Assembly (NCBI GenBank): GCA_017513865.1 | Contig: JAFWMN010000006.1 | Span: 107,064 to 171,063, forward strand | DNA from: Bacilli bacterium | GTDB lineage: Bacteria; Bacillota_I; Bacilli_A; RF39; UBA660 | Direction of reading: 5' to 3' | DNA length: 64,000 nucleotides | Shown: piece by piece, positions 1-64,000 of the stretch | Numbering within the stretch: the stretch's first letter is position 1 | Layout of the letters: every line of letters starts with the position of its first letter | Notes under the pieces: generated by a model | The model's database searches: none | Seen by the model: only the letters and a program-made list of their open reading frames with translations | What the model was told of the DNA's origin: nothing | Translations under genes and position numbers: made by a program

Positions 1-1
1 T

Positions 2-370
2 TCTCATACCGAATCTGATACGAATGTAACTTACACAGTTACTTTAAGTAAGCCAACAGACTTTTATGAGTTTACTATCACTGTAATAAATGATGGTAAT
101 TTTAATGCTAATTTAACTTCAATCACAATGCCAACACTTACTGCACAACAAGCAAAATATTTGACTCATACTGTTACATATAACGGTACAGATTATAATT
201 CATCTCAAACAGGATTAGCTGTAGCTTTACCTTGTACTTCTGGTTCTAATACTAAAGTTTTAAAGGTTAGAGTTGCTTATATTCAACCTGAGTATAGTAC
301 AGATTTACCAACGACAGCTGATGCAACAGTAACTTTAAATGTAACTCTTCATTACGATCAAGTAGCTTAA
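2..370 (+). CDS. 3' fragment of a secreted beta-rich protein (gene starts upstream of the window). It shares a Thr/Asn-rich 'DFYEF...NDGNF' pattern with the 2605..4167 protein, making it a possible TasA-like / SipW-cognate fibre protein.
   Basis: The frame is open from base 2 to the stop at 368-370. The composition and motifs resemble the downstream secreted protein, and it lies immediately upstream of a SipW-type peptidase. Confidence 0.45.
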   Translation, partial: SHTESDTNVTYTVTLSKPTDFYEFTITVINDGNFNANLTSITMPTLTAQQAKYLTHTVTYNGTDYNSSQTGLAVALPCTSGSNTKVLKVRVAYIQPEYSTDLPTTADATVTLNVTLHYDQVA

Positions 371-418
371 TATGTATTCCATCATTTAGATGGAATATAC
401 CTGTTTAAAGGGGTATTT

Positions 419-1561
419 ATGAAAAAAAATGCGAAAATCATTTATGTTTGTGAGTTAATACTATTTATATATTTAATTTTGTTTGCAGTCTTAATAAATG
501 TAGTATCGCCATTTTTCAAAAGTGTTTCCACAATAGTGATTCTTGTGGTTATACTAGCTTTGTTAATTGCTTTTTTTGGCATGTCAAAAGATAAAAATTA
601 TTTACGAGGAACATCAACTAGGATTGTTATTTCTGGGTTGATGGCTTTCTTTCTAATAATATATGCATTAGGTATTCTTTTAGGATTTAATAAAGGTTAT
701 ATTTATAATGATTTTTTTACTTTAATGAAAAACATAATTTTTATTATATCTTTTACGGTGCTGCTTGAATTAATAAGATATTTAATTGCTAAAAATTCTT
801 TCCAGAATGGTAGATTAATCTTTGTTTTTACTATTTTAAGTGCAATTCTTAATATATTGTTAGAAATAAATATGGGCGTTTTGTCAACGTATGAGGATAA
901 ATTTATTTTTTTGAGTAAAGTTATTTTTCCAGTTGTTGCTGGAGAAGCTTTGTGCAGTTTTATGACAGTTAAAACCGGAATGTTACCTAGTGTTGTATAT
1001 AAATTGGTTATGAATTTATATATTTATATACTTCCTATTGTCCCTGATTTAGGAAATTATATTTATTCCGTTGCCAATATTCTTTTGCCATTTATTTTAT
1101 ATAGTGTTTTAAACAGAATAATTGTGCACTATGATAAAGAAAAAGAGCAATTAAGGAAGATTAATTTAGTTGTTTTTGTGACACCATTAATTATTCTGTT
1201 TTTGATTTTAGTAGCATTAGTTTCTGGAATTTTTAAGCATAGAATAATTGCGGTTGCTTCTAATTCAATGGCACCTACTTATAGACGTGGTGATGCTATT
1301 ATATATGAAAAAGTAGATGTATCAAATTTAGAGGTTGGTCATATATTAGCTTTTAAGCGTGAAGGCCTTATAATAACACATAGAATTACAAAAATATGGA
1401 AACAAAATGGCAAATATTACTTTACGACAAAAGGCGATAATAATAAAGACGTTGACCTTTATACGCCAAAAGAGGAAGATGTCTTAGGAAGGGTTAGGAT
1501 GACTTTTAAATTAATAGGTTATCCAACAGTTATAATAAATGAATATTTTGGAAAGGAGTAG
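419..1561 (+). CDS. Archaeal/ER-type signal peptidase I (SipW-like, S26B) fused to a ~250-aa N-terminal polytopic membrane domain.
   Basis: The C-terminal ~120 aa carry SNSMAPT (catalytic Ser), ITHRI (His) and TKGDNN motifs typical of SipW/Sec11. The N-terminal part has about 7 hydrophobic segments. An RBS (AAAGGGG) precedes the ATG. Confidence 0.75.
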   Translation: MKKNAKIIYVCELILFIYLILFAVLINVVSPFFKSVSTIVILVVILALLIAFFGMSKDKNYLRGTSTRIVISGLMAFFLIIYALGILLGFNKGYIYNDFFTLMKNIIFIISFTVLLELIRYLIAKNSFQNGRLIFVFTILSAILNILLEINMGVLSTYEDKFIFLSKVIFPVVAGEALCSFMTVKTGMLPSVVYKLVMNLYIYILPIVPDLGNYIYSVANILLPFILYSVLNRIIVHYDKEKEQLRKINLVVFVTPLIILFLILVALVSGIFKHRIIAVASNSMAPTYRRGDAIIYEKVDVSNLEVGHILAFKREGLIITHRITKIWKQNGKYYFTTKGDNNKDVDLYTPKEEDVLGRVRMTFKLIGYPTVIINEYFGKE

Positions 1562-1565
1562 AAAA

Positions 1566-2618
1566 ATGAAAAAGTATAAGAAAAATAAGTTTTTTCAGTT
1601 TTTATTTCCTTTCCTTTTTATTATTGGAATAGTTCTTATTTTTTTTGGTTTTAGAGATCGAAAAATTGTTAATTTAAAGTATAAGGAAGATAATAAAATA
1701 AATTATAATGTTTACTTGAAACCTAATAGTTTTTTTGAAACGCCATATTTAGGTGAAAACGAAACATATATTGCTAGTTTGATAGATTATATTGATATTC
1801 ATTTTCATTATGGAATAAAATATGATAAAAAGTTTTCGGGAAACTATAAATATAAATTTGTTGCTTTAGTTAGCGCTAATAAAAAGGATGCGAATGGTCA
1901 TTATTGGCAAAGAGAATATAGTTTAACCGAATTTAAAAATTTTGATGCAGTTAATCAGGATTTTATAGCAATAGATGATAATGTTAAAGTTAATTATGGT
2001 ACCTATAATGATATTTTAAATCAATTTAGAAAAGAATATGATTTAACAACACAGGGCGAATTAAAGGTTATTATGAAGGTAAGCAGTAATTTTCAGTTTA
2101 CCGAAGTAAAAGAACCTGTAGTTGATGATAGTGAACTTAATTTATCAATTCCTTTGTTAGAACAAGCTTTAGAACTTTCTATTAATAAAGATGTTTCTAA
2201 TGAAAGAGATGTTGTTTCTTTTGTTGAGAGTGATAATAGTATAATTTATATTTTCTTTAAAATTTTTGGAACACTTTGTATTATTTTTTCAATTGCTGGC
2301 TTTGTGATTGCTACAAAACGAGCAAGGGAATTTAGAAAAAACAATTTATATACGTTAAAACTTGATAAAATACTTAAAAATTATGACAGCATTATTGCTA
2401 ACGTTAAAAAGCTTCCTAATATTAATGATTTCAAAAAAATAGAAATAAGTAGTTTTGAAGAACTTTTAGATGTTTATAGTGAAGTTAGAATGCCTATAAA
2501 TTGTTATCAAGGAAGATATGAAGCTCTATTTGTTATAATTAATAATGAAACAGCATGGGTTTATAAGTTAAAAAGGTCAGACTTATCTGAAAAGAGTGAT
2601 GACTATGAAGAAGATTAA
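1566..2618 (+). CDS. Bitopic membrane protein of unknown function, with one N-terminal and one C-proximal TM helix, encoded in the SipW operon.
   Basis: An AAGGAG RBS precedes ATG 1566 (the track ORF starts earlier, at 1539). Hydrophobic segments are FFQFLFPFLFIIGIVLIFFGF and IYIFFKIFGTLCIIFSIAGFVIA. It overlaps neighbouring genes in an operon-like way. Confidence 0.55.
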   Translation: MKKYKKNKFFQFLFPFLFIIGIVLIFFGFRDRKIVNLKYKEDNKINYNVYLKPNSFFETPYLGENETYIASLIDYIDIHFHYGIKYDKKFSGNYKYKFVALVSANKKDANGHYWQREYSLTEFKNFDAVNQDFIAIDDNVKVNYGTYNDILNQFRKEYDLTTQGELKVIMKVSSNFQFTEVKEPVVDDSELNLSIPLLEQALELSINKDVSNERDVVSFVESDNSIIYIFFKIFGTLCIIFSIAGFVIATKRAREFRKNNLYTLKLDKILKNYDSIIANVKKLPNINDFKKIEISSFEELLDVYSEVRMPINCYQGRYEALFVIINNETAWVYKLKRSDLSEKSDDYEED

Positions 2619-4167
2619 TTTAAATAATAACGATAAAAAAACTATTAATATTAATATCTTTATGTCGGTATTGATTGTAGTTGTTTTATCGTTTATTTCT
2701 GTTGGTTATGCTTTATATGGTCAGAATTTAAGTGTGAGTGGTAATATTGGTTTTGGTCTTCAGGGTAAGATTGCGATTACTGATGTTACATTAACTTCAT
2801 CTACTAATGTTAGATCCGACAGTATTCCATCTTTTACTGATGATAGTGTTGATTTTAATTTGACTTTTGAAAAAGCTGCTGGGTCAACAGATCCGAATTA
2901 TCAAGCTGTTTATGAAATTACGATTTCTAATGGAACATTTTATGATTTTGAGTTTAATTTAGCAAATTTTCAACCAATTATAACTAATTCTCATGGAATA
3001 AATGTTGATCCGTCTTTTTTATCTACTTCTTTAAGTGGTATAAATATAGGGGATATGATTCCAGCTGGCGAGGATGTTACTTTTACGTTAACTTTGGATT
3101 TTAGACCTGACGTTGACGATACTTATTCAGTTAGTGGTGATATGGAAACAGAATTGGTAGAAGAACCACATGGGAGTCTTTTGGGATCTGTCCCTGAAGG
3201 TGCGCAAGGTGATTTGAAGGAAAGTTTAGGACATGATATTGTCTCTTTTACAGTAACAGTTATTAATTCTTATCAATCAAGTAGAACTTTTAATATAAAT
3301 ATTGCTGATACGAGTCATTTTCAACTTACTAATTCTGATGGTACTCCGCTTAGCAATTTTACAATAGCTGGAGGAACAACAGACACATATACTTTTTATG
3401 TAAAAAGAGTTAATGGAGCAATTTTTGGTGCTTCAAGTTTTACTACAGGAATTTATCTTTCTTATTCAGAAAATTCTAATGTTCCTTGCGGGAACGTTAC
3501 TTTATTTGTTGATGAAACGCAAATTGATGATACGACACCGCCACAAATTAGTGATGTAACTGCTGTTCAAAATAATGCGACAAGTAGCACAACTACTAAT
3601 GATACGGTTGGTTCAGTTACTGTTTCTTGGAACGGCGAAGATGCTGAATCTGGTGTAAAAAAATACTATGTTATTGTGAAAAATTCTAAAGGATCAACAA
3701 CTTATGAAACTACTGACAACACACCATCTTTAACGATTACGGGGCTTATAGATGACAGTAATTATACTTTCAAGGTTTATGGTGAAAACAACGATAATTA
3801 TAAGCCTAACGATAGTCAAATAGCTGTTGATTCGACAAGTCCTGGTGTTTGTTCAATGTCTACATCTTATTCATTTGATTGGCGTTATACAGTTGCATTT
3901 TCATCTGACACAAATAATATGCGAGAGTTGTCAACCACAGCCGTAAATAGGGGATATAATTATACCGTGACTCTTAGAGCCTCTAATAATTATAATCTTC
4001 CTAGTTCATTAAATTATGTAACCATGGGTGGGAATGAAATTACTTCTACCTCTGGGACAGAAACAGGACATTATAAATATACAAGTAGTAGTGGTTCTTT
4101 TAATGTATATGGGGTTACCGGAGATATTGTATTAAAACTAACACCAACAAGAAGTGGTGGATGTTAA
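2605..4167 (+). CDS. Large secreted protein with a SipW-cognate-type N-terminal signal (…ISVGYALYGQNLSVSG…) and a fibronectin-III-like domain. It is a likely SipW substrate or fibre/adhesin subunit.
   Basis: A basic N-terminus and hydrophobic core are followed by a GYAxY motif resembling the TasA/camelysin class. The FN3-like segment is 'TPPQISDVTAV…VSWNGEDAESGVKKYYVIV…YTFKVYGEN'. The start could be 2596 (GTG), 2599 or 2605; the AAAGAG RBS favours 2605. Confidence 0.6.
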   Translation: MKKINLNNNDKKTININIFMSVLIVVVLSFISVGYALYGQNLSVSGNIGFGLQGKIAITDVTLTSSTNVRSDSIPSFTDDSVDFNLTFEKAAGSTDPNYQAVYEITISNGTFYDFEFNLANFQPIITNSHGINVDPSFLSTSLSGINIGDMIPAGEDVTFTLTLDFRPDVDDTYSVSGDMETELVEEPHGSLLGSVPEGAQGDLKESLGHDIVSFTVTVINSYQSSRTFNINIADTSHFQLTNSDGTPLSNFTIAGGTTDTYTFYVKRVNGAIFGASSFTTGIYLSYSENSNVPCGNVTLFVDETQIDDTTPPQISDVTAVQNNATSSTTTNDTVGSVTVSWNGEDAESGVKKYYVIVKNSKGSTTYETTDNTPSLTITGLIDDSNYTFKVYGENNDNYKPNDSQIAVDSTSPGVCSMSTSYSFDWRYTVAFSSDTNNMRELSTTAVNRGYNYTVTLRASNNYNLPSSLNYVTMGGNEITSTSGTETGHYKYTSSSGSFNVYGVTGDIVLKLTPTRSGGC

Positions 4168-4170
4168 TAA

Positions 4171-4204
4171 AAAACACTATTTTTTATGAATAGTGTTTTT
4201 TTTG
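4171..4204. terminator. Bidirectional rho-independent terminator between convergent genes.
   Basis: A perfect 11-bp inverted repeat (AAAACACTATT / AATAGTGTTTT) has a 7-nt loop and is followed by a T-run on the + strand. Confidence 0.7.
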
Positions 4205-4860
4205 ATAATCAAAAAAGCGGTTATTATAAAGAGAAAAATGCTGAAAATTTGGTTTGAGGAAATTAGTTCTTTAATGTGACTATACCTTAGAAAATCTAAG
4301 GAAAATTTAAGGATTGAAATTAAAAGTAAAGTGATATAAGAAATGTTTTTTTTGTTTTTATTTGTATTACAGAAAAGAAATAAAATAAAAAACACGAAAG
4401 ATTCTAATAACTGTATAGGGAATAGGGGAATATTTAATCCATGAGGGTAGGTTACGCTGAAAGGTCCATTATAAGGAATGCCATAGCAACACCCAACAAA
4501 GAAACATCCAATTTTTCCGAAACTATAAATTAGCGGTAATGAAAGAATTGAATATTTAATTATTTTTTTATCTGAAGGATATATTTTTTCATAAATTAAT
4601 GGTGATATGATAACGCCAATTAATCCCCCATATGAGGAAAGACCACATTCTAAAAACTTTTTTTTAAAGCCACTTACAACAAATGTGTAAGTTTTAGCAG
4701 ACATATAGGTGATAATGAAGAAAAATATAAAAAAAAGTAGGATATTTTTTTTAGATATATTTTCATTTTTTAATGCAAAAAAAACATATAAAATGCCAAT
4801 GATAATTGAGAAGGACATCATTATTTTATAAAAAGGAAAAGGAATGTTATGTATTATCAT
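4177..4860 (-). CDS. Lgt-family (prolipoprotein diacylglyceryl transferase-like) paralog, short at 227 aa, with a mutated signature motif.
   Basis: It is colinear with Lgt (YGGLIGVII aligns with Lgt HGGLIGAIL). The Lgt signature GRWGNFxNxEAHG is replaced by GKIGCFFVGCCYG, and the C-terminal region is truncated. Confidence 0.55.
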   Translation of the reverse strand: MIIHNIPFPFYKIMMSFSIIIGILYVFFALKNENISKKNILLFFIFFFIITYMSAKTYTFVVSGFKKKFLECGLSSYGGLIGVIISPLIYEKIYPSDKKIIKYSILSLPLIYSFGKIGCFFVGCCYGIPYNGPFSVTYPHGLNIPLFPIQLLESFVFFILFLFCNTNKNKKNISYITLLLISILKFSLDFLRYSHIKELISSNQIFSIFLFIITAFLIIKKNTIHKK

Positions 4861-5084
4861 ATTATCACAACTTTCTATTTGAATTTTATCACAAAACTAG
4901 TTTTAAAACAATATTTTTTTATAATCGAAATTATGTGTATATTAGCTTTTTTGTGTTGATTATAAGTGATTATTTGTATGTAAACTAGGTTCTTGGAAAT
5001 ATAATTAATATATGATAAAATAGTTTTGATAAAAAGAGGCTATAATGAAATCTGGTTTACCAGTGTAAGAAAAGGAGATATGCG

Positions 5085-5924
5085 ATGATTTTACTAGATG
5101 GAAAAAAAGCCAAAATAAGTATTTTAGAAGAATTAAAAGAGGAATTATTAAAACTTGATAGAAAATTAGGATTAACAGTTATTCAAATTGGTGATGATCC
5201 AGCCAGTAATGTTTATGTTAGGAATAAAGGTAAGATGGCCAATGATTTAAATTATAATTTTAATCATATAAAACTTGATGATGACATTACTGAAGAAGAT
5301 GTTTTAGCTTTAATTAATAAGCTTAATAATGATGATATAGTTGATGGTATTTTAGTTCAAATGCCTATACCTAAACATTTAGATTCTAAAAAAATTCAAA
5401 ACGCGATTATTTCAGTTAAAGATGTTGATGGACTTACTGATATAAATATGGGTAAGCTTGCTCATGGAGTTGATTCTTTGGTCCCTTGTACAGCCATGGG
5501 AATATTAGATTTATTAAGATTTTATAACTTAGATGTTGAAAAGAAAAATGTAGCTATTGTTGGTAGAAGTGATTTAGTTGGTAAACCTTTAGCAAGTTTA
5601 TTAACTAATAATAATGCGACTGTGACTTTGTGTCATTCTAAAACAGAAAATTTAAAAGAACATACGAAACTTGCGGACATATTAGTAGTAGCCGTTGGAA
5701 AACCTAAGTTAATAAATGATGAATATATAAAAGAAGGAGCAGTAGTAGTCGATGTTGGAATAAACCGTACGGAAGAAGGTTTGGTTGGTGATGTCGATTT
5801 CGAAAAGGTTAAAGATAAGGTAAGTTATATTACACCAGTTCCTGGAGGAGTTGGTCAAATGACTGTAGCGGAACTTGGTAAAAACACATATAAAGCACAT
5901 GTGCTTAGAAAGAAAAAATTGTAG
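5085..5924 (+). CDS. folD: Bifunctional methylenetetrahydrofolate dehydrogenase / methenyl-THF cyclohydrolase.
   Basis: Hallmark FolD motifs are present: IQIGDDPASNVYVRNK, VPCTAMGILDLL, GRSDLVGKPLASLL, VGINR, PVPGGVGQMTVAEL. Confidence 0.92.
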   Translation: MILLDGKKAKISILEELKEELLKLDRKLGLTVIQIGDDPASNVYVRNKGKMANDLNYNFNHIKLDDDITEEDVLALINKLNNDDIVDGILVQMPIPKHLDSKKIQNAIISVKDVDGLTDINMGKLAHGVDSLVPCTAMGILDLLRFYNLDVEKKNVAIVGRSDLVGKPLASLLTNNNATVTLCHSKTENLKEHTKLADILVVAVGKPKLINDEYIKEGAVVVDVGINRTEEGLVGDVDFEKVKDKVSYITPVPGGVGQMTVAELGKNTYKAHVLRKKKL

Positions 5925-6063
5925 ATTTATTTAAGATTGAGGATAATAAAAAGGAAAATATTAAGATTGATAAAATTTTAAAATAAGAGAGCAAGATTTT
6001 TAAATCTTGTTTTCTTATGCTATAAATGTTAGAATATTTTTAGTTTTAGAAAGGAGGCTTTCC

Positions 6064-8010
6064 ATGTTTGAACTTGTATCAAATTTTAAACCAACTGGTG
6101 ATCAGCCAGAGGCTATAAAAGAGTTAGTTGATGGTGTGCGTGAAGGGAAAAGGCAGCAGGTCCTAAAAGGGGTTACTGGTTCTGGTAAAACCTTTACAAT
6201 GGCTAATGTTATAAAAGAACTTGGCAAACCTACTTTAGTTTTAGCGCACAATAAGACCTTAGCAGGACAACTTTATGCAGAGTTTAAAGAATTATTTCCA
6301 AACAATCATGTATGTTATTTTGTATCTTATTATGACTATTATCAACCAGAAGCATATGTGGCTAAGACTGACACATATATAGAAAAAGACGCTTCTATTA
6401 ATGATGAAATAGATGAGCTTAGACATTATGCTACGGCATCACTTTTAGCTCATAAAGATGTTATTGTTGTTGCTTCAGTTTCTTGTATTTATGGTATAGG
6501 TGAAATCGAAGATTATAAAGAAAAAGTATTATTTTTAAATGTTGGTGAAAATGTTAATAGAGATAAAATACTTGAAAAATTAGTTGATATGCTTTATGAA
6601 CGAAACAATATTGATTTAAAAAGAGGAACTTTTAGAGTTAGAGGAGATATTTTAGAAATTGTTCCCATAGGACAACATTCACATGGAATTAGAGTTGAGT
6701 TTTTTGGGGACGAAATTGATAGAATTTCAGAGTTTGATTTAGTAACGGGATCATTAATAACTGATAAGAAATCATATACTTTATTTCCTGCAAGTCATTT
6801 TGTAACAAGTGAGGATAAGCTTAACGTCGCTATTGAAAGAATAAAAAATGAACTAGATGAGCAGTTAAATAAATTTAAAAGTGAAAATAAACTTTTAGAG
6901 TATCAAAGATTAAAAGAGAGAACTAATTATGATATAGAAATGCTTAGTGAAACAGGGTTTTGTAGAGGGGTTGAAAATTATTCTAGGCACTTAGCTTTAA
7001 GAGAAGCTGGAGTTGCCCCAACCACTTTAATAGATTTTTTTGGTGATGATTTTTTACTTTTTGTAGATGAATCTCATGTTACATTACCTCAAGTTAAAGC
7101 AATGTATAATGGAGATAGAATGCGTAAGCAAGCGTTAGTTGATTATGGGTTTAGACTTCCTAGTGCTTTAGATAATAGACCGCTTACTTTTTCAGAGTTT
7201 GAAAAAAAATTAGATAACGTTATTTATGTTTCCGCAACACCAGGTGATTATGAAATAGAAAAAAGTTCTAATAGGGTTATTGAGCAAATTATAAGACCAA
7301 CCGGATTACTTGATCCAGAAATAGAGGTTAAACCAACGAAAAATCAAATTGATGATTTGGTTGAGCAAATACATAAGCAAAATGAGAAAAATGAAAGAAC
7401 CTTGATAACTACTTTGACTATTAGAATGGCTGAAGAACTTACGGTTTATCTTAAGGATTTAGATATTAAAGTTGCTTACTTGCACAATGAAATTAAAACT
7501 TTAGAGAGATTGCAAATAATTCATGATTTGCGTAGTGGCAAGTACGACGTAGTTGTAGGAATAAATTTACTTAGAGAAGGAATAGATATACCGGAAGTTA
7601 GCTTAATTGCGATAATGGATGCGGATAAACAAGGGTTTTTAAGAAGTGAACGCAGTTTAATTCAAACAATAGGAAGAGCGGCCAGAAATGCTTCTGGAAG
7701 AGTAATTATGTATGCTGATGAGGTTAGTTCAGCTATGGATGTTGCTATTAAAGAGACAAATAGACGAAGAAAAATTCAAGAAGAATATAATGAAAAGCAT
7801 GGCATTGTTCCTAAGACGATTGTTAAAGCAATTAGAGAAGTTATTTCTAATAATATAGAAATTAAAGAAAAGAAACAAAAGATATCTAAGAAAGATCGCA
7901 ATCTTATGATGATAAATATTGAAAAAGAAATGAAAGAAGCGGCCAAAAATTTAGACTTTGAAAGAGCTATGGAACTTCGTGACATATTATTTGAAATGAA
8001 GAGTGAATAA
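6064..8010 (+). CDS. uvrB: Excinuclease ABC subunit B.
   Basis: The N-terminus is [18 protein letters not shown] with a GVTGSGKTF Walker A, followed by helicase motifs and a C-terminal UvrB/UvrC interaction helix ([11 protein letters not shown]). An AAAGGAGG RBS precedes ATG 6064; the track ORF begins upstream at 6007. Confidence 0.95.
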
Positions 8011-8018
8011 GCCTCAAA

Positions 8019-8046
8019 TTGACAAAAACCCCTAAAATGGTATAAT
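8019..8046 (+). promoter_or_regulatory. Consensus sigma-A promoter (TTGACA, 16-nt spacer, TGgTATAAT) driving the AraC-HTH gene.
   Basis: Read directly from the sequence: 'aaTTGACAaaaacccctaaaatggTATAATttt'. Confidence 0.6.
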
Positions 8047-8081
8047 TTTATTAGCAATTTCTGAAAAGGGGGTTAGAAAAA

Positions 8082-8573
8082 GTGGATGAGAATCTTGTTA
8101 GAGAGATATGTAAATATATTATTAGTAATATAAATGATGATGTATCGCTTTCGTTTATTGCTGAAGAATTTAATTATAATATGTGTCATGTGGCCCGTAA
8201 ATTTAAGGATTATACGGGATTTACGATAACGGAGTTTATTAATGAGTGCCGTGTTTATAATACAATTGATCCTCTTGTTTTTACGGATGACACTATACTT
8301 AATATAGCTTTAATGCATGGTTTTAATAATCAAGAATATTATTCAGAAAAATTTAAAGATGTAATAGGAACATCACCACTTAGATTTAGAAAAGTGTTTT
8401 CTATCTTGACACAGCAGGCTTGTGAAAGTACCGATCTTGACGAATTAAAAACTATAAGAGAAGAATTCGAGAAATTAAAAGAGTATCAAGAATACTTAAA
8501 TGGTGCTTCGCTTGATTTTGTTTCGAAAGAAGAAAAAAGAATGGAAAAACCAAAAATTTTAAAACTACAGTAA
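8082..8573 (+). CDS. Small AraC-family helix-turn-helix protein (HTH domain plus a short tail, no ligand-binding domain).
   Basis: It has a GTG start with an AAAAGGGGG RBS. The AraC-type HTH is 'LSFIAEEFNYNMCHVARKFKDYTGFTITEFINECRV…GFNNQEYYSEKFKDVIGTSPLRFR'. Confidence 0.65.
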   Translation: MDENLVREICKYIISNINDDVSLSFIAEEFNYNMCHVARKFKDYTGFTITEFINECRVYNTIDPLVFTDDTILNIALMHGFNNQEYYSEKFKDVIGTSPLRFRKVFSILTQQACESTDLDELKTIREEFEKLKEYQEYLNGASLDFVSKEEKRMEKPKILKLQ

Positions 8574-8665
8574 TGTAGTTTTTTTGTCAATTTTGTTTAA
8601 AAAATAGTGTGTTTTCTGTGTTATATTTATTGTCAGAAAGGAAACTTTCTAAGGGGGAATATAAA

Positions 8666-8815
8666 ATGGAAACGATTGAAAAATTAAAATTACTAAAAGA
8701 AAAACTTTGTGAACAAGAAAAAGTAGAGAAACCTGCTTCTAAGGAAAAACCTAAAATAAAAAAGATAGGAACATTAAAAGATGGAAGACGACTTTTTGAA
8801 AAATCCCAATCCTAA
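8666..8815 (+). CDS. Small Lys/Glu-rich ORF of 49 aa (METIEKLKLLKEKL…) whose 3' end overlaps the next gene out of frame.
   Basis: A strong RBS (AAGGGGGA) lies 8 nt before ATG 8666, and the product is predicted helical. Its function is unknown. It could instead be a frameshifted leader of the downstream AAA gene. Confidence 0.35.
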   Translation: METIEKLKLLKEKLCEQEKVEKPASKEKPKIKKIGTLKDGRRLFEKSQS

Positions 8816-9680
8816 AAAAATCAAATTAGACGAAGATTTGTCTAATGAGGAACTTTGTAATAAAGTTCTTGACGATCTTCTTTCTTTAACTGGTTTGAAT
8901 TCTGTTAAAAAAGAGGTTATAAAACTTGCTCATTATTTAAAGTTTTTGAAAAAAGTAAGTTCAAAAGCAAATCTTGATAAGCTCAACTTACATATGGTTT
9001 TTAAGGGAAATCCAGGAACCGGAAAGACAACTGTAGCTAGAATTATGGCAAATATTCTTTATTATTTGGGCTATTTAGAAAATGATGAGATAGTGGAAGT
9101 AACACCGACAGATTTTATCGCGGGATACCTTGGTCAAACGGGTATAAAAACAAAAAAACTTTTAGAAAAGTGCCGTGGGGGTCTTATATTTATAGATGAG
9201 GCTTATAGTTTTAATAAAGGAAAAGACGAAGGTGATAATTCTTTTGCTGGAGAAGCTATTGCGGAGATAATCAAGGAAATGGAATCTAAAGAAACCGTAT
9301 TTATCTTTGCTGGATATGGTGATGAAATGGAAGAATTCATTAATTTGAATCCTGGTATTAGATCCCGCATCGGCTATCATATTGATTTTGAAGATTATTC
9401 TGAAGAAGAGCTTTTACAAATATTTTTTTCTAAATTGGAAAAAACTGGTTTTTCTTTATATGAAGATGCAGTTGAGGAGGTAAAAAAAATAATAAAAACC
9501 AAATCTCACGAAAAAAACTTTGGTAATGGTAGAATGATAGATAATTTATATAACAAATTACTTTTAGAACATGCAATGATTAACTGTGATGAGATTGATG
9601 AAGACAAATTATTAACTATTTCTAAAGAGGCAGTCTTAAATATTGAATTTAAAGGAAAGGCGGCGACTTATTTTGACTAA
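8781..9680 (+). CDS. SpoVK/CbbX-family AAA+ ATPase.
   Basis: Walker A 'MVFKGNPGTGKTTVARIMA' is essentially identical to SpoVK. Walker B is 'GLIFIDEAYSF', and arginine-finger and sensor regions are present. Confidence 0.8.
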   Translation: MEDDFLKNPNPKKIKLDEDLSNEELCNKVLDDLLSLTGLNSVKKEVIKLAHYLKFLKKVSSKANLDKLNLHMVFKGNPGTGKTTVARIMANILYYLGYLENDEIVEVTPTDFIAGYLGQTGIKTKKLLEKCRGGLIFIDEAYSFNKGKDEGDNSFAGEAIAEIIKEMESKETVFIFAGYGDEMEEFINLNPGIRSRIGYHIDFEDYSEEELLQIFFSKLEKTGFSLYEDAVEEVKKIIKTKSHEKNFGNGRMIDNLYNKLLLEHAMINCDEIDEDKLLTISKEAVLNIEFKGKAATYFD

Positions 9681-10212
9681 TATATTTGAAAACAAAATAT
9701 ATCAAAAACTAATTGATAATAGAATTATATTTTTAAATGGTGAAATAGATGATGAGTCGGCAAGCATGGTTGTTGCCAAGCTTTTGTATCTAGATTCTAT
9801 AAGCCATGAAGATATAGTAATATATATTAACTCTCCAGGAGGAAGTGTGACGAGCGGGCTTATGATATATGATACTATCAAATACTTAAAATCAGATGTT
9901 TCGACTATTAGTATAGGGTTATCAGCTTCGATGGCTTCAATTTTACTTATGTCGGGAACGCATGGTAAGCGAAAAATCCTTCCACACGGAAAAGTAATGC
10001 TTCATGAACTTTCAACAACAACGGGGGGAAAAATTTCCGATATTTTAGTTGCGGCTAATGAAGCAAAAAAAACGAATGAAATTCTCACAAAAATAATTTC
10101 TGAAAACAGCAAGTTAAATTATGAGCAGATTAAAGATAATTTAACCAAAGATTTATGGCTTGATAGTAATAAAGCTTTAGAATATGGCATTGTTGATAAA
10201 GTTATTTGCTAA
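9643..10212 (+). CDS. clpP: ATP-dependent Clp protease proteolytic subunit.
   Basis: ClpP motifs are present: 'IIFLNGEIDD…YINSPGGSVTSGLMIYDT…ISIGLSASMASILL…KRKILPHGKVMLHELS'. A TTG start (alternative TTG at ~9673) sits inside the 3' end of the AAA gene. Confidence 0.85.
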   Translation: MNLKERRRLILTNIFENKIYQKLIDNRIIFLNGEIDDESASMVVAKLLYLDSISHEDIVIYINSPGGSVTSGLMIYDTIKYLKSDVSTISIGLSASMASILLMSGTHGKRKILPHGKVMLHELSTTTGGKISDILVAANEAKKTNEILTKIISENSKLNYEQIKDNLTKDLWLDSNKALEYGIVDKVIC

Positions 10213-10283
10213 AAAGTGAATTTACTAATTCACTTTTTTAATATTTTATTAATAATATGATATAATTGTTAATAGGTGGAATT

Positions 10284-10676
10284 ATGAAAGAAAATTTAAA
10301 AAAATTATTTACTTTTTTTATAAAATTAGTCGGATATACTGTTATACTTATGGCAACTGCACTTATATTTCAAAACACGATATATATAGATAATTCAAAT
10401 TACGGATTATGGTGTTTTGTGGCAGCAGTACTAGTTTTTTTACTGAATGTGACAATAAAGCCATTTTTGGTGTGGCTTACAATTCCAATAACGGGAATTA
10501 CTTTGGGATTATTTTATCCTTTTATCAATTTAATTATATTAAAAATAGTTAGTATTATATTAGGAAGTCATTTTATAATATATGGTATTTTATATGCGGT
10601 GTTTGCTTCAGTTTTAATATCGTTTTTGAATATTTTATTGGATGAACTTGTTTTAAAAAAAATAGAGGGGAAATAA
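10284..10676 (+). CDS. YvlD/DUF360 (phage-holin-4_2-like) small membrane protein.
   Basis: It has four hydrophobic helices and an AGGTGG RBS. It is the synteny partner of uvrB, as in B. subtilis (uvrB-yvlD). Confidence 0.55.
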   Translation: MKENLKKLFTFFIKLVGYTVILMATALIFQNTIYIDNSNYGLWCFVAAVLVFLLNVTIKPFLVWLTIPITGITLGLFYPFINLIILKIVSIILGSHFIIYGILYAVFASVLISFLNILLDELVLKKIEGK

Positions 10677-10679
10677 TAT

Positions 10680-11483
10680 ATGAAATCAGTTATTGATTTG
10701 GGTTTTGTTTCTATTCATATTTATTCTTTATGTATTTTAATAGGTGTTTTACTATCTTTTTATTTAATTTTAAAAGAGAGCGAAAAGCATGGCTTTGATA
10801 AAGAAAAAATTTCAGATTTGCTTTTTTATACGATTATTTTTGGAATAATAGGTGCGAGATTATATTATTGTTTATTTAATTTAGATTATTATTTATCTAA
10901 TCCTTTTTCTGTTTTGAAAATATGGGAAGGGGGATTAGCTATACATGGAGGGATTATTGCTGGATTAATTACTATTTTTGTATATGCCAAAAGACATAAA
11001 TTAAACGTTCTTTGGCTTTTAGATTTTATAGTAGTTGGTTTAATAATTGCTCAAGCTATTGGTAGATGGGGAAATTTCTTTAATGGTGAGGCTCATGGGT
11101 CACTTACGACATTGTCTCATTTAAAAGGAATGAATTTACCTAGTTTTATTATTAAAGGAATGAAAATTGATGGAGTTTATTATATCCCAACCTTTTTATA
11201 TGAGTCTTTATGGTGTTTACTAGGGTTTATAATAATGATTTTAGTAAGACATAAAAAGAATATAAAAATAGGATATTTAACTGGTTTTTATTTTATTTGG
11301 TATTCTTTAGAAAGATTTTTTGTTGAAGGAATGCGTACAGATAGTTTAATGTTAGGTTTATTTAAAATCGCGCAAATAATCTCTATTATTATGTTTATAT
11401 GTGGTATTGTTATATTTATATATAGTTTTATTAATTCTTCAAACTATAATAAAAAACTTGAAAGGAATGATAAAAATGACTAA
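10680..11483 (+). CDS. lgt: Prolipoprotein diacylglyceryl transferase.
   Basis: 'LKIWEGGLAIHGGIIAGL' and the Lgt signature 'GRWGNFFNGEAHG' are present, along with 'PTFLYESLW…EGMRTDSLM'. Confidence 0.92.
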   Translation: MKSVIDLGFVSIHIYSLCILIGVLLSFYLILKESEKHGFDKEKISDLLFYTIIFGIIGARLYYCLFNLDYYLSNPFSVLKIWEGGLAIHGGIIAGLITIFVYAKRHKLNVLWLLDFIVVGLIIAQAIGRWGNFFNGEAHGSLTTLSHLKGMNLPSFIIKGMKIDGVYYIPTFLYESLWCLLGFIIMILVRHKKNIKIGYLTGFYFIWYSLERFFVEGMRTDSLMLGLFKIAQIISIIMFICGIVIFIYSFINSSNYNKKLERNDKND

Positions 11484-12420
11484 ACTTGCAGTTTTAGGGG
11501 GAGGAACAGGTCTTAGTATATTACTTAGAGGTCTAAAAAAACTTCCTTTTGATATTTCTGCGATTGTTTCTGTTTGTGATGATGGTAGTAGTACCGGAAG
11601 ACTTAGAAAAGAATTTAATACGCCAGCTGTTGGGGATATTAGAAAAGTTCTTATAAGTTTGTCAGAAAATGAAGAAACTGTTAAAAAATTACTTGATTAT
11701 CGTTTTGATACTTCTAGTGATTTGGATGGACATGCGCTTGGGAATTTATTATTAACTGGAGCAGATCATGTTGCTGGAAATATGTCAGGTGCTATTGAGC
11801 TGATTAATTCTTTACTTAATTTAAAAGGTAAAGTGATCCCGTTAACTGAGGAAAATGTTACCTTGGTAGGCAAAATGTATGGGGGAAAAACTGTTGTTGG
11901 TGAACATAACATAACAGAATCTAAAGAAAAAATAAAAGATGTTTTTTATAAAAAAATGCCTAAAGCAAACGAGGAAGTTTTAGAAGCAATTAAAGAAGCA
12001 GATGCTATTATCCTTAGCATGGGAAGTTTATTTACTAGTATTATTCCAAATTTGATTTGTAAAGATGTAGTTAAAGAAATAGATAAATCGACTGCAAAAA
12101 TAATATATGTTTGTAATATTATGACGCAGCCGGGAGAAACAGATGATTTTTCGGTTACAGATCATGTAAAACTAATAAACAAGTATTTAGGAAAAAGGAA
12201 AGTTGATGCGGTTGTTTTAAATAACGGTAGTATTTCACCAGAAATTATAAAAAAATATGAAACAACGGAACAAAAAGATTTAGTTAAAGTAGACCGTGAA
12301 AAAATAAATAAAATGAATGTTGATATTATTGAAAATGATTATATTTTAATTGAAAACGAAATTATTAGACACAATGCATTAAGGGTTGCTATTGATGTTA
12401 TTTCATATTTGTTAGATTAG
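11476..12420 (+). CDS. yvcK: Gluconeogenesis factor / UPF0052 (YvcK/GlmR, CofD-like).
   Basis: 'MTKLAVLGGGTGLSILLRGLK…VSVCDDGSSTGRLR' is present. It starts with an ATG overlapping the lgt stop, with RBS AAAGGAAT. Confidence 0.88.
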   Translation: MTKLAVLGGGTGLSILLRGLKKLPFDISAIVSVCDDGSSTGRLRKEFNTPAVGDIRKVLISLSENEETVKKLLDYRFDTSSDLDGHALGNLLLTGADHVAGNMSGAIELINSLLNLKGKVIPLTEENVTLVGKMYGGKTVVGEHNITESKEKIKDVFYKKMPKANEEVLEAIKEADAIILSMGSLFTSIIPNLICKDVVKEIDKSTAKIIYVCNIMTQPGETDDFSVTDHVKLINKYLGKRKVDAVVLNNGSISPEIIKKYETTEQKDLVKVDREKINKMNVDIIENDYILIENEIIRHNALRVAIDVISYLLD

Positions 12421-12431
12421 AGGGTGATTAC

Positions 12432-13346
12432 ATGTCATTTACGGGAGAAGTTAAAGATGAAGTAAGCAAATTAGAATTTATGGAAGCGGAGAATATTTCT
12501 GAACTTTCAGCTATTGTAAATTCTTTTTATGATTTTTCAGGGCAAATTAAAATAATTACTGAAAACAATAGTGTTGCCCGTAGAGTATATTCACTTTTTA
12601 AAGAAATTTATCATGTATATCCTAGTGTTTCGGTTAGAAAAGGGTATAATTATAGTCGTAAACTTTTATATATTGTTGAAGTAAAAAATAATGTTGACCG
12701 TATTTTAAAATCTTTGGGTATTACAAAATCTTTGCCAGAAAATTTTATTTGGTCTGATGAAGATCTTGTTAGAGCTTATTTACGAGGGTTGTTTTTGGTG
12801 TGTGCGAGTGTGAATGATCCAAAAAAATCAAGGTATCATTTAGAATTTAATTTAAATGATTTAAAATATGCTAAATTTGTTCAAAAATTATTAAATGGTT
12901 TTAATTTGAATAGTAAGGTTTTACACCGTGATAATAGATTTATGGTTTATATTAAAGAAGCCGAAAAAATAAGCGATTTACTTAGAGTAATAGGGGCAGT
13001 TAAGGCTGTATTATATTATGAAGATATTAGAATTTATCGTGATCATAAAAATATGACAAATAGATTAAACAATTGCGAACAAGCTAATGTCGATAGAATA
13101 ATTGAAACAGCAAATTCACAAGTAAAAGATATAGTCTTTTTAGAAAAAAATGACGCTTTTGATCTTTTAAGTGATAAAGAAAAAGAAGTGGCAATTTATA
13201 GAAAAAAATACCCCGACGCATCATTATTAGAACTTAGTCAGATAATAAGTTTGGAAACAGGTAATAAAATTACCAAGTCTGGTTTATATCATAGATTTAA
13301 TAAGATTAAAAAATTCGCTGTGAGAATTAAAAACAAAATGAAATAA
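12432..13346 (+). CDS. whiA: DNA-binding sporulation/cell-division regulator WhiA.
   Basis: The N-terminus is MSFTGEVKDE. It shows the conserved yvcK-whiA order, a LAGLIDADG-like middle domain and a C-terminal HTH. Confidence 0.85.
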   Translation: MSFTGEVKDEVSKLEFMEAENISELSAIVNSFYDFSGQIKIITENNSVARRVYSLFKEIYHVYPSVSVRKGYNYSRKLLYIVEVKNNVDRILKSLGITKSLPENFIWSDEDLVRAYLRGLFLVCASVNDPKKSRYHLEFNLNDLKYAKFVQKLLNGFNLNSKVLHRDNRFMVYIKEAEKISDLLRVIGAVKAVLYYEDIRIYRDHKNMTNRLNNCEQANVDRIIETANSQVKDIVFLEKNDAFDLLSDKEKEVAIYRKKYPDASLLELSQIISLETGNKITKSGLYHRFNKIKKFAVRIKNKMK

Positions 13347-13405
13347 TTTTGTTTTTTTTATTGTTAAAAAGTGGCATTTATGTTATCCTTATAATAGGTG
13401 ATAGT

Positions 13406-15229
13406 ATGAAAAAATATGTTAAATTTATATTTATATTTATATTTTTGATGATTGTGGGAATTTATAATGGAAGTGCGTTAAGTGATTCTGTTCATGTTCC
13501 TAATTATGAGAATTATAGATATATTATGGAAACTGAAAGTTTTGCGAACGGATCTAATAGACCGGTAATTTTTACTATTGGCGGTACAGATTATTTTTGT
13601 TCACATCTTCATTTAACTGAACCATGGGATAGAAATTGTTCTAAAATGTCTTTAAATGATAGTAATCCTGGTGATGGTCATTGGTCTCATCCAATGGCAG
13701 CAGCTATTGGTAAATTAGTTCAATATGTTTCTGAACATAAAACAGATGAGAATTTATATTATTTTGAAATCGCTACAAACCAATTCATTAAAAATAAAGG
13801 TGAGGGAGATAATGACAACTCTACAAATGGTGCTGGACCAACATCTACTTATGATAATTTTATGGATCTTATGAATACTGAGTATAATAGGGTTAAGAAT
13901 TTTGCGGCACCAACTATAACAATGACAGCTTTTACCCTTTCTAATAATAACTATACTTCAACTATAACTGTTTCTGGTTGTGAAAGTTGTGAAGTTGCAG
14001 TAAGTCCTAGTAATAAAGGAACATTATCTCATACAAGTGGTAGTAATGGTAATGGAAGTTATACTTTAACTGTTCCAGCAAGTGGTATTACAGCTGGTGC
14101 TAAAACAACATTTACGGTAACAGCTACTGACACTTTAACAGCTAGAATAGCTCGTAACTACAACTGTGGTGAAAACGTTCAAACAATCACACCTTTAGGA
14201 ACTGAAGGATATAGTACTTCTAAAAATGCATCAGCAACAAAAGATATTGAAAGATCTAAAATAATATTTAATAAAAAAGCAGCTGACACTAACGAAGTGC
14301 TTACTGGTGGTTCATTCGAATTTACTAAAAATAATACGGTAGTTGAAACTATTACTGTAGGGAATAAAACTTATCAAGATTTAGCTTTTGGAACTTATTG
14401 TATGGAAGAAAAAGAAGCACCAGAAGGTTATGTTAATGCTAAAGAAAAGAAATGTGTTACTCTTTCTAGTTCTAATCTTAATGCGACAATTACTATTTTT
14501 GATGATTTAACTTCAATTAAAATCAAAAAGATTGACGAAAACACAAAAGAAGCTTTAGAAGGGGCTAAACTAGTAATAGTTGATGAAGATGGTGAAGTTG
14601 TTAGTACAATTAACGATGAAGAATGTTCTTGGACTTCTGACGACGATTATGTATCGTTCTTTGGAATTCCAGTTGGAACATATTATATAAAAGAGCTAGA
14701 AGCCCCAGATGGCTACGAACTTATGCAAAATCAAGTAGAGTTTACAATAAATGAAGATGGATCAGTTGTAACTTCTAAAGAAGAAGATTTATCAGACGAT
14801 TCAATTGTAATTGTTAAGAATAAATTAACTAAAGTTGATATTAGTAAGCAAGACGCGACTACAGGAAAAGAACTTCCAGGAGCAAAATTACAAATTTTAG
14901 ATGCTGATGGCAATGTGGTAGAAGAGTGGACTTCTACAGATACTCCACACCGCGTTGAAGGGCTTAAAGCAGGACACTATTATTTAAAAGAAACAATTGC
15001 TCCTGCCGGTTATGAAAAAACAGAAACAACGGTAGAATTTGTAATATATTCTGATGGTTCTACAAAAGAAGTAGTTATGAAAAACGAACCAATAAAAGTT
15101 AAGGTTCCATCAACTGCTAAAAATATTTCGCTTATTTTAGCAGCAGGCGGCATTATATTTGTAGTTGTTGCCGGAACAATATTCCTTTATCAAGAAGGAA
15201 TAATAAAATCATCTAAGAATAAAAAATAA
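13406..15229 (+). CDS. Cell-wall-anchored surface adhesin with three SpaA/CnaB-type (prealbumin-like) repeats and a non-canonical sorting signal.
   Basis: A signal peptide starts at MKKYVKFIFIF. The repeats carry 'GTYYIKELEAPDGY', 'GHYYLKETIAPAGY' and 'GTYCMEEKEAPEGY'. The C-terminus is 'KVPSTAKN' plus a hydrophobic segment and a KSSKNKK tail. Confidence 0.75.
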   Translation: MKKYVKFIFIFIFLMIVGIYNGSALSDSVHVPNYENYRYIMETESFANGSNRPVIFTIGGTDYFCSHLHLTEPWDRNCSKMSLNDSNPGDGHWSHPMAAAIGKLVQYVSEHKTDENLYYFEIATNQFIKNKGEGDNDNSTNGAGPTSTYDNFMDLMNTEYNRVKNFAAPTITMTAFTLSNNNYTSTITVSGCESCEVAVSPSNKGTLSHTSGSNGNGSYTLTVPASGITAGAKTTFTVTATDTLTARIARNYNCGENVQTITPLGTEGYSTSKNASATKDIERSKIIFNKKAADTNEVLTGGSFEFTKNNTVVETITVGNKTYQDLAFGTYCMEEKEAPEGYVNAKEKKCVTLSSSNLNATITIFDDLTSIKIKKIDENTKEALEGAKLVIVDEDGEVVSTINDEECSWTSDDDYVSFFGIPVGTYYIKELEAPDGYELMQNQVEFTINEDGSVVTSKEEDLSDDSIVIVKNKLTKVDISKQDATTGKELPGAKLQILDADGNVVEEWTSTDTPHRVEGLKAGHYYLKETIAPAGYEKTETTVEFVIYSDGSTKEVVMKNEPIKVKVPSTAKNISLILAAGGIIFVVVAGTIFLYQEGIIKSSKNKK

Positions 15230-15250
15230 ACAGGTTTTCCTGTTTTTTTC
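15229..15250 (+). terminator. Rho-independent terminator after the adhesin gene.
   Basis: AACAGG-tttt-CCTGTT is followed by TTTTTTT. Confidence 0.6.
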
Positions 15251-15299
15251 TTTTTAGATGAGGACAAGTTTAATAAAATATAGTATAATGTTATAAAGG

Positions 15300-16274
15300 G
15301 TGATAATCGTGCAAAAATTCTTTGAAGATTTTACAAAATTGATAAAAAAACATGAACAAATTATTATTATGACACATTCTATACCTGATTTGGATGGTAT
15401 GGGTAGTGCAATTGTTTTAAATGAAATTTTAAATAAATTTAACAAAGAGAGCTATATTGTTGCCCCTAAAAAAATGATAAGAAATTCACTTAATAAAGCT
15501 ATTAAATATGTGAACGATGAAGGTTATCTAATTCCTTTTAAACATGAAAAATATATAAATTTTGACAAGGCTTTACTAATTATTTTAGATGTTTCAGAAC
15601 CAGAGCTTTTAGAGTGTGAAGAACTTATTAAAAGAGGGTATGATACGGTTATAATTGATCATCATTCGTTAAATGAAAGAACTATTCGCGATGCAGATCT
15701 TTTATACTTAAATGATGAAATGTCTAGCATTGTCGAAGTTATTACTAATTATATAAAATATTTAGAATTTAATGTTGATAAAATTTTTTATACAATATTA
15801 TTAACTGGTATATTTATAGACACGAATTATTTTAATTTAAAAACGACGCCAAAAACGTTTGAAACAGCTAGTTATTTACTTGAAAGAGGTGCGAATTTAA
15901 ATGTAAAACAACAGATTCTTAAAGAAAATTTAAATGATGTTTTGGAGCGTTATTCTTATATTGAAAAAATGATTAAGATAGACGAAAAGGTTTATCTAAG
16001 CATTATTGATGATAAATTATGTACAAATGTCGATGTGGCTAAGTTGGCTGATGAAATGCTTAAATTCTTTGAGGTAAAAGTAGCTTTAGCTATAGGAAAG
16101 AAAAATGATGAAGAAATTCTTGTAAGTGCAAGATCTCTTGGCGAAGTTGATGTATGTGAATATATGAGAAAACTTGGTGGTGGGGGTCATTTGGCCGCGG
16201 CAGCTGCTTTAGTAGAATCTAACAATTTTGAAGAAGTTATTGAAAAATTAAAAAATATTATTAAGGGGGAATAA
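15300..16274 (+). CDS. DHH-DHHA1 phosphoesterase (NrnA/GdpP-like catalytic domains only).
   Basis: DHH motifs ('IIMTHSIPDLDGMGSAI', 'IIDHH') and the DHHA1 motif 'GGGHLAAAAA' are present. It lies upstream of rplI, as gdpP does in Bacilli. It has a GTG start (alternative GTG at 15309). Confidence 0.75.
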   Translation: MIIVQKFFEDFTKLIKKHEQIIIMTHSIPDLDGMGSAIVLNEILNKFNKESYIVAPKKMIRNSLNKAIKYVNDEGYLIPFKHEKYINFDKALLIILDVSEPELLECEELIKRGYDTVIIDHHSLNERTIRDADLLYLNDEMSSIVEVITNYIKYLEFNVDKIFYTILLTGIFIDTNYFNLKTTPKTFETASYLLERGANLNVKQQILKENLNDVLERYSYIEKMIKIDEKVYLSIIDDKLCTNVDVAKLADEMLKFFEVKVALAIGKKNDEEILVSARSLGEVDVCEYMRKLGGGGHLAAAAALVESNNFEEVIEKLKNIIKGE

Positions 16275-16275
16275 T

Positions 16276-16713
16276 ATGCGTGTAATTTTACTTGAAGATG
16301 TGAAGAAGCAAGGAAAAAAAGATGATATTATAACAGTTAAAGATGGATATGGAACATACCTTATCAACAATAAAAAAGCAATTTTGGAAACTAAAGGTAG
16401 TGCAAAAGTATTACAGAAGCAAACGGAAACGAGAGCTTTAGAAGAAAATTTACTTATAAGAGATTGCGAAGAACTTAAGAAAAAACTTGAAAAAATGGTA
16501 TTAAAATTCAAAGTTAAAACAGGATCTAATGATCAAGTTTTTGGTAAAATAAGCTCTAAACAAATCGCTGAAGAACTTAATAATAAAGGAATAAAAATAG
16601 ATAAGAAAAAAATTAAGATTGCTGTTCCTATAAACAATTTAGGAACGACCAATGTAAAAATAAATTTACACAAAAAAGTGGAGGCAACTTTAAAAATCGA
16701 ATTACATAAGTAG
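16276..16713 (+). CDS. rplI: 50S ribosomal protein L9.
   Basis: The N-terminus MRVILLEDVKKQGKKDDIITVKDGYGTYL matches the L9 family. Confidence 0.93.
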   Translation: MRVILLEDVKKQGKKDDIITVKDGYGTYLINNKKAILETKGSAKVLQKQTETRALEENLLIRDCEELKKKLEKMVLKFKVKTGSNDQVFGKISSKQIAEELNNKGIKIDKKKIKIAVPINNLGTTNVKINLHKKVEATLKIELHK

Positions 16714-16722
16714 GTGATACAA

Positions 16723-18069
16723 ATGAATGAAAAATCTATGCCACAAAAAATTGATGCGGAGCAATCAATCCTTGGTTCAATGTTTTTAAGTGAACGAGCA
16801 TTAGAAAAAATAATAGAGACTTTAAATAAAGATATGTTTTATTTAGATTCTCACAAAAAAATATTTGAAACCATTAAAAATTTGGCTGATAATAAATCCC
16901 CCATTGATATTACAACAGTTACAGCAGAACTTGACCGAAAAAAACTTTTAAATCAAGTTGGCGGCGTTGAATATTTAACGCAAATTATTAGTTCTGTTCC
17001 AACCGCTGCTAATGCTGATGAATATATGAAAATTGTCGAAGAAAAGTTTTTGCGAAGAAACTTAATTGAAGCGGGAACAGATATTGCCAATAGCGGGTTT
17101 TCTTCAACGGAAGATATTGGCGACATATTAGATGAGGCTGAAAAGAAGATATTTGATGTAATAAGAAATAGAAGAGGAAGCGAATTTAAAACTATTCAGG
17201 ATGTCCTATTTAAAACACAGGCCGATTTAGAAAAATTAGCTTCTTTAAAAGGTGATATTACTGGAGTTCCAAGTGGATATTATGATATAGACAAGTTAAC
17301 TTCTGGTTTCCATGAAAATGAACTTATTATTTTGGCTGCGCGTCCTGCCATGGGTAAAACAGCTTTTGCTTTAAATATGGCTGTTAATATGGCTTTAAAT
17401 GCTAAAAAAAGTGTAGCTTTGTTTAATATGGAAATGGGGGCTGAACAGTTAACATCGAGAATGCTTTCTTCGGTTGGTCAAATAGAAGGTTCGAAACTTA
17501 GAACTGGTAGGCTTGAACATCATGATTGGAAGCGAATTAATGAAGCTATTAGTAGACTAGCTGATACAAAGATGTATATTGATGACACTCCAGGTATTAC
17601 TGTGAGCGAAATGCGTGCTAAGTGTAGGAGACTTGCAAATTCTGAAGATGGACTTGATGTTGTAATTATTGACTATTTACAATTAATTAGTGGTTCGTCA
17701 AAATATGTTGGGCAAAGGCAGCAAGAAGTGTCAGAAATTTCAAGATCTTTAAAAACGATGGCGATGGAGCTTAATATTCCAGTTATCGCTTTAGCGCAGC
17801 TTTCACGTAGTGTTGAAGGTAGGGAAGAAAAAAGACCGTTACTTTCAGATTTAAGAGAATCTGGTTCGATAGAACAGGATGCTGATATTGTTGCTTTCCT
17901 TTATCGTGATGATTATTATAATAAAGAAGCGGCGATTGATGAGAATACTAGCAAAAGTGAATTTATAATCGCGAAACATCGTAATGGACCAACAGCTACT
18001 GTTAATTTAGTATTTAAGCGAAATACTAGTTCATTTTTCAATATGGAAAATAGTGAGCAGGTGGTGTGA
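16723..18069 (+). CDS. dnaB: Replicative DNA helicase (DnaB-family; dnaC in the B. subtilis nomenclature).
   Basis: 'QSILGSMFL', Walker A 'ILAARPAMGKTAFALN', 'IIDYLQLI' and 'ALAQLSRSVE' are present. An AGGTGA RBS precedes ATG 16723. Confidence 0.95.
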   Translation: MNEKSMPQKIDAEQSILGSMFLSERALEKIIETLNKDMFYLDSHKKIFETIKNLADNKSPIDITTVTAELDRKKLLNQVGGVEYLTQIISSVPTAANADEYMKIVEEKFLRRNLIEAGTDIANSGFSSTEDIGDILDEAEKKIFDVIRNRRGSEFKTIQDVLFKTQADLEKLASLKGDITGVPSGYYDIDKLTSGFHENELIILAARPAMGKTAFALNMAVNMALNAKKSVALFNMEMGAEQLTSRMLSSVGQIEGSKLRTGRLEHHDWKRINEAISRLADTKMYIDDTPGITVSEMRAKCRRLANSEDGLDVVIIDYLQLISGSSKYVGQRQQEVSEISRSLKTMAMELNIPVIALAQLSRSVEGREEKRPLLSDLRESGSIEQDADIVAFLYRDDYYNKEAAIDENTSKSEFIIAKHRNGPTATVNLVFKRNTSSFFNMENSEQVV

Positions 18070-19520
18070 TGAAAAAAGTCATAGTTATATTTGTTGTTTT
18101 TATAAGTGTTTTTACTTGTGGCTTTGGGTACAGTAAAAATACAACACCAAACACGTTTTATCAAATTTATTTAAATGAAGACCTTCTTGGAGTAGTAAAA
18201 TCTAAAAAGGCTTTGGAAGATTATATTGATAAAAATGGTGAATATTATAAAAGAAAATTTGGCGTTTCAAAAATATATTCACCTAAAGGGTTAATTGTAA
18301 AAAAAATAAATACTTATAATAATAAAGTTGATTCTGTTTCATCAATATATAAAAAAATAAGTAAAAAGGCAGATTTTACTATTTTAGGATATGAATTTAA
18401 AATAAAGAAACATGCTGATAAAGATAAAATAGAAGTACAAAGTGTATATGTGTTAAAAAAGAAAACTTTTAGTGATGCGGTTAATGCTTTAATTACAACT
18501 TTTATTGGTGATGATAGATATACAGCTTATGTCGATGATACTCAAGTTAATATAGAATCTACTGGGGAGAACATCCAAAGTGTTTATATTAATGAAGATA
18601 TTACAGTTAGAAAAACAAATATACCAGTTACTGAAGTTATTTATACAGATTATAACGATCTTGCTCATTTTTTACTTTATGGTAAAAATAACAAGGAAAT
18701 GATATATGAAGTAAGAGCTGGCGATACGGTTGAGAGCGTTGCTTTTAATAACAAAATCAGCCCAGAAGAAGTGTTAATTTCTAATGTGGATTTAAATAGT
18801 AAAAACAATTTACTTTATCCAGGACAAAAATTAAAAATATCAGAAACAAATCCGCAAATTGGAATTGTTGAAGAATCTTATGTTGTTAAAGATATTGATA
18901 GCCAATTTACAACAGAAGAGCGTTATGACAATAATCTCGTGGTAGGGCAGGACAGAGTTATACAAGAAGGGGTTAAAGGCCTTGACCGAGTTTCGCAAAA
19001 GGTTAAAAAAATAAATGGAACGATAGTTTATGTTGACCCTAGAGGGAAAGTGGTTCTTAAGGATCCTGTAAGTAGAATAATTGTTAAAGGTAATAAAATT
19101 GTACCTGATGTTGGTAGTACTTCAAGTTGGGGTTGGCCAACAGATAGTGGATATACGATAAGTAGTGGATTTGTATGGCGTACTAATCCGGTTACTCATA
19201 GACGTGAATTACATGGTGGTCTTGATATAAGTGGTACTGGTTATGGTTCTAGAATATATGCTTCTAATAATGGACGTGTAGAGAAAGCAGAATATCATTA
19301 TAGTTTTGGTAATCATGTAATTATTAATCATAATAACGGATATCTTACAGTATATGCGCATATGTCGAGAATTGCTGTTAAAAAAGGTGATGTTGTATCA
19401 AGAGGACAAGTTATTGGATATGTTGGAATGACCGGAGTTGCTACGGGGCCACATCTTCATTATGAAATATGGCGAGGATGTAATTATTGCCGAATAAATC
19501 CAATGACAATGTATCGATGA
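18069..19520 (+). CDS. Secreted or lipid-anchored LysM / G5 / M23-family peptidoglycan endopeptidase.
   Basis: The signal peptide ends in VFTCGFG, a possible lipobox. The LysM segment is 'YEVRAGDTVESVA…LYPGQKL'. The M23 core is 'HGGLDISG…GNHVIINH…YAHM…GYVGMTGVATGPHLHYE'. Confidence 0.82.
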   Translation: MKKVIVIFVVFISVFTCGFGYSKNTTPNTFYQIYLNEDLLGVVKSKKALEDYIDKNGEYYKRKFGVSKIYSPKGLIVKKINTYNNKVDSVSSIYKKISKKADFTILGYEFKIKKHADKDKIEVQSVYVLKKKTFSDAVNALITTFIGDDRYTAYVDDTQVNIESTGENIQSVYINEDITVRKTNIPVTEVIYTDYNDLAHFLLYGKNNKEMIYEVRAGDTVESVAFNNKISPEEVLISNVDLNSKNNLLYPGQKLKISETNPQIGIVEESYVVKDIDSQFTTEERYDNNLVVGQDRVIQEGVKGLDRVSQKVKKINGTIVYVDPRGKVVLKDPVSRIIVKGNKIVPDVGSTSSWGWPTDSGYTISSGFVWRTNPVTHRRELHGGLDISGTGYGSRIYASNNGRVEKAEYHYSFGNHVIINHNNGYLTVYAHMSRIAVKKGDVVSRGQVIGYVGMTGVATGPHLHYEIWRGCNYCRINPMTMYR

Positions 19521-20275
19521 GAGTTTCGGTATTAGCTAGTGGTAGTAAAGGCAATTCAACATATATTGAGACTGAAAAGCTTAAATTTTTGGTTGATATA
19601 GGACCTAGTTGCGCATATATCGAAAGATCATTAAAAAGTATAGGTGTTAATCCTAACGATATTAAAATAATATTCTTAACTCATGCTCATGTTGATCATG
19701 TAGCTGGTCTTAGAGTATTTTTGAAAAAGTATAATCCGGTAGTTTATTTATCATCTAAAATGCACGAAGAATTGGGTTTGAAAATTGATAAATATATTTA
19801 TATAAATAAGGAAACATCTATAGAAGATTTAAATATTATTACTATAAAAACATCGCATGATACTTCTGATTCTCATGGTTTTGTGTTTACTTGCAATAAA
19901 AAATCAATTGTTTATATTACTGATACAGGATACATAAATATGCGTAATTTTGATAAATTAAGGGGAAAAAGTTTATATATATTTGAAAGTAACCATGATA
20001 TAAGAATGCTTAGAGAAGGGAAATATCCATATCATCTTCAGCAAAGAATATTAAGTGATAAAGGTCATTTGTCAAATAAAGATAGTTCATATTATTTATC
20101 AGAATTTATCGATAAGAATACTAAAAGGATTGTTTTGATTCATCTGAGTGAAGAAAATAATACTCCAGAAATTGCTTTGGAGACTTTGAAACAAACTTTA
20201 AAAAGCAAGAAAAAGAAGCGCCCAGAAATTATAATTGCTAAACAGAAGGAATGTACGGAGTTGATGGAAGTATGA
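19517..20275 (+). CDS. Metallo-beta-lactamase-fold hydrolase (YycJ/WalJ-like).
   Basis: 'LTHAHVDHVAGL' is present. The dnaC…yycJ…rlmH neighbourhood is conserved in Firmicutes. It shows ATGA start/stop coupling with the upstream gene. Confidence 0.8.
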   Translation: MRVSVLASGSKGNSTYIETEKLKFLVDIGPSCAYIERSLKSIGVNPNDIKIIFLTHAHVDHVAGLRVFLKKYNPVVYLSSKMHEELGLKIDKYIYINKETSIEDLNIITIKTSHDTSDSHGFVFTCNKKSIVYITDTGYINMRNFDKLRGKSLYIFESNHDIRMLREGKYPYHLQQRILSDKGHLSNKDSSYYLSEFIDKNTKRIVLIHLSEENNTPEIALETLKQTLKSKKKKRPEIIIAKQKECTELMEV

Positions 20276-20721
20276 TAAAAATAATTTGTGTAGGAAAATT
20301 AAAAGAAAAATATTTTTCATTAGCTATAAATGAATATTTGAAAAGGCTTTATAAATATGTAAAAATTGAAATGCTAGAGATTCCTGACGAATCTAATGTA
20401 GAAAAAGCTGTAAAAGCGGAAGGAGAGAAGATTCTTTCAAAAATTAAAGATGATGAATATGTTATTGCATTGGATATTTCTGGAAAGAGTCTTTCTTCTT
20501 TAGAATTTGCTGCAAAAATAGATAAGATATTTAATACTAATTCTAAGCTTACTTTTGTAATCGGTGGTTCGTATGGTCTTTCAGGAGAAGTAAAGGAACG
20601 AAGCAACTATTTACTTTCATTTTCTAAAATGACTTTTCCACATCAAATGTTTAGAGTAATTCTTTTAGAACAGATTTACCGGGCATATAAAATCAACAAC
20701 AATGAAAGTTATCATAAATGA
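20272..20721 (+). CDS. rlmH: 23S rRNA (pseudouridine1915-N3)-methyltransferase, SPOUT family.
   Basis: It has MIKIICVGKLKEKYF, an LDISGK segment and a VIGGSYGLS glycine-rich SAM-binding knot. Confidence 0.88.
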   Translation: MIKIICVGKLKEKYFSLAINEYLKRLYKYVKIEMLEIPDESNVEKAVKAEGEKILSKIKDDEYVIALDISGKSLSSLEFAAKIDKIFNTNSKLTFVIGGSYGLSGEVKERSNYLLSFSKMTFPHQMFRVILLEQIYRAYKINNNESYHK

Positions 20722-20765
20722 TGCCTGTAATTATAATATAATTTAAGAGAGGAGTCTGTGATGTT

Positions 20766-21137
20766 GTGAATAAAGACTTTATAAAAATTGATGTTAAAGA
20801 TTTGGTTGATTGGCATGGAGGATATGGTGAGGGATGTATTGTTTCTGATAGAATAACAAAAGAAGGTTACAAAGTTGGATATATGTATAGAGAAAAACCC
20901 GATGAGGGAAGACCAGATAGTGGTTGGCGATTTTTGGCTGGCAACGAAGACGATGAATATATGAATGATCCTAATAATGCTCATATTTTTGCAGTAAACA
21001 CAATATGTAATTATGATCCGGATATTATTCCTTATATTTTTTCTAATATTGGTAGTGTATATATTAGAATTAATGATAAGGAATTTATGATAGATAAAAA
21101 AGACCGAGAAATATTTATTGCAAGACAGAAAAGGTAA
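20766..21137 (+). CDS. DUF2185-like small cytoplasmic protein.
   Basis: The pattern 'GCIVSDRI…GYMYRE.P…DSGWRF' is recalled as DUF2185 and was not verified. Confidence 0.35.
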   Translation: MNKDFIKIDVKDLVDWHGGYGEGCIVSDRITKEGYKVGYMYREKPDEGRPDSGWRFLAGNEDDEYMNDPNNAHIFAVNTICNYDPDIIPYIFSNIGSVYIRINDKEFMIDKKDREIFIARQKR

Positions 21138-21164
21138 TCATTAAAAGATTTGAGAGGTGATTAA

Positions 21165-21530
21165 ATGAAAAAAAAGGGCATGTTACTTTTTGTTATATTA
21201 TTTACTTTAGTATTTGCGATACTGGTTTCACTAAAATTTTTTGATAGAAATAAATTAGTTCAACTAAATAGTGAATTTAGTTTAGAAAAAAATCAATTAG
21301 TTAAAGTTGCTAATAGAGATTATACTAATATTAAACTGATTTCAATAACTGATACTTGTGATGACAGCATTTGTTCTTTTAACGAGAAGTTAGAGTACAA
21401 GCTTATAGTAAATGGTAAAGAATATAAGATAACTAATATACCAACAAGTATAGATGTTTATGAAAATGCAGTGTTGGAAATACTAGATGGTGATGAGGAC
21501 AGATTGGTTTTGAAAGTTGTTGAAAAATAA
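21165..21530 (+). CDS. Hypothetical membrane-anchored protein (N-terminal TM helix).
   Basis: A GAGAGGTGA RBS is present, along with the hydrophobic stretch MLLFVILFTLVFAILV. No recognisable domain was found. Confidence 0.4.
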   Translation: MKKKGMLLFVILFTLVFAILVSLKFFDRNKLVQLNSEFSLEKNQLVKVANRDYTNIKLISITDTCDDSICSFNEKLEYKLIVNGKEYKITNIPTSIDVYENAVLEILDGDEDRLVLKVVEK

Positions 21531-21600
21531 AAAACTTATGTTTTTTATTTTTTTGTATATTTTTTTATAAATTTATTCATTATTAATTAGAGGTGAATTT

Positions 21601-22122
21601 ATGAAAAAATGTGTAATATTATTAATAATTATTAGTTTGTTTTATATATCTATATCTAGCTTTTTTTCTAAGAAACTTGCGGTACCTAGCGATGCTTTAA
21701 GGATAAGAATAATTCCTAATAGTAATTCTAACTATGATCAATTAGTTAAAGGAAAAGTTAAAGATAAGTTAGAAGTTACTCTCTATGATTTACTTAGAAA
21801 TGCTTCTAGTAGTGCAGAAGCCCGAAAAATTATAATTAATAATCTTGATTTGGTTGATAAAGATGTTTCCAAAATATTGTCTGGTGAAAATTATGGTTAT
21901 AAGATTAAATATGGTTATAATTATTTTCCAATGAAAAGATATAAAGGAATAAAATATGAAGAAGGTTATTATGAGTCTTTACTTGTTACCTTAGGAAAGG
22001 GTGAAGGGGATAATTGGTGGTGTGTTTTGTTTCCGCCTCTTTGTTTAATTGAGGCTGAAGAAAATACAGAAATTGAATATAAATCTATGGTGAAAGAGTT
22101 GTTAGAAAAATATTTGTCTTAA
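21601..22122 (+). CDS. spoIIR: Stage II sporulation protein R.
   Basis: It has a signal/TM anchor, 'ALRIRIIPNSNS', and the SpoIIR hallmark 'GEGDNWWCVLFPPLC'. Confidence 0.8.
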   Translation: MKKCVILLIIISLFYISISSFFSKKLAVPSDALRIRIIPNSNSNYDQLVKGKVKDKLEVTLYDLLRNASSSAEARKIIINNLDLVDKDVSKILSGENYGYKIKYGYNYFPMKRYKGIKYEEGYYESLLVTLGKGEGDNWWCVLFPPLCLIEAEENTEIEYKSMVKELLEKYLS

Positions 22123-22161
22123 ATATAAGTGCTTCCCATATTATTTTATAGGAGGCTTTTT

Positions 22162-22689
22162 ATGGACTTTGTTTTAGTAGTTTTGATGGCGGTTGGTTTA
22201 AGTATGGATGCTTTTTCATTATCACTTGCTTATGGAACTTTGAGTATTAATAAAAAAGATAAGTTTTTACTTTCATTAATAACTGGAACATTTCATTTTT
22301 TTATGCCGTTATTGGGTATGGCCACTGGCAATATAATTTTTAATTTTATTAAAATTAATTCAGATATTTTAGTTTTTATTATTTTGTTATTTATTGGTTT
22401 AGAAATGATTATTTCTTCTTTTAAAGAAAAAGAAATAAAATTAATGAAATTTTCAGAATTTTTTCTTTTTGCTTTGGCAGTTAGTATAGATAGTTTTTCT
22501 GTTGGCATTACCTTGACAAAAAGTATTGCCGGGGTCTTTTTTTCACCGGTTATATTTTCTTTTGTTAGCTTTCTATTTACCTATATTGGTTTATTTATAG
22601 GTAATAAAATTGCGAGATTACTTGGCAAAATAGCCCCAATCATAGGAGGTATTATTTTGATTGGGGTAGGAATAACCTATATCTTTTAA
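22162..22689 (+). CDS. mntP: MntP/YtaF-family manganese efflux pump (DUF204).
   Basis: 'GLSMDAFSLSLAYG' is duplicated in the second half as 'AVSIDSFSVGITL'. An AGGAGG RBS precedes ATG 22162. Confidence 0.7.
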   Translation: MDFVLVVLMAVGLSMDAFSLSLAYGTLSINKKDKFLLSLITGTFHFFMPLLGMATGNIIFNFIKINSDILVFIILLFIGLEMIISSFKEKEIKLMKFSEFFLFALAVSIDSFSVGITLTKSIAGVFFSPVIFSFVSFLFTYIGLFIGNKIARLLGKIAPIIGGIILIGVGITYIF

Positions 22690-22776
22690 TGTAAACCTTT
22701 TAATAAAAAATGAACTTATTTATAATTAAGTGATATAATATTATTAGGTGATTTATCTATATATGGAGGTGATTAT

Positions 22777-24027
22777 ATGGATAAAATAAAAGTTATAGGG
22801 GAGCAAACTTTGTCTGGCAAAATTTATATTAGTGGTGCTAAAAATAGTGCGGTAGCTTTGATACCTGCGGCTATACTTTCTGACAAAGCGGTTATTGATA
22901 GAGTTCCAAATATTTCTGATGTTAAAAGTTTAAGAGAAATTATGGAGTATTTGGGTGTTGAAACAAGAGTTAGTGATGGAAAAATGTTTGTTGATGCTAC
23001 AAATATAGAAAATAGAGATATTACTAAAGAATATTCTACAAAACTTCGCGCCTCATATTATTTTATGGGAGCTTTGTTAGCAAAATTTAAAAAAGTTGTT
23101 ATAAGCTTACCAGGTGGTTGTTCAATTGGCAAAAGATCTTTTGATTTTCATTTAAATGGGTTTGAAAAATTAGGAGCAAAAGTCACGGTTAACGAAGATA
23201 TTTATACAATTGAAGCTGATAAACTGGTTGGGGCGGATATTCATTTGCCTTTTCCAAGTGTGGGAGCGACAGTTAATATTATGTTGGCAGCAATATTTGC
23301 TGAAGGGGTTACTACAATTGATAATGCCGCTTTCGAACCAGAAATTGGTAATGTTATTGATTTTTTGAACAGTGCTGGTGCTAATATTGTAGGAAAAGAC
23401 ACTTCAAAGCTTACAATTACTGGTGTTAAAGAACTAAGTGGTGGAAATATTAGGGTGATTCCAGATAGAATAGAAGCTGGAACTTATATTTTAGCTGGGG
23501 TTATGAATGGCAAAAATTTAGAAATATGTGATATTTGCCCAGAGCATTTAACAAGTTTTTTTGAAAAATTAAAAGAGATGGGTGCTGACTTTGAAATAAA
23601 AGGAGACACAGTCATTACTAATAAAGTAGCCCATTTAAAACCAGTAAATATTGAAACAGCTGCTTATCCAGGTTTTGCAACTGATTTGCAGCAACCAATA
23701 ACAACTCTCTTACTTATGGCTGATGGTGTTAGTACCTTAAAAGAAACAATATATGAAAACAGATTTCAAAATACAAAATATTTAAATGAAATGGGCGCAC
23801 ACATTGAAATTACTGGAGATACTATAACAGTTTATGGTCCAACAAAATTAAATGGCAAAGTTGTTAAGACTAGTGATTTAAGAGCTGGGGCTGCGCTTAT
23901 TCTAGCCGCTTTATCAGCTCACGGGGAAACGACGATTACTGATATAAAACATCTTTTAAGAGGATATAGTAACTTAATTCAAAAATTAACTAATGTTGGA
24001 GCTAAAATATGGCTTGAGGAAGAATAG
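22777..24027 (+). CDS. murA: UDP-N-acetylglucosamine 1-carboxyvinyltransferase.
   Basis: 'KIYISGAKNSAVALIPAAIL', 'LPGGCSIGKRSFDFH' and 'DLRAGAALILAAL' are present. Confidence 0.95.
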   Translation: MDKIKVIGEQTLSGKIYISGAKNSAVALIPAAILSDKAVIDRVPNISDVKSLREIMEYLGVETRVSDGKMFVDATNIENRDITKEYSTKLRASYYFMGALLAKFKKVVISLPGGCSIGKRSFDFHLNGFEKLGAKVTVNEDIYTIEADKLVGADIHLPFPSVGATVNIMLAAIFAEGVTTIDNAAFEPEIGNVIDFLNSAGANIVGKDTSKLTITGVKELSGGNIRVIPDRIEAGTYILAGVMNGKNLEICDICPEHLTSFFEKLKEMGADFEIKGDTVITNKVAHLKPVNIETAAYPGFATDLQQPITTLLLMADGVSTLKETIYENRFQNTKYLNEMGAHIEITGDTITVYGPTKLNGKVVKTSDLRAGAALILAALSAHGETTITDIKHLLRGYSNLIQKLTNVGAKIWLEEE

Positions 24028-24085
24028 AAAAAAATATTTTGAGTAAAATTAAGTAGATATAATCTACTTTTTTTTGAGGTGTGAA

Positions 24086-24730
24086 ATGAAAAAATATTTG
24101 TTTTTGGGTTTTATTACAGTTATAACTTTTATTATATATTTAGTTAATGTCGACAATAAAGTGTATTATTTAGCTTTAGGTAATGTTAAATATAATAAAA
24201 ATTCTAATAGGAGTTATTTTCTTTATGTAAAAGATTATTTAAAAAAAGAAGATATTTTAGAAAAATTCGTTAATATTTATTCTAAGGAAGATGTTAGAAT
24301 AGCTGATATAATAAATAGTATTGAGAATAATAAGAAAACAAAGAATATAACTTTAAAAAACGCCTTAATAAAAGCAGATTTAATAACTTTAAATATAAGT
24401 GTTCAAGATATATATGATAGAATAAATAGAGAAGGTATAGATTATAACTATATATATGATTATATTGATGATTTACTAAAAGATATTGATAAATTATTTA
24501 GTTTGCTTAGACAATATTCTAAAGAAAAAATAATTTTTATAGGAAATTGTAGTAATATAAATAATGATGATGTAAAAGATGTTTTTGATTATTTAAATAG
24601 GTCTTATAAGAAAATGTGTGAAAAGTATGATATTATGTTTATAGATTTTGATGAAGTTAATTTTATAAGTGATGAAGTGATTGCTAATAAGATTATTCAT
24701 TTGATCAATAAAAATATGTCTAAGTCTTGA
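24086..24730 (+). CDS. Hypothetical N-terminally membrane-anchored protein.
   Basis: A GAGGTG RBS is followed by ATG (MKKYLFLGFITVITFIIYL). It is Lys/Asn/Asp-rich with no recognisable domain. Confidence 0.4.
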   Translation: MKKYLFLGFITVITFIIYLVNVDNKVYYLALGNVKYNKNSNRSYFLYVKDYLKKEDILEKFVNIYSKEDVRIADIINSIENNKKTKNITLKNALIKADLITLNISVQDIYDRINREGIDYNYIYDYIDDLLKDIDKLFSLLRQYSKEKIIFIGNCSNINNDDVKDVFDYLNRSYKKMCEKYDIMFIDFDEVNFISDEVIANKIIHLINKNMSKS

Positions 24731-24814
24731 TTTTTAAAAAAATGTTTGCTACAATATATTCGCTTATGAATTTCTATGGCTTGATTTTTAAGTCATGGCG
24801 GAAGGAGAGATAAT

Positions 24815-25027
24815 ATGAAAAAAGGTATTCATCCAGAATATATGGAAACAAAAGTTACTTGTGCTTGTGGAAATACTTTTACAGTAAAATCTAACAAGCC
24901 AGAATTAGAAGTGGAAGTTTGTGATAAATGTCACCCATTCTTTACTGGAAAACAAGGAGCAGTAAAAAAAGCTGGTAGAGTTGAAAAATTCAACAAAAAA
25001 TATGGTTTTGATAAAGAGGCTAAATAG
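24815..25027 (+). CDS. rpmE: 50S ribosomal protein L31 (zinc-ribbon type).
   Basis: MKKGIHPEY…CACGNTF…[10 protein letters not shown] is present, preceded by a GGAAGGAGAG RBS. Confidence 0.93.
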
Positions 25028-25054
25028 GCTTCTTTTTAGTAATGAGGGATATAT

Positions 25055-25390
25055 ATGTTGTGGGATGCTTTATATGAAATTAGCGATTATTTGAAGCAGA
25101 AAAAGTTTGCTATAGATAAGAAAAAATCTTTAAATAAAAAAGGATTAATTTTAGATAATTATTATCTTATTAGTGTTGTTAGAGGCGAAAATACAGAATT
25201 TTTTCTTGTTGAAGGAGAAGTTTTTGTTTCTGGTAATTCTGTTATGTTTTTTAAGGATGACAATCTTGAGCATTATATATTGGTTAATGATGGAACGCTG
25301 CATATTGAACATATAAATAAGAGTAGAGCAAAAGTTTTATCAAAAGATGAAAGCATTAAAAAATTTTTAAATAATAAAAAAGATTCCTAA
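25055..25390 (+). CDS. Hypothetical protein.
   Basis: The ORF has an AATGAGGGA RBS and no recognisable motifs. Confidence 0.35.
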   Translation: MLWDALYEISDYLKQKKFAIDKKKSLNKKGLILDNYYLISVVRGENTEFFLVEGEVFVSGNSVMFFKDDNLEHYILVNDGTLHIEHINKSRAKVLSKDESIKKFLNNKKDS

Positions 25391-25401
25391 AATGGAATCT
25401 T

Positions 25402-26367
25402 TTATTTTTCGATTAAGAAGTCAATTAGTTTTGTCGGTTTTTCATTTTCATAAATTATTCTTTCTATTAAGTTTATCATTGGCATTTCAACATCTTTGTC
25501 TTTAACTAAATCATTTATAGATTTTAACGTATATAAGCCTTCTATTGTCGTGTTTTTTATATATTCATCAACAACTTCTTTTGGATTTCCGCTACCTATT
25601 AAATAGCCAAGGGAATAGTTTCGGCTTTTTTCTGATGTTGCTGTTAATAGTAAGTCACCAAAGCCGGCATATGTTAAAACTGTATCTCCATCACTACCTA
25701 AACCTTTGATGAGTGATTTTATGTCATGGAGAGATTCAGTTATAAACATCGCTTTAGTTGAATCAGAAACTTTCATTCCAGCAATTATACCAGCAGCAAT
25801 AGCTATGACATTTTTTATGGCGCCACATATTTCAACCCCAACTATGTCATTTGTTTTTCTTAATTTAAATCTTTTATTTGCTAAAGCTTTTATAACTAAA
25901 TCAATTGTTTCTTTATCTTGTGAAGCTAAGGCTAAGCCAACTGGGAAATTATTAGCTATATCAATCGCAAAAGAAGGGCCTGATATAACAGCTAATTTTT
26001 CAGTGTCTAAATTTTCTTTTAAAATGTCATAAACAAAACGGCAGCTACCTTGCTCTATTCCTTTGGTGGCAATACATATAGGTGTATTATTGTAGTATTT
26101 TTTTAATTTTTGGGCCACCTCATTTAAATAAGCAGTAGGAATAGCAATAATTATGAGATCGGCTTTTTTTACTTCTTCCATATTAGTTGTAAACTTTAGT
26201 TCTTTCGGAAGTTTAATTCCTGGAAGTCTTGGGCTTTCCCTTTTTTCTGAAAGGTCCTTGGCATCTTTTTCAAAGTGAGCCCATAAAGTTACAGAATGAT
26301 TATTTTCATTTAAAACTGTTGCGAGTGCACAACCATAGGCTCCTGCGCCCAATATCATTACTTTCAT
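25402..26367 (-). CDS. gpsA: NAD(P)H-dependent glycerol-3-phosphate dehydrogenase.
   Basis: 'MKVMILGAGAYGCALA' Rossmann motif, 'GPSFAIDI' and 'GVEICGAIKNVIAIAAGI' are present. Confidence 0.93.
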   Translation of the reverse strand: MKVMILGAGAYGCALATVLNENNHSVTLWAHFEKDAKDLSEKRESPRLPGIKLPKELKFTTNMEEVKKADLIIIAIPTAYLNEVAQKLKKYYNNTPICIATKGIEQGSCRFVYDILKENLDTEKLAVISGPSFAIDIANNFPVGLALASQDKETIDLVIKALANKRFKLRKTNDIVGVEICGAIKNVIAIAAGIIAGMKVSDSTKAMFITESLHDIKSLIKGLGSDGDTVLTYAGFGDLLLTATSEKSRNYSLGYLIGSGNPKEVVDEYIKNTTIEGLYTLKSINDLVKDKDVEMPMINLIERIIYENEKPTKLIDFLIEK

Positions 26368-26456
26368 TTAATCACCATCTTAATTATATCACAAATTTTA
26401 TTATGGTTGCTTAAGTTAATTTCAAATGTTATAATTTTTATAGTAGAGGTGTATAT

Positions 26457-27059
26457 ATGGCATCATTAATTGTACATATGGCGGTAGCAAAAGAAGTTAA
26501 TAAACAGATATTAAAAGATGAAAAAAAATATTTATTAGGGGCATTAGCTCCGGATCTTGCTAAAGAATTTGGTGTTTCTCGTAAGAAAGGACATTTTGTT
26601 ACTGACAAGTTTGCGCCTAATATCGATTTGTTTTTAGAAAAATATGGTAAAAATTTAGATGACGATTTTGTATTTGGTTATTATGTTCATTTGCTTACAG
26701 ATTATTATTGGGAGAAAAAATTTATACCTAAAATCTTTAACGGAAAAATGGCCCGTTTTCGCAATGGTAAAAAAATGTATTGTACTTATAAAAGGTTTAT
26801 GAAGTACATGTATGAGGATTATAATAATTTGGATTTGCTAATTATAAAAAAATATGATTTAGATTTTAAAAAGCTTAAAGGATTAAAAATCAAACCAATA
26901 ATTAATGAGATTCCAACTAATGATATTTGTAATTTAGATTTTAATCGTTTTAAATATTCGGAGTATGATAAAGAGAAGTGCTTTTTCGTGACTAGTGAGA
27001 TGATTGATACATTTATTGATGATGTATATCATTATATTTTAGAAATTTTGAAAAGTTAG
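26457..27059 (+). CDS. Uncharacterised protein, possibly a zinc-dependent phospholipase-C-like / metal-dependent hydrolase fold.
   Basis: 'HMAVAKEV…LLGALAPD…GHF…YYVHLLTDYYW' shows His/Asp spacing reminiscent of Zn-PLC-like proteins. This rests on recall only. Confidence 0.3.
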   Translation: MASLIVHMAVAKEVNKQILKDEKKYLLGALAPDLAKEFGVSRKKGHFVTDKFAPNIDLFLEKYGKNLDDDFVFGYYVHLLTDYYWEKKFIPKIFNGKMARFRNGKKMYCTYKRFMKYMYEDYNNLDLLIIKKYDLDFKKLKGLKIKPIINEIPTNDICNLDFNRFKYSEYDKEKCFFVTSEMIDTFIDDVYHYILEILKS

Positions 27060-27111
27060 ATTTGCTAACTTTTTAATTTGTAAAAATAAATAAAAAAAGT
27101 CAAAAAAACCC

Positions 27112-27140
27112 TTGATTTTCATATAATTATTGTGTATAAT
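27112..27140 (+). promoter_or_regulatory. Strong sigma-A promoter of the S10 operon (TTGATT, 17-nt spacer, TGtgTATAAT), followed by a ~130-nt GC-richer leader.
   Basis: Read directly from the sequence. The leader at 27141-27274 is noticeably GC-richer than the flanks and contains inverted repeats. Confidence 0.6.
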
Positions 27141-27274
27141 CGTGTATGTGTGACGTGCTTAGATGTGTGAGGTTGTCGATACGCCAGGTTAAGTTGCAAA
27201 TCATTTTAACTTGTCTGTCGGGTTTTTACACGGAGCAAGTCTATACTTCGATATAGGCGAAAGGAGGATACAAT

Positions 27275-27586
27275 ATGTCAAGTGCTAAAGTTCGAATCAA
27301 ATTAAAATCTTTTGAACATAAAAATCTTGATGCTGCTTGTGCTAAAATTGTTGATACAGTTAAAAGAACTGGCGGAGAAGTTAGTGGGCCTGTGCCACTA
27401 CCAACTGAAGTCGAAAAAATAACAATTTTAAGAGCTGTTCATAAGTATAAAGATTCACGTGAACAATTTGAAAAAAGAACACATAAAAGACTTATTGATG
27501 TCAATAATCCAAGTAAGGAGACTATCGATGCTTTATCGCATCTAGATATTCCAAGTGGCGTTGATATTCAAATTAAACAAAATTAA
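27275..27586 (+). CDS. rpsJ: 30S ribosomal protein S10.
   Basis: '[15 protein letters not shown]…VSGPVPLPT…[26 protein letters not shown]' is present. Confidence 0.96.
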
Positions 27587-27603
27587 AATAGGAGGAAAAA
27601 ATT

Positions 27604-28428
27604 ATGAAAGGAATCTTAGGTCGTAAAATCGGAATGACTCAAGTATTTAATCAAGATGGAAAACTTATTCCGGTAACTGTTGTTGAAGTTACTCCTAATG
27701 TAGTAACACAAATTAAGACTAAAGAAAACGATGGTTATGAAGCTATTCAACTTGGTTTTGATACAAAAAGAGAAAAACTTGCGACAAAAGCTTCTGCTGG
27801 AATTACTAGCAAAGCAAAAACTACACCTAAGCGCTTCTTTAAAGAAATCAGAGGTGTAAATGTTAACGATTATACTTTAGGTCAAGAAATTAAAGCTGAC
27901 ATTTTTGAAGTAGGTGAAGTCGTTGACGTAACTGGAACTTCTAAAGGTAAAGGGTTCCAAGGATCAATCAAAAAATATAACCAACATAGAGGACCAATGG
28001 GACATGGGTCACATTATCATAGAGGACCTGGTTCACTTGGTACTATGAGACCAATGCGTGTGTTTAAAGGTAGAGGTTTACCAAGTCATATGGGAGTACT
28101 TACAGTAACTATTCAAAATTTAGAAATTGTTGCTGTTGATGTTGAAAATAATGTAATTTTAGTTAAAGGAAATATTCCTGGACCTAAAAAGTCATTAGTT
28201 GTTATTAAAAGTGCTGTTAAAAATCCTGGTAAAATTAACAAGACGTCTGAACTTGTAAATTGGAATAAAGAAGAAGTTGCTCCAGAAGTAGAGGAAACTA
28301 CTACTGAAGTTCCAGTTGAAAATGTAGAAGAAGCTACTGAAGAGGTTGCTCCAGAAGTTGCTGAAGAAAAAGAAGTAGAAGAAGCTGCTTCAGAAAAAAC
28401 TGAAACAGATGCAGAAGGTCAAAACTAG
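27604..28428 (+). CDS. rplC: 50S ribosomal protein L3 with a ~60-aa acidic C-terminal extension.
   Basis: The L3 core runs from '[15 protein letters not shown]' to '[22 protein letters not shown]'. An Glu/Val/Ala-rich tail '[52 protein letters not shown]' follows. Confidence 0.93.
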
Positions 28429-28438
28429 GAGGCAAATT

Positions 28439-29062
28439 ATGAAAAAGAATCAAATAGTTAACCTTAAAGGCGAAAAAGTTAGTGATATCACTTTAAACGA
28501 AAAAGTTTGGGGTATTACTCCAAATGATGCAGTACTTTATGATGCAATAACAACAGCTCAAAGTGCTCAAAGACAAGGTACAGCAAGTACTAAAACACGC
28601 AGTGATGTAAGTGGTGGTGGAAGAAAACCATGGAGACAAAAAGGTACTGGTCACGCAAGACAAGGTAGTACAAGAGCTCCTCATTGGTATCATGGTGGTG
28701 TAGTATTTGGACCACATCCACGTACTTATGGTAAAAAAATGAATAAAAAGGAAAGAGTTTTAGCCCTTAAATCTGCACTTAGTTATAAAGTGCAAGACAA
28801 TGCTTTAATTGTTGTAGATGACTTAACTCTTAAAACAAACAAAACAAAAGACATGATTAAAATCTTAAATGAATTAAAAGTTTCTAAAAATATTTTAATC
28901 GTTGTTAAAGAATTAACTGACAATTTAATTTTAGCAACAAGAAATATTCCAAAAGTGGAACTTCTTCAAAATGATGAAATTAACACTTTGGATATTATAG
29001 CTGCTGATTATTTAGTTATTACTAAGGATGCAGTAAGTGCTATAGAGGAGGTGCTTTCTTAA
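28439..29062 (+). CDS. rplD: 50S ribosomal protein L4.
   Basis: An AGGAGG RBS precedes ATG 28439. '[20 protein letters not shown]' is present. Confidence 0.95.
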
Positions 29063-29343
29063 TGGATAGATTTAGAGACATTATAAAAGCTCCAATTATA
29101 ACTGAAAAAAGTTCAGAGCTTGCTAGGGAACACAACACATTTGTATTTAGTGTAGATCCTAAAGCAACAAAAATAGAAATTAAAGAGGCTATTGAAAAAC
29201 TTTTCAATGTAGAAGTTTTAAATGTTAATACATTAAACACATATCCTAAGAAAAAAAGAGTTGGAAGATATGTTGGTAGAGCCAATAAAGTAAAAAAAGC
29301 AATTGTTAAATTAAAAGAAGGAAGTTCAATCGAACTTAGTTAA
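29062..29343 (+). CDS. rplW: 50S ribosomal protein L23.
   Basis: '[11 protein letters not shown]…[22 protein letters not shown]' is present. Confidence 0.95.
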
Positions 29344-29360
29344 TAAGGGAGGAACGAAAA

Positions 29361-30188
29361 ATGGCAATTAGATCATATAGACCGGTGACTAATGGAAGAC
29401 GTGGTATGACAACTTTAATCAATGATGAAGTTACTAAAACTACTCCAGAAAAGTCACTTGTTGTAACAATAAAAAAATCTGGTGGTCGTAATAATCAAGG
29501 TAAAATTACAGTGAGACATCACGGTGGTGGAGCTAAAAGAAAATACAGAATCATCGATTTTAAAAGAAATAAAGATGGTATCGTTGGAACAGTTGCTTCA
29601 ATTGAATACGATCCAAATAGAAGTGCTAACATTGCTTTAATAAATTATGCCGATGGAGAAAAAAGATATATTATTGCTCCAAATGGTTTAAAAGTTGGAA
29701 TGAAAATAGAAAGTGGAGAAAAAGCAGATATTAAAATTGGCAACAACTTACCACTTGCCTATATTCCAGAAGGTACTTTAGTTCACAATGTTGAATTAAT
29801 GCCTGGTAAAGGTGGCCAAATGGCTAGAAGTGCTGGTTCAAGTGCACAAATTCTTGGTAGAGAAGATAATTACACATTACTTCGTTTAACAAGCGGTGAA
29901 GTAAGAAAAGTATTAAGCGTTTGTAGAGCTACAATTGGTGAAGTTGGAAATGCTGATTATGAGCTTGTTAATTTAGGAAAAGCTGGTAGAAAAAGACATA
30001 TGGGTATTAGACCTACAGTTCGTGGATCTGTTATGAACCCTAATGATCACCCACACGGTGGTGGTGAAGGTAGAGCTCCAGTTGGTAGAAAAGGGCCTGT
30101 TACTCCTTGGGGTAAACCTGCTCTTGGATACAAGACACGTAATAAGAAAAAGGCTTCAAACAAGTTAATTGTTCGCCGAGGAAAATAA
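29361..30188 (+). CDS. rplB: 50S ribosomal protein L2.
   Basis: '[14 protein letters not shown]…HHGGG…[18 protein letters not shown]' is present. Confidence 0.96.
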
Positions 30189-30206
30189 GGAAAGGATGAT
30201 TTATAA

Positions 30207-30479
30207 ATGGCTAGAAGTTTGAAAAAAGGACCTTTTGTTGATAAAAGTTTAATGAAAAAGGTTAAAGAGATGAACGAATCTGGTAAAAAAGAAGTAATTA
30301 AAACTTGGTCTCGCCGTTCTACAATTTATCCTGAATTTGTTGGACACACATTTGCTGTTCATAATGGTAAAGAGTTTATTCCTGTTTATGTAACAGAAGA
30401 TATGGTTGGTCATAAATTAGGAGAATTTTCTTTGACACGTAAATTTGGCGGTCACGGCGATGATAAAAAGAAAAAATAA
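30207..30479 (+). CDS. rpsS: 30S ribosomal protein S19.
   Basis: '[12 protein letters not shown]…[23 protein letters not shown]' is present. Confidence 0.96.
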
Positions 30480-30498
30480 GCTGAAAGGAATGATATAA

Positions 30499-30831
30499 AT
30501 GGAAGCTAAAGCAATTGCAAAAGGCGTTAGAATTGCTCCAAGAAAAGCGCGCTTAGTTATCGACCTTATACGTGGCAAAGATGTTGTTGAGGCCGATACG
30601 ATTTTAGCAAACATAAATAAAGAAGCTTCAAGATTAATTCGTAAAGTTTTAACTTCTGCAGTAGCGAACGCAGAGAACAATTTAGAACTTAAGAAAGAAA
30701 ATCTTTATGTTAAAGAAGCTTATATAAATGAAGGCAGAACTCTTAAAAGAGGACGTGCTGGGGCTAAAGGTAGTCCAAAACCAATATTAAAAAGATCAAG
30801 CCACATTACTGTGGTTGTAGGTGAAAAATAA
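30499..30831 (+). CDS. rplV: 50S ribosomal protein L22.
   Basis: '[27 protein letters not shown]' is present. Confidence 0.95.
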
Positions 30832-30851
30832 AGTAAAGGAGGGTAATACTA

Positions 30852-31532
30852 ATGGGTCAAAAAGTTAGTCCAGTTGGACTTAGAATTGGAATTAATAAAA
30901 CTTGGGAATCTAAATGGTATGCAGGAAATAAAGATTTTGCTAAATTCTTAGGTAATGATTATAAAATTCGTAAATTCTTAGAAAAAAAATTATCTGGAGC
31001 TGCTGTTTCTAACATTGAAATTGAAAGAAACGGCGAAAAGACCGAAGTTATTATCAATACTGCTAAACCTGGTGTTGTTATTGGGCATGGCGGTGACGAA
31101 ATAGAAAAACTAAGAAAAGAACTTGCAAAATTAACTAAAGAAGAAATTCACATTTCTATTAAAGAAATTAAAAACCCTAATTTAGTTGCGGCTTTAGTTG
31201 CTGAAACTATAGCTCATCAAATAGAAGGTCGTGCTTCTTATAAAGTGGCTCAAAAGAAAGCAATTAGAAACACAATGAAAGCTGGGGCTAAGGGTATTAA
31301 AACTGAAGTTTCAGGCCGTTTAAATGGTAATGAAATTGCTAGAAGTGAACATTACACTGAAGGTAAAGTACCACGTCATACTTTAAGAGCTGATATTGAT
31401 TATGCTCATAAAGAAGCTGATACTATATACGGTAAAATCGGTGTTAAAGTATGGATATATAAAGGAGAAATCCTACCTGAAAAAGATGGTAAGGAGGGCA
31501 AGAAAAATGGCAGTCATTCCAAAAAGAACTAA
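30852..31532 (+). CDS. rpsC: 30S ribosomal protein S3.
   Basis: It has '[24 protein letters not shown]' and a KH domain. Its 3' end overlaps rplP by ~26 nt. Confidence 0.94.
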
Positions 31533-31929
31533 ATATCGTAGACCTCACCGTCTAAAATATACAGGAAGAAGTAAAGGTAATAGAACCTTATCATTTGGTG
31601 AATTTGGTCTTCAAGCACAAGAAGGTGCTTGGATAAGCCAACAACAGATAGAAGCTGCCCGTGTAGCTATGACTCGTTATATGAAACGTGGAGGAAAAAT
31701 ATGGATAAATATTTTCCCACATTTATCATTAACAGCTAAAGGAATTGGTGTTCGTCAAGGAAAAGGTAAAGGATCACCTGAAAAATGGGTTGCGGTTGTT
31801 AAAGAAGGAAAAATCATGTTTGAAGTTGCCGGTGTAAGTGAAGAAATTGCTAGAGAAGCATTGAGACTAGCTATGCACAAACTTCCAATAAAATGTAAAT
31901 TTGTAAAGAAAGAGAGTGGTGAGGCGTAA
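31507..31929 (+). CDS. rplP: 50S ribosomal protein L16.
   Basis: An AAGGAGGG RBS precedes ATG 31507 ('[15 protein letters not shown]'). The track ORF starts upstream only because there is no in-frame stop. Confidence 0.93.
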
Positions 31930-32123
31930 TGAAAATTAATGAACTTCGTGAACTTAGCGATAAAGAATTAAAAGCTAAAATTTCTGAATGCAAAGCTGAA
32001 TTATTTAATTTGCGTTTTAGCCAAGCTACTGGTAGTCTTGAAAAACCAGCTAGAATAAATGAACTTAGAAAGGCTGTCGCACGTATGAAGACAATTCTTC
32101 GCGAACGTGAATTACAAGGCTAG
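31929..32123 (+). CDS. rpmC: 50S ribosomal protein L29.
   Basis: '[35 protein letters not shown]' is present. It shows a TAATG overlap with rplP. Confidence 0.93.
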
Positions 32124-32134
32124 GAGGAATAGTA

Positions 32135-32392
32135 ATGGAAAATATTAAACAAGAATTAGTTGGAAAAGTAGTTAGTGATAAAACTGATAAAACTATTACA
32201 GTTTTAGTAGAAACTTACAGAACAGATAAAAAATACGGCAAAAGAGTTAAATACTCTAAAAAATATGCTGCACATGATGAAAATAATGAGGCTAAAGTTG
32301 GCGATACAGTAAGAATCGCTGAGACAAGACCACTATCTAAAACTAAACATTATCGTTTGGTTAAAGTAGTTGAGAAAGCAGTTATTTTATAA
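32135..32392 (+). CDS. rpsQ: 30S ribosomal protein S17.
   Basis: '[18 protein letters not shown]…[25 protein letters not shown]' is present. Confidence 0.94.
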
Positions 32393-32414
32393 CTTTTAGA
32401 AGGAGGAATTATAT

Positions 32415-32783
32415 ATGATTCAACAAGAAAGCCGTTTAAAAGTAGCTGACAACTCTGGTGCTCGTGAGCTTCTAGTTATTAGAGTATTAGGTGGCAGCAA
32501 AGTAAAAACTGGCAATATTGGAGATATCGTTGTAGGAACTGTTAAAAAAGCTATGCCTAACGGTACAATTCGTGCTGGGCAAGTTGTTAAAGCAGTTGTT
32601 GTTAGAACTAAATTTGGTCTTAGAAGAGAAGACGGGTCTTATATTAAATTTGATGAGAATGCTTGTGTTCTTATTAAAGAAGATAAAAGCCCAATCGGAA
32701 CTCGTGTATTTGGACCAGTAGCTCGTGAACTTCGTGACAAAGACTTCATGAAAATTGTGTCACTTGCTAAGGAAGTTTTATAA
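32415..32783 (+). CDS. rplN: 50S ribosomal protein L14.
   Basis: '[18 protein letters not shown]…' is present. Confidence 0.96.
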
Positions 32784-32801
32784 ATCGTTTGGAGGAATAA
32801 T

Positions 32802-33107
32802 ATGAAAATTAAACAAGGAGATAAAGTTGTCATCATTGCTGGTAAAGATAAAGGCAAAGAAGGCAAAGTTTTAAAAACATTTGCATCTTCTTCAAAGGTT
32901 ATCGTTGAAGGCGTTAATATTGTTAAAAAACATATTAAACCAAACGGTGGAGAAGATGGAAGAATAGCTGAAGTAGAAGCACCTTTACATGTTTCAAATG
33001 TTATGCTTTATGATGATAAAGCTAAAAAGGGAACTAGAGTAGGCTATGAAATAAAAGATGGTAAAAAAATAAGAGTGTCAAAAAAATCTGACAAGAAATT
33101 TAACTAG
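32802..33107 (+). CDS. rplX: 50S ribosomal protein L24.
   Basis: '[23 protein letters not shown]' (KOW motif) is present. Confidence 0.94.
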
Positions 33108-33126
33108 ACTTGAAAGGAGGGCATTT

Positions 33127-33666
33127 ATGAACCGCCTAGAAAAAGAGTATAAAGAAAAAATCGTACCAAGTTTATGTGAAAAATATAATTATAAAAGTCA
33201 TATGGCTGCGCCTAAGCTTGAAAAAATTGTTGTTAATATGGGTGTTGGTGATGCAACAACTAATAGTAAATTAATTGATGCCGCAGTAGAAGATTTAAAA
33301 GTTATTACTGGTCAACAACCAATTATCACTAAAGCTAAAAAAGCGGTGGCTGGTTTTAAAGTTAGAGAAGGTCAACCAATTGGCTGCAAAGCTACGCTTA
33401 GAGGCGAGAATATGTATAACTTTTTAGATAAGTTAATTAGTATTACACTTCCACGTGTAAGAGACTTTAGAGGTATTAGTCCAAAATCATTCGATGGTAG
33501 AGGTAATTACACTTTAGGTCTTACTGAACAATTAATCTTTTCTGAAATAGATTATGATAAAGTTGTTAAAGTTCGTGGAATGGATATTGTATTTGTTACC
33601 ACAGCAAAAACTAACGAAGAAGCTTTAGACTTACTTAAAGGTTTCGGTATGCCGTTTAGAAAATAA
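33127..33666 (+). CDS. rplE: 50S ribosomal protein L5.
   Basis: '[16 protein letters not shown]…[13 protein letters not shown]…' is present. Confidence 0.95.
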
Positions 33667-33683
33667 TTATTTAGGAGGAATTT

Positions 33684-33869
33684 ATGGCAAGAAAGAGTAT
33701 GATTGTTAAAGCTAATCGTAAACCAAAATATAAAGTACGTGAATATACACGTTGCCAAATTTGTGGCAGACCACATTCAGTACTTAAAAAATATGGAATA
33801 TGCCGTATTTGTTTTAGAGAATTAGCTTACAAAGGACAAATACCTGGATTTACAAAATCAAGTTGGTAA
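33684..33869 (+). CDS. rpsN: 30S ribosomal protein S14, type Z (zinc-binding, 61 aa).
   Basis: CQICGRPH…CRIC forms a C4 zinc ribbon. Its length matches the short S14 type. Confidence 0.93.
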
Positions 33870-33885
33870 GAAGGGAGGATTAATT

Positions 33886-34281
33886 ATGGTAGTATCAGAT
33901 CCAATTGCTGATATGCTTACGAGAATCCGTAATGCAAATCAATTAAGATATCAAGAAGTTGAAATGCCAACTTCAAAGATGAAAGAAGAAATTGCTAGAA
34001 TTTTAAAAGAAGAAGGTTTTATTTCTGAATATAAAATAGTAGAAGAAAAACCACAAAATAAATTAGTATTATCTTTAAAATATGATAATAAAACACGTGT
34101 TATTACTGGTCTTAAGAAAATTTCTAAACCAGGATTACGTGTATATGCTAAAGCCGCAGAAATACCTAGTGTACTTAACGGTTTAGGTATTGCTATCGTG
34201 TCAACATCAGAAGGTGTTATGACTGGTAGAGATGCTAAGAAAAAATCATTAGGTGGAGAAGTTTTAGCTTATATTTGGTAG
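33886..34281 (+). CDS. rpsH: 30S ribosomal protein S8.
   Basis: '[14 protein letters not shown]…' is present. Confidence 0.95.
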
Positions 34282-34296
34282 AAAGGAAAGATTTTA

Positions 34297-34827
34297 ATGA
34301 GTCGTATAGGAAACAGAGTATTAACAGTACCTGCCGGTGTTACAGTTGAGACTAATGGTAATATTGTTACAGTTAAGGGTCCTAAAGGTGAACTTTCTAC
34401 TGAAATAAATAAAAATATTACTGTTAAGGTGGAAGGAACAGAACTTACTACTTCAAGAAAAAGTGATGAGTTTAAAAGCTTTCATGGAACTGCTAATGCT
34501 AACATTAGTAATATGATTACTGGTGTAACTAAAGGTTTTGAAAAAAGATTAGAAACAGTTGGTGTTGGTTACCGTTTTGATGTACAAGGAAAGAAAATTA
34601 AAGTTACTGCTGGTTATTCTCATCCAGTTATGGTTGATATTCCAGAAGGATTAACCGCAGAAGCTCCAAGTAATACAGAACTTGTTATTAAAGGCGTTGA
34701 CAAACAGTTAGTTGGCGAATTTGCTGCTAATATTAGAAAAATCAGAAAACCTGAGCCTTATAAAGGTAAAGGAATTCGTTACCAAGACGAACATATTATT
34801 CGTAAAGTTGGTAAGAAAGCTGCTTAA
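34297..34827 (+). CDS. rplF: 50S ribosomal protein L6.
   Basis: '[18 protein letters not shown]…' is present. Confidence 0.95.
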
Positions 34828-34844
34828 TAGAAAGGAAGAAGAAT

Positions 34845-35207
34845 ATGATTAAAAAAGAAAGTCGTAACGATGTGCGTAGGGCTAGACATACAAGAGTTAG
34901 AAATAAAATGTCTGGTACTAAAGATATTCCTAGACTTAATGTGTTTAGATCTAATAGTAATATTTTTGCACAAATAATCGATGATACTAAAGGCGAAACT
35001 TTAGTGAGCGCTTCTTCAATTGATAAAGAATTAAAATTAGAAAATGGTGGAAATGTAGAAGCAGCTATTAAAGTTGGTAAATTAATTGCTGAAAGAGCGA
35101 AAAAAGCAAAAATTAAAAATGTAGTATTCGATAGAGGTGGATACTTATATCATGGTCGTGTTAAAGCTTTAGCTGAAGCGGCACGTGAAAATGGATTAAA
35201 TTTCTAG
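34845..35207 (+). CDS. rplR: 50S ribosomal protein L18.
   Basis: '[15 protein letters not shown]…RLNVFRSN…IFAQIIDD' is present. Confidence 0.94.
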
Positions 35208-35220
35208 AGGAGGGAAAATA

Positions 35221-35724
35221 GTGGAAAAACAAAGAAGAGAAGCCCGTCCAAAAATATTTGACGAAGAAGTTATTAGTATCGGCCGTGTAACTAAAGTAAC
35301 TAAAGGTGGACGTCAATTACGTTTTGCAGCTACAGCTGTTGTTGGCGATCGTAAAGGTCGTGTTGGTATTGGTTCAGGAAAAGCCGCTGAAGTACCAACA
35401 GCTATTAAAAAAGCAGTTGCTGCAGCCACTAAAAATGTTACAAGAGTTGCTATTGTCGATGGAAATACAATCCCACATGAAGCTATTGGAACAAGAGGAG
35501 CTAGTAAGGTATTATTAAGACCAGCTGTAAAAGGTACAGGAGTTAAAGCGGGAGGACCTGTTAGAACTGTATTAGAACTTGCTGGGGTTAAAGATATTTT
35601 GTCTAAATCTTTAGGTTCAAGCACTAAAATTAATATGGCTTATGCCACACTAGATGCACTTAAACAACAAAAAACTGCGGAACAAGTTGCTAAGTTACGT
35701 GGTAAAAAAGTGGAGGAATTATAA
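35221..35724 (+). CDS. rpsE: 30S ribosomal protein S5.
   Basis: It has a GTG start and '[39 protein letters not shown]'. Confidence 0.94.
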
Positions 35725-36167
35725 TGAAGTTACATACTATTACACCAGCAGAAGGTGCTACTAAAAATCGTAAAAGAGTTGGTAGAGGACCTGGAAGTGG
35801 AACTGGTAAAACAGCAGGCCGTGGTGAGAATGGACAAAATTCTAGAAGCGGTGGAGGCGTAAGAGTAGGCTTCGAAGGTGGTCAAACTCCTTTATTTAGA
35901 AGACTACCTAAAAGAGGTTTCTCTAATGCTAGATTTAAAAAAGTGTATGTAGTTATTAATTTAGATGATTTAAATAGATTTGATGATGGTGCTTTAGTAA
36001 ATCCTACAATTTTAAAAGAAATGGGATTAGTTAAAAAGGCGACAGATGGGATTAAAGTACTAGGTAATGGTACATTGAAGAAAAAATTGAATGTTCAGGC
36101 AAATAAATTCTCTGTTTCTGCCAAAAAACAAATTGAAGATTTAGGTGGAAAAGCTGAGGTGATTTAG
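35724..36167 (+). CDS. rplO: 50S ribosomal protein L15. It directly follows rpsE, with no rpmD/L30 gene in between.
   Basis: '[34 protein letters not shown]' is present. A TAATG overlap with rpsE leaves no room for L30. Confidence 0.94.
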
Positions 36168-36170
36168 CCT

Positions 36171-37412
36171 ATGAAAAAAATAAAACAATTCTTTAGTTCT
36201 TCAAACAAAGAACTTAGAAAAAAATTATTATTTACATTTTTCTGTTTGTTTGTATTTAAATTAGGTACAGCAATCGTTGTACCAGGAGTTAATTCTAATT
36301 TAAATATGGGGTTTTTGGAGCTACTTAATATCATGGGTGGCGGAGCTATGCAAAATTTTTCTATTTTTGCGCTTGGTGTTATGCCTTATATTACAGCTTC
36401 AATCATTATGCAGCTTTTGCAAATGGATATAATTCCTTATTTTTCAGATTTAGCTAAACAAGGTCAAACTGGCAGAAACAAATTAAATCAAATAACTAGA
36501 ATACTTGGTATAGTTTTGGCGTTTGTCCAAGGGTATATGTTCTCTTTTGCTTTTATAAAAGGAGGAACAGTGTCTGAATATATGCAAGTATCTTTAGTTC
36601 TGACTGCAGGTACATGTTTACTGCTTTGGATCGGTGATGAAATCACTAAAAAAGGTTTAGGAAATGGTACCTCAATGATAATTATGGCTGGTATTTTAGC
36701 AACTACTCCACATATGTTCACAGTTGCGTGGTCAAGTTTAGTTGGAGGAGCTTCTAATACAGCTATTGGTGCATTATTATTTGCTTTATTTGTTGTTGTT
36801 TATTTAATTGTTGTTCTTGGAGTATTATTTGTTGAACTTGCTGCAAGAAGAATACCTATTCAATATGCAAATAAAACAAATAATGTGTTTGGAAGTAAGA
36901 AAACTTACATTCCATTTAAATTAAATTCAGCTGGAGTTGTACCAGTAATATTTGCATCTGCACTTATTTCTGTACCAGCACTTATTGCTCAATTTTCTAA
37001 AAATGAGAGTATGATGAAATTTGTTCAGAAGTGGCTTAGTCTTTCTTCAGGAACAGGATTTGCCTTATTTGTATTATTTATCTTGGCATTTTCTTACTTT
37101 TATACATTTATTGTTATTAAACCTAAGGAAATGGCTGAGGATTTACAAAAATCAGGTGGATACATTCCAGGTATTAGACCAGGGGATGAAACTATAAAAT
37201 ATGTTAATAAAGTGTTAATAAGATTAACGGTTGTTGGATCACTTGCTTTAGCGCTAGTGGCTGGTCTTCCTTATGTGCTTAGTATGGTAACTAGTTTACC
37301 TACCACAGTTTCTATTGGAGGAACAGGGCTTATAATCGTTATTGGTGTTATTTTAGACACTTATAAGCAAATTGAAAGTAGTTTAATCAGTCAAAGTTAT
37401 AAGAGGAGATGA
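36171..37412 (+). CDS. secY: Preprotein translocase subunit SecY.
   Basis: It has 10 TM segments and 'FALGVMPYITASIIMQLL…GIQP…' motifs, in its expected position in the spc operon. Confidence 0.95.
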   Translation: MKKIKQFFSSSNKELRKKLLFTFFCLFVFKLGTAIVVPGVNSNLNMGFLELLNIMGGGAMQNFSIFALGVMPYITASIIMQLLQMDIIPYFSDLAKQGQTGRNKLNQITRILGIVLAFVQGYMFSFAFIKGGTVSEYMQVSLVLTAGTCLLLWIGDEITKKGLGNGTSMIIMAGILATTPHMFTVAWSSLVGGASNTAIGALLFALFVVVYLIVVLGVLFVELAARRIPIQYANKTNNVFGSKKTYIPFKLNSAGVVPVIFASALISVPALIAQFSKNESMMKFVQKWLSLSSGTGFALFVLFILAFSYFYTFIVIKPKEMAEDLQKSGGYIPGIRPGDETIKYVNKVLIRLTVVGSLALALVAGLPYVLSMVTSLPTTVSIGGTGLIIVIGVILDTYKQIESSLISQSYKRR

Positions 37413-37417
37413 TATAA

Positions 37418-38053
37418 GTGAATATAACGTTTATCGCTCCTCCAGCGGCTGGTAAAGGGGCACTTTCAAATATGATTTATGAAAAGTATGGTTTTCCTCA
37501 TATTTCAATTGGTGGTCTTTTACGTAATGTAGAAGATCCTGAAATTAAAAAAGAGCTTGAGGAAGGTGCTTTTGTAGATAATAAAATTGTGGCAAAACTT
37601 TTATATGATCGAATTAAAAAGGATGATTGCAAGGAAGGGTTTATTTTAGATGGCTTTCCGCGCAATGAATCACAAGTTGATATATATAATGATCTTTGTC
37701 ATAAAAATGATTTAAAAAATATTATTATTGTTGTGGATATACCTAAAGAAGTCGGTGAACTTAGAATTACTGGAAGAAGAGTATGTCCAAATTGTTCAAG
37801 TGTTTACAATGTCAATATTGATGATAGTAAACCTAAAGTTAAAAATATATGCGATGACTGTGGTCATGAGTTAGAAAAGCGATCTGATGATAACTTAGAA
37901 ACTTATGATCATAGATTTGAAGTTTATGAAAATGAAACGGCTCCTATATTAAATCATTTTTCTTCTAGTAGTAATTTGTATCATGTAGATGGTACTAAAT
38001 CAGTTGGTGAAGTTTTTAGCTCAATTGACGAAATTATAAAGGAAAATTTATGA
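37418..38053 (+). CDS. adk: Adenylate kinase (zinc-lid type).
   Basis: It has a GTG start, a 'IAPPAAGKG' P-loop and a CPNC…CDDCGHEL zinc-binding lid. Confidence 0.93.
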
Positions 38054-38796
38054 TTAGTATTAAAAATAAAGATGAAATCGAAAAACTTAGAATAGCTGGT
38101 GAAATAACTGGTAGTACACATAATCATTTAAAAAAATATATAAAGCCAGGGGTTACTACTAAAGAACTTGATAAAATTGCTGAAGAATATATTTTAAGCA
38201 GGGGAGCTACGCCATCTTTTAAAGGTTATGATGGTTTTCCGGGTACTATTTGTGCCTCAGTAAATAACGAAGTTGTTCACGGTATTCCAGACAATAGAGT
38301 TTTAAAAGAGGGAGATATTATTTCTCTTGATATTGGAGCGTGCTATGAAGGGTACCATGGTGATTCAGCTTGGACTTATTCTGTTGGAAAAATTAGTGAT
38401 GAGAAACAGTATTTACTTACGCATACAGAAAAATCCTTGTTTAAAGGATTAGAAGCTATACATGATGGATGTCATGTTGGTGATATTGGTTATGCAGTTT
38501 CAAAATATGCGAAAGAACATAACCTTGGTGTAGTTAGAGAGCTTGTTGGTCATGGTGTAGGGACTGATGTCCATGAGGAACCCGATGTTCCAAATTATGG
38601 AGCTCGTGGTGTAGGACCAGTTTTAAAAGAAGGAATGGTTATTGCTGTTGAACCTATGCTTAATTTAGGGTCTAGGAAAGTTTATATTTTAGATAATGGT
38701 TGGACAATTGTAACAGCTGATAATAAACCGTCTGCTCATTTTGAACACACTGTTCTAATTACTAAAGATGGATATGAAATATTAACAAGGAGGTGA
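38050..38796 (+). CDS. map: Methionine aminopeptidase type I.
   Basis: '[13 protein letters not shown]…[13 protein letters not shown]…EPMLN…FEHTVLIT' metal-ligand motifs are present. Confidence 0.95.
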
Positions 38797-38800
38797 TAAT

Positions 38801-39022
38801 ATGGCTAAAGAAGCAGTCATTGAACTTGAAGGAATAGTAGAAGAAATTTTGCCGGGAGGCGGATTTAAAGTTAGATTAGATAATAATCAAGTTATTAAGG
38901 CCCACATTTCTGGTAAAATGCGTGTTAATCGCATTCGTATTTTACTAGGCGACAAAGTAAAAGTAGAATTATCACCTTATGATTTAACATGTGGGCGTAT
39001 AACCTATAGAGTAACAAGGTAG
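38801..39022 (+). CDS. infA: Translation initiation factor IF-1.
   Basis: '[40 protein letters not shown]…' is present. Confidence 0.95.
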
Positions 39023-39033
39023 GAGGAATATTT

Positions 39034-39147
39034 ATGAAAGTTAGACCATCTGTAAAAAAGATATGTGATAAATGTAAAATTATCAAACGTAACGGAAAAA
39101 CAATGGTAATTTGTGCAAATCCTAAGCACAAACAAAGACAAGGTTAA
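39034..39147 (+). CDS. rpmJ: 50S ribosomal protein L36 (37 aa; absent from the ORF track because of its length).
   Basis: Manual translation gives [37 protein letters not shown], preceded by AGGAGG. Confidence 0.88.
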
Positions 39148-39157
39148 GGAGGTTTTT

Positions 39158-39523
39158 ATGGCACGTATTAAAGGTGTTGATGTACCTAATAATAAGAGAG
39201 CAGAGGTTGCTTTAACTTATATTTATGGTATTGGAAGAAGTTTGTCTAATAAAATCTTAGCTGATGCTAAAGTAGATAAGAATAAAAAAGCTGGAAGTTT
39301 AGATAATGATGAACTAGCTAGAATTCGTGACGAAGTTAATAAATATTTAACTGAAGGTGATTTAAGACGTGAAGTTAATATGAGTATTAAAACTAAGATG
39401 GAAATTAATTCTTATCAAGGAACTCGTCATAAAAAAGGGTTACCAGTACATGGTCAAAGAACTCGTAGTAATGCCAGAACTCGTAAGGGTAAACCAAAAA
39501 CAATAGCTAATAAGAAAAAATAA
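39158..39523 (+). CDS. rpsM: 30S ribosomal protein S13.
   Basis: An AAGGAGG RBS precedes ATG 39158 ('[14 protein letters not shown]'). Confidence 0.95.
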
Positions 39524-39538
39524 TTTAAGGAGGATATT

Positions 39539-39922
39539 ATGGCTTATAAAGCAAGAAAACGTAAAGTTAAAAAGAATGTCCCAGAGGGTAAAGCTTTTGT
39601 TCATTCAACCTTTAATAATACTATCGTAACTCTTACTGATAAAGACGGTAATGCGATTAGTTGGGCCTCTGCTGGTACACTTGGATTTAAAGGTAGTAAA
39701 AAATCTACGCCATTTGCTGCTGGTATGGCTGCTGAAGCTGCAGGAAAAGCAGCTGCAGAAATGGGAATGAAAAAAGTAGAAGTATATGCTAAAGGTTTAG
39801 GATCTGGACGTGAAACAGCTATTAGATCACTTCAAACTGCTGGTTTAGAGATTACATCTATTTCTGATGTAACACCTATTCCACACAATGGTTGTCGTCC
39901 ACCTAAAAGACCTCGTGGATAA
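39539..39922 (+). CDS. rpsK: 30S ribosomal protein S11.
   Basis: '[28 protein letters not shown]' is present. Confidence 0.95.
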
Positions 39923-39936
39923 GAAAGGAGCTCTTT

Positions 39937-40884
39937 ATGAACTTTGAAAAACCAGATTATAAAATAACAGAATATGTTGAAAATAATTTTTATGGAAAAT
40001 TTGAATTAGAACCTTTAGAAAGAGGATTTGGTCTTACTTTGTCAAATGCTCTTAGAAGAGTAATGCTATCTTCAATGCCTGGTTCAGCAATAGTTGCTGT
40101 TAAAATAGATGGGGTTATGCATGAATTCCAAACTATTGAAGGAGTTATTGAAGATGTAACTGCTATTATTCTTAATTTAAAAGGTGTCGTTATTAGAAAT
40201 CATTCTGATGAAGTTAAAACTGCTCGTTTATCAGTTAAAGGTGAGAGAGAAGTTACAGCCGCTGATATAGTATGTGATGCGGATATTGAAATTATTAATA
40301 AAGATCATGTTATCGCAACACTTGCTAAGGGTGGTAAAATCGATATGGAATTTATTATTGCTAACGGTAGAGGCTCTGCTCTTTCTTCAGAAAACAAAAA
40401 GTATATTGAAGATGCTAGCTTAGGATATATTCCTGTTGATGCTAATTATTCACCAATTGAACTTGTGGTTCCTTATGTTGAAAAAACTCGTGTTGGACAA
40501 GATGCTTCATATGATAAATTAATTATGGAGGTTCAAACAAATGGATCTATTAGACCTGAAGAAGCAATGGCTTTAGGGGCAAAGATCCTTATTGAGCACT
40601 TGAACATAATAACTAATTTATCAGAAATAGCTGATGCTACAGGTATTATGAATGCTAAACAAGAGGACAGCAAGCTTAAGAAATTAGAAACTTCAATTGA
40701 TGATTTAGATTTCTCAGTAAGAGCTTATAACTGTTTAAAAAGAGCAAACATCAATACCCTTGGTGATTTAACACAAAAGTCAGAACTTGAAATGATGAAA
40801 ATACGTAATTTAGGGAAAAAATCTTTAAAAGAAGTTATTGACAAAATTAAAGATTTAGGTCTTAAATTCCGTGATGAAGATTAA
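39937..40884 (+). CDS. rpoA: DNA-directed RNA polymerase alpha subunit.
   Basis: The N-terminal dimerisation domain carries 'GFGLTLSNALRRVMLSSMPG'. The C-terminal domain carries 'SVRAYNCLKRANINTLGDL'. Confidence 0.95.
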   Translation: MNFEKPDYKITEYVENNFYGKFELEPLERGFGLTLSNALRRVMLSSMPGSAIVAVKIDGVMHEFQTIEGVIEDVTAIILNLKGVVIRNHSDEVKTARLSVKGEREVTAADIVCDADIEIINKDHVIATLAKGGKIDMEFIIANGRGSALSSENKKYIEDASLGYIPVDANYSPIELVVPYVEKTRVGQDASYDKLIMEVQTNGSIRPEEAMALGAKILIEHLNIITNLSEIADATGIMNAKQEDSKLKKLETSIDDLDFSVRAYNCLKRANINTLGDLTQKSELEMMKIRNLGKKSLKEVIDKIKDLGLKFRDED

Positions 40885-40902
40885 TAGTTAGGAGGAATAA
40901 TA

Positions 40903-41259
40903 ATGGCTTATAGAAAATTAGGTCGTGACAATAAACATAGAAGAGCAATGCTTGCCAATCTAACTAAAGATGTCATAAATAATGAAAGTATTAAAACTAC
41001 TGAAACTAGAGCTAAAGAAGTACGTAAGTTTGTCGACAAGATGATTACTTATGGAAAAGATGGTTCAGTAGGTGCTAGAAGAAGAGCTTTAGCTTTCTTA
41101 CATAATGATAAGAAAACAGTTGATAAAATATTTAATGATTTAGCTGTTCGTTATGCCAAAAGAGAAGGCGGTTATACTAGAATTTTAAAACTAGATGAAC
41201 GTAGGGGCGATGATGCTTTAGTTGTTATTTTAGAATTAGTAGAAGGAGATGCTAAATAA
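40903..41259 (+). CDS. rplQ: 50S ribosomal protein L17.
   Basis: '[20 protein letters not shown]' is present. Confidence 0.95.
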
Positions 41260-41271
41260 GCATCTTTTTTT
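41248..41271 (+). terminator. Rho-independent terminator of the alpha operon.
   Basis: GATGCT-aaataa-GCATC plus T7; the rplQ stop lies in the loop. Confidence 0.6.
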
Positions 41272-41301
41272 GTTTTAAAACGTTTCTGCTATCAAGACAC
41301 A

Positions 41302-41330
41302 TTGTTTTTTGCTTTGGAATGTGCTATAAT
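41302..41330 (+). promoter_or_regulatory. Sigma-A promoter (TTGTTT, 17-nt spacer, TGcTATAAT) for the 41366 gene.
   Basis: Read directly from the sequence. Confidence 0.5.
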
Positions 41331-41365
41331 TTAGATGATAATAATGATAATTACGAGGTGTTTAT

Positions 41366-42514
41366 GTGAGAAGACTTAAACGAAATAGATTTAAAAATCA
41401 AAAAAATATATTAATAATTGCTGTATTAGGTCTTTTTTCTGTATTTACGGTTGGCTATGCAGCTTTTCAAACTAATATTAGTCTAACGGCTAAAGGTAAT
41501 GTATCACCAACCGCAACGTATACAGTAGATGATTTAAAAGAGCTTGTTACAGTTACTGGTGATGGACTATATACGGATTCTGATGAGCAAGGTAGATATG
41601 TTTATAAAGGAGCAAGTCCTAATAATTATTTATCTTTAAATGGAGAAACATGGAGGATAATGAGTATTGAATCAGATGATACTTTAAAAATAATAAGAGA
41701 AAATTCAGTTGGAAACGTTCTTTTTGATCCAGGAAGAGCTTCTGTAATATCCGGCATAACGGCAAGTAATTCAGACGTGGGAACAAGGTATTCATCTTCT
41801 TCCTCTGATTATTGTTATGCTTCCTCATTTAACTTGGGATGTAATGTATGGGGCAGTAAAGACACAATGGCAGATTCTGGTGGGTCATTATTGCGTAATA
41901 CTCAAGGTGGTGCCAAGATTAAAAGGAGTGTAACTGATACAGTTACATATAATCTTCCGGATGATGAAGCTTATGTAAATGTTTACTTAAATGGTGGAAC
42001 TTATGCTGGTGTTACAGTCCCTGGATGGTATAGCACTTGGTCTAATAGTTTGAGTAATGTTGTTAAAAGTTATATATCAATTCATCTACACAATGTTGGT
42101 TTGGTTTCAAATACGAGTGGGCAACTTACAGCCACAGATATAGTTCAAGAACATACTTATACTTGGTGGGGAATTGTAGGTCTTATGAATGCTTCTGATT
42201 ATGTAAGGGCCAGTTCTAATTCCGCTTGTACTGGTGTTTATGCTTATGCAAATAATTCATCATGTTATAATAATAGTTCTTCACATAACTATTTAATGAA
42301 ATCGACAACCCAGTGGACAATAGCGCCCCTTTCTGGAGCTATACATCGTCCATGGGCAACTAATTCATCAAATCTAAGTTTTTTCAATGCTTCCAACGCA
42401 TATAGTGTTCGTCCGGTTCTTTATTTGTATGAGGGTGTTTTATTAAAAGGTGAGGGAACAATTTCAAAAATGTATCAAATTGCTAATACGGAAGTTTTTA
42501 TGCCAATTGCTTAA
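41366..42514 (+). CDS. Secreted Ser/Asn/Thr-rich protein with a SipW-cognate-type signal peptide (…FTVGYAAFQTNISLTAKG…).
   Basis: Its N-terminal motif is nearly identical to that of the 2605 protein. The C-terminal 'TQWTIAP…AYSVRPVLYL' is reminiscent of DUF1566/Lcl-like domains, though that is recall only. Confidence 0.6.
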   Translation: MRRLKRNRFKNQKNILIIAVLGLFSVFTVGYAAFQTNISLTAKGNVSPTATYTVDDLKELVTVTGDGLYTDSDEQGRYVYKGASPNNYLSLNGETWRIMSIESDDTLKIIRENSVGNVLFDPGRASVISGITASNSDVGTRYSSSSSDYCYASSFNLGCNVWGSKDTMADSGGSLLRNTQGGAKIKRSVTDTVTYNLPDDEAYVNVYLNGGTYAGVTVPGWYSTWSNSLSNVVKSYISIHLHNVGLVSNTSGQLTATDIVQEHTYTWWGIVGLMNASDYVRASSNSACTGVYAYANNSSCYNNSSSHNYLMKSTTQWTIAPLSGAIHRPWATNSSNLSFFNASNAYSVRPVLYLYEGVLLKGEGTISKMYQIANTEVFMPIA

Positions 42515-42538
42515 AAGATGTTTTATACATCTTTTTTC
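42515..42538 (+). terminator. Rho-independent terminator.
   Basis: AAGATGT-tttata-ACATCTT plus T6. Confidence 0.6.
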
Positions 42539-42599
42539 TTTATTCAATTTACTTTTATTAATACATAATATATAATAGTTAATGGGGTAAGGTGATTTT

Positions 42600-43352
42600 A
42601 TGAAAGCTTTAATAACAGGTGCGAGTAGTGGACTTGGAGCAGATATGGCTAGAGTATTAGTCGAAGAAGGCTATGAAGTAATACTAGTTGCTAGAAGAAA
42701 AGGGAAATTGGAAAAGTTAGCTAAAGAACTTGGCGACAATGCTAAAATAATTGTTAAAGATATTTCTAGTACTTATAACTGTGTGGAACTTTATAATGAA
42801 GTTAAGAATGAAGATATCGATATTTTAATTAATAATGCTGGTTTTGGATTATGCGGATTTTTTAATGAAACTAATTTAGATAAGGAACTAGATATGATTG
42901 ATTTAAATATTAAATCACTTCATACTTTAACCAAATTATTTTTAAAAGATTTTGTAAAAAAGGATCAAGGCTATATTTTAAATGTAGGTAGTAGTGCAGG
43001 GTTTATGCCTGGACCTTTAATGACTACTTATTATTCTACTAAAAACTATGTTGTTAGCTTTACATCAGCTTTATATGAGGAACTTAGAAGACTTGGTAGT
43101 AATGTGTCTATTAGCTGTCTATGCCCTGGACCAGTTGATACTGAATTTAATAAAGTAGCTAGAGTTAAATTTGCAGTTAAGGCTATGGAAAGTAATAAAG
43201 TCGCAAGATATGCCATTAAAAAAATGTTTGATGAAAAATTAATAATAGTTCCTGGTTTTGGAATGAAAGCGGCTTTGTTTTTTAGTAAGTTTATGTCTAG
43301 AAAAAGTTTACTTAAAATGACTTATAAGATTCAAGAAAAGAAGACAAAATAA
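42600..43352 (+). CDS. Short-chain dehydrogenase/reductase (SDR) family oxidoreductase.
   Basis: It has the 'ITGASSGLG' cofactor motif, 'NNAG' and a catalytic YxxxK (YSTKNYV → Y…K). Confidence 0.85.
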   Translation: MKALITGASSGLGADMARVLVEEGYEVILVARRKGKLEKLAKELGDNAKIIVKDISSTYNCVELYNEVKNEDIDILINNAGFGLCGFFNETNLDKELDMIDLNIKSLHTLTKLFLKDFVKKDQGYILNVGSSAGFMPGPLMTTYYSTKNYVVSFTSALYEELRRLGSNVSISCLCPGPVDTEFNKVARVKFAVKAMESNKVARYAIKKMFDEKLIIVPGFGMKAALFFSKFMSRKSLLKMTYKIQEKKTK

Positions 43353-43373
43353 ATATAATATTTTGAGGTGTTT

Positions 43374-44540
43374 ATGAAAAAGATATTAGATTATGAAGAG
43401 ATGAATGATTTACTTTTATCTTTAGATAAAAGTATAATAGAAAAATGTGAGCCTATTGGATATAGTAATTTTGGTTATCCAATTGATCATTATAAATATG
43501 GTCATGGGGATAATCACGTTATTATTACAGCAGGTACTCATGGGGCAGAATTAATAACGAATGTTTTTGTTGTTAGATTTATGGAAATGCTTTCTAAAAA
43601 GGAAATTAATATTGATTCTGATCTTTATACAATCCACTTTGTTCCTTTTGTAAATCCTGAAGGAACAAAGATTGTAACGACAGCTATACGAAGTTTAATT
43701 CCAAGAGATATCAGTGAAGATCAAGAACAAACATACTGTTTAGCTTATTATAGAAATGCTTATATTGAAGGGGAGTATTCTAAACAAGGAGATAAAGATA
43801 TTAAACTGCACCAATGGATGTTCAGACATGCTACGCCTGATTTAATAGGTGGTGAACTAGGTAAAAGTGTTTTTAATATAATTAACAAATATAACTTACC
43901 TAAAGGCGTGATGATAAACTGGTCTAGCAATGGTAGAGGAGTAGATTTAAATAGTAATATTGAACTTGGTGAATTTGTAGATCAGGTTTCTAATGGTGAA
44001 GTAATATATGACACTTTGCATATGAATACCTTAAGACGTGATTTGCCTGGTCCAAAAGGAAGGCCATTTTATGAAGTGAAAGGCGATATTGAACCAGAAA
44101 ATGAGGCGTTATTTAAGTTTTATAATGAAATTAATGATAATCATAATTTAATAGGTTCTTTTATTTATCATAGCTGCGGTAATTTAGTTTATTATTTGGG
44201 TGATGAAAACAAGAAAAATCCATGGAATGAAAATTATGGTAAAAAAGAAATTGAAAATACTTTATATGTGGCTTCAAAATATGCGGAAATTACTAATTAT
44301 AAATTAGACGGAACAGAACCTTATACAACAATGGATACAAAATTAAAAACATTTTTCCCAGTTACTTTGCTTGTTGAACTTGGAGGTGTAAGGGCAACTC
44401 CACTGTCACAATTTATGGATTTAGATATACCTGGAAGTGGTGATGGTTTTAAAAATATTTATTCCAAGGTAATTAACGATAATGCCAAAGCCATTATTGA
44501 AACAATTCCTTATATGTTAGAAATTAATAAAACATCTTAA
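43374..44540 (+). CDS. M14-family zinc carboxypeptidase (gamma-D-glutamyl-diamino acid peptidase-like).
   Basis: 'TAGTHGAELIT' (HxxE zinc ligands) and 'FVPFVNPEG' are present. There is no signal peptide. Confidence 0.7.
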   Translation: MKKILDYEEMNDLLLSLDKSIIEKCEPIGYSNFGYPIDHYKYGHGDNHVIITAGTHGAELITNVFVVRFMEMLSKKEINIDSDLYTIHFVPFVNPEGTKIVTTAIRSLIPRDISEDQEQTYCLAYYRNAYIEGEYSKQGDKDIKLHQWMFRHATPDLIGGELGKSVFNIINKYNLPKGVMINWSSNGRGVDLNSNIELGEFVDQVSNGEVIYDTLHMNTLRRDLPGPKGRPFYEVKGDIEPENEALFKFYNEINDNHNLIGSFIYHSCGNLVYYLGDENKKNPWNENYGKKEIENTLYVASKYAEITNYKLDGTEPYTTMDTKLKTFFPVTLLVELGGVRATPLSQFMDLDIPGSGDGFKNIYSKVINDNAKAIIETIPYMLEINKTS

Positions 44541-44606
44541 ATAAGGTGTTTTTTTCTTGTAAAAAACTAATAATTTTATTATAATAATAAATCAAGGTGT
44601 GATTAT

Positions 44607-45383
44607 ATGAATGCAGTTGATATTGAAAATTTAAATTTTAGTTATAATGATACTTTAGTGTTTAATGATTTAAGCTTAAGTATTGATGAAAAATCTATCA
44701 CTACTATTTTAGGCAAAGGTTCCATTGGCAAAAGTACTTTATTTAAAATATTATGTGGTGATTTAAAATATGATGGCAATATTTTAGTTTTAAATAAATC
44801 TATTAAATACAATTTAGAAAAAGGATATTTGGGATTCATATCGACTGATTCATATAGTTTTAAAAAAAGAATAGTTAAAGACGAAATCTTATATTGTTTA
44901 GAAAATAAAGGTATAGCTTTTTCAAAGATTGATGCTGAATTAAAAAGAATTTCTAAAAAGGTTTGTCTTCAAAATATATTAGATTTTAAAATAAGTGATT
45001 TAAATGTTAAAGAAAAAAATTTATTAATGGTGGCTATTCAAATTATTAATAAGCCGAAAATCATAATAATAGATAATGTTTTTGATTATTTAGATAATGA
45101 AAAGAAAACTATTTGGAAAGAACTTATAAGATTAAATAGAAAAGGAACTACAATAGTAAATATAACAAATAACCCCGAGGAATGTCTGTTTGGTAAAGAT
45201 ATTATTATTTTGAATGATTCAGTTTTATATTTTAAGACTAAAGATATTTTAGAAGAAGATTTTTTAAATAATGATTTAGATGTTCCTTTTATAATTTCTT
45301 TATCTAACAAATTAAAATTTTATAATTTACTTGATAAGAATTATTTGGATATAGATAAGTTGGTCGATGTTTTATGGCAATAG
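44607..45383 (+). CDS. ECF/ABC-type ATPase subunit with degenerate catalytic motifs (likely a non-catalytic partner).
   Basis: Walker A is LGKGSIGKST. The signature is replaced by ISDLNVKEKN, Walker B reads IIIIDNVFDYLD (no Glu), and the H-loop His is replaced (ITNNPEE). Confidence 0.65.
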   Translation: MNAVDIENLNFSYNDTLVFNDLSLSIDEKSITTILGKGSIGKSTLFKILCGDLKYDGNILVLNKSIKYNLEKGYLGFISTDSYSFKKRIVKDEILYCLENKGIAFSKIDAELKRISKKVCLQNILDFKISDLNVKEKNLLMVAIQIINKPKIIIIDNVFDYLDNEKKTIWKELIRLNRKGTTIVNITNNPEECLFGKDIIILNDSVLYFKTKDILEEDFLNNDLDVPFIISLSNKLKFYNLLDKNYLDIDKLVDVLWQ

Positions 45384-46153
45384 TATTTGACGATGTTACA
45401 TATTATGATGAAATATATGATGCTTCTTTTAATATAGAAAGTGGTAAAATAACCGGTATTGTTGGTAGTAGTAATTCTGGCAAAAGTACAATAGTTGATT
45501 TAATAAGTGGTTTAATATATCCTGAGGATGATTCAATAATATATGATGATGTGAGGACAGATAATATTGGGGTATTATTTCAAGATATTAATGATCAATT
45601 TTTCTACGATAGTATTATTAAAGATTTTTACTTAATTTTAAAAAGACATCATATAAAAAATGCAGAGAAGAAAATGGTTGATTCTTTAAAAATGGTAGGG
45701 TTAGACAGTTCTTATTTATATCTTTCACCATTTGAACTCAGTCATAGTGAGCAAAAGAAGGTTTCTTTAGCCTTAATTCTTTCTTTTAATCCTAAAGTTA
45801 TTGTTTTGGATGAACCATTTTTAGGGCTTGATTATAAAGACAAGATGTGTTTTATAAATCTTATAAGAATGATGAAAATAAGATATGGTAAAACTATTGT
45901 TGTTGCTAGCAGGGATACAAATATTATTCATAGTTTTGCGGATAGTGTTATTTTATTAAATGAAGGTAGAGTTATAAAAACAGGCGACAAATATGAAGTT
46001 TTATCTGACAATAAGCTTTTAAATAAGTGTAATTTGTCGGTTCCTGATATTATAGGTTTTTCTAATTTGGTTCGAGATAAAAAGGGAATCAATATTGGAT
46101 ATCGTGATGATATAAATGATTTAGCTAAAGATATATATCGAAATTTAAGGTAA
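45374..46153 (+). CDS. ECF/ABC-type ATPase subunit (EcfA-like) with a variant signature.
   Basis: Walker A is GSSNSGKST, the Q-loop is LFQD, the signature is LSHSEQKKV, Walker B is VIVLDEPFLGLD, and the H-loop reads ASRDTN. It sits in the rplQ-ecfA-ecfA'-(ecfT)-truA position. Confidence 0.7.
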   Translation: MAIVFDDVTYYDEIYDASFNIESGKITGIVGSSNSGKSTIVDLISGLIYPEDDSIIYDDVRTDNIGVLFQDINDQFFYDSIIKDFYLILKRHHIKNAEKKMVDSLKMVGLDSSYLYLSPFELSHSEQKKVSLALILSFNPKVIVLDEPFLGLDYKDKMCFINLIRMMKIRYGKTIVVASRDTNIIHSFADSVILLNEGRVIKTGDKYEVLSDNKLLNKCNLSVPDIIGFSNLVRDKKGINIGYRDDINDLAKDIYRNLR

Positions 46154-46189
46154 TTTGTGTTACAATATAGCTAATGGAAGGAGAATATT

Positions 46190-46933
46190 ATGAGATATTT
46201 AATGACATTTTCTTATGATGGATCTAGATATAAAGGTTATCAAAAACAACCTGAAGAAAAAACGATTCAAGGAGAAATAGAAAAAGCTTTGGAAACTATA
46301 AATAGTAATGTGCCCGTTACTATTTATGCCTCTGGAAGAACGGATGCGGGAGTTCATGCTTATAATCAAAAAGCACATTTTGATTTAGAAAATAAGCAAC
46401 TTACTCCAGATAAAATAAAAGATTCATTAAATAGTTTGCTTCCAAAAGATATTTATATTAAAAATATAGAAATTGTCTCTGATGAGTTTCACGCCAGATA
46501 CAATGTTAAAGCTAAGGAATATATTTATGTAATAAATATGGGTGAGTATAATCCAATTGAAAAAGACTATGTTTTTCAGTATAATAAGCAATTAGATGTT
46601 GTTGAGATGGAAAGAGCTTTAAAGTATTTAGAAGGCACACATGATTTTAAATCATTCGCAAAAGCTGATGATGAAAGAGAGGATTATACAAGGACAATAG
46701 TTCAAACTCATTTGCTTAGAGATTTAAAAAATGTAAATAAATTAACAATTAGCTTTTTAGGAACTGGTTTTTTGCGTCATCAAATAAGAAATATGATGGG
46801 AATTTTACTTGAAATTGGTGAAGGCAAAAGAAAAAGTGAAGAAATCATTGAAATATTAGCGGCTAGAGATAGAACTAAGGCTGGAATAGCTGCCAATCCT
46901 GAAGGATTATATCTTAAAGATGTTTTATATTAA
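46190..46933 (+). CDS. truA: tRNA pseudouridine(38-40) synthase.
   Basis: 'RYLMTFSYDGSRYKGYQKQP…ASGRTDAGVHAYNQKAHFD' is present. Confidence 0.93.
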   Translation: MRYLMTFSYDGSRYKGYQKQPEEKTIQGEIEKALETINSNVPVTIYASGRTDAGVHAYNQKAHFDLENKQLTPDKIKDSLNSLLPKDIYIKNIEIVSDEFHARYNVKAKEYIYVINMGEYNPIEKDYVFQYNKQLDVVEMERALKYLEGTHDFKSFAKADDEREDYTRTIVQTHLLRDLKNVNKLTISFLGTGFLRHQIRNMMGILLEIGEGKRKSEEIIEILAARDRTKAGIAANPEGLYLKDVLY

Positions 46934-46958
46934 AGTACATGTATTGTACTTTTTTATT
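46932..46958 (+). terminator. Rho-independent terminator after truA.
   Basis: AAGTACA-tgtat-TGTACTT plus T5. Confidence 0.55.
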
Positions 46959-47003
46959 TTTGTAAATATTAGTGATAAAAATGCATAAAATTTATTATAT
47001 TTG

Positions 47004-47111
47004 TTGACTTTTTAAGGGGTTTTTAATATAATTAATACTGGTACATTTATTTATCCCACATGAGTGAGCCCCTGGGAAGGCTTACTAATGTAAAGGAGAA
47101 AGGAAAAAATT
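47004..47111 (+). promoter_or_regulatory. Perfect-consensus sigma-A promoter (TTGACT, 17-nt spacer, TATAAT) plus an ~80-nt leader preceding rplM. It is a candidate L13 ribosomal-protein leader.
   Basis: The promoter is read directly from the sequence. The leader contains GAGCCCCTGGGAAGGCTTAC-type paired segments. Its position matches the Rfam L13_leader context in Firmicutes, but it was not covariance-tested. Confidence 0.45.
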
Positions 47112-47543
47112 ATGAAAACATACATGCAAAGGAAAGAAGACGTCCAAAGAAATTGGTATGTTGTTGACGCTGAAGGACAAACTTTAGGTCGTCTAGCAAC
47201 AAAAGTAGCTAATGTTTTAAGAGGAAAACATAAACCTACTTATACACCACATGTCGATGGCGGAGATTTTGTTATTGTTATTAATGCTAGCAAAGTAGTT
47301 TTAACTGGAAACAAATTAAATGATAAAATTTATTACAACCATAGTAGATATACTGGTGGTCTTAGAGAAAGAACTGCCAAAGAAATGGTTGAAAATTATC
47401 CGGTTGAAATGATTGAAAGAGCAGTTAAAGGAATGCTTCCAAAAGGAAGACTTGGAAGACAAATGTATAAAAAGTTATTTGTATATGCAGAAGGGAATCA
47501 TCCACATAGTGCACAAAAACCAAGTGCATTAGAGGTTAAATAG
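47112..47543 (+). CDS. rplM: 50S ribosomal protein L13.
   Basis: '[45 protein letters not shown]' is present. Confidence 0.95.
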
Positions 47544-47552
47544 GAGGTTTAA

Positions 47553-47972
47553 ATGGCAGAAGTTAGAAAATTTTATGGAACTGGTAGAAGAAAAGCTTCT
47601 ATCGCTAAAGTTACATTAGTTGCTCCAGGAACTGGAAAAATTACTGTTAATGGTAGAGATGTTAGAGAATTTATGCCATATGAAACTAATGTTATGGATT
47701 TAATGCAACCTTTAGTTGCGACAAATAACGAAAAAACATTTGATGTAGAAGTTAAGGTTAATGGTGGAGGATTTACTGGCCAAACCGGTGCTATTCGTTT
47801 AGGAATAACTAGAGCTTTACTTGAATATGATAAAGATAACGAAGCAAAGGAAGACAGTTATCGTAAAACTTTAAAAAGAGCTGGTTTTGTTACTCGTGAT
47901 CCTAGAGTTAAGGAAAGAAAGAAACCTGGACTTAAAGGTGCACGTAGAGCTCCACAATTTAGTAAGAGATAA
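47553..47972 (+). CDS. rpsI: 30S ribosomal protein S9.
   Basis: '[13 protein letters not shown]…[19 protein letters not shown]…[25 protein letters not shown]' is present. Confidence 0.95.
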
Positions 47973-47977
47973 TTTTG

Positions 47978-48003
47978 AAAAGTCCGTATTTACGGGCTTT
48001 TTT
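47978..48003 (+). terminator. Rho-independent terminator after rpsI.
   Basis: AAAGTCCGT-attt-ACGGGCTTT (one G·U pair) plus T6. Confidence 0.6.
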
Positions 48004-48155
48004 CAATGTTTAATTATAAAAAATAGTATTTTTTATGGGATGCAGGCTACAAGTATATTACAAGGTTTTAAAAACTTTTATTTATGTTGGTAATATAAAT
48101 CAGAGAAACAGATTAAGATTAGTGTGGTATAATTATAATTGAAAGGAGCATAGAT

Positions 48156-48404
48156 ATGTATAAGGATTTTATTGGTGAAAAAGTTATAATTGTTGTTTCT
48201 TCAAGAGGGGATAATTTGCTAGAGTATATTGGTACTTTATCATCTGAAAATGGTGATTTGATAGAATTAATTAATGTAGATATTTCATATTTAATGCTTA
48301 ATTTTCAAAAAGGAATTTTTGGAGATAATATTACCAGATATAAACAAGGTTTAAATAAAGTAATTATAAATAAGAGATATATTATTTCTTGCAATAAACA
48401 ATGA
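48156..48404 (+). CDS. Hypothetical small protein (82 aa).
   Basis: An AAAGGAGCA RBS is present, with an upstream TGtggTATAAT -10 element. No domain was recognised. Confidence 0.4.
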   Translation: MYKDFIGEKVIIVVSSRGDNLLEYIGTLSSENGDLIELINVDISYLMLNFQKGIFGDNITRYKQGLNKVIINKRYIISCNKQ

Positions 48405-48478
48405 AAAATGGTATCTTGAAGAACATGATAAGCTGTTATTGATGAGGTCATATGCTATAATTATATAAGGGTGATGAT

Positions 48479-49102
48479 ATGAATGATTACTTTGGTCATG
48501 ATGAATATTGGAAAGAACATATGAATGAAAGTTTAGAAGCAGACATGTGGATTGATGAATATAAAAGTTATTTTAATACTGGCGGATTATGTTTAGATTT
48601 AGGTTGCGGTATGGGTCAATTTACAAAAAGGCTTATGGAATACGGATATGAAGTTATCCCGTTAGATATTTCTGAAATAGCTCTTAATAAAGTGCAAGAG
48701 TTTAACAGTAATATTTTAAAAGCTGATATGCGACATTCTTTACCTTTTCATGATGAGACGTTTGATTTAGTGTTTGCTAATTTATCTATTCATTATTTTT
48801 CAGATGATGATACAAAAAAGCTTATTAATGAGGTTAAAAGAATTTTAAAAAATGGTGGATTATTTATTGGTAGTGTTAATGGTATAAAAAATTTTCAAAG
48901 TATTAAAGATACTGCAGAAGTGCTTGATTATCATTTTTATTTAAATAGAGTAAAACACATTAGATTATTTGATGTAGATGATTTAAAGAAATATTTAAAT
49001 ATATTTAAAGTGTTAAAAATAGATGAAAGAGAAATAACAAGGTTTGAAAAAAACAATAGTTGTTTATTGTTTTTTACGAAAAAGCAGGATTTTAATTATT
49101 GA
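48479..49102 (+). CDS. Class I SAM-dependent methyltransferase (YbaJ-like).
   Basis: Motif I is 'LDLGCGMGQF'. It sits in the rpsI-ybaJ-ybaK-cwlD position seen in Bacillus. Confidence 0.75.
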   Translation: MNDYFGHDEYWKEHMNESLEADMWIDEYKSYFNTGGLCLDLGCGMGQFTKRLMEYGYEVIPLDISEIALNKVQEFNSNILKADMRHSLPFHDETFDLVFANLSIHYFSDDDTKKLINEVKRILKNGGLFIGSVNGIKNFQSIKDTAEVLDYHFYLNRVKHIRLFDVDDLKKYLNIFKVLKIDEREITRFEKNNSCLLFFTKKQDFNY

Positions 49103-49167
49103 TTATAAAATGATTTTTTTGTGGAGGCACACAAATTTTATATTTCATGATATAATTAAGGTGTAGG

Positions 49168-49540
49168 ATGATAGATATGGTAAAAAAGCTATTTGGGGAA
49201 ATTAATTTAACATGGAAGAAGTTGATTATATTTTCTGTTGTGATTGGAGTATATACCGGTATAGTGGCAATGCTTCCTATAACAAAAGATACTTCTTTTG
49301 CTGATATATCTATTTCTTTTGAGTGGTGGAGAATCTTGAATAGTTTTTGATGATACTTATAAAGTTTCTTTGAAAGATGAGAAATATGGGAAATTATATA
49401 TTGTTTATGAAAAAAATATTGAAGATTATATGATAAATGCTGAATTTAAGAAAACTGGAATCTTGAATCACCAAGTGGTGAGAAAACGGAATTTGATTTA
49501 AAAATTGAAAGAAGTTCATATGATGTTAGGAAAAAATAAT
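49168..49540 (+). pseudogene. Frameshifted small membrane-anchored protein, broken at homopolymer runs into three reading-frame pieces.
   Basis: The ORF 49168-49350 (TM helix) stops after a T5 run. The +1 frame then continues 'DDTYKVSLKDEKYGKLYIVYEKN…' and a further shift continues '…ESPSGEKTEFDLKIERSSYDVRKK'. Confidence 0.35.
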
Positions 49541-49548
49541 TTAGAAAG

Positions 49549-49776
49549 TTGAGTATAATTATGAATGGATTTTCTTGTTTAATGTTAATATTTGCTGTTT
49601 TAGTATTTATAGCTGGCCTTTATATTTATACCGGTCATAATAGCGAACTATTAATATGGAAAGGATATAATAAAAATGCGACTAAAAGTGAATTAGAAAA
49701 TATTGGCAAATGGACAATGATAGCTAGTTTAGTTCCATTTATATTATTTATAGTAGGATTTTTTATAGAGGTTTGA
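49549..49776 (+). CDS. Small two-TM membrane protein (75 aa).
   Basis: It has two hydrophobic helices flanking a short polar loop. Its function is unknown. Confidence 0.4.
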   Translation: MSIIMNGFSCLMLIFAVLVFIAGLYIYTGHNSELLIWKGYNKNATKSELENIGKWTMIASLVPFILFIVGFFIEV

Positions 49777-49782
49777 GACGTT

Positions 49783-50238
49783 ATGAAAAAGATATTTATA
49801 TATTATAGTTTAAGTGGTAATGGTGATTTTGTTGCTTCCTACTTAAAAGAAAAAGGCTTTGATATTAGAAAAGTAATATCTAGTGATAAGATGCCCCAGA
49901 ATACTTTTTTAAGAATTATGACTGGTGGTTTTTTGGCAGGAATTGGTCATAAATCAAAACTAATTAATTTTGATAATGATATAAGGGATTATGATGAGAT
50001 AATAATTGGTTCACCTATTTGGAATGGTAGACTTTCTTGTCCTATTAATTCAGTATTAGATAATCTTGATTTAAACAACAAAAGATTAACTTTTATATTA
50101 TATAGTGGTTCTGGCGAGGCGCCCAAAGTAAATGAAAAATTGTCTCAGAAATTTCCCCAATCTAAAATTATTCATTTAAAAGAACCAAAAAGTAACATAG
50201 AAAACATGAAAACAATTTTTAATGAGGAGGACATATGA
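49783..50238 (+). CDS. Flavodoxin-like fold protein (Flavodoxin_4-type).
   Basis: 'KIFIYYSLSGNGDF' and 'IIIGSPIWNG' FMN-binding-like motifs are present. Confidence 0.55.
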   Translation: MKKIFIYYSLSGNGDFVASYLKEKGFDIRKVISSDKMPQNTFLRIMTGGFLAGIGHKSKLINFDNDIRDYDEIIIGSPIWNGRLSCPINSVLDNLDLNNKRLTFILYSGSGEAPKVNEKLSQKFPQSKIIHLKEPKSNIENMKTIFNEEDI

Positions 50239-51323
50239 ATAAAATTGATATTTTAAAATTTAATAATGAAAAAAAGAATATGGTGTATGGACCTTATTCA
50301 ATATTAGTGGCTTTATCAATGCTTGATGAAGGAGCTACGGAGGCTACTAAAGAAAGTTTAGATTTGTTTTTAGGAAATATTCCTATAAATAAATATAATA
50401 ATATTGAAAATGTTTTGTCAGTAGCTAATAAAATGTATATTAAAGATGATATAGCGAAAGATATAAACGAATCTTATAAAAATGTTTTAAGTGACAAGTA
50501 TAATGCTGAAATTGAAATTAATGATTTTAGCGATGAGTTTGTTATGAATAATTGGATTAACAATAAAACTTTCGGGCAGATAAAAAATATTGTTACTAAA
50601 GATGCTCTTTTAAATAATAATTTATTCTTAATTAATACTACGGCGATCGATATGGAATGGCAAGCAGAAATAAATGGTAGTTCTGTTAATGGCGGAATAT
50701 TTAACAATGGTTCAGAAGTAGAGGCAAGTTATATTTATGGTTTTACAAAGAATATGGCTTCTTATTATGAGAATGACGAGGTTTTATCTTTAGGTCTTAA
50801 TTTAAAAAAATATGATGATAATGATTATGAATTTGTGGCTATTCAACCTAAAGGTGTTGAACTTAGTGAGTATATAAATAATTTAAGTGACAATAAAGTA
50901 AATAATATTCTTGCAAATTTGAAATCTTTGTTAGACGAACCAAGAAATGTAGATATAAGTATTCCTAAATTTTCTTTTAATTATAGTTTGAATTGTTTAA
51001 GTACTTTTAAAAATATGGGTTTAGAAAATGTTTTTGAAAATGCCCATTTTGGCAAAATTGGAGATCTTCCAACACTTAATTTAGATGTTCTTCATAAAAC
51101 TAATATCGATTTTTCTGAGGTTGGTTTAAAAGCCGCAAGTGCAACAGTAGTATTATTATTTGAAGGTGCTTATTTCGATCCAAATGAAAGACTAATTATT
51201 GAAATAAACAAACCATTTATGTTTGTTATAAGAGAAAAGAATAAAAACGATATTTTGTTTATGGGTACTGTTTATAATCCTGTTTTATGGGCTGATGATT
51301 CAAAAAACTATGCTTATAAATAA
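50235..51323 (+). CDS. Serpin-family serine protease inhibitor (intracellular, no signal peptide).
   Basis: It has the 'YGPYSILVALSMLDEGATEATKESL' serpin N-terminal helix, a hinge/RCL 'EVGLKAASATVVLL', and the C-terminal 'KPFMFVIRE…ILFMGTVYNP'. A GAGGAGG RBS is present, and the start overlaps the flavodoxin stop (ATGA). Confidence 0.75.
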   Translation: MNKIDILKFNNEKKNMVYGPYSILVALSMLDEGATEATKESLDLFLGNIPINKYNNIENVLSVANKMYIKDDIAKDINESYKNVLSDKYNAEIEINDFSDEFVMNNWINNKTFGQIKNIVTKDALLNNNLFLINTTAIDMEWQAEINGSSVNGGIFNNGSEVEASYIYGFTKNMASYYENDEVLSLGLNLKKYDDNDYEFVAIQPKGVELSEYINNLSDNKVNNILANLKSLLDEPRNVDISIPKFSFNYSLNCLSTFKNMGLENVFENAHFGKIGDLPTLNLDVLHKTNIDFSEVGLKAASATVVLLFEGAYFDPNERLIIEINKPFMFVIREKNKNDILFMGTVYNPVLWADDSKNYAYK

Positions 51324-51332
51324 ATTTGTGTA

Positions 51333-51360
51333 AAAAATGGTGTAAAGTGCCATTTTTTTG
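51333..51360 (+). terminator. Rho-independent terminator after the serpin gene.
   Basis: AAAATGG-loop-CCATTTTTTT. Confidence 0.5.
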
Positions 51361-51371
51361 TTTCAAAAATA

Positions 51372-51502
51372 TTGTTATTTTGAAAAAGTGTGCATATAAT
51401 TGTATCATAAGGGAGGATGTTAAAGTGGGGCTTGCTATAGCGCTAAATTCAATTTAAGACATCTTCTTCCTTTACAAAAGTCCAAGTTTATTGGACTTTT
51501 TT
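51372..51502 (+). promoter_or_regulatory. Micro transcription unit or attenuator-like leader: a promoter (TTGTTA, 17-nt spacer, TATAAT), SD AAGGGAGG, a 7-codon ORF (MLKWGLL, 51417-51440) and an intrinsic terminator (51477-51502).
   Basis: All elements were read directly from the sequence. It lies 34 nt upstream of an rRNA methyltransferase / RluA operon that also has its own -10 element (TGaTATAAT). Confidence 0.4.
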
Positions 51503-51535
51503 GTTTATAATGATATAATGTTAATAGGTGATTTT

Positions 51536-52405
51536 ATGCTTAGAATTAGTGAATGGGAAGAGTATGAATGTATCGAAGCTGGCAATGGTGAAAAATTAGA
51601 AAGATGGGGAAATATAATTTTAAGGAGACCAGAACCACAAGCGATGTGGGGAATATCTTTTGATGATGATTGGAACAAGATAGATGGATTTTATCATCGA
51701 TCAGATAAAGGTGGTGGTTATTGGGATTTTAAAAATGAACTTCCTTTATTTTGGACTGTATCTTATAAAGATTTAACCTTTAAAGTAACACCTACTAATT
51801 TTAAGCACACAGGATTATTCCCAGAACAAGCAATTAATTGGGATTTTATGATGGATAAGATTAAGAAGGCGGGAAGAGAAGTTAAAGTTCTTAATTTGTT
51901 TGCTTATACAGGTGCGGCTAGTATGGCTTGTGCGAAAGCTGGGGCTTCAGTTGTTCAAGTTGATGCGTCAAAAGGAATGACGGAATGGGCTAAAGAAAAT
52001 AAGCATTTATGTGGGCTTGATGATGCTAATATAAGATTTATTGTTGACGATGTGGTAAAATTTGTTCAAAGAGAATATAGACGTGGTAATAAGTATGATG
52101 CGATTGTGATGGATCCACCTAGTTATGGTAGAGGGCCAAATAAAGAAGTGTGGAAATTTGAAAAGAACATGACTTTTTTACTTGAAGAATGTTTAAAAAT
52201 TATGAGTGATAAGCCATTATTTTTACTTATTAATGCCTATACTACTGGTATCTCAAGCATTGTTCTTGCCAATATGCTTAAGACAATGATGCTTCCACTT
52301 TATCCTAACGGAAAGATTGATGCTGGTGAGGTTGGACTTAAAATTAGTAAAAACAATTTAGTTCTTCCTTGCGGAATATATGGAAGATGGGAAGAAAATG
52401 ATTAA
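51536..52405 (+). CDS. Class I SAM-dependent RNA methyltransferase (RlmI/RlmK-like catalytic domain).
   Basis: 'LNLFAYTGAASMACAKAGASVVQVDAS' (motif I) and 'AIVMDPPSYGRG' (motif IV) are present. An AGGTGA RBS precedes ATG 51536. Confidence 0.6.
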   Translation: MLRISEWEEYECIEAGNGEKLERWGNIILRRPEPQAMWGISFDDDWNKIDGFYHRSDKGGGYWDFKNELPLFWTVSYKDLTFKVTPTNFKHTGLFPEQAINWDFMMDKIKKAGREVKVLNLFAYTGAASMACAKAGASVVQVDASKGMTEWAKENKHLCGLDDANIRFIVDDVVKFVQREYRRGNKYDAIVMDPPSYGRGPNKEVWKFEKNMTFLLEECLKIMSDKPLFLLINAYTTGISSIVLANMLKTMMLPLYPNGKIDAGEVGLKISKNNLVLPCGIYGRWEEND

Positions 52406-53048
52406 TATAATTTATGAGGATAATCATTTGTTGATAGTTGAAAAACCTGTAAACATTCCGGTTCAAGCTGATAGTAGTGGCGATGAAGATTTACTTTCGA
52501 TGTTGAAAAAATATCTAAAAGAAAAATATAATAAACCAGGCAATGTATATCTTGGATTAGTCCACAGGCTTGATAGACCAGTATCCGGGATTATGGTTTT
52601 TGCTAAAACTAGTAAAGCAGCCAGTAGACTTTCTAAGCAAATTGCTAGTCATGAATTTAGAAAGACTTATTTAGCTGTATGTGAAGGCAAAGTTATGAAA
52701 TTTGGAACTTTTACTGACAAGCTAGAGAAAGATAAAAAAAATAATATTACAAAAGTTTCTGCTAATGGTAAAGAGGCTATTCTTAGTTTTAATTTGCTTG
52801 ATTATAAAGATGGCTTGTCTTTGGTTGAAATATATTTAAAAACAGGAAGAAGCCATCAAATAAGGGTTCAATTTTCTTCTAGAGGTTTTCCTTTATATGG
52901 TGATCAAAAATATAATGTAAATTCTAAAAAAGATAATATTGCTTTATTTGCTAAAGAAGTAGAATTTTATCATCCTGTAACTAATGAGTTAATTAAATTT
53001 TCTTTATCAAAACCTCAAAGATATCCTTTTAATATATTTAAAGATTAG
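52398..53048 (+). CDS. RluA-family pseudouridine synthase.
   Basis: 'IIYEDNHLLIVEKPVNIPV' and the catalytic 'GLVHRLDRPVSGIMVFAKT' are present. Confidence 0.85.
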   Translation: MINIIYEDNHLLIVEKPVNIPVQADSSGDEDLLSMLKKYLKEKYNKPGNVYLGLVHRLDRPVSGIMVFAKTSKAASRLSKQIASHEFRKTYLAVCEGKVMKFGTFTDKLEKDKKNNITKVSANGKEAILSFNLLDYKDGLSLVEIYLKTGRSHQIRVQFSSRGFPLYGDQKYNVNSKKDNIALFAKEVEFYHPVTNELIKFSLSKPQRYPFNIFKD

Positions 53049-53056
53049 GTGATTTT

Positions 53057-53728
53057 ATGAAATTATTAAAAAGATTAATTTATGTTTTAATATTTTTGTT
53101 AATATGTTATTGTATTAGTTTTTCTTTTTTAAATAAAGCCAATTTAAAACCAGTTAATGCTCAGCTTAATGATCTGGATTTAAGTGGTTTTAATAAGCTT
53201 ATGATAGTAGCTCATCCAGAAGATGAAACTGTTTGGGGTGGAGTTCATCTCCTTTCTGATAATTATTTAGTTGTTTGTGTATCATGTGGTTTTGATAGTA
53301 AAAAGGAAAAAAAAATGGAAAAAGTATTGGAAATCACTAAAGATAGGTTAGTAAAATTAGGTTATTCCGACAAATTTTTAGTGCGTAGACATTATAGAGG
53401 CGTTAAAAAACGCATAAAAAAAATTCTCAATTATAAAACTTGGGAGTTAGTTGTTACGCATAATCCTGATGGTGAAACTGGTAATTTAGAACATAAACAA
53501 ATTAGTGAAATTGTTTCTAATTTAGATATTTATAATTTATATTATTTTGGGAATTATTATAATAAAAAGGAATTAATTAAATTAGATAAAGTGACAACAT
53601 TGAAAGGAGATTTAATTAAAGACAAAATAAATGTTTTAATTAAAACATATCATGATAAAAATTTAAATAATTATAAGCACATGTTTCCTTTTGAAGACTG
53701 GATAAGTAGAGAAAATTATAAGGTATAA
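53057..53728 (+). CDS. PIG-L / LmbE-family deacetylase with an N-terminal membrane anchor.
   Basis: The 'LMIVAHPEDETVWGG' (AHPDDE-type) motif follows a TM helix. Confidence 0.65.
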   Translation: MKLLKRLIYVLIFLLICYCISFSFLNKANLKPVNAQLNDLDLSGFNKLMIVAHPEDETVWGGVHLLSDNYLVVCVSCGFDSKKEKKMEKVLEITKDRLVKLGYSDKFLVRRHYRGVKKRIKKILNYKTWELVVTHNPDGETGNLEHKQISEIVSNLDIYNLYYFGNYYNKKELIKLDKVTTLKGDLIKDKINVLIKTYHDKNLNNYKHMFPFEDWISRENYKV

Positions 53729-53807
53729 CTTATAATTTTTTTTATTAAAAAAAGGAAATGATATTTTTTTTCAGTATATATATAGTAGAGGGGCAGAAAG
53801 GAGAGGC

Positions 53808-54707
53808 ATGAAAAAAATTGTTTTTGCAGTACTATTATCCCTTTTTGTTTTTACAAAGCCCGTTTTAGCTGAAGAAACAACAATAACGTATAATAAGTTG
53901 CAAGGAATTGCTTATAACCAGAAAATAGGCAACGAATTAAAATCGAATATAGTAACTTTTTTCCAAATGAAAAATCGAATTGCTTACTGTATTGAGCCAG
54001 GTGTGGAAATAAATGAAAGGTATTATGATATTGGCTATGATTGGAATGTGACTAATTTGTCTAGTGAATTGAAAGAAGAAATAGAAAAAATAGGATATTA
54101 TGGCTATGAATATCCCGGGCATAATAATAGTTATTATTATATTGCAGCTCAAGAGTTGATTTGGAAAGCTGTAAGACCAGATATCGAAGTGACATGGACT
54201 ACTGAAAAAAATTTAGGTGGGTCAATTATTGATATCAGTAAAGAGAAAAATGAAATAATGGATTTAGTTAATAATCATTCTTTAGTTCCAAGTTTTGCAG
54301 ATCAAATGTTTATTGATTATACGGGCAAAGAAATAATTTTAAAAGATGAAAATAATGTTCTAGATTATTATGAAGTTTCTGATAGTAACAATCATGCAAT
54401 TATTAGAGATGGTAATGTGTTAAAAATAAAGCTCAACGAAAAAAAAGTAGATGATGAAGAAATATTTTTGACCCGAAAATATTATGATAAGGAACCATTA
54501 TTAGTTTATAGTAGAGGAAATTCACAAAAATTAGCTGCTCTTAGAATTACAATGGATAGAAGATCTAGTTTCACTATTGGAAATAAAGAAGAACCAGAAG
54601 AAATTATAGAAGTTCCTGATACTGGGATTGATATTAATTTAGGGGAGTCAATATTTATGACTGTCTTAGGCTTAGGAATGATTATTAGTGTTTTTAAAAT
54701 TAATTAA
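53808..54707 (+). CDS. Sortase-anchored surface protein with a putative thioester (TQXA-like) domain and a VPDTG sorting signal.
   Basis: A signal peptide is present. 'AYCIEPG' fits the TED Cys motif [YFL]C-phi-[DNE], and 'IAAQELIWKA' fits the Gln motif phi-Q-x-phi-phi-W. The C-terminus is 'VPDTG' plus a hydrophobic segment and a 'KIN' tail. Confidence 0.55.
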   Translation: MKKIVFAVLLSLFVFTKPVLAEETTITYNKLQGIAYNQKIGNELKSNIVTFFQMKNRIAYCIEPGVEINERYYDIGYDWNVTNLSSELKEEIEKIGYYGYEYPGHNNSYYYIAAQELIWKAVRPDIEVTWTTEKNLGGSIIDISKEKNEIMDLVNNHSLVPSFADQMFIDYTGKEIILKDENNVLDYYEVSDSNNHAIIRDGNVLKIKLNEKKVDDEEIFLTRKYYDKEPLLVYSRGNSQKLAALRITMDRRSSFTIGNKEEPEEIIEVPDTGIDINLGESIFMTVLGLGMIISVFKIN

Positions 54708-55239
54708 ATTTTTATCATTTGTATTTTTGTTTTTTTCATTTAGTCTATGTAATTATAATGAAAACAGATTAAATAATAAAGTAGATGAATATATAAGTCA
54801 CAATTATTTAAACGAAAAAGTTTCAGCAGAGCCATCTAAACCGATTACTTTAAGATCTAATCAAAGTATTTATATTCCTAAAATTAATTTAGAGAAAAAT
54901 TTATATAGCATTAATTCTAAACTTAATACAGTTAATAAGAATATTCAAATATTAAAAAATTCTGATATGCCGGATAAAGAAAACGGTAATTTTGTATTAG
55001 CCGCACATAGTGGGAATAGTTCTGTTTCTTATTTTCATAATTTATATAAACTTGATATCGGTGATGAGGTAATAATAAAATATAATAATCATAAATATAT
55101 TTATGCTGTGGATAAAAAATATGAGGTAATTAAAACAGGTAAAGTATCAATTAAAAGGGATAAAAACAAAAATTCAATAACGTTAATAACTTGTAAGGAA
55201 AAAGACAAGCAATTAGTTGTTATTGGCTATTTAACTTAA
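54688..55239 (+). CDS. Sortase (small, class B/D-like) transpeptidase.
   Basis: It has an N-terminal TM anchor, a 'LAAHSG' His motif and the 'TLITC' catalytic Cys motif. A GTG start overlaps the substrate gene's 3' end. Confidence 0.8.
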   Translation: MFLKLIKFLSFVFLFFSFSLCNYNENRLNNKVDEYISHNYLNEKVSAEPSKPITLRSNQSIYIPKINLEKNLYSINSKLNTVNKNIQILKNSDMPDKENGNFVLAAHSGNSSVSYFHNLYKLDIGDEVIIKYNNHKYIYAVDKKYEVIKTGKVSIKRDKNKNSITLITCKEKDKQLVVIGYLT

Positions 55240-55295
55240 AAAGACGAAATGTCTTTTTTTATTAGTAATATGAATATATTTATATAGGTGATTGA

Positions 55296-55958
55296 ATGAG
55301 GAAAACTCGTATAGTTATATTTGTGGTTTTTTTAATATTTTTATCGTTTTTTAATGTAGTTTGGGCTAGTGATAAAAAAATGAATTTGTTTTCAAAAGTA
55401 ATATATTTAGATCCTGGACATGGAGGGGCAGATAGTGGGGCTTATTATAAGAATTATAGAGAAGCTGACATTAATCTCCAAATAAGTAAAAAACTTATGG
55501 ATATTTTAAAAAAAGAAGGGGCTATAGTTTATTTGACAAGGTATGATGATTATGATTTATCTATTTCTAATGCTTGGAATAGAAAACGTAGTGATTTGTC
55601 TAGAAGAGCTAATATTATAAATAAATCTAAATGTGATTTATATTTATCTATTCATTTAAATGCTGAGGATAGTGGTTTATTTAGAGGAGCTGAAGTTTAT
55701 TATGATACGATAAATGCTGAAAATGAAAAAATTGCTTATATTTTTCAAGATGAATTCAGAAGACATTTGAATTCAAATAGGAGTTTTAAGGAAAACAGTA
55801 CTAAATATTTACAAAGAAGAGTTAATAGACCAGGTGTTTTATTAGAGGTTGGCTTTTTATCTAATGCTAGCGATAGGGCTTTATTAATAGATGCGACTTA
55901 TCAAAATAAAATAGCTAATGTTATAAAAACTGGTATTATTAGATATTTTGATAGTTAA
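55296..55958 (+). CDS. cwlD: N-acetylmuramoyl-L-alanine amidase, Amidase_3 family (CwlD-like, germination-specific).
   Basis: A signal/TM segment is followed by 'VIYLDPGHGGADSGA', 'SIHLNAED' and 'RGAEVYY'. It sits in the rpsI-…-cwlD synteny seen in Bacillus. Confidence 0.8.
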   Translation: MRKTRIVIFVVFLIFLSFFNVVWASDKKMNLFSKVIYLDPGHGGADSGAYYKNYREADINLQISKKLMDILKKEGAIVYLTRYDDYDLSISNAWNRKRSDLSRRANIINKSKCDLYLSIHLNAEDSGLFRGAEVYYDTINAENEKIAYIFQDEFRRHLNSNRSFKENSTKYLQRRVNRPGVLLEVGFLSNASDRALLIDATYQNKIANVIKTGIIRYFDS

Positions 55959-56022
55959 TGTGCATAGGAAAAAAATGTCTATAATACCTTTTTTTGTGTT
56001 ATAATGAATAATAGGTGATAAT

Positions 56023-56955
56023 ATGACAACGAAAACATTTCGAACTTTAGATGAACAAATTGGTATTTTAAGAAGCAAGGGACTTACTGTTAATGACGAA
56101 GAAAATGCTAGAAAAGTTTTATATAGAGAAAATTACTTTTTTATAAGTGGATATAGGCATTTATTTACGCTTAAAGGAGAAAAAGATAATTATATAAAGG
56201 GAACCACTTTTGATGAACTTTATGCGACTTTTGTTTTTGATAGAAGAATTAGAAATACCTTTTTTAAGAATATTTTAATTGTTGAAAATAATTTAAAATC
56301 AATTATGAGTTATCAATTGTCTAAGAAATATGGTATTAAAGAAAAAGACTATTTGGAACCAACAAATTTTTCTGATGATGCGATTAGATCAAGGCAAGTT
56401 TACGATGTTTTAAATAAAGTTAAAAGGCAAATTAGAGTTAATGGTAATAAGCATACAGCTACTTATCATTATATAAATAATTATGGATATATTCCTTTAT
56501 GGATTTTAGTTAAAGTTTTATCATTTGGAATTATGTCGGAGTTTTTTGATATTTTAAAACTAGAAGATAAAGAAGAAATTATAAAACCATATCAAATTGA
56601 TGTTGAAACAATGGTTGTATTTTTAGCTTTGCTTTCTAATTTTAGAAATGTTTGTGCGCATGAGGATATGCTTTATGATCATAGAACTCAAAGATCTATT
56701 CCTGATACAAAATATCATGAGGCATTAGGCATTGAAAAAAATGAGGATGGTTATATATACGGTAAAAATGATTTATTTAGTTTGGTAATTATTCTTAAAT
56801 ATATGCTTAGAGATGAAGAATTTTATGAAATGATAGATGAGATTAAAAGAGAAGTTGATCTTTTAGATGAAAATGTTGACATTGTTCCTTTAGACCATAT
56901 TTTAAACAAAATTGGTTTTCCTAGTAATTGGTATGATATAAAGGATCTTGATTAG
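56023..56955 (+). CDS. Abi_2 family (AbiD/AbiF-like) abortive-infection protein.
   Basis: It is ~310 aa, with 'RRIRNTFFKNILIVENNLKS' and the conserved 'LSNFRNVCAHEDMLYD' block typical of Abi_2. It has its own promoter (TGtgTTATAAT at ~55995). Confidence 0.65.
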   Translation: MTTKTFRTLDEQIGILRSKGLTVNDEENARKVLYRENYFFISGYRHLFTLKGEKDNYIKGTTFDELYATFVFDRRIRNTFFKNILIVENNLKSIMSYQLSKKYGIKEKDYLEPTNFSDDAIRSRQVYDVLNKVKRQIRVNGNKHTATYHYINNYGYIPLWILVKVLSFGIMSEFFDILKLEDKEEIIKPYQIDVETMVVFLALLSNFRNVCAHEDMLYDHRTQRSIPDTKYHEALGIEKNEDGYIYGKNDLFSLVIILKYMLRDEEFYEMIDEIKREVDLLDENVDIVPLDHILNKIGFPSNWYDIKDLD

Positions 56956-56965
56956 GAGGAGTAGT

Positions 56966-58042
56966 ATGAGAGAAAAAGGTAGAAATTTAATAATTTTAAT
57001 AATAGTATTTTGTTTAGGTGCTTGTGTGGCTTACTTTTTTATGGACAATAGTACACCTAGTTCTAATGGCCCAACAATAAATAAAAAAGTTACAATTACC
57101 TCTAATGATTCAATTAATGAATCTATTCAAAAAATTTATGATTCAGTAGTTGTGATTAGTAATTATCGAAATGGCAGATTAGCTGGTTATGGCTCAGGTT
57201 TTGTGTATAAGAAAGATAATAAAAATGGTTATATAATGACTAACAACCATGTTGTCGAAGGAGCTAGTGAGATTAAAGTTACTTTAAACTCTGGTGAAGA
57301 AGTAGAAGCCAAAGTTTTAGGAACCGATAGTTATATGGATATCGCTATTGTATCTATCGATGCTGACAAGGTAATGAATGTTGCAGAGATAGGTGATAGT
57401 TCTAAATCTAAGTTAGGTGATACTATTTTTACTGTAGGAACTCCAATAAGTACTGATTATTCAGGTACAGTTACTAAAGGAATTATTTCTGGTGAAAACA
57501 GAGAAATTACTGTTACTAATAAAGGAACATCCTATGTAATGGAGGCAATTCAAATTGATGCTTCTATTAATCCAGGGAATAGTGGTGGACCTCTCGCTAA
57601 CATTAATGGAGAAGTTATTGGTGTTAATTCTGTTAAACTTGTAGAAAACTCTATTGAAGGTATGGGCTTTGCTATTCCAATTGAAGTAGCTATGTCACAA
57701 GTTTCTAAACTCGAAAAGGGTGAAAAAATTGATAGACCTTTAATAGGAATCTCTTCTTATGATTTATCAATGGCAGTATATCTTGGTAGAACAGATATAA
57801 ATTCTAATATTAAAAATGGAGTTATTGTAAATTCTGTTGAAGAGGGTTCAGATGCAGCTGAAGCAGGAATTTTAAAAAATGATATAATTACTAAAGTTGA
57901 TGGTAAAGAAGTTAAAAGTTCCGCTCATTTAAAATATTTACTTTATAAGCATGAAATAGGAGATATTGTTAAATTAACTGTTTATAGAGAAAACAAAGAA
58001 AAAGAACTTACTTTAAAACTAACACATAAAATAGGAGACTAA
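56966..58042 (+). CDS. htrA: HtrA/DegP-family serine protease with a C-terminal PDZ domain.
   Basis: A TM anchor is present, with catalytic 'MTNNHVV' (His), a 'DIAIV' Asp and 'NPGNSGGPL' (Ser). The PDZ segment is 'GVIVNSVEEGSDAAEAGI'. A GGAGGAG RBS precedes ATG 56966. Confidence 0.88.
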   Translation: MREKGRNLIILIIVFCLGACVAYFFMDNSTPSSNGPTINKKVTITSNDSINESIQKIYDSVVVISNYRNGRLAGYGSGFVYKKDNKNGYIMTNNHVVEGASEIKVTLNSGEEVEAKVLGTDSYMDIAIVSIDADKVMNVAEIGDSSKSKLGDTIFTVGTPISTDYSGTVTKGIISGENREITVTNKGTSYVMEAIQIDASINPGNSGGPLANINGEVIGVNSVKLVENSIEGMGFAIPIEVAMSQVSKLEKGEKIDRPLIGISSYDLSMAVYLGRTDINSNIKNGVIVNSVEEGSDAAEAGILKNDIITKVDGKEVKSSAHLKYLLYKHEIGDIVKLTVYRENKEKELTLKLTHKIGD

Positions 58043-58054
58043 AATTAGTCTCCT

Positions 58055-58480
58055 TTATCTTATTTCCGGACAAGTTCCTATACTTGGAATGTAGAAACAA
58101 TGATTTTTATATCTTCCACTATTATATTGATCCCACCATGTTTTAGCGCAATTCTCATTATTTTTAGGGGCATAAAACCATAAAGCATTGGTTGCTGGAT
58201 AGTAGTATTCTCCTTTTAATACTCTTTCAGCCAGATTTTGTTCAGTAGTTGTTGGATTACTAAAAAAAAGAGGGTTATTAATTCCTGAAAAACCACCAGG
58301 GTTTTGATAAATAACATCAGTTATTGTTTTTGTATTAGTGAAAGTTAGGCAGTTTGCTAGGGCTCTATTGACAACGACATTGCCTACCATTAACATACCT
58401 AAATCACCTTCACCAAGAGCTTCGGCTCGCATTATTCTAGCTAGCAATTCTTTTTCTTTTGTTGATGCCTGTAAAATCAT
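58055..58480 (-). CDS. SleB/CwlJ-family spore cortex-lytic cell-wall hydrolase (Hydrolase_2).
   Basis: 'ELLARIMRAEALGEGDLGMLMVGNVVVNRA' is characteristic of the family, and the 141-aa length matches CwlJ. Confidence 0.75.
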   Translation of the reverse strand: MILQASTKEKELLARIMRAEALGEGDLGMLMVGNVVVNRALANCLTFTNTKTITDVIYQNPGGFSGINNPLFFSNPTTTEQNLAERVLKGEYYYPATNALWFYAPKNNENCAKTWWDQYNSGRYKNHCFYIPSIGTCPEIR

Positions 58481-58565
58481 AGATAAATCACCACTACATT
58501 ATATGTTTGAAATTTAAAGAAGTTGAATAATATTTAATGATATGGTATAATTATTGTGTCCTTTT

Positions 58566-58641
58566 AGGGGAATAGTTCAGCTGGTAGAACGTCGGTCTCC
58601 AAAACCGAATGTCGTGGGTTCAAATCCTGCTTCCCCTGCCA
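58566..58641 (+). tRNA. tRNA-Trp (anticodon CCA).
   Basis: The cloverleaf has acceptor AGGGGAA/TTCCCCT, an anticodon loop CTCCAAA, a T-loop TTCAAAT and an encoded 3' CCA. It is 76 nt long. Confidence 0.9.
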
Positions 58642-58651
58642 TTTAGAATAT

Positions 58652-58682
58652 TAAAACACTAACAAATAAGTTAGTGTTTTTC
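58652..58682. terminator. Bidirectional intrinsic terminator between the tRNA and the convergent minus-strand gene.
   Basis: AACACTAAC-aaataa-GTTAGTGTT plus TTTT. Confidence 0.6.
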
Positions 58683-59327
58683 TTTGGTCCATTTTTTCGC
58701 TTCTTCAAAGATAAAATCGGCTTTTTCTCTTAGGTAATTAGGATTAGAGTATAATTTGTATATTTCTTCATCAGAATAGTTGGATAGGATATAGTTAATA
58801 ATCGTATATGAAAATTTATATCCACCTTTATAATGTCTGAAATCTTTTTTAAGTTTATCAAAATCACATTTATCTAAGTTTTGAAGAGTGTAATCTTGGT
58901 TTGAAAGATTCGTAGCCAAGCCTTCAGCAAACCAAGTTATTTGATTATAATCCATGTGATATGTGTGATGGCATTGATGGACAATTTCATGTAGGACGGT
59001 TTTTTTAATTTTATCTACATTTGCATCTTTATGAGTAGTGTGTTTTATTTGATCTTCAACATTTAATATTCTAATAGTATTAGTCGGGGAATCAGAATCA
59101 GCGGATATATAATTTAAAATTTCTCCGTATTTAGAAATGATAAAATTTTTAAAAGGCTCATAACTAAGTAATATTATTCTTACTTTATTTGGCAATTTTT
59201 CTAAATTGAAGAAATTTAATATTCTTTTTTCATTACTAATAATGTAGTCAATGATATCATTAAAATAAGTATGTGGAAAATCACTTTCAATAATAAAGTT
59301 TTTTAATTCTTTTTTCACGAATATCAC
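58671..59327 (-). CDS. Putative zinc metalloprotease-like protein (HExxH).
   Basis: 'VLHEIVHQCHH' is an HExxH motif. No other domain was recognised. Confidence 0.4.
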   Translation of the reverse strand: MIFVKKELKNFIIESDFPHTYFNDIIDYIISNEKRILNFFNLEKLPNKVRIILLSYEPFKNFIISKYGEILNYISADSDSPTNTIRILNVEDQIKHTTHKDANVDKIKKTVLHEIVHQCHHTYHMDYNQITWFAEGLATNLSNQDYTLQNLDKCDFDKLKKDFRHYKGGYKFSYTIINYILSNYSDEEIYKLYSNPNYLREKADFIFEEAKKWTKEKH

Positions 59328-59422
59328 CTATATATATTATATCATAATTGTAATTTATACTATGTATAATTTGTTGTATGTATATTAAGATTGTGCTAAA
59401 ATTATATTGTAGGAGGTATAAG

Positions 59423-60610
59423 ATGCGTGATTTAGGTACAGTTGTAAGAGGTGTGCGCACACCAATAATTAAAGAAGGAGACGATTTAGCTAATATAGTT
59501 GTTGATTCAATCATGGAGGCTAGTAGAAATAATGATTTTGAATTTAATGATAGGGATGTAATCGCTATTACAGAAGCTGTGGTAGGAATTAGTGAAGGAA
59601 ATTATGTTACAGTTTCTGAAGTGTCAGAGGATATTAAAAGAAAATTTAAAAATCCAGAAGTATTAGGTATCGTTTTTCCAATTTTAAGTAGAAATAGATT
59701 TTCTTTAATTTTAAAAGCTATTGCTAGAAGCACTAAGAAATTATATGTACAGTTATCTTTTCCAAGTGATGAGGTTGGTAATGGAATTTTGGATGAAGAA
59801 AAATTATATAGAAGTGATTATACTTTAGGTAGCGTTATTACAGAAGAAGAATATAGAAAGCATTTTGGTGACTTTCTTCACCCTTTTACAGGAATTAATA
59901 TGATTGATTTTTATAAAGAATTAATTGAAAAAGAAGGCTGTGAAGCTGAATTTGTTTTATCAAATAATGTTTTAGATATTTTAAAATATACCAAAAATGT
60001 TATTAACTGCGATATTCACACAAGATATAGGACTAAAGAAATTTTAAAAGATGGCGGAGCTAATGTTATTGGTTTATTTGAAATAATGACTGAACCAATT
60101 AATGGTAGTGGTTTTAATAAAGAGTATGGGATGCTTGGTTCTAATAAATCAACTGAAGAAAGATTGAAATTATTTCCGAGAACTGGTCAAGAATTAGTTG
60201 AAAAAATTCAAAAGGAGCTAAAAGAAAAGACTGGTAAAATGATTGAAGTAATGGTATATGGGGATGGAGCATTTAAAGATCCCGTAGGGAAGATTTGGGA
60301 ACTTGCTGATCCAGTTGTTTCACCAGCTTATACTAAAGGTTTAGAAGGAACGCCTAATGAAATAAAATTAAAATATGTTTCGGATAATAAGTATGCTGAC
60401 TTAGAGGGCGATGAATTAAAAGAAGCTATAAAAGAAGAAATTAGACAAAAAGAAGATAATTTAAAAGGAAAAATGATAACTCAAGGGACTACCCCTAGAC
60501 GACTTACTGATTTAATAGGATCATTATGTGATTTAACTAGTGGTAGTGGTGATAAAGGAACACCAGTTGTATTTATTCAAGGCTATTTTGATAATCTAGC
60601 AAGTGAATAG
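59423..60610 (+). CDS. CofE-like (F420-0:gamma-glutamyl ligase family) protein.
   Basis: 'VRGVRTPIIKEGDDLANIV' resembles the CofE N-terminal ligand-binding motif (recall only). An AGGAGG RBS precedes ATG 59423. Confidence 0.4.
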   Translation: MRDLGTVVRGVRTPIIKEGDDLANIVVDSIMEASRNNDFEFNDRDVIAITEAVVGISEGNYVTVSEVSEDIKRKFKNPEVLGIVFPILSRNRFSLILKAIARSTKKLYVQLSFPSDEVGNGILDEEKLYRSDYTLGSVITEEEYRKHFGDFLHPFTGINMIDFYKELIEKEGCEAEFVLSNNVLDILKYTKNVINCDIHTRYRTKEILKDGGANVIGLFEIMTEPINGSGFNKEYGMLGSNKSTEERLKLFPRTGQELVEKIQKELKEKTGKMIEVMVYGDGAFKDPVGKIWELADPVVSPAYTKGLEGTPNEIKLKYVSDNKYADLEGDELKEAIKEEIRQKEDNLKGKMITQGTTPRRLTDLIGSLCDLTSGSGDKGTPVVFIQGYFDNLASE

Positions 60611-60682
60611 AAAGCTAACTTTGTTTAGCTTTTTTATTTGCAAAAACAAGTTAGTTTGTTATATAATTTAATTGGTGATAAT

Positions 60683-61315
60683 ATGAAAGAAATTTATTTA
60701 ATTAGGCATTCGGCACCATTTGTGGATATTTTAAATTACAAAGATTTTGAAAATACTGTTTTGTGGGATGAATTTAATAAAAATATGATTTTATCGGTAG
60801 AGGGGGAAGAAAACGCTAAAAAATTATGTGATGTTCCTTGTTTAAAATCTTTGGATGCAGTTTATGCTAGTAATTCAGCTAGAGCAATAGGTACAGCCAA
60901 ATATATTTCAGAAGCAAATAATATTCCTTTGATGCTTGATGATAGAATAAATGAACGTAGTTTTGGAGTTAATTATATAAAAGAGTTACCAGAAGATTAT
61001 AGTGTTAGATCTTTTAATGATAAAGATTTTAAGATGGAAAATGGCGAATCTTTAAATGAGCTTGATAGTAGATTTAACTTATTTATTGATGATATTTTAA
61101 ATAGTGATTATGATAATGTAGCTTTAGTTATTCATGGAATTATCCTACTTTCATTTTTGCAAAATAGTTGTGATTTTAATGCTGACGGGAAAAAGTTTTT
61201 AATTAAATATAATGGTAATATTATTTTGGATGGAAATCCTAAAAATCCTGATATATATAAAGTAGAATTTGATAATAAAAAAGTAATTAATATTAGTAAT
61301 ATAGAAATTAATTAA
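60683..61315 (+). CDS. Histidine phosphatase superfamily (phosphoglycerate-mutase-like) protein.
   Basis: 'IYLIRHSAP' (catalytic RHx) and a later 'VIHG' are present. A GGTGA RBS precedes ATG 60683. Confidence 0.6.
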   Translation: MKEIYLIRHSAPFVDILNYKDFENTVLWDEFNKNMILSVEGEENAKKLCDVPCLKSLDAVYASNSARAIGTAKYISEANNIPLMLDDRINERSFGVNYIKELPEDYSVRSFNDKDFKMENGESLNELDSRFNLFIDDILNSDYDNVALVIHGIILLSFLQNSCDFNADGKKFLIKYNGNIILDGNPKNPDIYKVEFDNKKVINISNIEIN

Positions 61316-61320
61316 GGAGA

Positions 61321-62010
61321 ATGAACATGAATGATTTAATAATATATGGTTTAACATTTTTAGCGGTTATAATAACTGGGGCAGCTCAAGCTTTTATTAC
61401 TTCTGCCTATAAAAAATATAGTGAAGTAGCAAATACCAAAGGTATGTCAGGAGCTACAGCAGCTAGAAAAATTTTAGATGAAAATGGTTTATCTAATGTT
61501 AAAGTTACGGAGGTTAGCGGTTATTTGTCTGATCATTATGATCCTTCAGCTAAAGAAATTAGGCTTTCTAGTAGTAATTTTAATGGAAAGTCTATTGCTG
61601 GACTTAGTGTGGCGGCTCATGAATGTGGTCATGCCATTCAAGATAAGGAAAATTATACTTTTTTAAGGCTTAGAGCTTCTTTAGTTCCCCTTGTAAATTT
61701 TTCCTCTTATGCTGGTTATTTAGCTATTACGATTGGTTGTTTAACGGGGTTAATTGGTATAGTTAAAATAGGAATATTACTGGAATGTGTAATTTTACTT
61801 TTCCAGGTAGTTACTTTACCGGTTGAAATTGATGCGAGTAGTCGAGCTTTAAAGGAAGTAGAAAAATACAACCTTTTGAGTAGCAGCGAGCATGAAAAAG
61901 GAAAGACAGTTTTAAAGGCAGCAGCTTTAACTTATGTTGCTAGTGTAGCTTCAACATTAATTCAAATACTTAGATTAATATTTATGTTTAGGCGAAATGA
62001 TAGAGATTAA
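61321..62010 (+). CDS. YugP-family membrane zinc metallopeptidase.
   Basis: It has an N-terminal TM, 'AAHECGHAIQ' (HExxH) and C-terminal TM helices, as in YugP. Confidence 0.7.
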   Translation: MNMNDLIIYGLTFLAVIITGAAQAFITSAYKKYSEVANTKGMSGATAARKILDENGLSNVKVTEVSGYLSDHYDPSAKEIRLSSSNFNGKSIAGLSVAAHECGHAIQDKENYTFLRLRASLVPLVNFSSYAGYLAITIGCLTGLIGIVKIGILLECVILLFQVVTLPVEIDASSRALKEVEKYNLLSSSEHEKGKTVLKAAALTYVASVASTLIQILRLIFMFRRNDRD

Positions 62011-62027
62011 AAAAATAGTATTAAATA

Positions 62028-62744
62028 CTATTTTTTTATTTCAACACTTACGGGATAGTGATCACTTATATATTTATTTTTATATTTATAATCGTGTTTT
62101 ATAGGATTTTCAAATTTCAAATTTTTATCGATTAGTATGTGATCTAAGTGATATATTTCTTTTTTTGTTGTAAAGGTTTTTCCAATATTTTTAGTGGTAT
62201 CGATGAAATTGTTTTTTTCACAGAAGTTTTTAATTCTTTTTATGCCTAGGTTGAAATCACCGGTCATAATAATTGGTTTATCTTTTTTTAATAAATTTGT
62301 AATACATTTTAACTGAAGCATTTTATTTTTATCTACTTTGTTAGATAAATGAGTATTATAAAGATAAAATTCTTTTGTTTCAATTTCAGTTATTATTCTT
62401 GGGAATTTATCATTTTTAAACTTAGTTTTTGGTATTAATGGAGTTTCTGATAGTGAAAATGTATTAGTTTTTAACACTTTTATTTTTGAATTTACTAATA
62501 TACAGTTATATTCATCAAAAGTTCTATGATTTCTATTTCGGCTTTCACCATAGAAATTATATTGTAAATTGTTTTCTTTTAATAATTTTTCTAATCTTTT
62601 TTTAGCTTTATAAGTCATTTCTTGAGTGCCGATTATATCTGGTTTTTCTTCTTTTATTAAATTTACAAAGCCTTTCAATCTTTTTTTCCATTTACCAAAA
62701 ATAAATAGTCCATCATTTTTTAGATTAAATGTCATTATTTTCAT
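62028..62744 (-). CDS. Endonuclease/exonuclease/phosphatase (EEP) family protein.
   Basis: 'MKIMTFNLKN', 'IIGTQEM' and 'DHYPVSVEI' are present. Confidence 0.75.
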   Translation of the reverse strand: MKIMTFNLKNDGLFIFGKWKKRLKGFVNLIKEEKPDIIGTQEMTYKAKKRLEKLLKENNLQYNFYGESRNRNHRTFDEYNCILVNSKIKVLKTNTFSLSETPLIPKTKFKNDKFPRIITEIETKEFYLYNTHLSNKVDKNKMLQLKCITNLLKKDKPIIMTGDFNLGIKRIKNFCEKNNFIDTTKNIGKTFTTKKEIYHLDHILIDKNLKFENPIKHDYKYKNKYISDHYPVSVEIKK

Positions 62745-62773
62745 GGAATCACCTCTATTTTAAGAAAACGCTT

Positions 62774-63394
62774 TTAAGAGCGTTTCACTTTTTTTCTTTT
62801 TTTAAAATATATTATAACAGTTATAATAAATAAAATAATTAGAACTACTAGTGTTAAATGAGCATAAGTATCGAAGACTGCTAATATCTTTTCCCATTTT
62901 TTACCGACAATGCTTCCGGATATAGAAAGCACAGAATTCCATATTGCTGAACCAACAATGGTGTATAAAAGGAATTTCGGCATTTCCATTTCACTCATAC
63001 CGGCTGGGATGGAAATTAAACTTCTTAATATTGGCACAAATCTGCAGAAAAACACTGTTTTATTTCCTTTGGTATCAAACCATTCATCAGCTTTATCAAT
63101 ATCTTTTTCTTTTAATCTTAATATTTTTCCTATTTTTCCTTTAACTAGTTTTTTTAATCTTTCTTTGTTTAATATTTTTCCAATATAGTATAAGATTAAA
63201 GCTCCTATTAAAGATCCTAAAGTAGAGGCAATTATAACACCAATAATATTTAATTTAGAATAAGTAGTCATAAATCCACCGAATAGTAAAATAACTTCTG
63301 ATGGGATTGGTGGGAATATATTTTCAATTGCTATTAAAGAAAAAACGCCCAAATAGCCAAATTTATTCATAATTGAAATTATAGCAGTTTTCAT
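62774..63394 (-). CDS. DedA-family membrane protein.
   Basis: The 'ENIFPPIPSEVILLFGG' motif and multiple TM helices are present. Confidence 0.8.
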   Translation of the reverse strand: MKTAIISIMNKFGYLGVFSLIAIENIFPPIPSEVILLFGGFMTTYSKLNIIGVIIASTLGSLIGALILYYIGKILNKERLKKLVKGKIGKILRLKEKDIDKADEWFDTKGNKTVFFCRFVPILRSLISIPAGMSEMEMPKFLLYTIVGSAIWNSVLSISGSIVGKKWEKILAVFDTYAHLTLVVLIILFIITVIIYFKKRKKVKRS

Positions 63395-63424
63395 AAAAAC
63401 ACCTCTTTATAAGTATAACATATT

Positions 63425-64000
63425 TTACTCAAATGGTTTATATATTTTAGCGATAGCTTCGGCAACTTTTATACCATCCATGGCAGCACTCATAATTCCG
63501 CCAGCATATCCGGCTCCTTCACCGCAAGGGTATATGCCTTTAATATTACTTATTAAATTATCGTCTCTTATTATTTTTATAGGTGATGACGTTCTGCTTT
63601 CAACAGCTGATAATATGGCATCATCTGAAGCAAAACCATTTATTTTTTTATCGAAGTGTAATATAGCTTCTTTTAACGATGTGTTTATATATTTTGGAAA
63701 TATATTATTTAAATTAGCGAAAGTATAATTTCCTTTAAATATAGGAGCTATATTTCCCAATTTGTTACTTATTTTATTATCTATAAAATCTTTAAATAAC
63801 TGTGTTGGTATTTTCCCTTTTCCCTCATTATACGTTGCTTTTTCTAATTTTCTTTGAAATTTTGCACCATCTAGTGGATTATAACCGAAATCATCAGGCG
63901 TGATAGTTACGATAATTGCGCTGTTGGCATTTTCTTCATCCCTTTTATGGTTACTCATTCCATTTATGGAAAGCATACCTTCTTCTGATGAAGAATTTAC
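63425..64000 (-). CDS. C-terminal part of an FAD-dependent oxidoreductase (HI0933/YhiN-like). The gene continues beyond the window end.
   Basis: 'YPCGEGAGYAGGIMSAAMDGIKVAEAI' is typical of the C-terminus of this flavoprotein family. The frame is open to position 64000. Confidence 0.6.
   Translation of the reverse strand, partial: VNSSSEEGMLSINGMSNHKRDEENANSAIIVTITPDDFGYNPLDGAKFQRKLEKATYNEGKGKIPTQLFKDFIDNKISNKLGNIAPIFKGNYTFANLNNIFPKYINTSLKEAILHFDKKINGFASDDAILSAVESRTSSPIKIIRDDNLISNIKGIYPCGEGAGYAGGIMSAAMDGIKVAEAIAKIYKPFE

Follow-up and report, generated by a model that had tools for sequence, protein, structure and literature searches.

The locus lies in a 64-kb stretch of DNA, which we call the window, and consists of two forward-strand open reading frames that overlap by 20 nt; the first begins with ATG and encodes 299 aa, the second begins with GTG and encodes 183 aa. 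The boundaries of both are identical in public gene calls on identical contigs. The upstream gene has the following features, with residue numbers referring to the 299-aa protein.

53808..54707, + strand: gene for a predicted secreted class II thioester-domain (TED) protein of 299 aa, made up solely of a signal peptide, a single TED, some 10 linker residues and a sorting signal
53808..53870, + strand: Sec signal peptide, residues 1-21 (MKKIVFAVLLSLFVFTKPVLA / EE), read from the sequence; hydrophobic helix 2-14 in the model, putative cleavage site
53985..53996, + strand: Y60-C61-I62-E63, a [YFL]C-Φ-ζ motif at the end of model strand 57-61; its Cys61 aligns to SaTIE Cys296
53988..53990, + strand: Cys61, predicted thioester cysteine, from the same alignment to SaTIE Cys296
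54144..54164, + strand: A113-A-Q115-E-L-I-W119, helical TQxxΦW helper motif, aligned to SaTIE 'ATQMLIW'; model helix 108-122
54525..54527, + strand: Gln240 in G-N-S-Q-K-L-A-A-L, predicted thioester-forming Gln, aligned to residue 218 of the 6fx6 chain, which is SaTIE Gln467; precedes model strand 241-245
54612..54626, + strand: V269-P-D-T-G273 sorting motif, VP[DN]TG in 115/120 close homologues; cleavage predicted after Thr272
54627..54704, + strand: C-terminal retention segment, IDINLGE followed by a hydrophobic stretch (SIFMTVLGLGMIISVF) that leads into K-I-N, read from the sequence; model helix 278-298

The original prediction had described the 299-aa product as a thioester-domain protein with a signal peptide and a Y-C-I-E cysteine motif, and this description holds; chance does not account for these features. 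The Pfam TED model (PF08341) matches residues 58-122 with 30.8 bits against a cut-off of 22, the sequence match to SaTIE-TED spans residues 37-246, and the motifs are conserved in homologues. Cys61, the single Cys of the protein, is kept in all 171 TED homologues sampled, as is Q115 of the helper motif; W119 is kept in 170 of the 171, and the position of Gln240 is occupied by Gln in 163 of the 164 homologues aligned there. A match to PF20610 (TED_2) scored 15.5 bits, which is under its cut-off, and a scan of the protein against NCBIfam, including TIGR03934 (TQXA), returned no family at E <= 1. The lack of a TQXA match had been put forward as one way to refute TED identity, a criterion that is too narrow given the PF08341 match and the structure comparison; because both of these are positive, we do not take the TIGR03934 result as refuting the TED.

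The closest comparison is with SaTIE-TED, in which the Cys296-Gln467 thioester pair was observed crystallographically (PDB 6fx6; Miller et al. 2018, PMC6194298). The 299-aa protein shares its three motifs, which keep their order and their secondary-structure context, and it carries the Ig-like beta-sandwich that class II domains insert after the helper helix and before the strand of the Gln; its overall fold resembles that of solved class II TEDs. It differs from SaTIE-TED in that the two share only about 20% identity, and in that the helper motif begins with Ala where SaTIE has Thr. The model is moderately confident, with a pLDDT of 78 overall and of 60-76 around Cys61 and Gln240. The alignment to Cys296 and Gln467 identifies Cys61 and Gln240 as the predicted bond-forming pair. 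Here our assignment departs from the original one, in which AAQELIW was taken to hold the bond-forming Gln: that segment is the TQxxΦW motif, defined as a helper motif on an alpha-helix (PMC4450167, PMC6194298), and the counterpart of SaTIE Gln467 is Gln240, where S-Q240-K-L-A, lying in a beta context towards the C-terminus of the domain, fits the weak Φ-Q-ζ-Φ-Φ motif. Judged by its sequence, the 299-aa protein is a class II thioester-domain protein, and as a TED adhesin it is an ordinary addition to an already known family.

Like BaTIE and the other TIE adhesins, SfbI and Cpa among them (Walden et al. 2015, PMC4450167), the protein is predicted to be secreted, carries its TED towards the N-terminus and a sortase signal at the C-terminus, and would presumably adhere covalently through attack of a target amine on the thioester. 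Unlike these adhesins it has no isopeptide or ester stalk domains, ends in VPDTG rather than LPXTG, and has its own dedicated sortase encoded alongside. SaTIE combines its TED with four isopeptide and two ester domains, whereas here a lone TED sits about 10 residues from the anchor motif. Because this linker is so short, the TED may be buried in a thick wall.

The C-terminus has the layout of a sortase substrate: a pentapeptide, a hydrophobic segment and a minimal charged tail, with 26 residues following VPDTG and a peak 15-residue Kyte-Doolittle hydropathy of 2.44. The earlier description of this end as VPDTG plus a hydrophobic segment is borne out, but the basic tail it mentioned amounts to a single Lys. 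The motif specificity had been called unusual, but VPDTG has a precedent: in the RrgC/SrtC-3 system of S. pneumoniae, the identical pentapeptide already serves the pilin RrgC as its sorting motif. RrgC is a pilus base pilin handled by lid-bearing, Arg-containing class C sortases, whereas here a pilus locus is absent and the sortase has neither the lid nor the Arg.

The features of the downstream gene, numbered by residues of the 183-aa protein, are these.

54688..55239, + strand: sortase gene, 183 aa; open reading frame with the same public gene call, supported by Pfam Sortase, an AF2 model and Foldseek
55006..55008, + strand: His107 (LAAH-SG), catalytic histidine by homology, invariant in the family; follows model strand 101-106
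55132..55158, + strand: K149-T-G151 ... Arg157 region; Lys149 and Arg157 are candidate substrate-pocket or compensating residues
55192..55194, + strand: Cys169 (TLITC), catalytic cysteine by homology, invariant in the family; on model strand 163-170
55210..55212, + strand: Gln175, aligned with the canonical catalytic Arg (Arg197 of SaSrtA), close to where strand beta-8 begins; model strand 174-182

That the overlapping neighbor is a sortase, as first proposed, is supported by Pfam Sortase (PF04203; 71.1 bits, cut-off 26.6), by the NCBIfam sortase model TIGR01076 (56 bits, cut-off 39.35) and by the LAAH107SG and TLITC169 motifs. A membrane anchor occupies residues 2-21 at the N-terminus, and a disordered linker leads from it to an eight-stranded beta-barrel (about residues 59-183). 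The AF2 model has a pLDDT of 85, and Foldseek matched it to many class C, A, D and E sortases with a probability of 1.0 and E values of about 1e-9 to 1e-10. The barrel, the N-terminal membrane anchor, the His on beta-4 (xAHxG) and the TLxTC Cys on beta-7 are shared with C. perfringens SrtD (4d70), S. agalactiae SrtC1 (4d7w), E. faecalis Ebp SrtC (24rr) and B. anthracis SrtA (2kw8). As in class D and C sortases, the enzyme is encoded beside its predicted substrate, which is the usual arrangement for specialized sortases. A scan with the sortase class models had been suggested as a further check, and it assigns no class: none of the NCBIfam class models (NF0337xx) is over its cut-off (class C 68.2 bits against 160, E 50.6 against 160, D 41.1 against 165, F 17.4 against 166). 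The window sortase differs from class D and C enzymes in reaching at best 68 bits against 160 and in its V-P-x-T-x signal with a variable fifth residue; it also lacks the lid of class C.

The most distinctive difference from the class D and C sortases and from B. anthracis SrtA is the residue on beta-8, where they have Arg and the window sortase has Gln. The apparent absence of the catalytic Arg had been pointed out before and is confirmed: no Arg occurs anywhere in the stretch C-terminal to Cys169 (KEKDKQLVVIGYLT), and three independent alignments place Gln175 on the Arg of C. perfringens SrtD (4d70), of B. anthracis SrtA (2kw8) and of SaSrtA. Gln175 stands only 6 residues further on than Cys169, which makes for a very short beta-7/beta-8 loop. 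The substitution is a property of the whole family. In 196 sortase homologues and 148 further representatives of 50%-identity clusters, His107 and Cys169 are present in every sequence (196/196 and 148/148), and across these 344 sequences the Arg position holds Gln in 342 (194/196 and 148/148), His in 2 and Arg in none. Lys149 is nearly as constant (196/196 and 147/148). Arg157 is found in 185/196 and 121/148; we considered it as a relocated catalytic Arg, a reading that is weakened because only 121 of the 148 cluster representatives have Arg there. The 183-aa neighbor of the TED gene is, by homology, a sortase without the canonical catalytic Arg.

In the textbook view, the His-Cys-Arg triad is common to all sortase classes. 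A 2024 review states the same (PMC11231552), and work in its reference list reports that S. aureus SrtA requires the Arg for efficient catalysis. Because SrtA needs its Arg, a Gln in its place might make for a slow enzyme, a different mode of action or a task other than wall anchoring. No fewer than 583 species genomes contain the Gln-sortase family, and at E <= 1e-30 the clade comprises 629 clusters of 50% identity, counted by one representative each. We inspected 80 species-level loci, which were chosen by similarity to the window sortase and describe the family rather than all sortases of these organisms; nearly all come from metagenome-assembled genomes of uncultured gut Bacilli with small genomes, RF39 among them. 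In 76 of the 80 loci the product of the upstream gene, which overlaps the sortase gene, carries [E/D]-V-P-x-T-x and a membrane anchor at its C-terminus. Within these 76 signals P and T are invariant and V is present in 74, and 22-34 residues follow the Thr; Gly occupies the fifth position in just 32 of them. The original prediction was right that the signal is not LPXTG, but the xPxTG specificity it proposed does not hold. The conserved determinant appears to be V-P-x-T, and we infer that the Gln-sortase clade recognizes this motif with a relaxed fifth position.

One could imagine that the protein is a weakened or repurposed sortase fold that no longer acts as a transpeptidase but, for instance, frees the adhesin as a processing protease or partners it in the manner of a chaperone. 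The canonical Arg is missing in every family member, the reference list of PMC11231552 contains the report that Arg is needed for efficient SrtA catalysis, and a variable fifth signal residue is unusual for sortases. However, His107, Cys169 and the TLITC context are invariant in sequences that share as little as 38% identity with the window sortase and in the 148 further 50%-identity cluster representatives, and V-P-x-T with its anchor is strictly conserved in the overlapping gene; a dead enzyme would not keep both active site and signal under such constraint. Hydrolytic release, moreover, needs no membrane-anchor architecture identical to that of sortase substrates. We consider this explanation quite improbable, and the strict co-conservation of an intact His/Cys site with a matching signal speaks for an active Gln sortase.

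The upstream genes of the 80 loci encode TED-family proteins in 55 cases, and many related genomes encode, upstream of the sortase, a single long protein in which the TED is fused to SpaA repeats. The window contains a possible second substrate of this stalk-like kind.

13406..15229, + strand: gene for a secreted protein of 607 aa that has three SpaA/CnaB-type domains and a tail, read from the sequence, in which a hydrophobic segment joins VPSTA to KSSKNKK; its link to the sortase is putative

Pfam SpaA matches the 607-aa protein in 3 stretches with 168.8 bits, and its best PDB match is BaTIE 6fwv (E 5e-15). The idea that its N-terminal domain is a second TED is unsupported (hhalign probability 0.25, and no PDB sequence match). 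The TED-bearing Cpa (VPPTG) of S. pyogenes is attached to a pilus, and by analogy the sortase could be a pilus-type, protein-to-protein ligase that joins the TED protein, as a tip adhesin, via Thr272 to a Lys of a stalk such as the 607-aa protein. Sorting motifs that lack the Leu, VPDTG among them, are typically those of pilins served by pilus sortases, class C gave the top NCBIfam score, and a stalk-like protein with a related signal, VPSTA, is encoded separately in the window; because TED and SpaA are fused in many related genomes, the arrangement in the window could be a split version. Several observations speak against a pilus: the class C score of 68 is far under the cut-off of 160, the DP[FWY] motif of the lid is missing from the sortase, neither the TED protein nor the 607-aa protein has a YPK pilin motif, and their genes are 40 kb apart. 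Pili normally need a polymerizing and an anchoring enzyme, and only one sortase is visible within the 64-kb window. With neither a lid on the sortase nor a pilin motif in the substrates, pilus assembly was set aside as unlikely and is retained as a minor rival only.

The genes flanking the pair bear on another explanation. The efficient conjugation of pLS20 requires a class II TED adhesin, TIEpLS20 (PMC8092201), and the TED protein could likewise belong to a mobile element and act in mating-pair or cell-to-cell adhesion. However, the neighbors are housekeeping and cell-wall genes, in an order (methyltransferase, pseudouridine synthase, PIG-L, TED, sortase, CwlD-like amidase, Abi_2, HtrA) that is common to about 19-25 loci from as many species-level genomes, no transfer genes adjoin the locus, and TIEpLS20 has neither a sorting signal nor a sortase. 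Because the housekeeping synteny is conserved, we rejected the mobile-element context, which we regard as hardly credible; from its gene order the TED-sortase locus is judged to be chromosomal and not mobile. A promoter scan gave 30 promoter-like sites where 22.8 were expected, which is uninformative at 29.5% G+C, and a terminator scan 3' of the sortase gene made no call. A short hairpin (AAGAC-gaaat-GTCTT) followed by a T-run lies at 55242..55262, under the threshold of the terminator tool.

Our preferred reading, to which we give a probability of roughly 70%, is that the TED and sortase genes form a translationally coupled two-gene surface-display module of an uncultured, small-genome gut Bacilli bacterium. 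Synteny and similarity to Ca. Coprosoma/CAG-822 loci put this bacterium probably near order RF39. The 299-aa protein would be exported by Sec, losing its signal peptide after Ala21, and its single class II TED would fold so that Cys61 and Gln240 react with each other to an internal thioester, with Gln115 and Trp119 of the TQxxΦW helix assisting; the homology of these residues is clear from the alignments, and the chemistry is expected to follow it. The C-terminal hydrophobic segment would hold the protein in the membrane until the adjacent membrane-anchored sortase cuts E-V-P-D-T|G after Thr272, forming an acyl-enzyme on Cys169, and passes the protein to an amine of a peptidoglycan precursor. 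The carboxamide of Gln175 may give the hydrogen bond that usually comes from Arg, possibly aided by the invariant Lys149. At the surface, with the Ig-like beta-sandwich as its sole stalk, the thioester could be attacked by an amine of the host or of another target, which would leave a covalent isopeptide tether. Such a tether through a thioester has been shown for SfbI. Covalent host attachment by the TED protein is plausible by homology.

Whereas the TED family and the VPDTG motif were already known, the sortase clade, a variant with Gln in place of Arg, is new here. In the literature covered we found neither a Gln-for-Arg sortase nor a 'VPXTG' sortase; subscription journals are mostly outside this coverage, and the absence is not proof. 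A KO-based survey (PMC10868615) scores related orders as being without srtA/B. We see about an even chance that the clade represents an undescribed, widespread class of active His-Cys-Gln sortases that have a short beta-7/beta-8 loop, recognize V-P-x-T, accept almost any residue after the scissile Thr and serve as the resident surface-protein anchoring system of RF39-like gut Bacilli. A Gln clade with an intact His/Cys site and a co-evolving V-P-x-T signal offers a direct test of whether the Arg acts through its charge or through a hydrogen bond. If the clade is truly active, the 'universal' catalytic Arg would be dispensable in nature, and a V-P-x-T enzyme with a relaxed fifth position could be useful for protein engineering as the basis of an orthogonal ligation motif. 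For the organisms themselves, the family suggests a conserved surface-display module in uncultured, genome-reduced gut Bacilli, usually equipped with a thioester adhesin of the covalent-binding type.

The gene pair lies exactly where the original prediction placed it, and the public annotation of identical contigs starts and ends both genes at the same positions:

53808..54707, + strand, ORF for the putative thioester-domain (TED) protein, 299 aa
54688..55239, + strand, ORF for the sortase, GTG start, 183 aa

The two genes overlap by 20 nt. The downstream product was called a sortase, and this call holds: the 183-aa protein has an N-terminal hydrophobic helix and the stretches LAAH107SG and TLITC169, it scores 71 bits with Pfam Sortase and 56 bits with TIGR01076, and in its model (pLDDT 85) a disordered linker joins a membrane helix (2-21) to a sortase barrel that resembles structures of classes C, A, D and E about equally. 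Its best matches of solved structure by sequence profile are C. perfringens SrtD (4d70, 3e-17), an E. faecalis Ebp class C sortase, S. agalactiae SrtC1 and B. anthracis SrtA. All NCBIfam class models remain far under their cut-offs (the best, class C, with 68 against 160). The protein has the superfamily features, but it lacks the catalytic Arg, which is regarded as defining, and falls short of every class-level threshold; we file it as a variant sortase outside classes A-F. Judged from its sequence, it would function as a sortase does.

A recent review describes the His-Cys-Arg site as common to all sortase classes (2024, PMC11231552). The catalytic Arg had been noted as not obvious in this enzyme, and independently of any alignment no Arg occurs in the 14 residues past Cys169. 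In every alignment made its column is occupied by Gln175, which faces the Arg of 4d70 and 2kw8 (phmmer, and again by profile) and that of S. aureus SrtA (MAFFT), and which comes second in strand 174-182 of the model. Conservation was assessed in 196 distinct sortases (from 120 homologues and 80 genomic loci) and in another 148 sequences that each represent a 50%-identity cluster; the profile search behind the latter gave 629 representatives at E <= 1e-30.

Conservation of sortase residues (distinct sequences; cluster representatives)
His107: 196/196; 148/148
Cys169: 196/196; 148/148
Gln175: 194/196 (2 His, 0 Arg); 148/148
Lys149: 196/196; 147/148
Arg157: 185/196; 121/148

On these counts, the change from Arg to Gln is a trait of this sortase family. 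The two members with His at this site are a sortase of a related locus (L026 5651..6289, whose upstream protein ends in VPNTM) and the sortase-family protein P0200; the surrounding sequences are …KNKHIVIV… and …KDRHLVII…. We found no Gln-variant sortase in the literature, of which our coverage was incomplete. A role other than transpeptidation for an enzyme lacking the Arg is difficult to reconcile with how strictly His, Cys and the substrate motif are conserved.

Scanning a single genome for each GTDB species showed the family in at least 583 genomes; the best 80 loci were inspected. These come nearly all from uncultured gut MAGs, labeled mostly Bacilli, Tenericutes, Erysipelotrichaceae and Firmicutes, with a few Clostridia, Oscillospiraceae and Muribaculaceae; among them are complete chromosomes of 1.34-1.54 Mb, Firmicutes CAG:822, and Candidatus Coprosoma and Ca. 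Fimihabitans, which belong to GTDB order RF39, family CAG-822 (PMC8035907). A KO-based survey of Bacilli orders reported srtA/B to be absent from RFN20 and ML615J-28 and inferred reduced surface-protein display (PMC10868615); divergent sortases like the one in the window score far under class thresholds, and surveys of this type may miss them. A TED-family protein is the upstream product at 55 of the 80 loci; some of these proteins are short (293-330 aa, like the one in the window), the others are long (500-1100 aa) and carry SpaA/CnaB repeats. At the remaining loci another SpaA-type surface protein takes this place. In 76/80 loci the gene overlapping the sortase start ends in a sorting signal, with 22 to 34 residues past its Thr.

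Sorting signal in 76 loci
Residue before motif: E or D in 60
Position 1: V 74 (Cys in the other 2)
Position 2: P 76
Position 3 (x): N 41, I 12, D 10, K 7
Position 4: T 76
Position 5: G 32, D 14, S 9, E 7, M 4, L 3, A 3, others

The 120 closest TED homologues carry VPNTG in 71 cases and VPDTG in 44. Together, these counts identify V-P-x-T as the conserved recognition element; the Gly is a local trait of the subgroup with short TED proteins. The proposed departure from LPXTG therefore stands, as the signal is VPDTG, but its generalization to xPxTG does not. VPDTG itself has a precedent in pneumococcal RrgC, where it is the known sorting signal.

Elsewhere in the window (13406..15229, + strand) lies the gene for a possible further VPxT-type substrate of this sortase: a secreted 607-aa protein with three SpaA/CnaB-type domains, whose tail reads K-V-P-S-T-A, a hydrophobic segment and KSSKNKK. 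Its closest PDB match is BaTIE, a thioester-bearing adhesin (TIE); its N-terminal domain (~280 aa) gave no significant TED or PDB match and holds YFCSHL and ATNQFIK. A pilus-like ligation of the TED protein to this protein, though conceivable, is unlikely: a lid and a pilin motif are both absent, and no other sortase is visible.

The TED protein itself adds a new, minimal member to a known family; the identical protein already carries the NCBI label 'thioester domain-containing protein'. It consists of a Sec-type signal peptide (MKKIVFAVLLSLFVFTKPVLA|EE, with | the predicted cleavage point), one TED, about ten residues (EEPEEIIE) and the sorting motif (V269-P-D-T-G273, a hydrophobic segment, K-I-N), and has no isopeptide or ester stalk domains. 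Pfam TED (PF08341) matches with 30.8 bits against a curated threshold of 22, whereas the NCBIfam scan, including the TQXA model through which the domain was to be recognized, gave no match. Three motifs are defined for TEDs (PMC6194298; Walden et al. 2015, PMC4450167): a strand-borne [YFL]CΦζ with the Cys; a helical TQxxΦW, whose Gln is non-bonding; and a weak, strand-borne ΦQζΦΦ that supplies the bonding Gln and in class II TEDs lies far downstream, beyond an inserted beta-sandwich. We aligned the protein to the TED of S. aureus SaTIE (6fx6; Miller et al. 2018, PMC6194298); the construct, worked out from the primers, is G-A-M-A plus Gln254-Gly502, so its chain positions 47 and 218 correspond to SaTIE Cys296 and Gln467. 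The only cysteine, in Y60-C61-I62-E63, pairs with Cys296 and is present in 171/171 distinct homologues, in agreement with the predicted Cys motif (AYCIEPG). The assignment of the bond-forming Gln to A113-A-Q-E-L-I-W119 was mistaken: this stretch, aligned with ATQMLIW of SaTIE, forms part of helix 108-122 in the predicted model, so that by alignment and model it is the TQxxΦW helper motif (Gln115 in 171/171, Trp119 in 170/171). Gln467 pairs instead with Gln240 (G-N-S-Q-K-L-A-A-L), kept in 163 of the 164 homologues that align at that site. Homology thus predicts a Cys61-Gln240 thioester; the confidence of the model around these two residues is modest.

The gene order methyltransferase, pseudouridine synthase, PIG-L-like deacetylase, TED protein, sortase, CwlD-like amidase, Abi_2 protein, HtrA is common to about 19-25 of the 80 loci; such sharing speaks for a core locus of the chromosome rather than a mobile element. 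An adhesin serving conjugation, as TIEpLS20 does, does not fit this synteny of housekeeping genes. In related genomes two extra genes, both absent from the window, separate the PIG-L-like and TED genes; they encode a membrane protein (~840 aa) and a smaller protein (~200 aa) whose end, ...FLHCFG..GYTGGCVAVS.., is similar to the active site of an L,D-transpeptidase.

Extra genes in related sortase loci
L007: 1694..4805
L014: 1912..5029
L016: 1687..4804
L004: 1693..4807
L012: 2543..5041 (only the ~830-aa one, 832 aa)

With these genes, the amidase and HtrA, the neighborhood looks cell-wall related. Further genes in the window are:

50235..51323, + strand, serpin-family protein, 362 aa (PF00079 in the public gene call)
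55296..55958, + strand, CwlD-like amidase (TIGR02883, 195 bits, just under the 221.55 cut-off)
56023..56955, + strand, Abi_2 (abortive-infection-like) protein (Pfam, 132 bits)
58055..58480, - strand, Hydrolase_2 (SleB-like) protein

No counterpart of the serpin occurs in the 6 kb of upstream flank of the 80 loci. In 22 related species-level loci the Abi_2 gene keeps its place between amidase and HtrA; such constancy is unusual for a supposed phage-defense gene. The CwlD-like and SleB-like proteins hint that this small-genome lineage still forms a spore cortex.

Both proteins are homologous to their families with their reactive residues conserved, the two genes are genetically coupled, and enzyme and signal are co-conserved. 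We propose that the TED protein would be exported by Sec, form its thioester by self-catalysis and be retained by its C-terminal anchor, and that Cys169 of the sortase would cut after Thr272 and pass it to a peptidoglycan precursor. The thioester would then covalently capture an amine-bearing target, by analogy with SfbI, for which such capture was demonstrated (PMC4450167). The Cys-to-Gln spacing of 6 residues in the sortase, against 13 in SaSrtA, reflects a very short beta-7/beta-8 loop, which may leave the site past the scissile bond open, in keeping with a fifth residue that varies. The Gln carboxamide may donate the hydrogen bond to the bound signal or the oxyanion that normally comes from Arg, and SrtA with a neutral citrulline at Arg197 reportedly retains activity. 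The interest of the system lies almost entirely in this Gln-for-Arg clade and in the V-P-x-T signal that belongs to it.

Follow-up and report, generated by a model that had tools for sequence, protein, structure and literature searches.

A conserved AbiD/AbiF-family gene directly upstream of htrA in uncultured gut Bacilli, a candidate domesticated HEPN ribonuclease

The gene described here, abi2, encodes a protein of the AbiD/AbiF (Pfam Abi_2) HEPN family and lies directly upstream of the protease gene htrA, both in the DNA that we analysed (a stretch of 64 kb, referred to below as the window) and in many related uncultured Bacilli. Our preferred reading, to which we assign a probability of roughly 0.55, is that abi2 is a domesticated HEPN RNase that is co-expressed with HtrA and has a host function, rather than a mobile abortive-infection toxin. 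We favour domestication because there is no detectable RNA partner encoded in cis, because there is little room for one, and because the gene lacks the turnover expected of a defence gene. That a gene from a toxin family should be fixed, syntenic and vertically inherited is unexpected, and this evolutionary status is well supported by the comparisons set out below. The features of the locus, with positions counted along the window, are as follows.

55296-55958, + strand: Amidase_3 gene (CwlD-like, with an N-terminal signal or anchor; Pfam PF01520, E = 5.9e-45), the conserved left neighbour
55995-56005, + strand: extended -10 promoter, consisting of TGTG (55995-55998), T and TATAAT (56000-56005); TGTGyTATAAT is invariant or nearly so in 37 related spacers
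56013-56018, + strand: abi2 Shine-Dalgarno sequence AGGTGA, of which GGTGA is kept in nearly all relatives
56023-56955, + strand: abi2 orthologue, an ATG-initiated ORF whose cytoplasmic product has 310 aa and belongs to the AbiD/AbiF (Pfam Abi_2) HEPN family
56644-56661, + strand: HEPN R-x4-H catalytic motif, codons R208 (56644-56646) to H213 (56659-56661), RNVCAH
56953-56959, + strand: overlap of the abi2 stop codon TAG (56953-56955) with the htrA Shine-Dalgarno sequence AGGAGG (56954-56959)
56966-58042, + strand: htrA, whose product of 358 aa is a trypsin-like protease anchored in the membrane and carrying a PDZ domain (Pfam Trypsin_2 and PDZ_2), start codon ATG at 56966
58033-58054, no strand assigned: bidirectional terminator hairpin 3′ of htrA, the first terminator-like site past the abi2 promoter
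58055-58480, - strand: convergent gene for a SleB-like cell-wall hydrolase (Hydrolase_2; Pfam PF07486, E = 6e-19), the conserved right boundary of the cluster

The abi2 ORF is real and intact, and its product genuinely belongs to the AbiD/F HEPN family. The protein matches Pfam PF07751 (Abi_2) with an E-value of 2.9e-38 and a score of 132.5 bits, against a gathering cutoff of 25.6, the match running from residue 32 to residue 219 and covering positions 2-184 of the 184 in the profile. The PADLOC AbiD model matches it end to end (E = 9.2e-61), and a search of NCBIfam returned no model for it. The assignment made in the first-pass annotation, an Abi_2 (AbiD/AbiF-like) gene with its conserved motif block intact, was therefore confirmed on both counts: the block FRNVCAHEDMLYD is present in the protein, and R208, N209 and H213 are invariant in an alignment of 14 orthologues as well as in one of 12 sequences that included outgroups. 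In an alignment with the C. difficile AbiF protein (AbiFCd), R208 falls on R202 and H213 on H207. Mutation of these AbiFCd residues abolishes toxicity, and they correspond to R210 and H215 of PbAbiF, where the equivalents are needed for activity (PMC12373285).

A structural comparison placed the protein in the same family. An AlphaFold2 model of the abi2 product, built on 14 orthologues, had a pLDDT of 82.6 and a pTM of 0.82. When this model was compared with the PDB using Foldseek, the top match was PbAbiF bound to its ncRNA (8vz6_A, E = 2.4e-9, probability 1.00, TM-scores 0.71 and 0.73), which was the only significant one among solved structures, the second match being Cas13d at an E-value of 0.3. 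A phmmer search of the PDB with the protein sequence again returned 8vz6 (E = 8e-16). On the strength of the model, the protein is predicted to span the whole AbiF fold, R-x4-H dyad included. We infer that it is an active, probably dimeric, metal-independent HEPN endoribonuclease, the invariance of R208, N209 and H213 being the usual signature of retained catalysis.

The surroundings of abi2 are conserved together with the gene itself. The exact abi2 protein is found on eight metagenomic contigs, with neighbours identical in kind, and a protein search returned hundreds of clusters, 307-311 aa in length and 72-89% identical, all of them from uncultured ‘Bacilli bacterium’ assemblies. In the three clusters that were inspected (73%, 73% and 80% identical), a sortase gene is followed by genes for Amidase_3, Abi_2, HtrA and Hydrolase_2 proteins, while the outer genes differ. 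A genome scan with an HtrA profile, using one genome per GTDB species, then yielded 39 loci. At every one of the 34 loci whose HtrA reaches 63% identity or more, htrA is immediately preceded by abi2. The same pair recurs in two more divergent loci, L044 (HtrA 51%, Abi 65% identical) and L047 (HtrA 43%, Abi 52%), and in the latter it is kept even though the genes upstream of abi2 are unrelated ones of a Tad-like secretion system. In total, abi2 is found directly 5′ of htrA in 36 of the 36 genome loci that were counted as assessable upstream, across a range of HtrA identities from 43 to 91%. At two other loci, both with an HtrA of 52% identity, no abi2 was seen 5′ of htrA: in L045 a cytidylyltransferase-like gene takes its place, and at L046 the upstream DNA is too short to judge.

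A metagenome scan with an Abi profile added 80 further loci, with identities of 58-89%. Among the 68 of these with room to judge, htrA follows directly downstream in 53 and about 220 nt downstream in 2 more. The remaining 13 loci (about 20%) have ordinary downstream genes, for example those for thioredoxin and thioredoxin reductase, pheST behind a T-box, or an NMN transporter, so that the link between abi2 and htrA is not obligatory. In none of the loci examined did we find an empty amidase-htrA junction. All carriers of abi2 are uncultured MAGs or metagenome contigs, and the named records among them include ‘Firmicutes bacterium CAG:822’ and Candidatus Coprosoma, which belong to the GTDB family CAG-822 in the order RF39 (PMC8035907). 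As far as gene order and sequence go, these data establish that the abi2-htrA arrangement has been inherited vertically throughout a large clade of uncultured gut Bacilli with small genomes (RF39-type; CAG-822/Candidatus Coprosoma and relatives). The gene had initially been described as an insertion, with conservation of its position across the whole family named beforehand as the observation that would speak against this. Such conservation is what we see: all 36 genome loci show it, as do 53 of the 68 metagenome loci that could be judged. It goes together with vertical co-inheritance and the absence of any compositional anomaly: the GC content of abi2 (25.6%), its GC3 (14.8%) and its codon usage are as in the neighbouring genes.

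The first-pass annotation had named the genes on either side of abi2 as cwlD and htrA. The second of these names stands, with the htrA start codon at ATG 56966, as in the gene call for locus L001, although the product, at up to 292 bits against the NCBIfam HtrA families, falls under all of their equivalog cutoffs. The first is plausible but unproven: the left-hand amidase is CwlD-like and carries an N-terminal hydrophobic segment, but it scores 195 bits against the TIGR02883 CwlD equivalog, under the cutoff of 221.55. An Amidase_3 gene is present upstream of abi2 in 34 of the 37 abi2-carrying genome loci, two of the other three being too short upstream to judge, and the SleB-like gene occupies the same place in nearly all genome loci. 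Genes for a thioester-domain (TED) surface protein and for a sortase lie farther from abi2. A PADLOC scan of the nine genes around abi2 gave no system match except for protease-domain-level matches of HtrA, in agreement with the earlier statement that the gene does not lie in a defence island. There is no abi2 paralogue in the 64-kb window.

The extended -10 promoter that had been proposed for abi2 from the window alone is likewise confirmed by the comparison, and its conservation in 37 genome loci and in 68 of 77 metagenome loci shows it to be ancient. In relatives the spacer is ordered in the same way, with TGTGyTATAAT followed by about 7 nt, GGTGA and the start codon, and in those 68 metagenome loci TGnTAnAAT ends 15-25 nt 5′ of the start codon. 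The promoter lacks a good -35 element and was therefore missed by a generic promoter scan. The leader that it implies is only about 10-20 nt long across the clade, and about 10-12 nt in the window. Between the amidase stop codon and the abi2 start there are 64 nt in the window; across 34 genome loci this distance varies from 47 to 75 nt, most having exactly 62, while L044 has 125 nt. Upstream of the promoter there are CAC repeats spaced 11 nt apart.

At the other end of the gene, the htrA start codon lies 10 nt past the abi2 stop codon, and nearly all 37 relatives have gatTAGGAGG at this point, with the ATG 6-9 nt further on. No terminator-like site was found among the amidase gene, abi2 and htrA. 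Given the overlap between stop codon and Shine-Dalgarno sequence, and with no terminator in between, abi2 and htrA are most simply read as sharing one bicistronic transcript on which their translation is coupled. A candidate internal promoter for htrA in the 3′ end of abi2 (TTGACA-16-TATTTT, 56876-56903) was discarded as a conserved feature, since the codons there vary among relatives.

We then compared the rate at which Abi2 evolves with the rates of the proteins encoded around it. For most pairs dS was saturated (about 1), and a trustworthy omega could be obtained only for the window against its closest relative, L012; this gave values of 0.062 (Abi2), 0.060 (HtrA) and 0.070 (amidase). The median dN over all pairs was 0.185 for Abi2, close to the values for HtrA (0.194) and the amidase (0.187); the SleB-like hydrolase had 0.148, the sortase 0.284 and the TED protein 0.328. 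In divergent metagenome loci, Abi2 is 59-66% identical, as against 42-53% for HtrA and 45-58% for the amidase. Moreover, Abi2 and HtrA distances across 37 taxa are strongly correlated (Mantel r = 0.92, a value reached in 0 of 2000 permutations). These measures demonstrate that purifying selection on Abi2, as estimated from substitutions, has been at least as strong as that on HtrA. Together with the co-inheritance of the two genes, this contradicts the initial view of abi2 as a stand-alone gene with no partner among its neighbours.

When 1.84 billion cluster representatives were searched exhaustively with phmmer, Abi2 emerged as a discrete orthologous group: among full-length representatives of 50% clusters, the best reaches 62% identity and those after it no more than 41%. 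Phage and plasmid homologues are at most 32% identical. Within the nearest outgroup (P0128, 41% identical), identity falls quickly among relatives, lengths vary from 308 to 351 aa, and hosts range from Natranaerovirga to Anaeromusa. The genes of this group have prophage-like surroundings, where their neighbours are endolysin-like or encode a Panacea domain, and the spacers in front of them measure 200-540 nt. The outgroup behaves as a typical mobile Abi gene, unlike abi2. Of the marks of a defence gene (patchiness, a mobile or island context, fast turnover), abi2 shows none, whether judged by synteny, omega, Mantel correlation, neighbours or composition.

The remark in the first-pass annotation that Abi_2 proteins are mechanistically poorly understood no longer holds. 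Recent work presents AbiF, and by extension the AbiD/F group, as two-component toxin-antitoxin systems of type III, in which the HEPN RNase is kept inactive by a structured ncRNA whose gene lies immediately upstream (PMC12373285, PMC13064643, PMC12737573), and in C. difficile the transcription start of this RNA, RCd22, lies 168 nt upstream of abiFCd (PMC12373285). The partner to be expected for abi2 is therefore an RNA and not a neighbouring protein. An Rfam search for the abiF motif (RF03085) at E ≤ 10 found no candidate around abi2 or anywhere else in the 64-kb window, and none was found at the gathering score in 28 syntenic loci. As a positive control, the same motif search recovered both copies upstream of phiC2 abiF, with scores of 37.6 and 19.5 bits, but it was silent on five other mobile or prophage Abi_2 loci. 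RF03085 thus covers only part of the Abi_2 family, and its silence, taken alone, is weak evidence.

For this reason we relied mainly on the geometry of the spacer and on the absence of conserved structure. RNAalifold detected 0 conserved pairs in the spacer alignment, and the spacer of the window folds no better than shuffled sequence (z = -0.31). Within the coding sequences of the amidase, abi2 and htrA there was no suppression of synonymous variation, the lowest windows of all three genes standing at 0.56-0.60 against means of about 0.8. Finally, the upstream spacer is filled by the promoter, which leaves little room for an ncRNA in cis. Taken together, these data indicate that abi2 appears to lack a detectable cis-encoded ncRNA antitoxin like that of canonical AbiF.

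The main rival to domestication is that abi2 is a fixed chromosomal AbiD/AbiF-type phage-defence gene, acting alone, that happens to sit in the htrA transcription unit. Its harmlessness may then be due to low activity or to the need for a phage-encoded trigger, of the kind that has reportedly been described for AbiD1, rather than to an RNA antitoxin. We regard this as rather unlikely, but it keeps substantial weight, given that the protein belongs to the family with its catalytic dyad intact, that every member characterised by experiment has proved antiphage or toxic (PMC13064643, PMC12373285), and that Abi_2 genes can be near-core within a species (PMC12373285). What it leaves unaccounted for is the absence of patchiness, of any transfer signal and of defence neighbours, and the conservation of abi2 over deep divergence as well as, or better than, a housekeeping protease, when the nearest outgroup turns over fast. 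In addition, cloning of the lactococcal AbiD/F genes succeeded only when their upstream RNA region was included (PMC13064643), a region that abi2 lacks. The original proposal, that a stand-alone defence gene was recently inserted between cwlD and htrA, draws on family membership and on the gene's own promoter, but in view of its conserved position, vertical inheritance and host-like composition, and with no empty amidase-htrA junction in any locus, we regard it as refuted.

Retention could also be explained by addiction, if abi2 were the toxin of a type III toxin-antitoxin module whose antitoxin RNA is encoded in trans or is too divergent to be recognised. This would follow the AbiF paradigm (PMC12373285, PMC12737573), and it gains from the limited reach of RF03085 within the family and from the fact that only 64 kb of the genome is visible. 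Against it stand the lack of any RF03085 candidate in the window at E ≤ 10, a spacer without conserved structure and coding sequences without synonymous-site constraint, as well as the contrast between known antitoxin RNAs, which are encoded in cis directly upstream, and a leader that here has only about 10-20 nt. Since addiction predicts neither synteny with htrA across an order nor a substitution rate below that of HtrA, we think such a module improbable. A different possibility is that the HEPN fold has been kept for binding RNA with little or no cleavage, making the protein a regulator, for example of htrA or envelope mRNAs. The coupling of abi2 to htrA would suit a regulator of this kind, as would the toleration of a constitutively promoted AbiF-like protein without an antitoxin; but with R208, N209 and H213 invariant across the clade and its outgroups, this reading is very improbable.

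On the domestication reading, abi2 would be the first cistron and htrA the second of a transcript that starts from the single extended -10 promoter, has a very short leader and ends at the terminator after htrA. The cytoplasmic Abi2 RNase would in this way be made together with the envelope quality-control protease HtrA, and its role would most likely be as part of a stress or RNA-turnover response. Strong conservation is also compatible with an immune role, as Abi_2 genes are near-core in some species, being present for example in 89% of S. aureus genomes (PMC12373285). A more specific version of domestication can be imagined, although in this particular form it is distinctly unlikely: the RNA antitoxin of an AbiD/F toxin was lost at the base of the RF39-type Bacilli, and the toxin took on a new role as a stress RNase partnering HtrA, a bacterial counterpart of the Ire1-type HEPN stress RNases. 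The abi2-htrA promoter would then fire under secretion or envelope stress, and the cytoplasmic HEPN RNase would trim mRNAs, for instance those of exported proteins, at the same time as extracytoplasmic HtrA clears misfolded products. If this version is true, it would represent a documented domestication in the lineage that also gave Cas13.

Abi_2 (‘Abi2’, AbiD/F) is among the defence systems most frequently called in prokaryotes. Pipelines such as PADLOC will label abi2 as AbiD in every genome of an abundant gut lineage, and this will inflate defence-system counts. The locus offers a clean, large-scale case from nature in which the gene for an AbiF-like HEPN protein has the behaviour of a housekeeping gene, and a concrete test of how a toxin from the family of the Cas13 ancestor can be tolerated without its RNA; it also suggests a link between RNA cleavage and the quality control of envelope proteins. 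In the literature that could be searched we came upon no account of an abi2-htrA operon. A study of C. difficile reports only a general enrichment of genes for ‘translation and posttranslational modification’ downstream of abi_2 genes, and explicitly calls the function of chromosomal Abi_2 copies unknown (PMC12373285).

The closest known counterparts of abi2 are the AbiF systems of Prevotellaceae (PbAbiF with AbiFr, 8VZ6) and of C. difficile (AbiFCd with RCd22), which share with it the Pfam Abi_2 domain, the fold of the whole chain and the position of the dyad. Their proteins are of similar size (about 290-320 aa), with an identity of only 21-28%. The AbiF systems have an upstream ncRNA, whereas abi2 has no detectable abiF RNA motif and little room for an upstream ncRNA; and unlike them it lies outside prophages and mobile elements, is fixed and syntenic across its lineage, and is predicted to be co-transcribed with htrA. 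With the lactococcal AbiD/F systems abi2 shares the HEPN domain, and the protein matches the PADLOC AbiD profile over its entire length. Those systems are plasmid-borne and strain-variable and need a conserved upstream RNA region (PMC13064643), while abi2 is chromosomal, core to its lineage and without that region.

Cas13 effectors, which are thought to derive from AbiF-like ancestors (PMC12737573, PMC12165695), share the HEPN RNase chemistry, and Cas13d is the weak second fold match (E = 0.3). In contrast to Cas13, abi2 has a single HEPN domain and is accompanied by no CRISPR array and no guide RNA. The resemblance to Ire1 and RNase L, the HEPN stress RNases of the KEN-domain type (PMC3710099), is one of analogy only, in that a host stress role would take the place of a selfish toxin. 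Abi2 has no sensor domain, and no specific relationship to these enzymes was detected beyond the superfamily. Ire1 ties protein-folding stress to RNA cleavage, and the corresponding link of abi2 to secretion stress rests solely on its operon with htrA. In its protein, then, abi2 belongs to the AbiD/F family; as a system, it appears to differ from canonical AbiF both in its cis ncRNA, which is missing, and in its behaviour, which is that of a fixed gene rather than of a mobile and patchily distributed one.

The conserved neighbourhood of abi2, the Abi_2 (AbiD/AbiF-like) gene directly upstream of htrA, extends beyond its immediate partners, as the genes preceding the Amidase_3 gene include a pair that travels with the cluster:

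53808-54707, +, gene for a thioester-domain (TED) surface protein, upstream of the amidase gene
54688-55239, +, sortase gene, overlapping the TED gene

Nearly all relatives keep these two genes together with the amidase-abi2-htrA cluster. Abi2 is the slower-evolving product, the TED protein and the sortase changing about 1.8 times faster. No abi2 was found upstream of htrA in two relatives whose HtrA is 52% identical (L045 and L046), the upstream DNA of L046 being too short to judge; in L045 a cytidylyltransferase-like gene (209-874) occupies this position. These two loci may mark the edge of the clade carrying the abi2-htrA operon.

Upstream of the abi2 promoter, we observed direct CAC(A) repeats about 60 nt from the extended -10 element in related loci (e.g. 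L065, L071, L075, L087, L101, L104 and L105). Among 100 distinct upstream regions, 25 contained such repeats, with a preferred spacing of 11 nt, compared with 2.1 ± 1.4 in shuffles, although these counts come from related loci and are not independent. In the genome loci nearest to Candidatus Coprosoma, the repeats are replaced by ATTTCAC..TTT..CATAAAA. Neither motif was found upstream of abi2 in the window's own subclade, which has a second TATAAT at 55980-85. The CAC(A) repeats and the other upstream motif may be binding sites for a regulator.

Other genes flank the cluster on both sides:

about 50235-51323, +, serpin gene (PF00079), 362 aa, upstream of the cluster, called as a gene on L001, an identical contig
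58566-58641, +, tRNA-Trp(CCA) gene, directly past the SleB-like gene
58671-59327, -, ORF of 218 aa with the HExxH string VLHEIVHQCHH
59378-60610, +, F420-ligase/CofE-like gene (PF01996)

Serpins are uncommon in bacteria. The tRNA position is also held by a tRNA gene in five relatives (L012, L018, L021, L031 and L044). A Pfam search with the 218-aa ORF returned no match; its HExxH string suggests that it may encode a small metalloprotease-like protein. The host of the F420-ligase/CofE-like gene appears to be one of the small-genome gut Bacilli.

Matches to structured-RNA models were also seen:

24774-24807, +, L31-Firmicutes leader, above threshold
27152-27260, +, S10-Clostridia ribosomal leader, sub-threshold (29.2 versus 35.1 bits)
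L087 865-943, pemK RNA motif (RF02913, 49.2 bits), preceding the abi2 orthologue by a few kb in this one metagenome locus

Among mobile Abi_2 genes, tRNA genes lie close by:

L131 1267-1340, tRNA gene adjoining a mobile Abi_2 gene
L136 5331-5486, tRNA genes adjoining a mobile Abi_2 gene

Enterococcus phage IME197 carries one tRNA 150 nt upstream of its Abi_2 gene, and a prophage-like region of a Bacilli MAG carries two tRNA genes downstream; the tRNA genes beside these mobile Abi_2 genes are probably integration sites.
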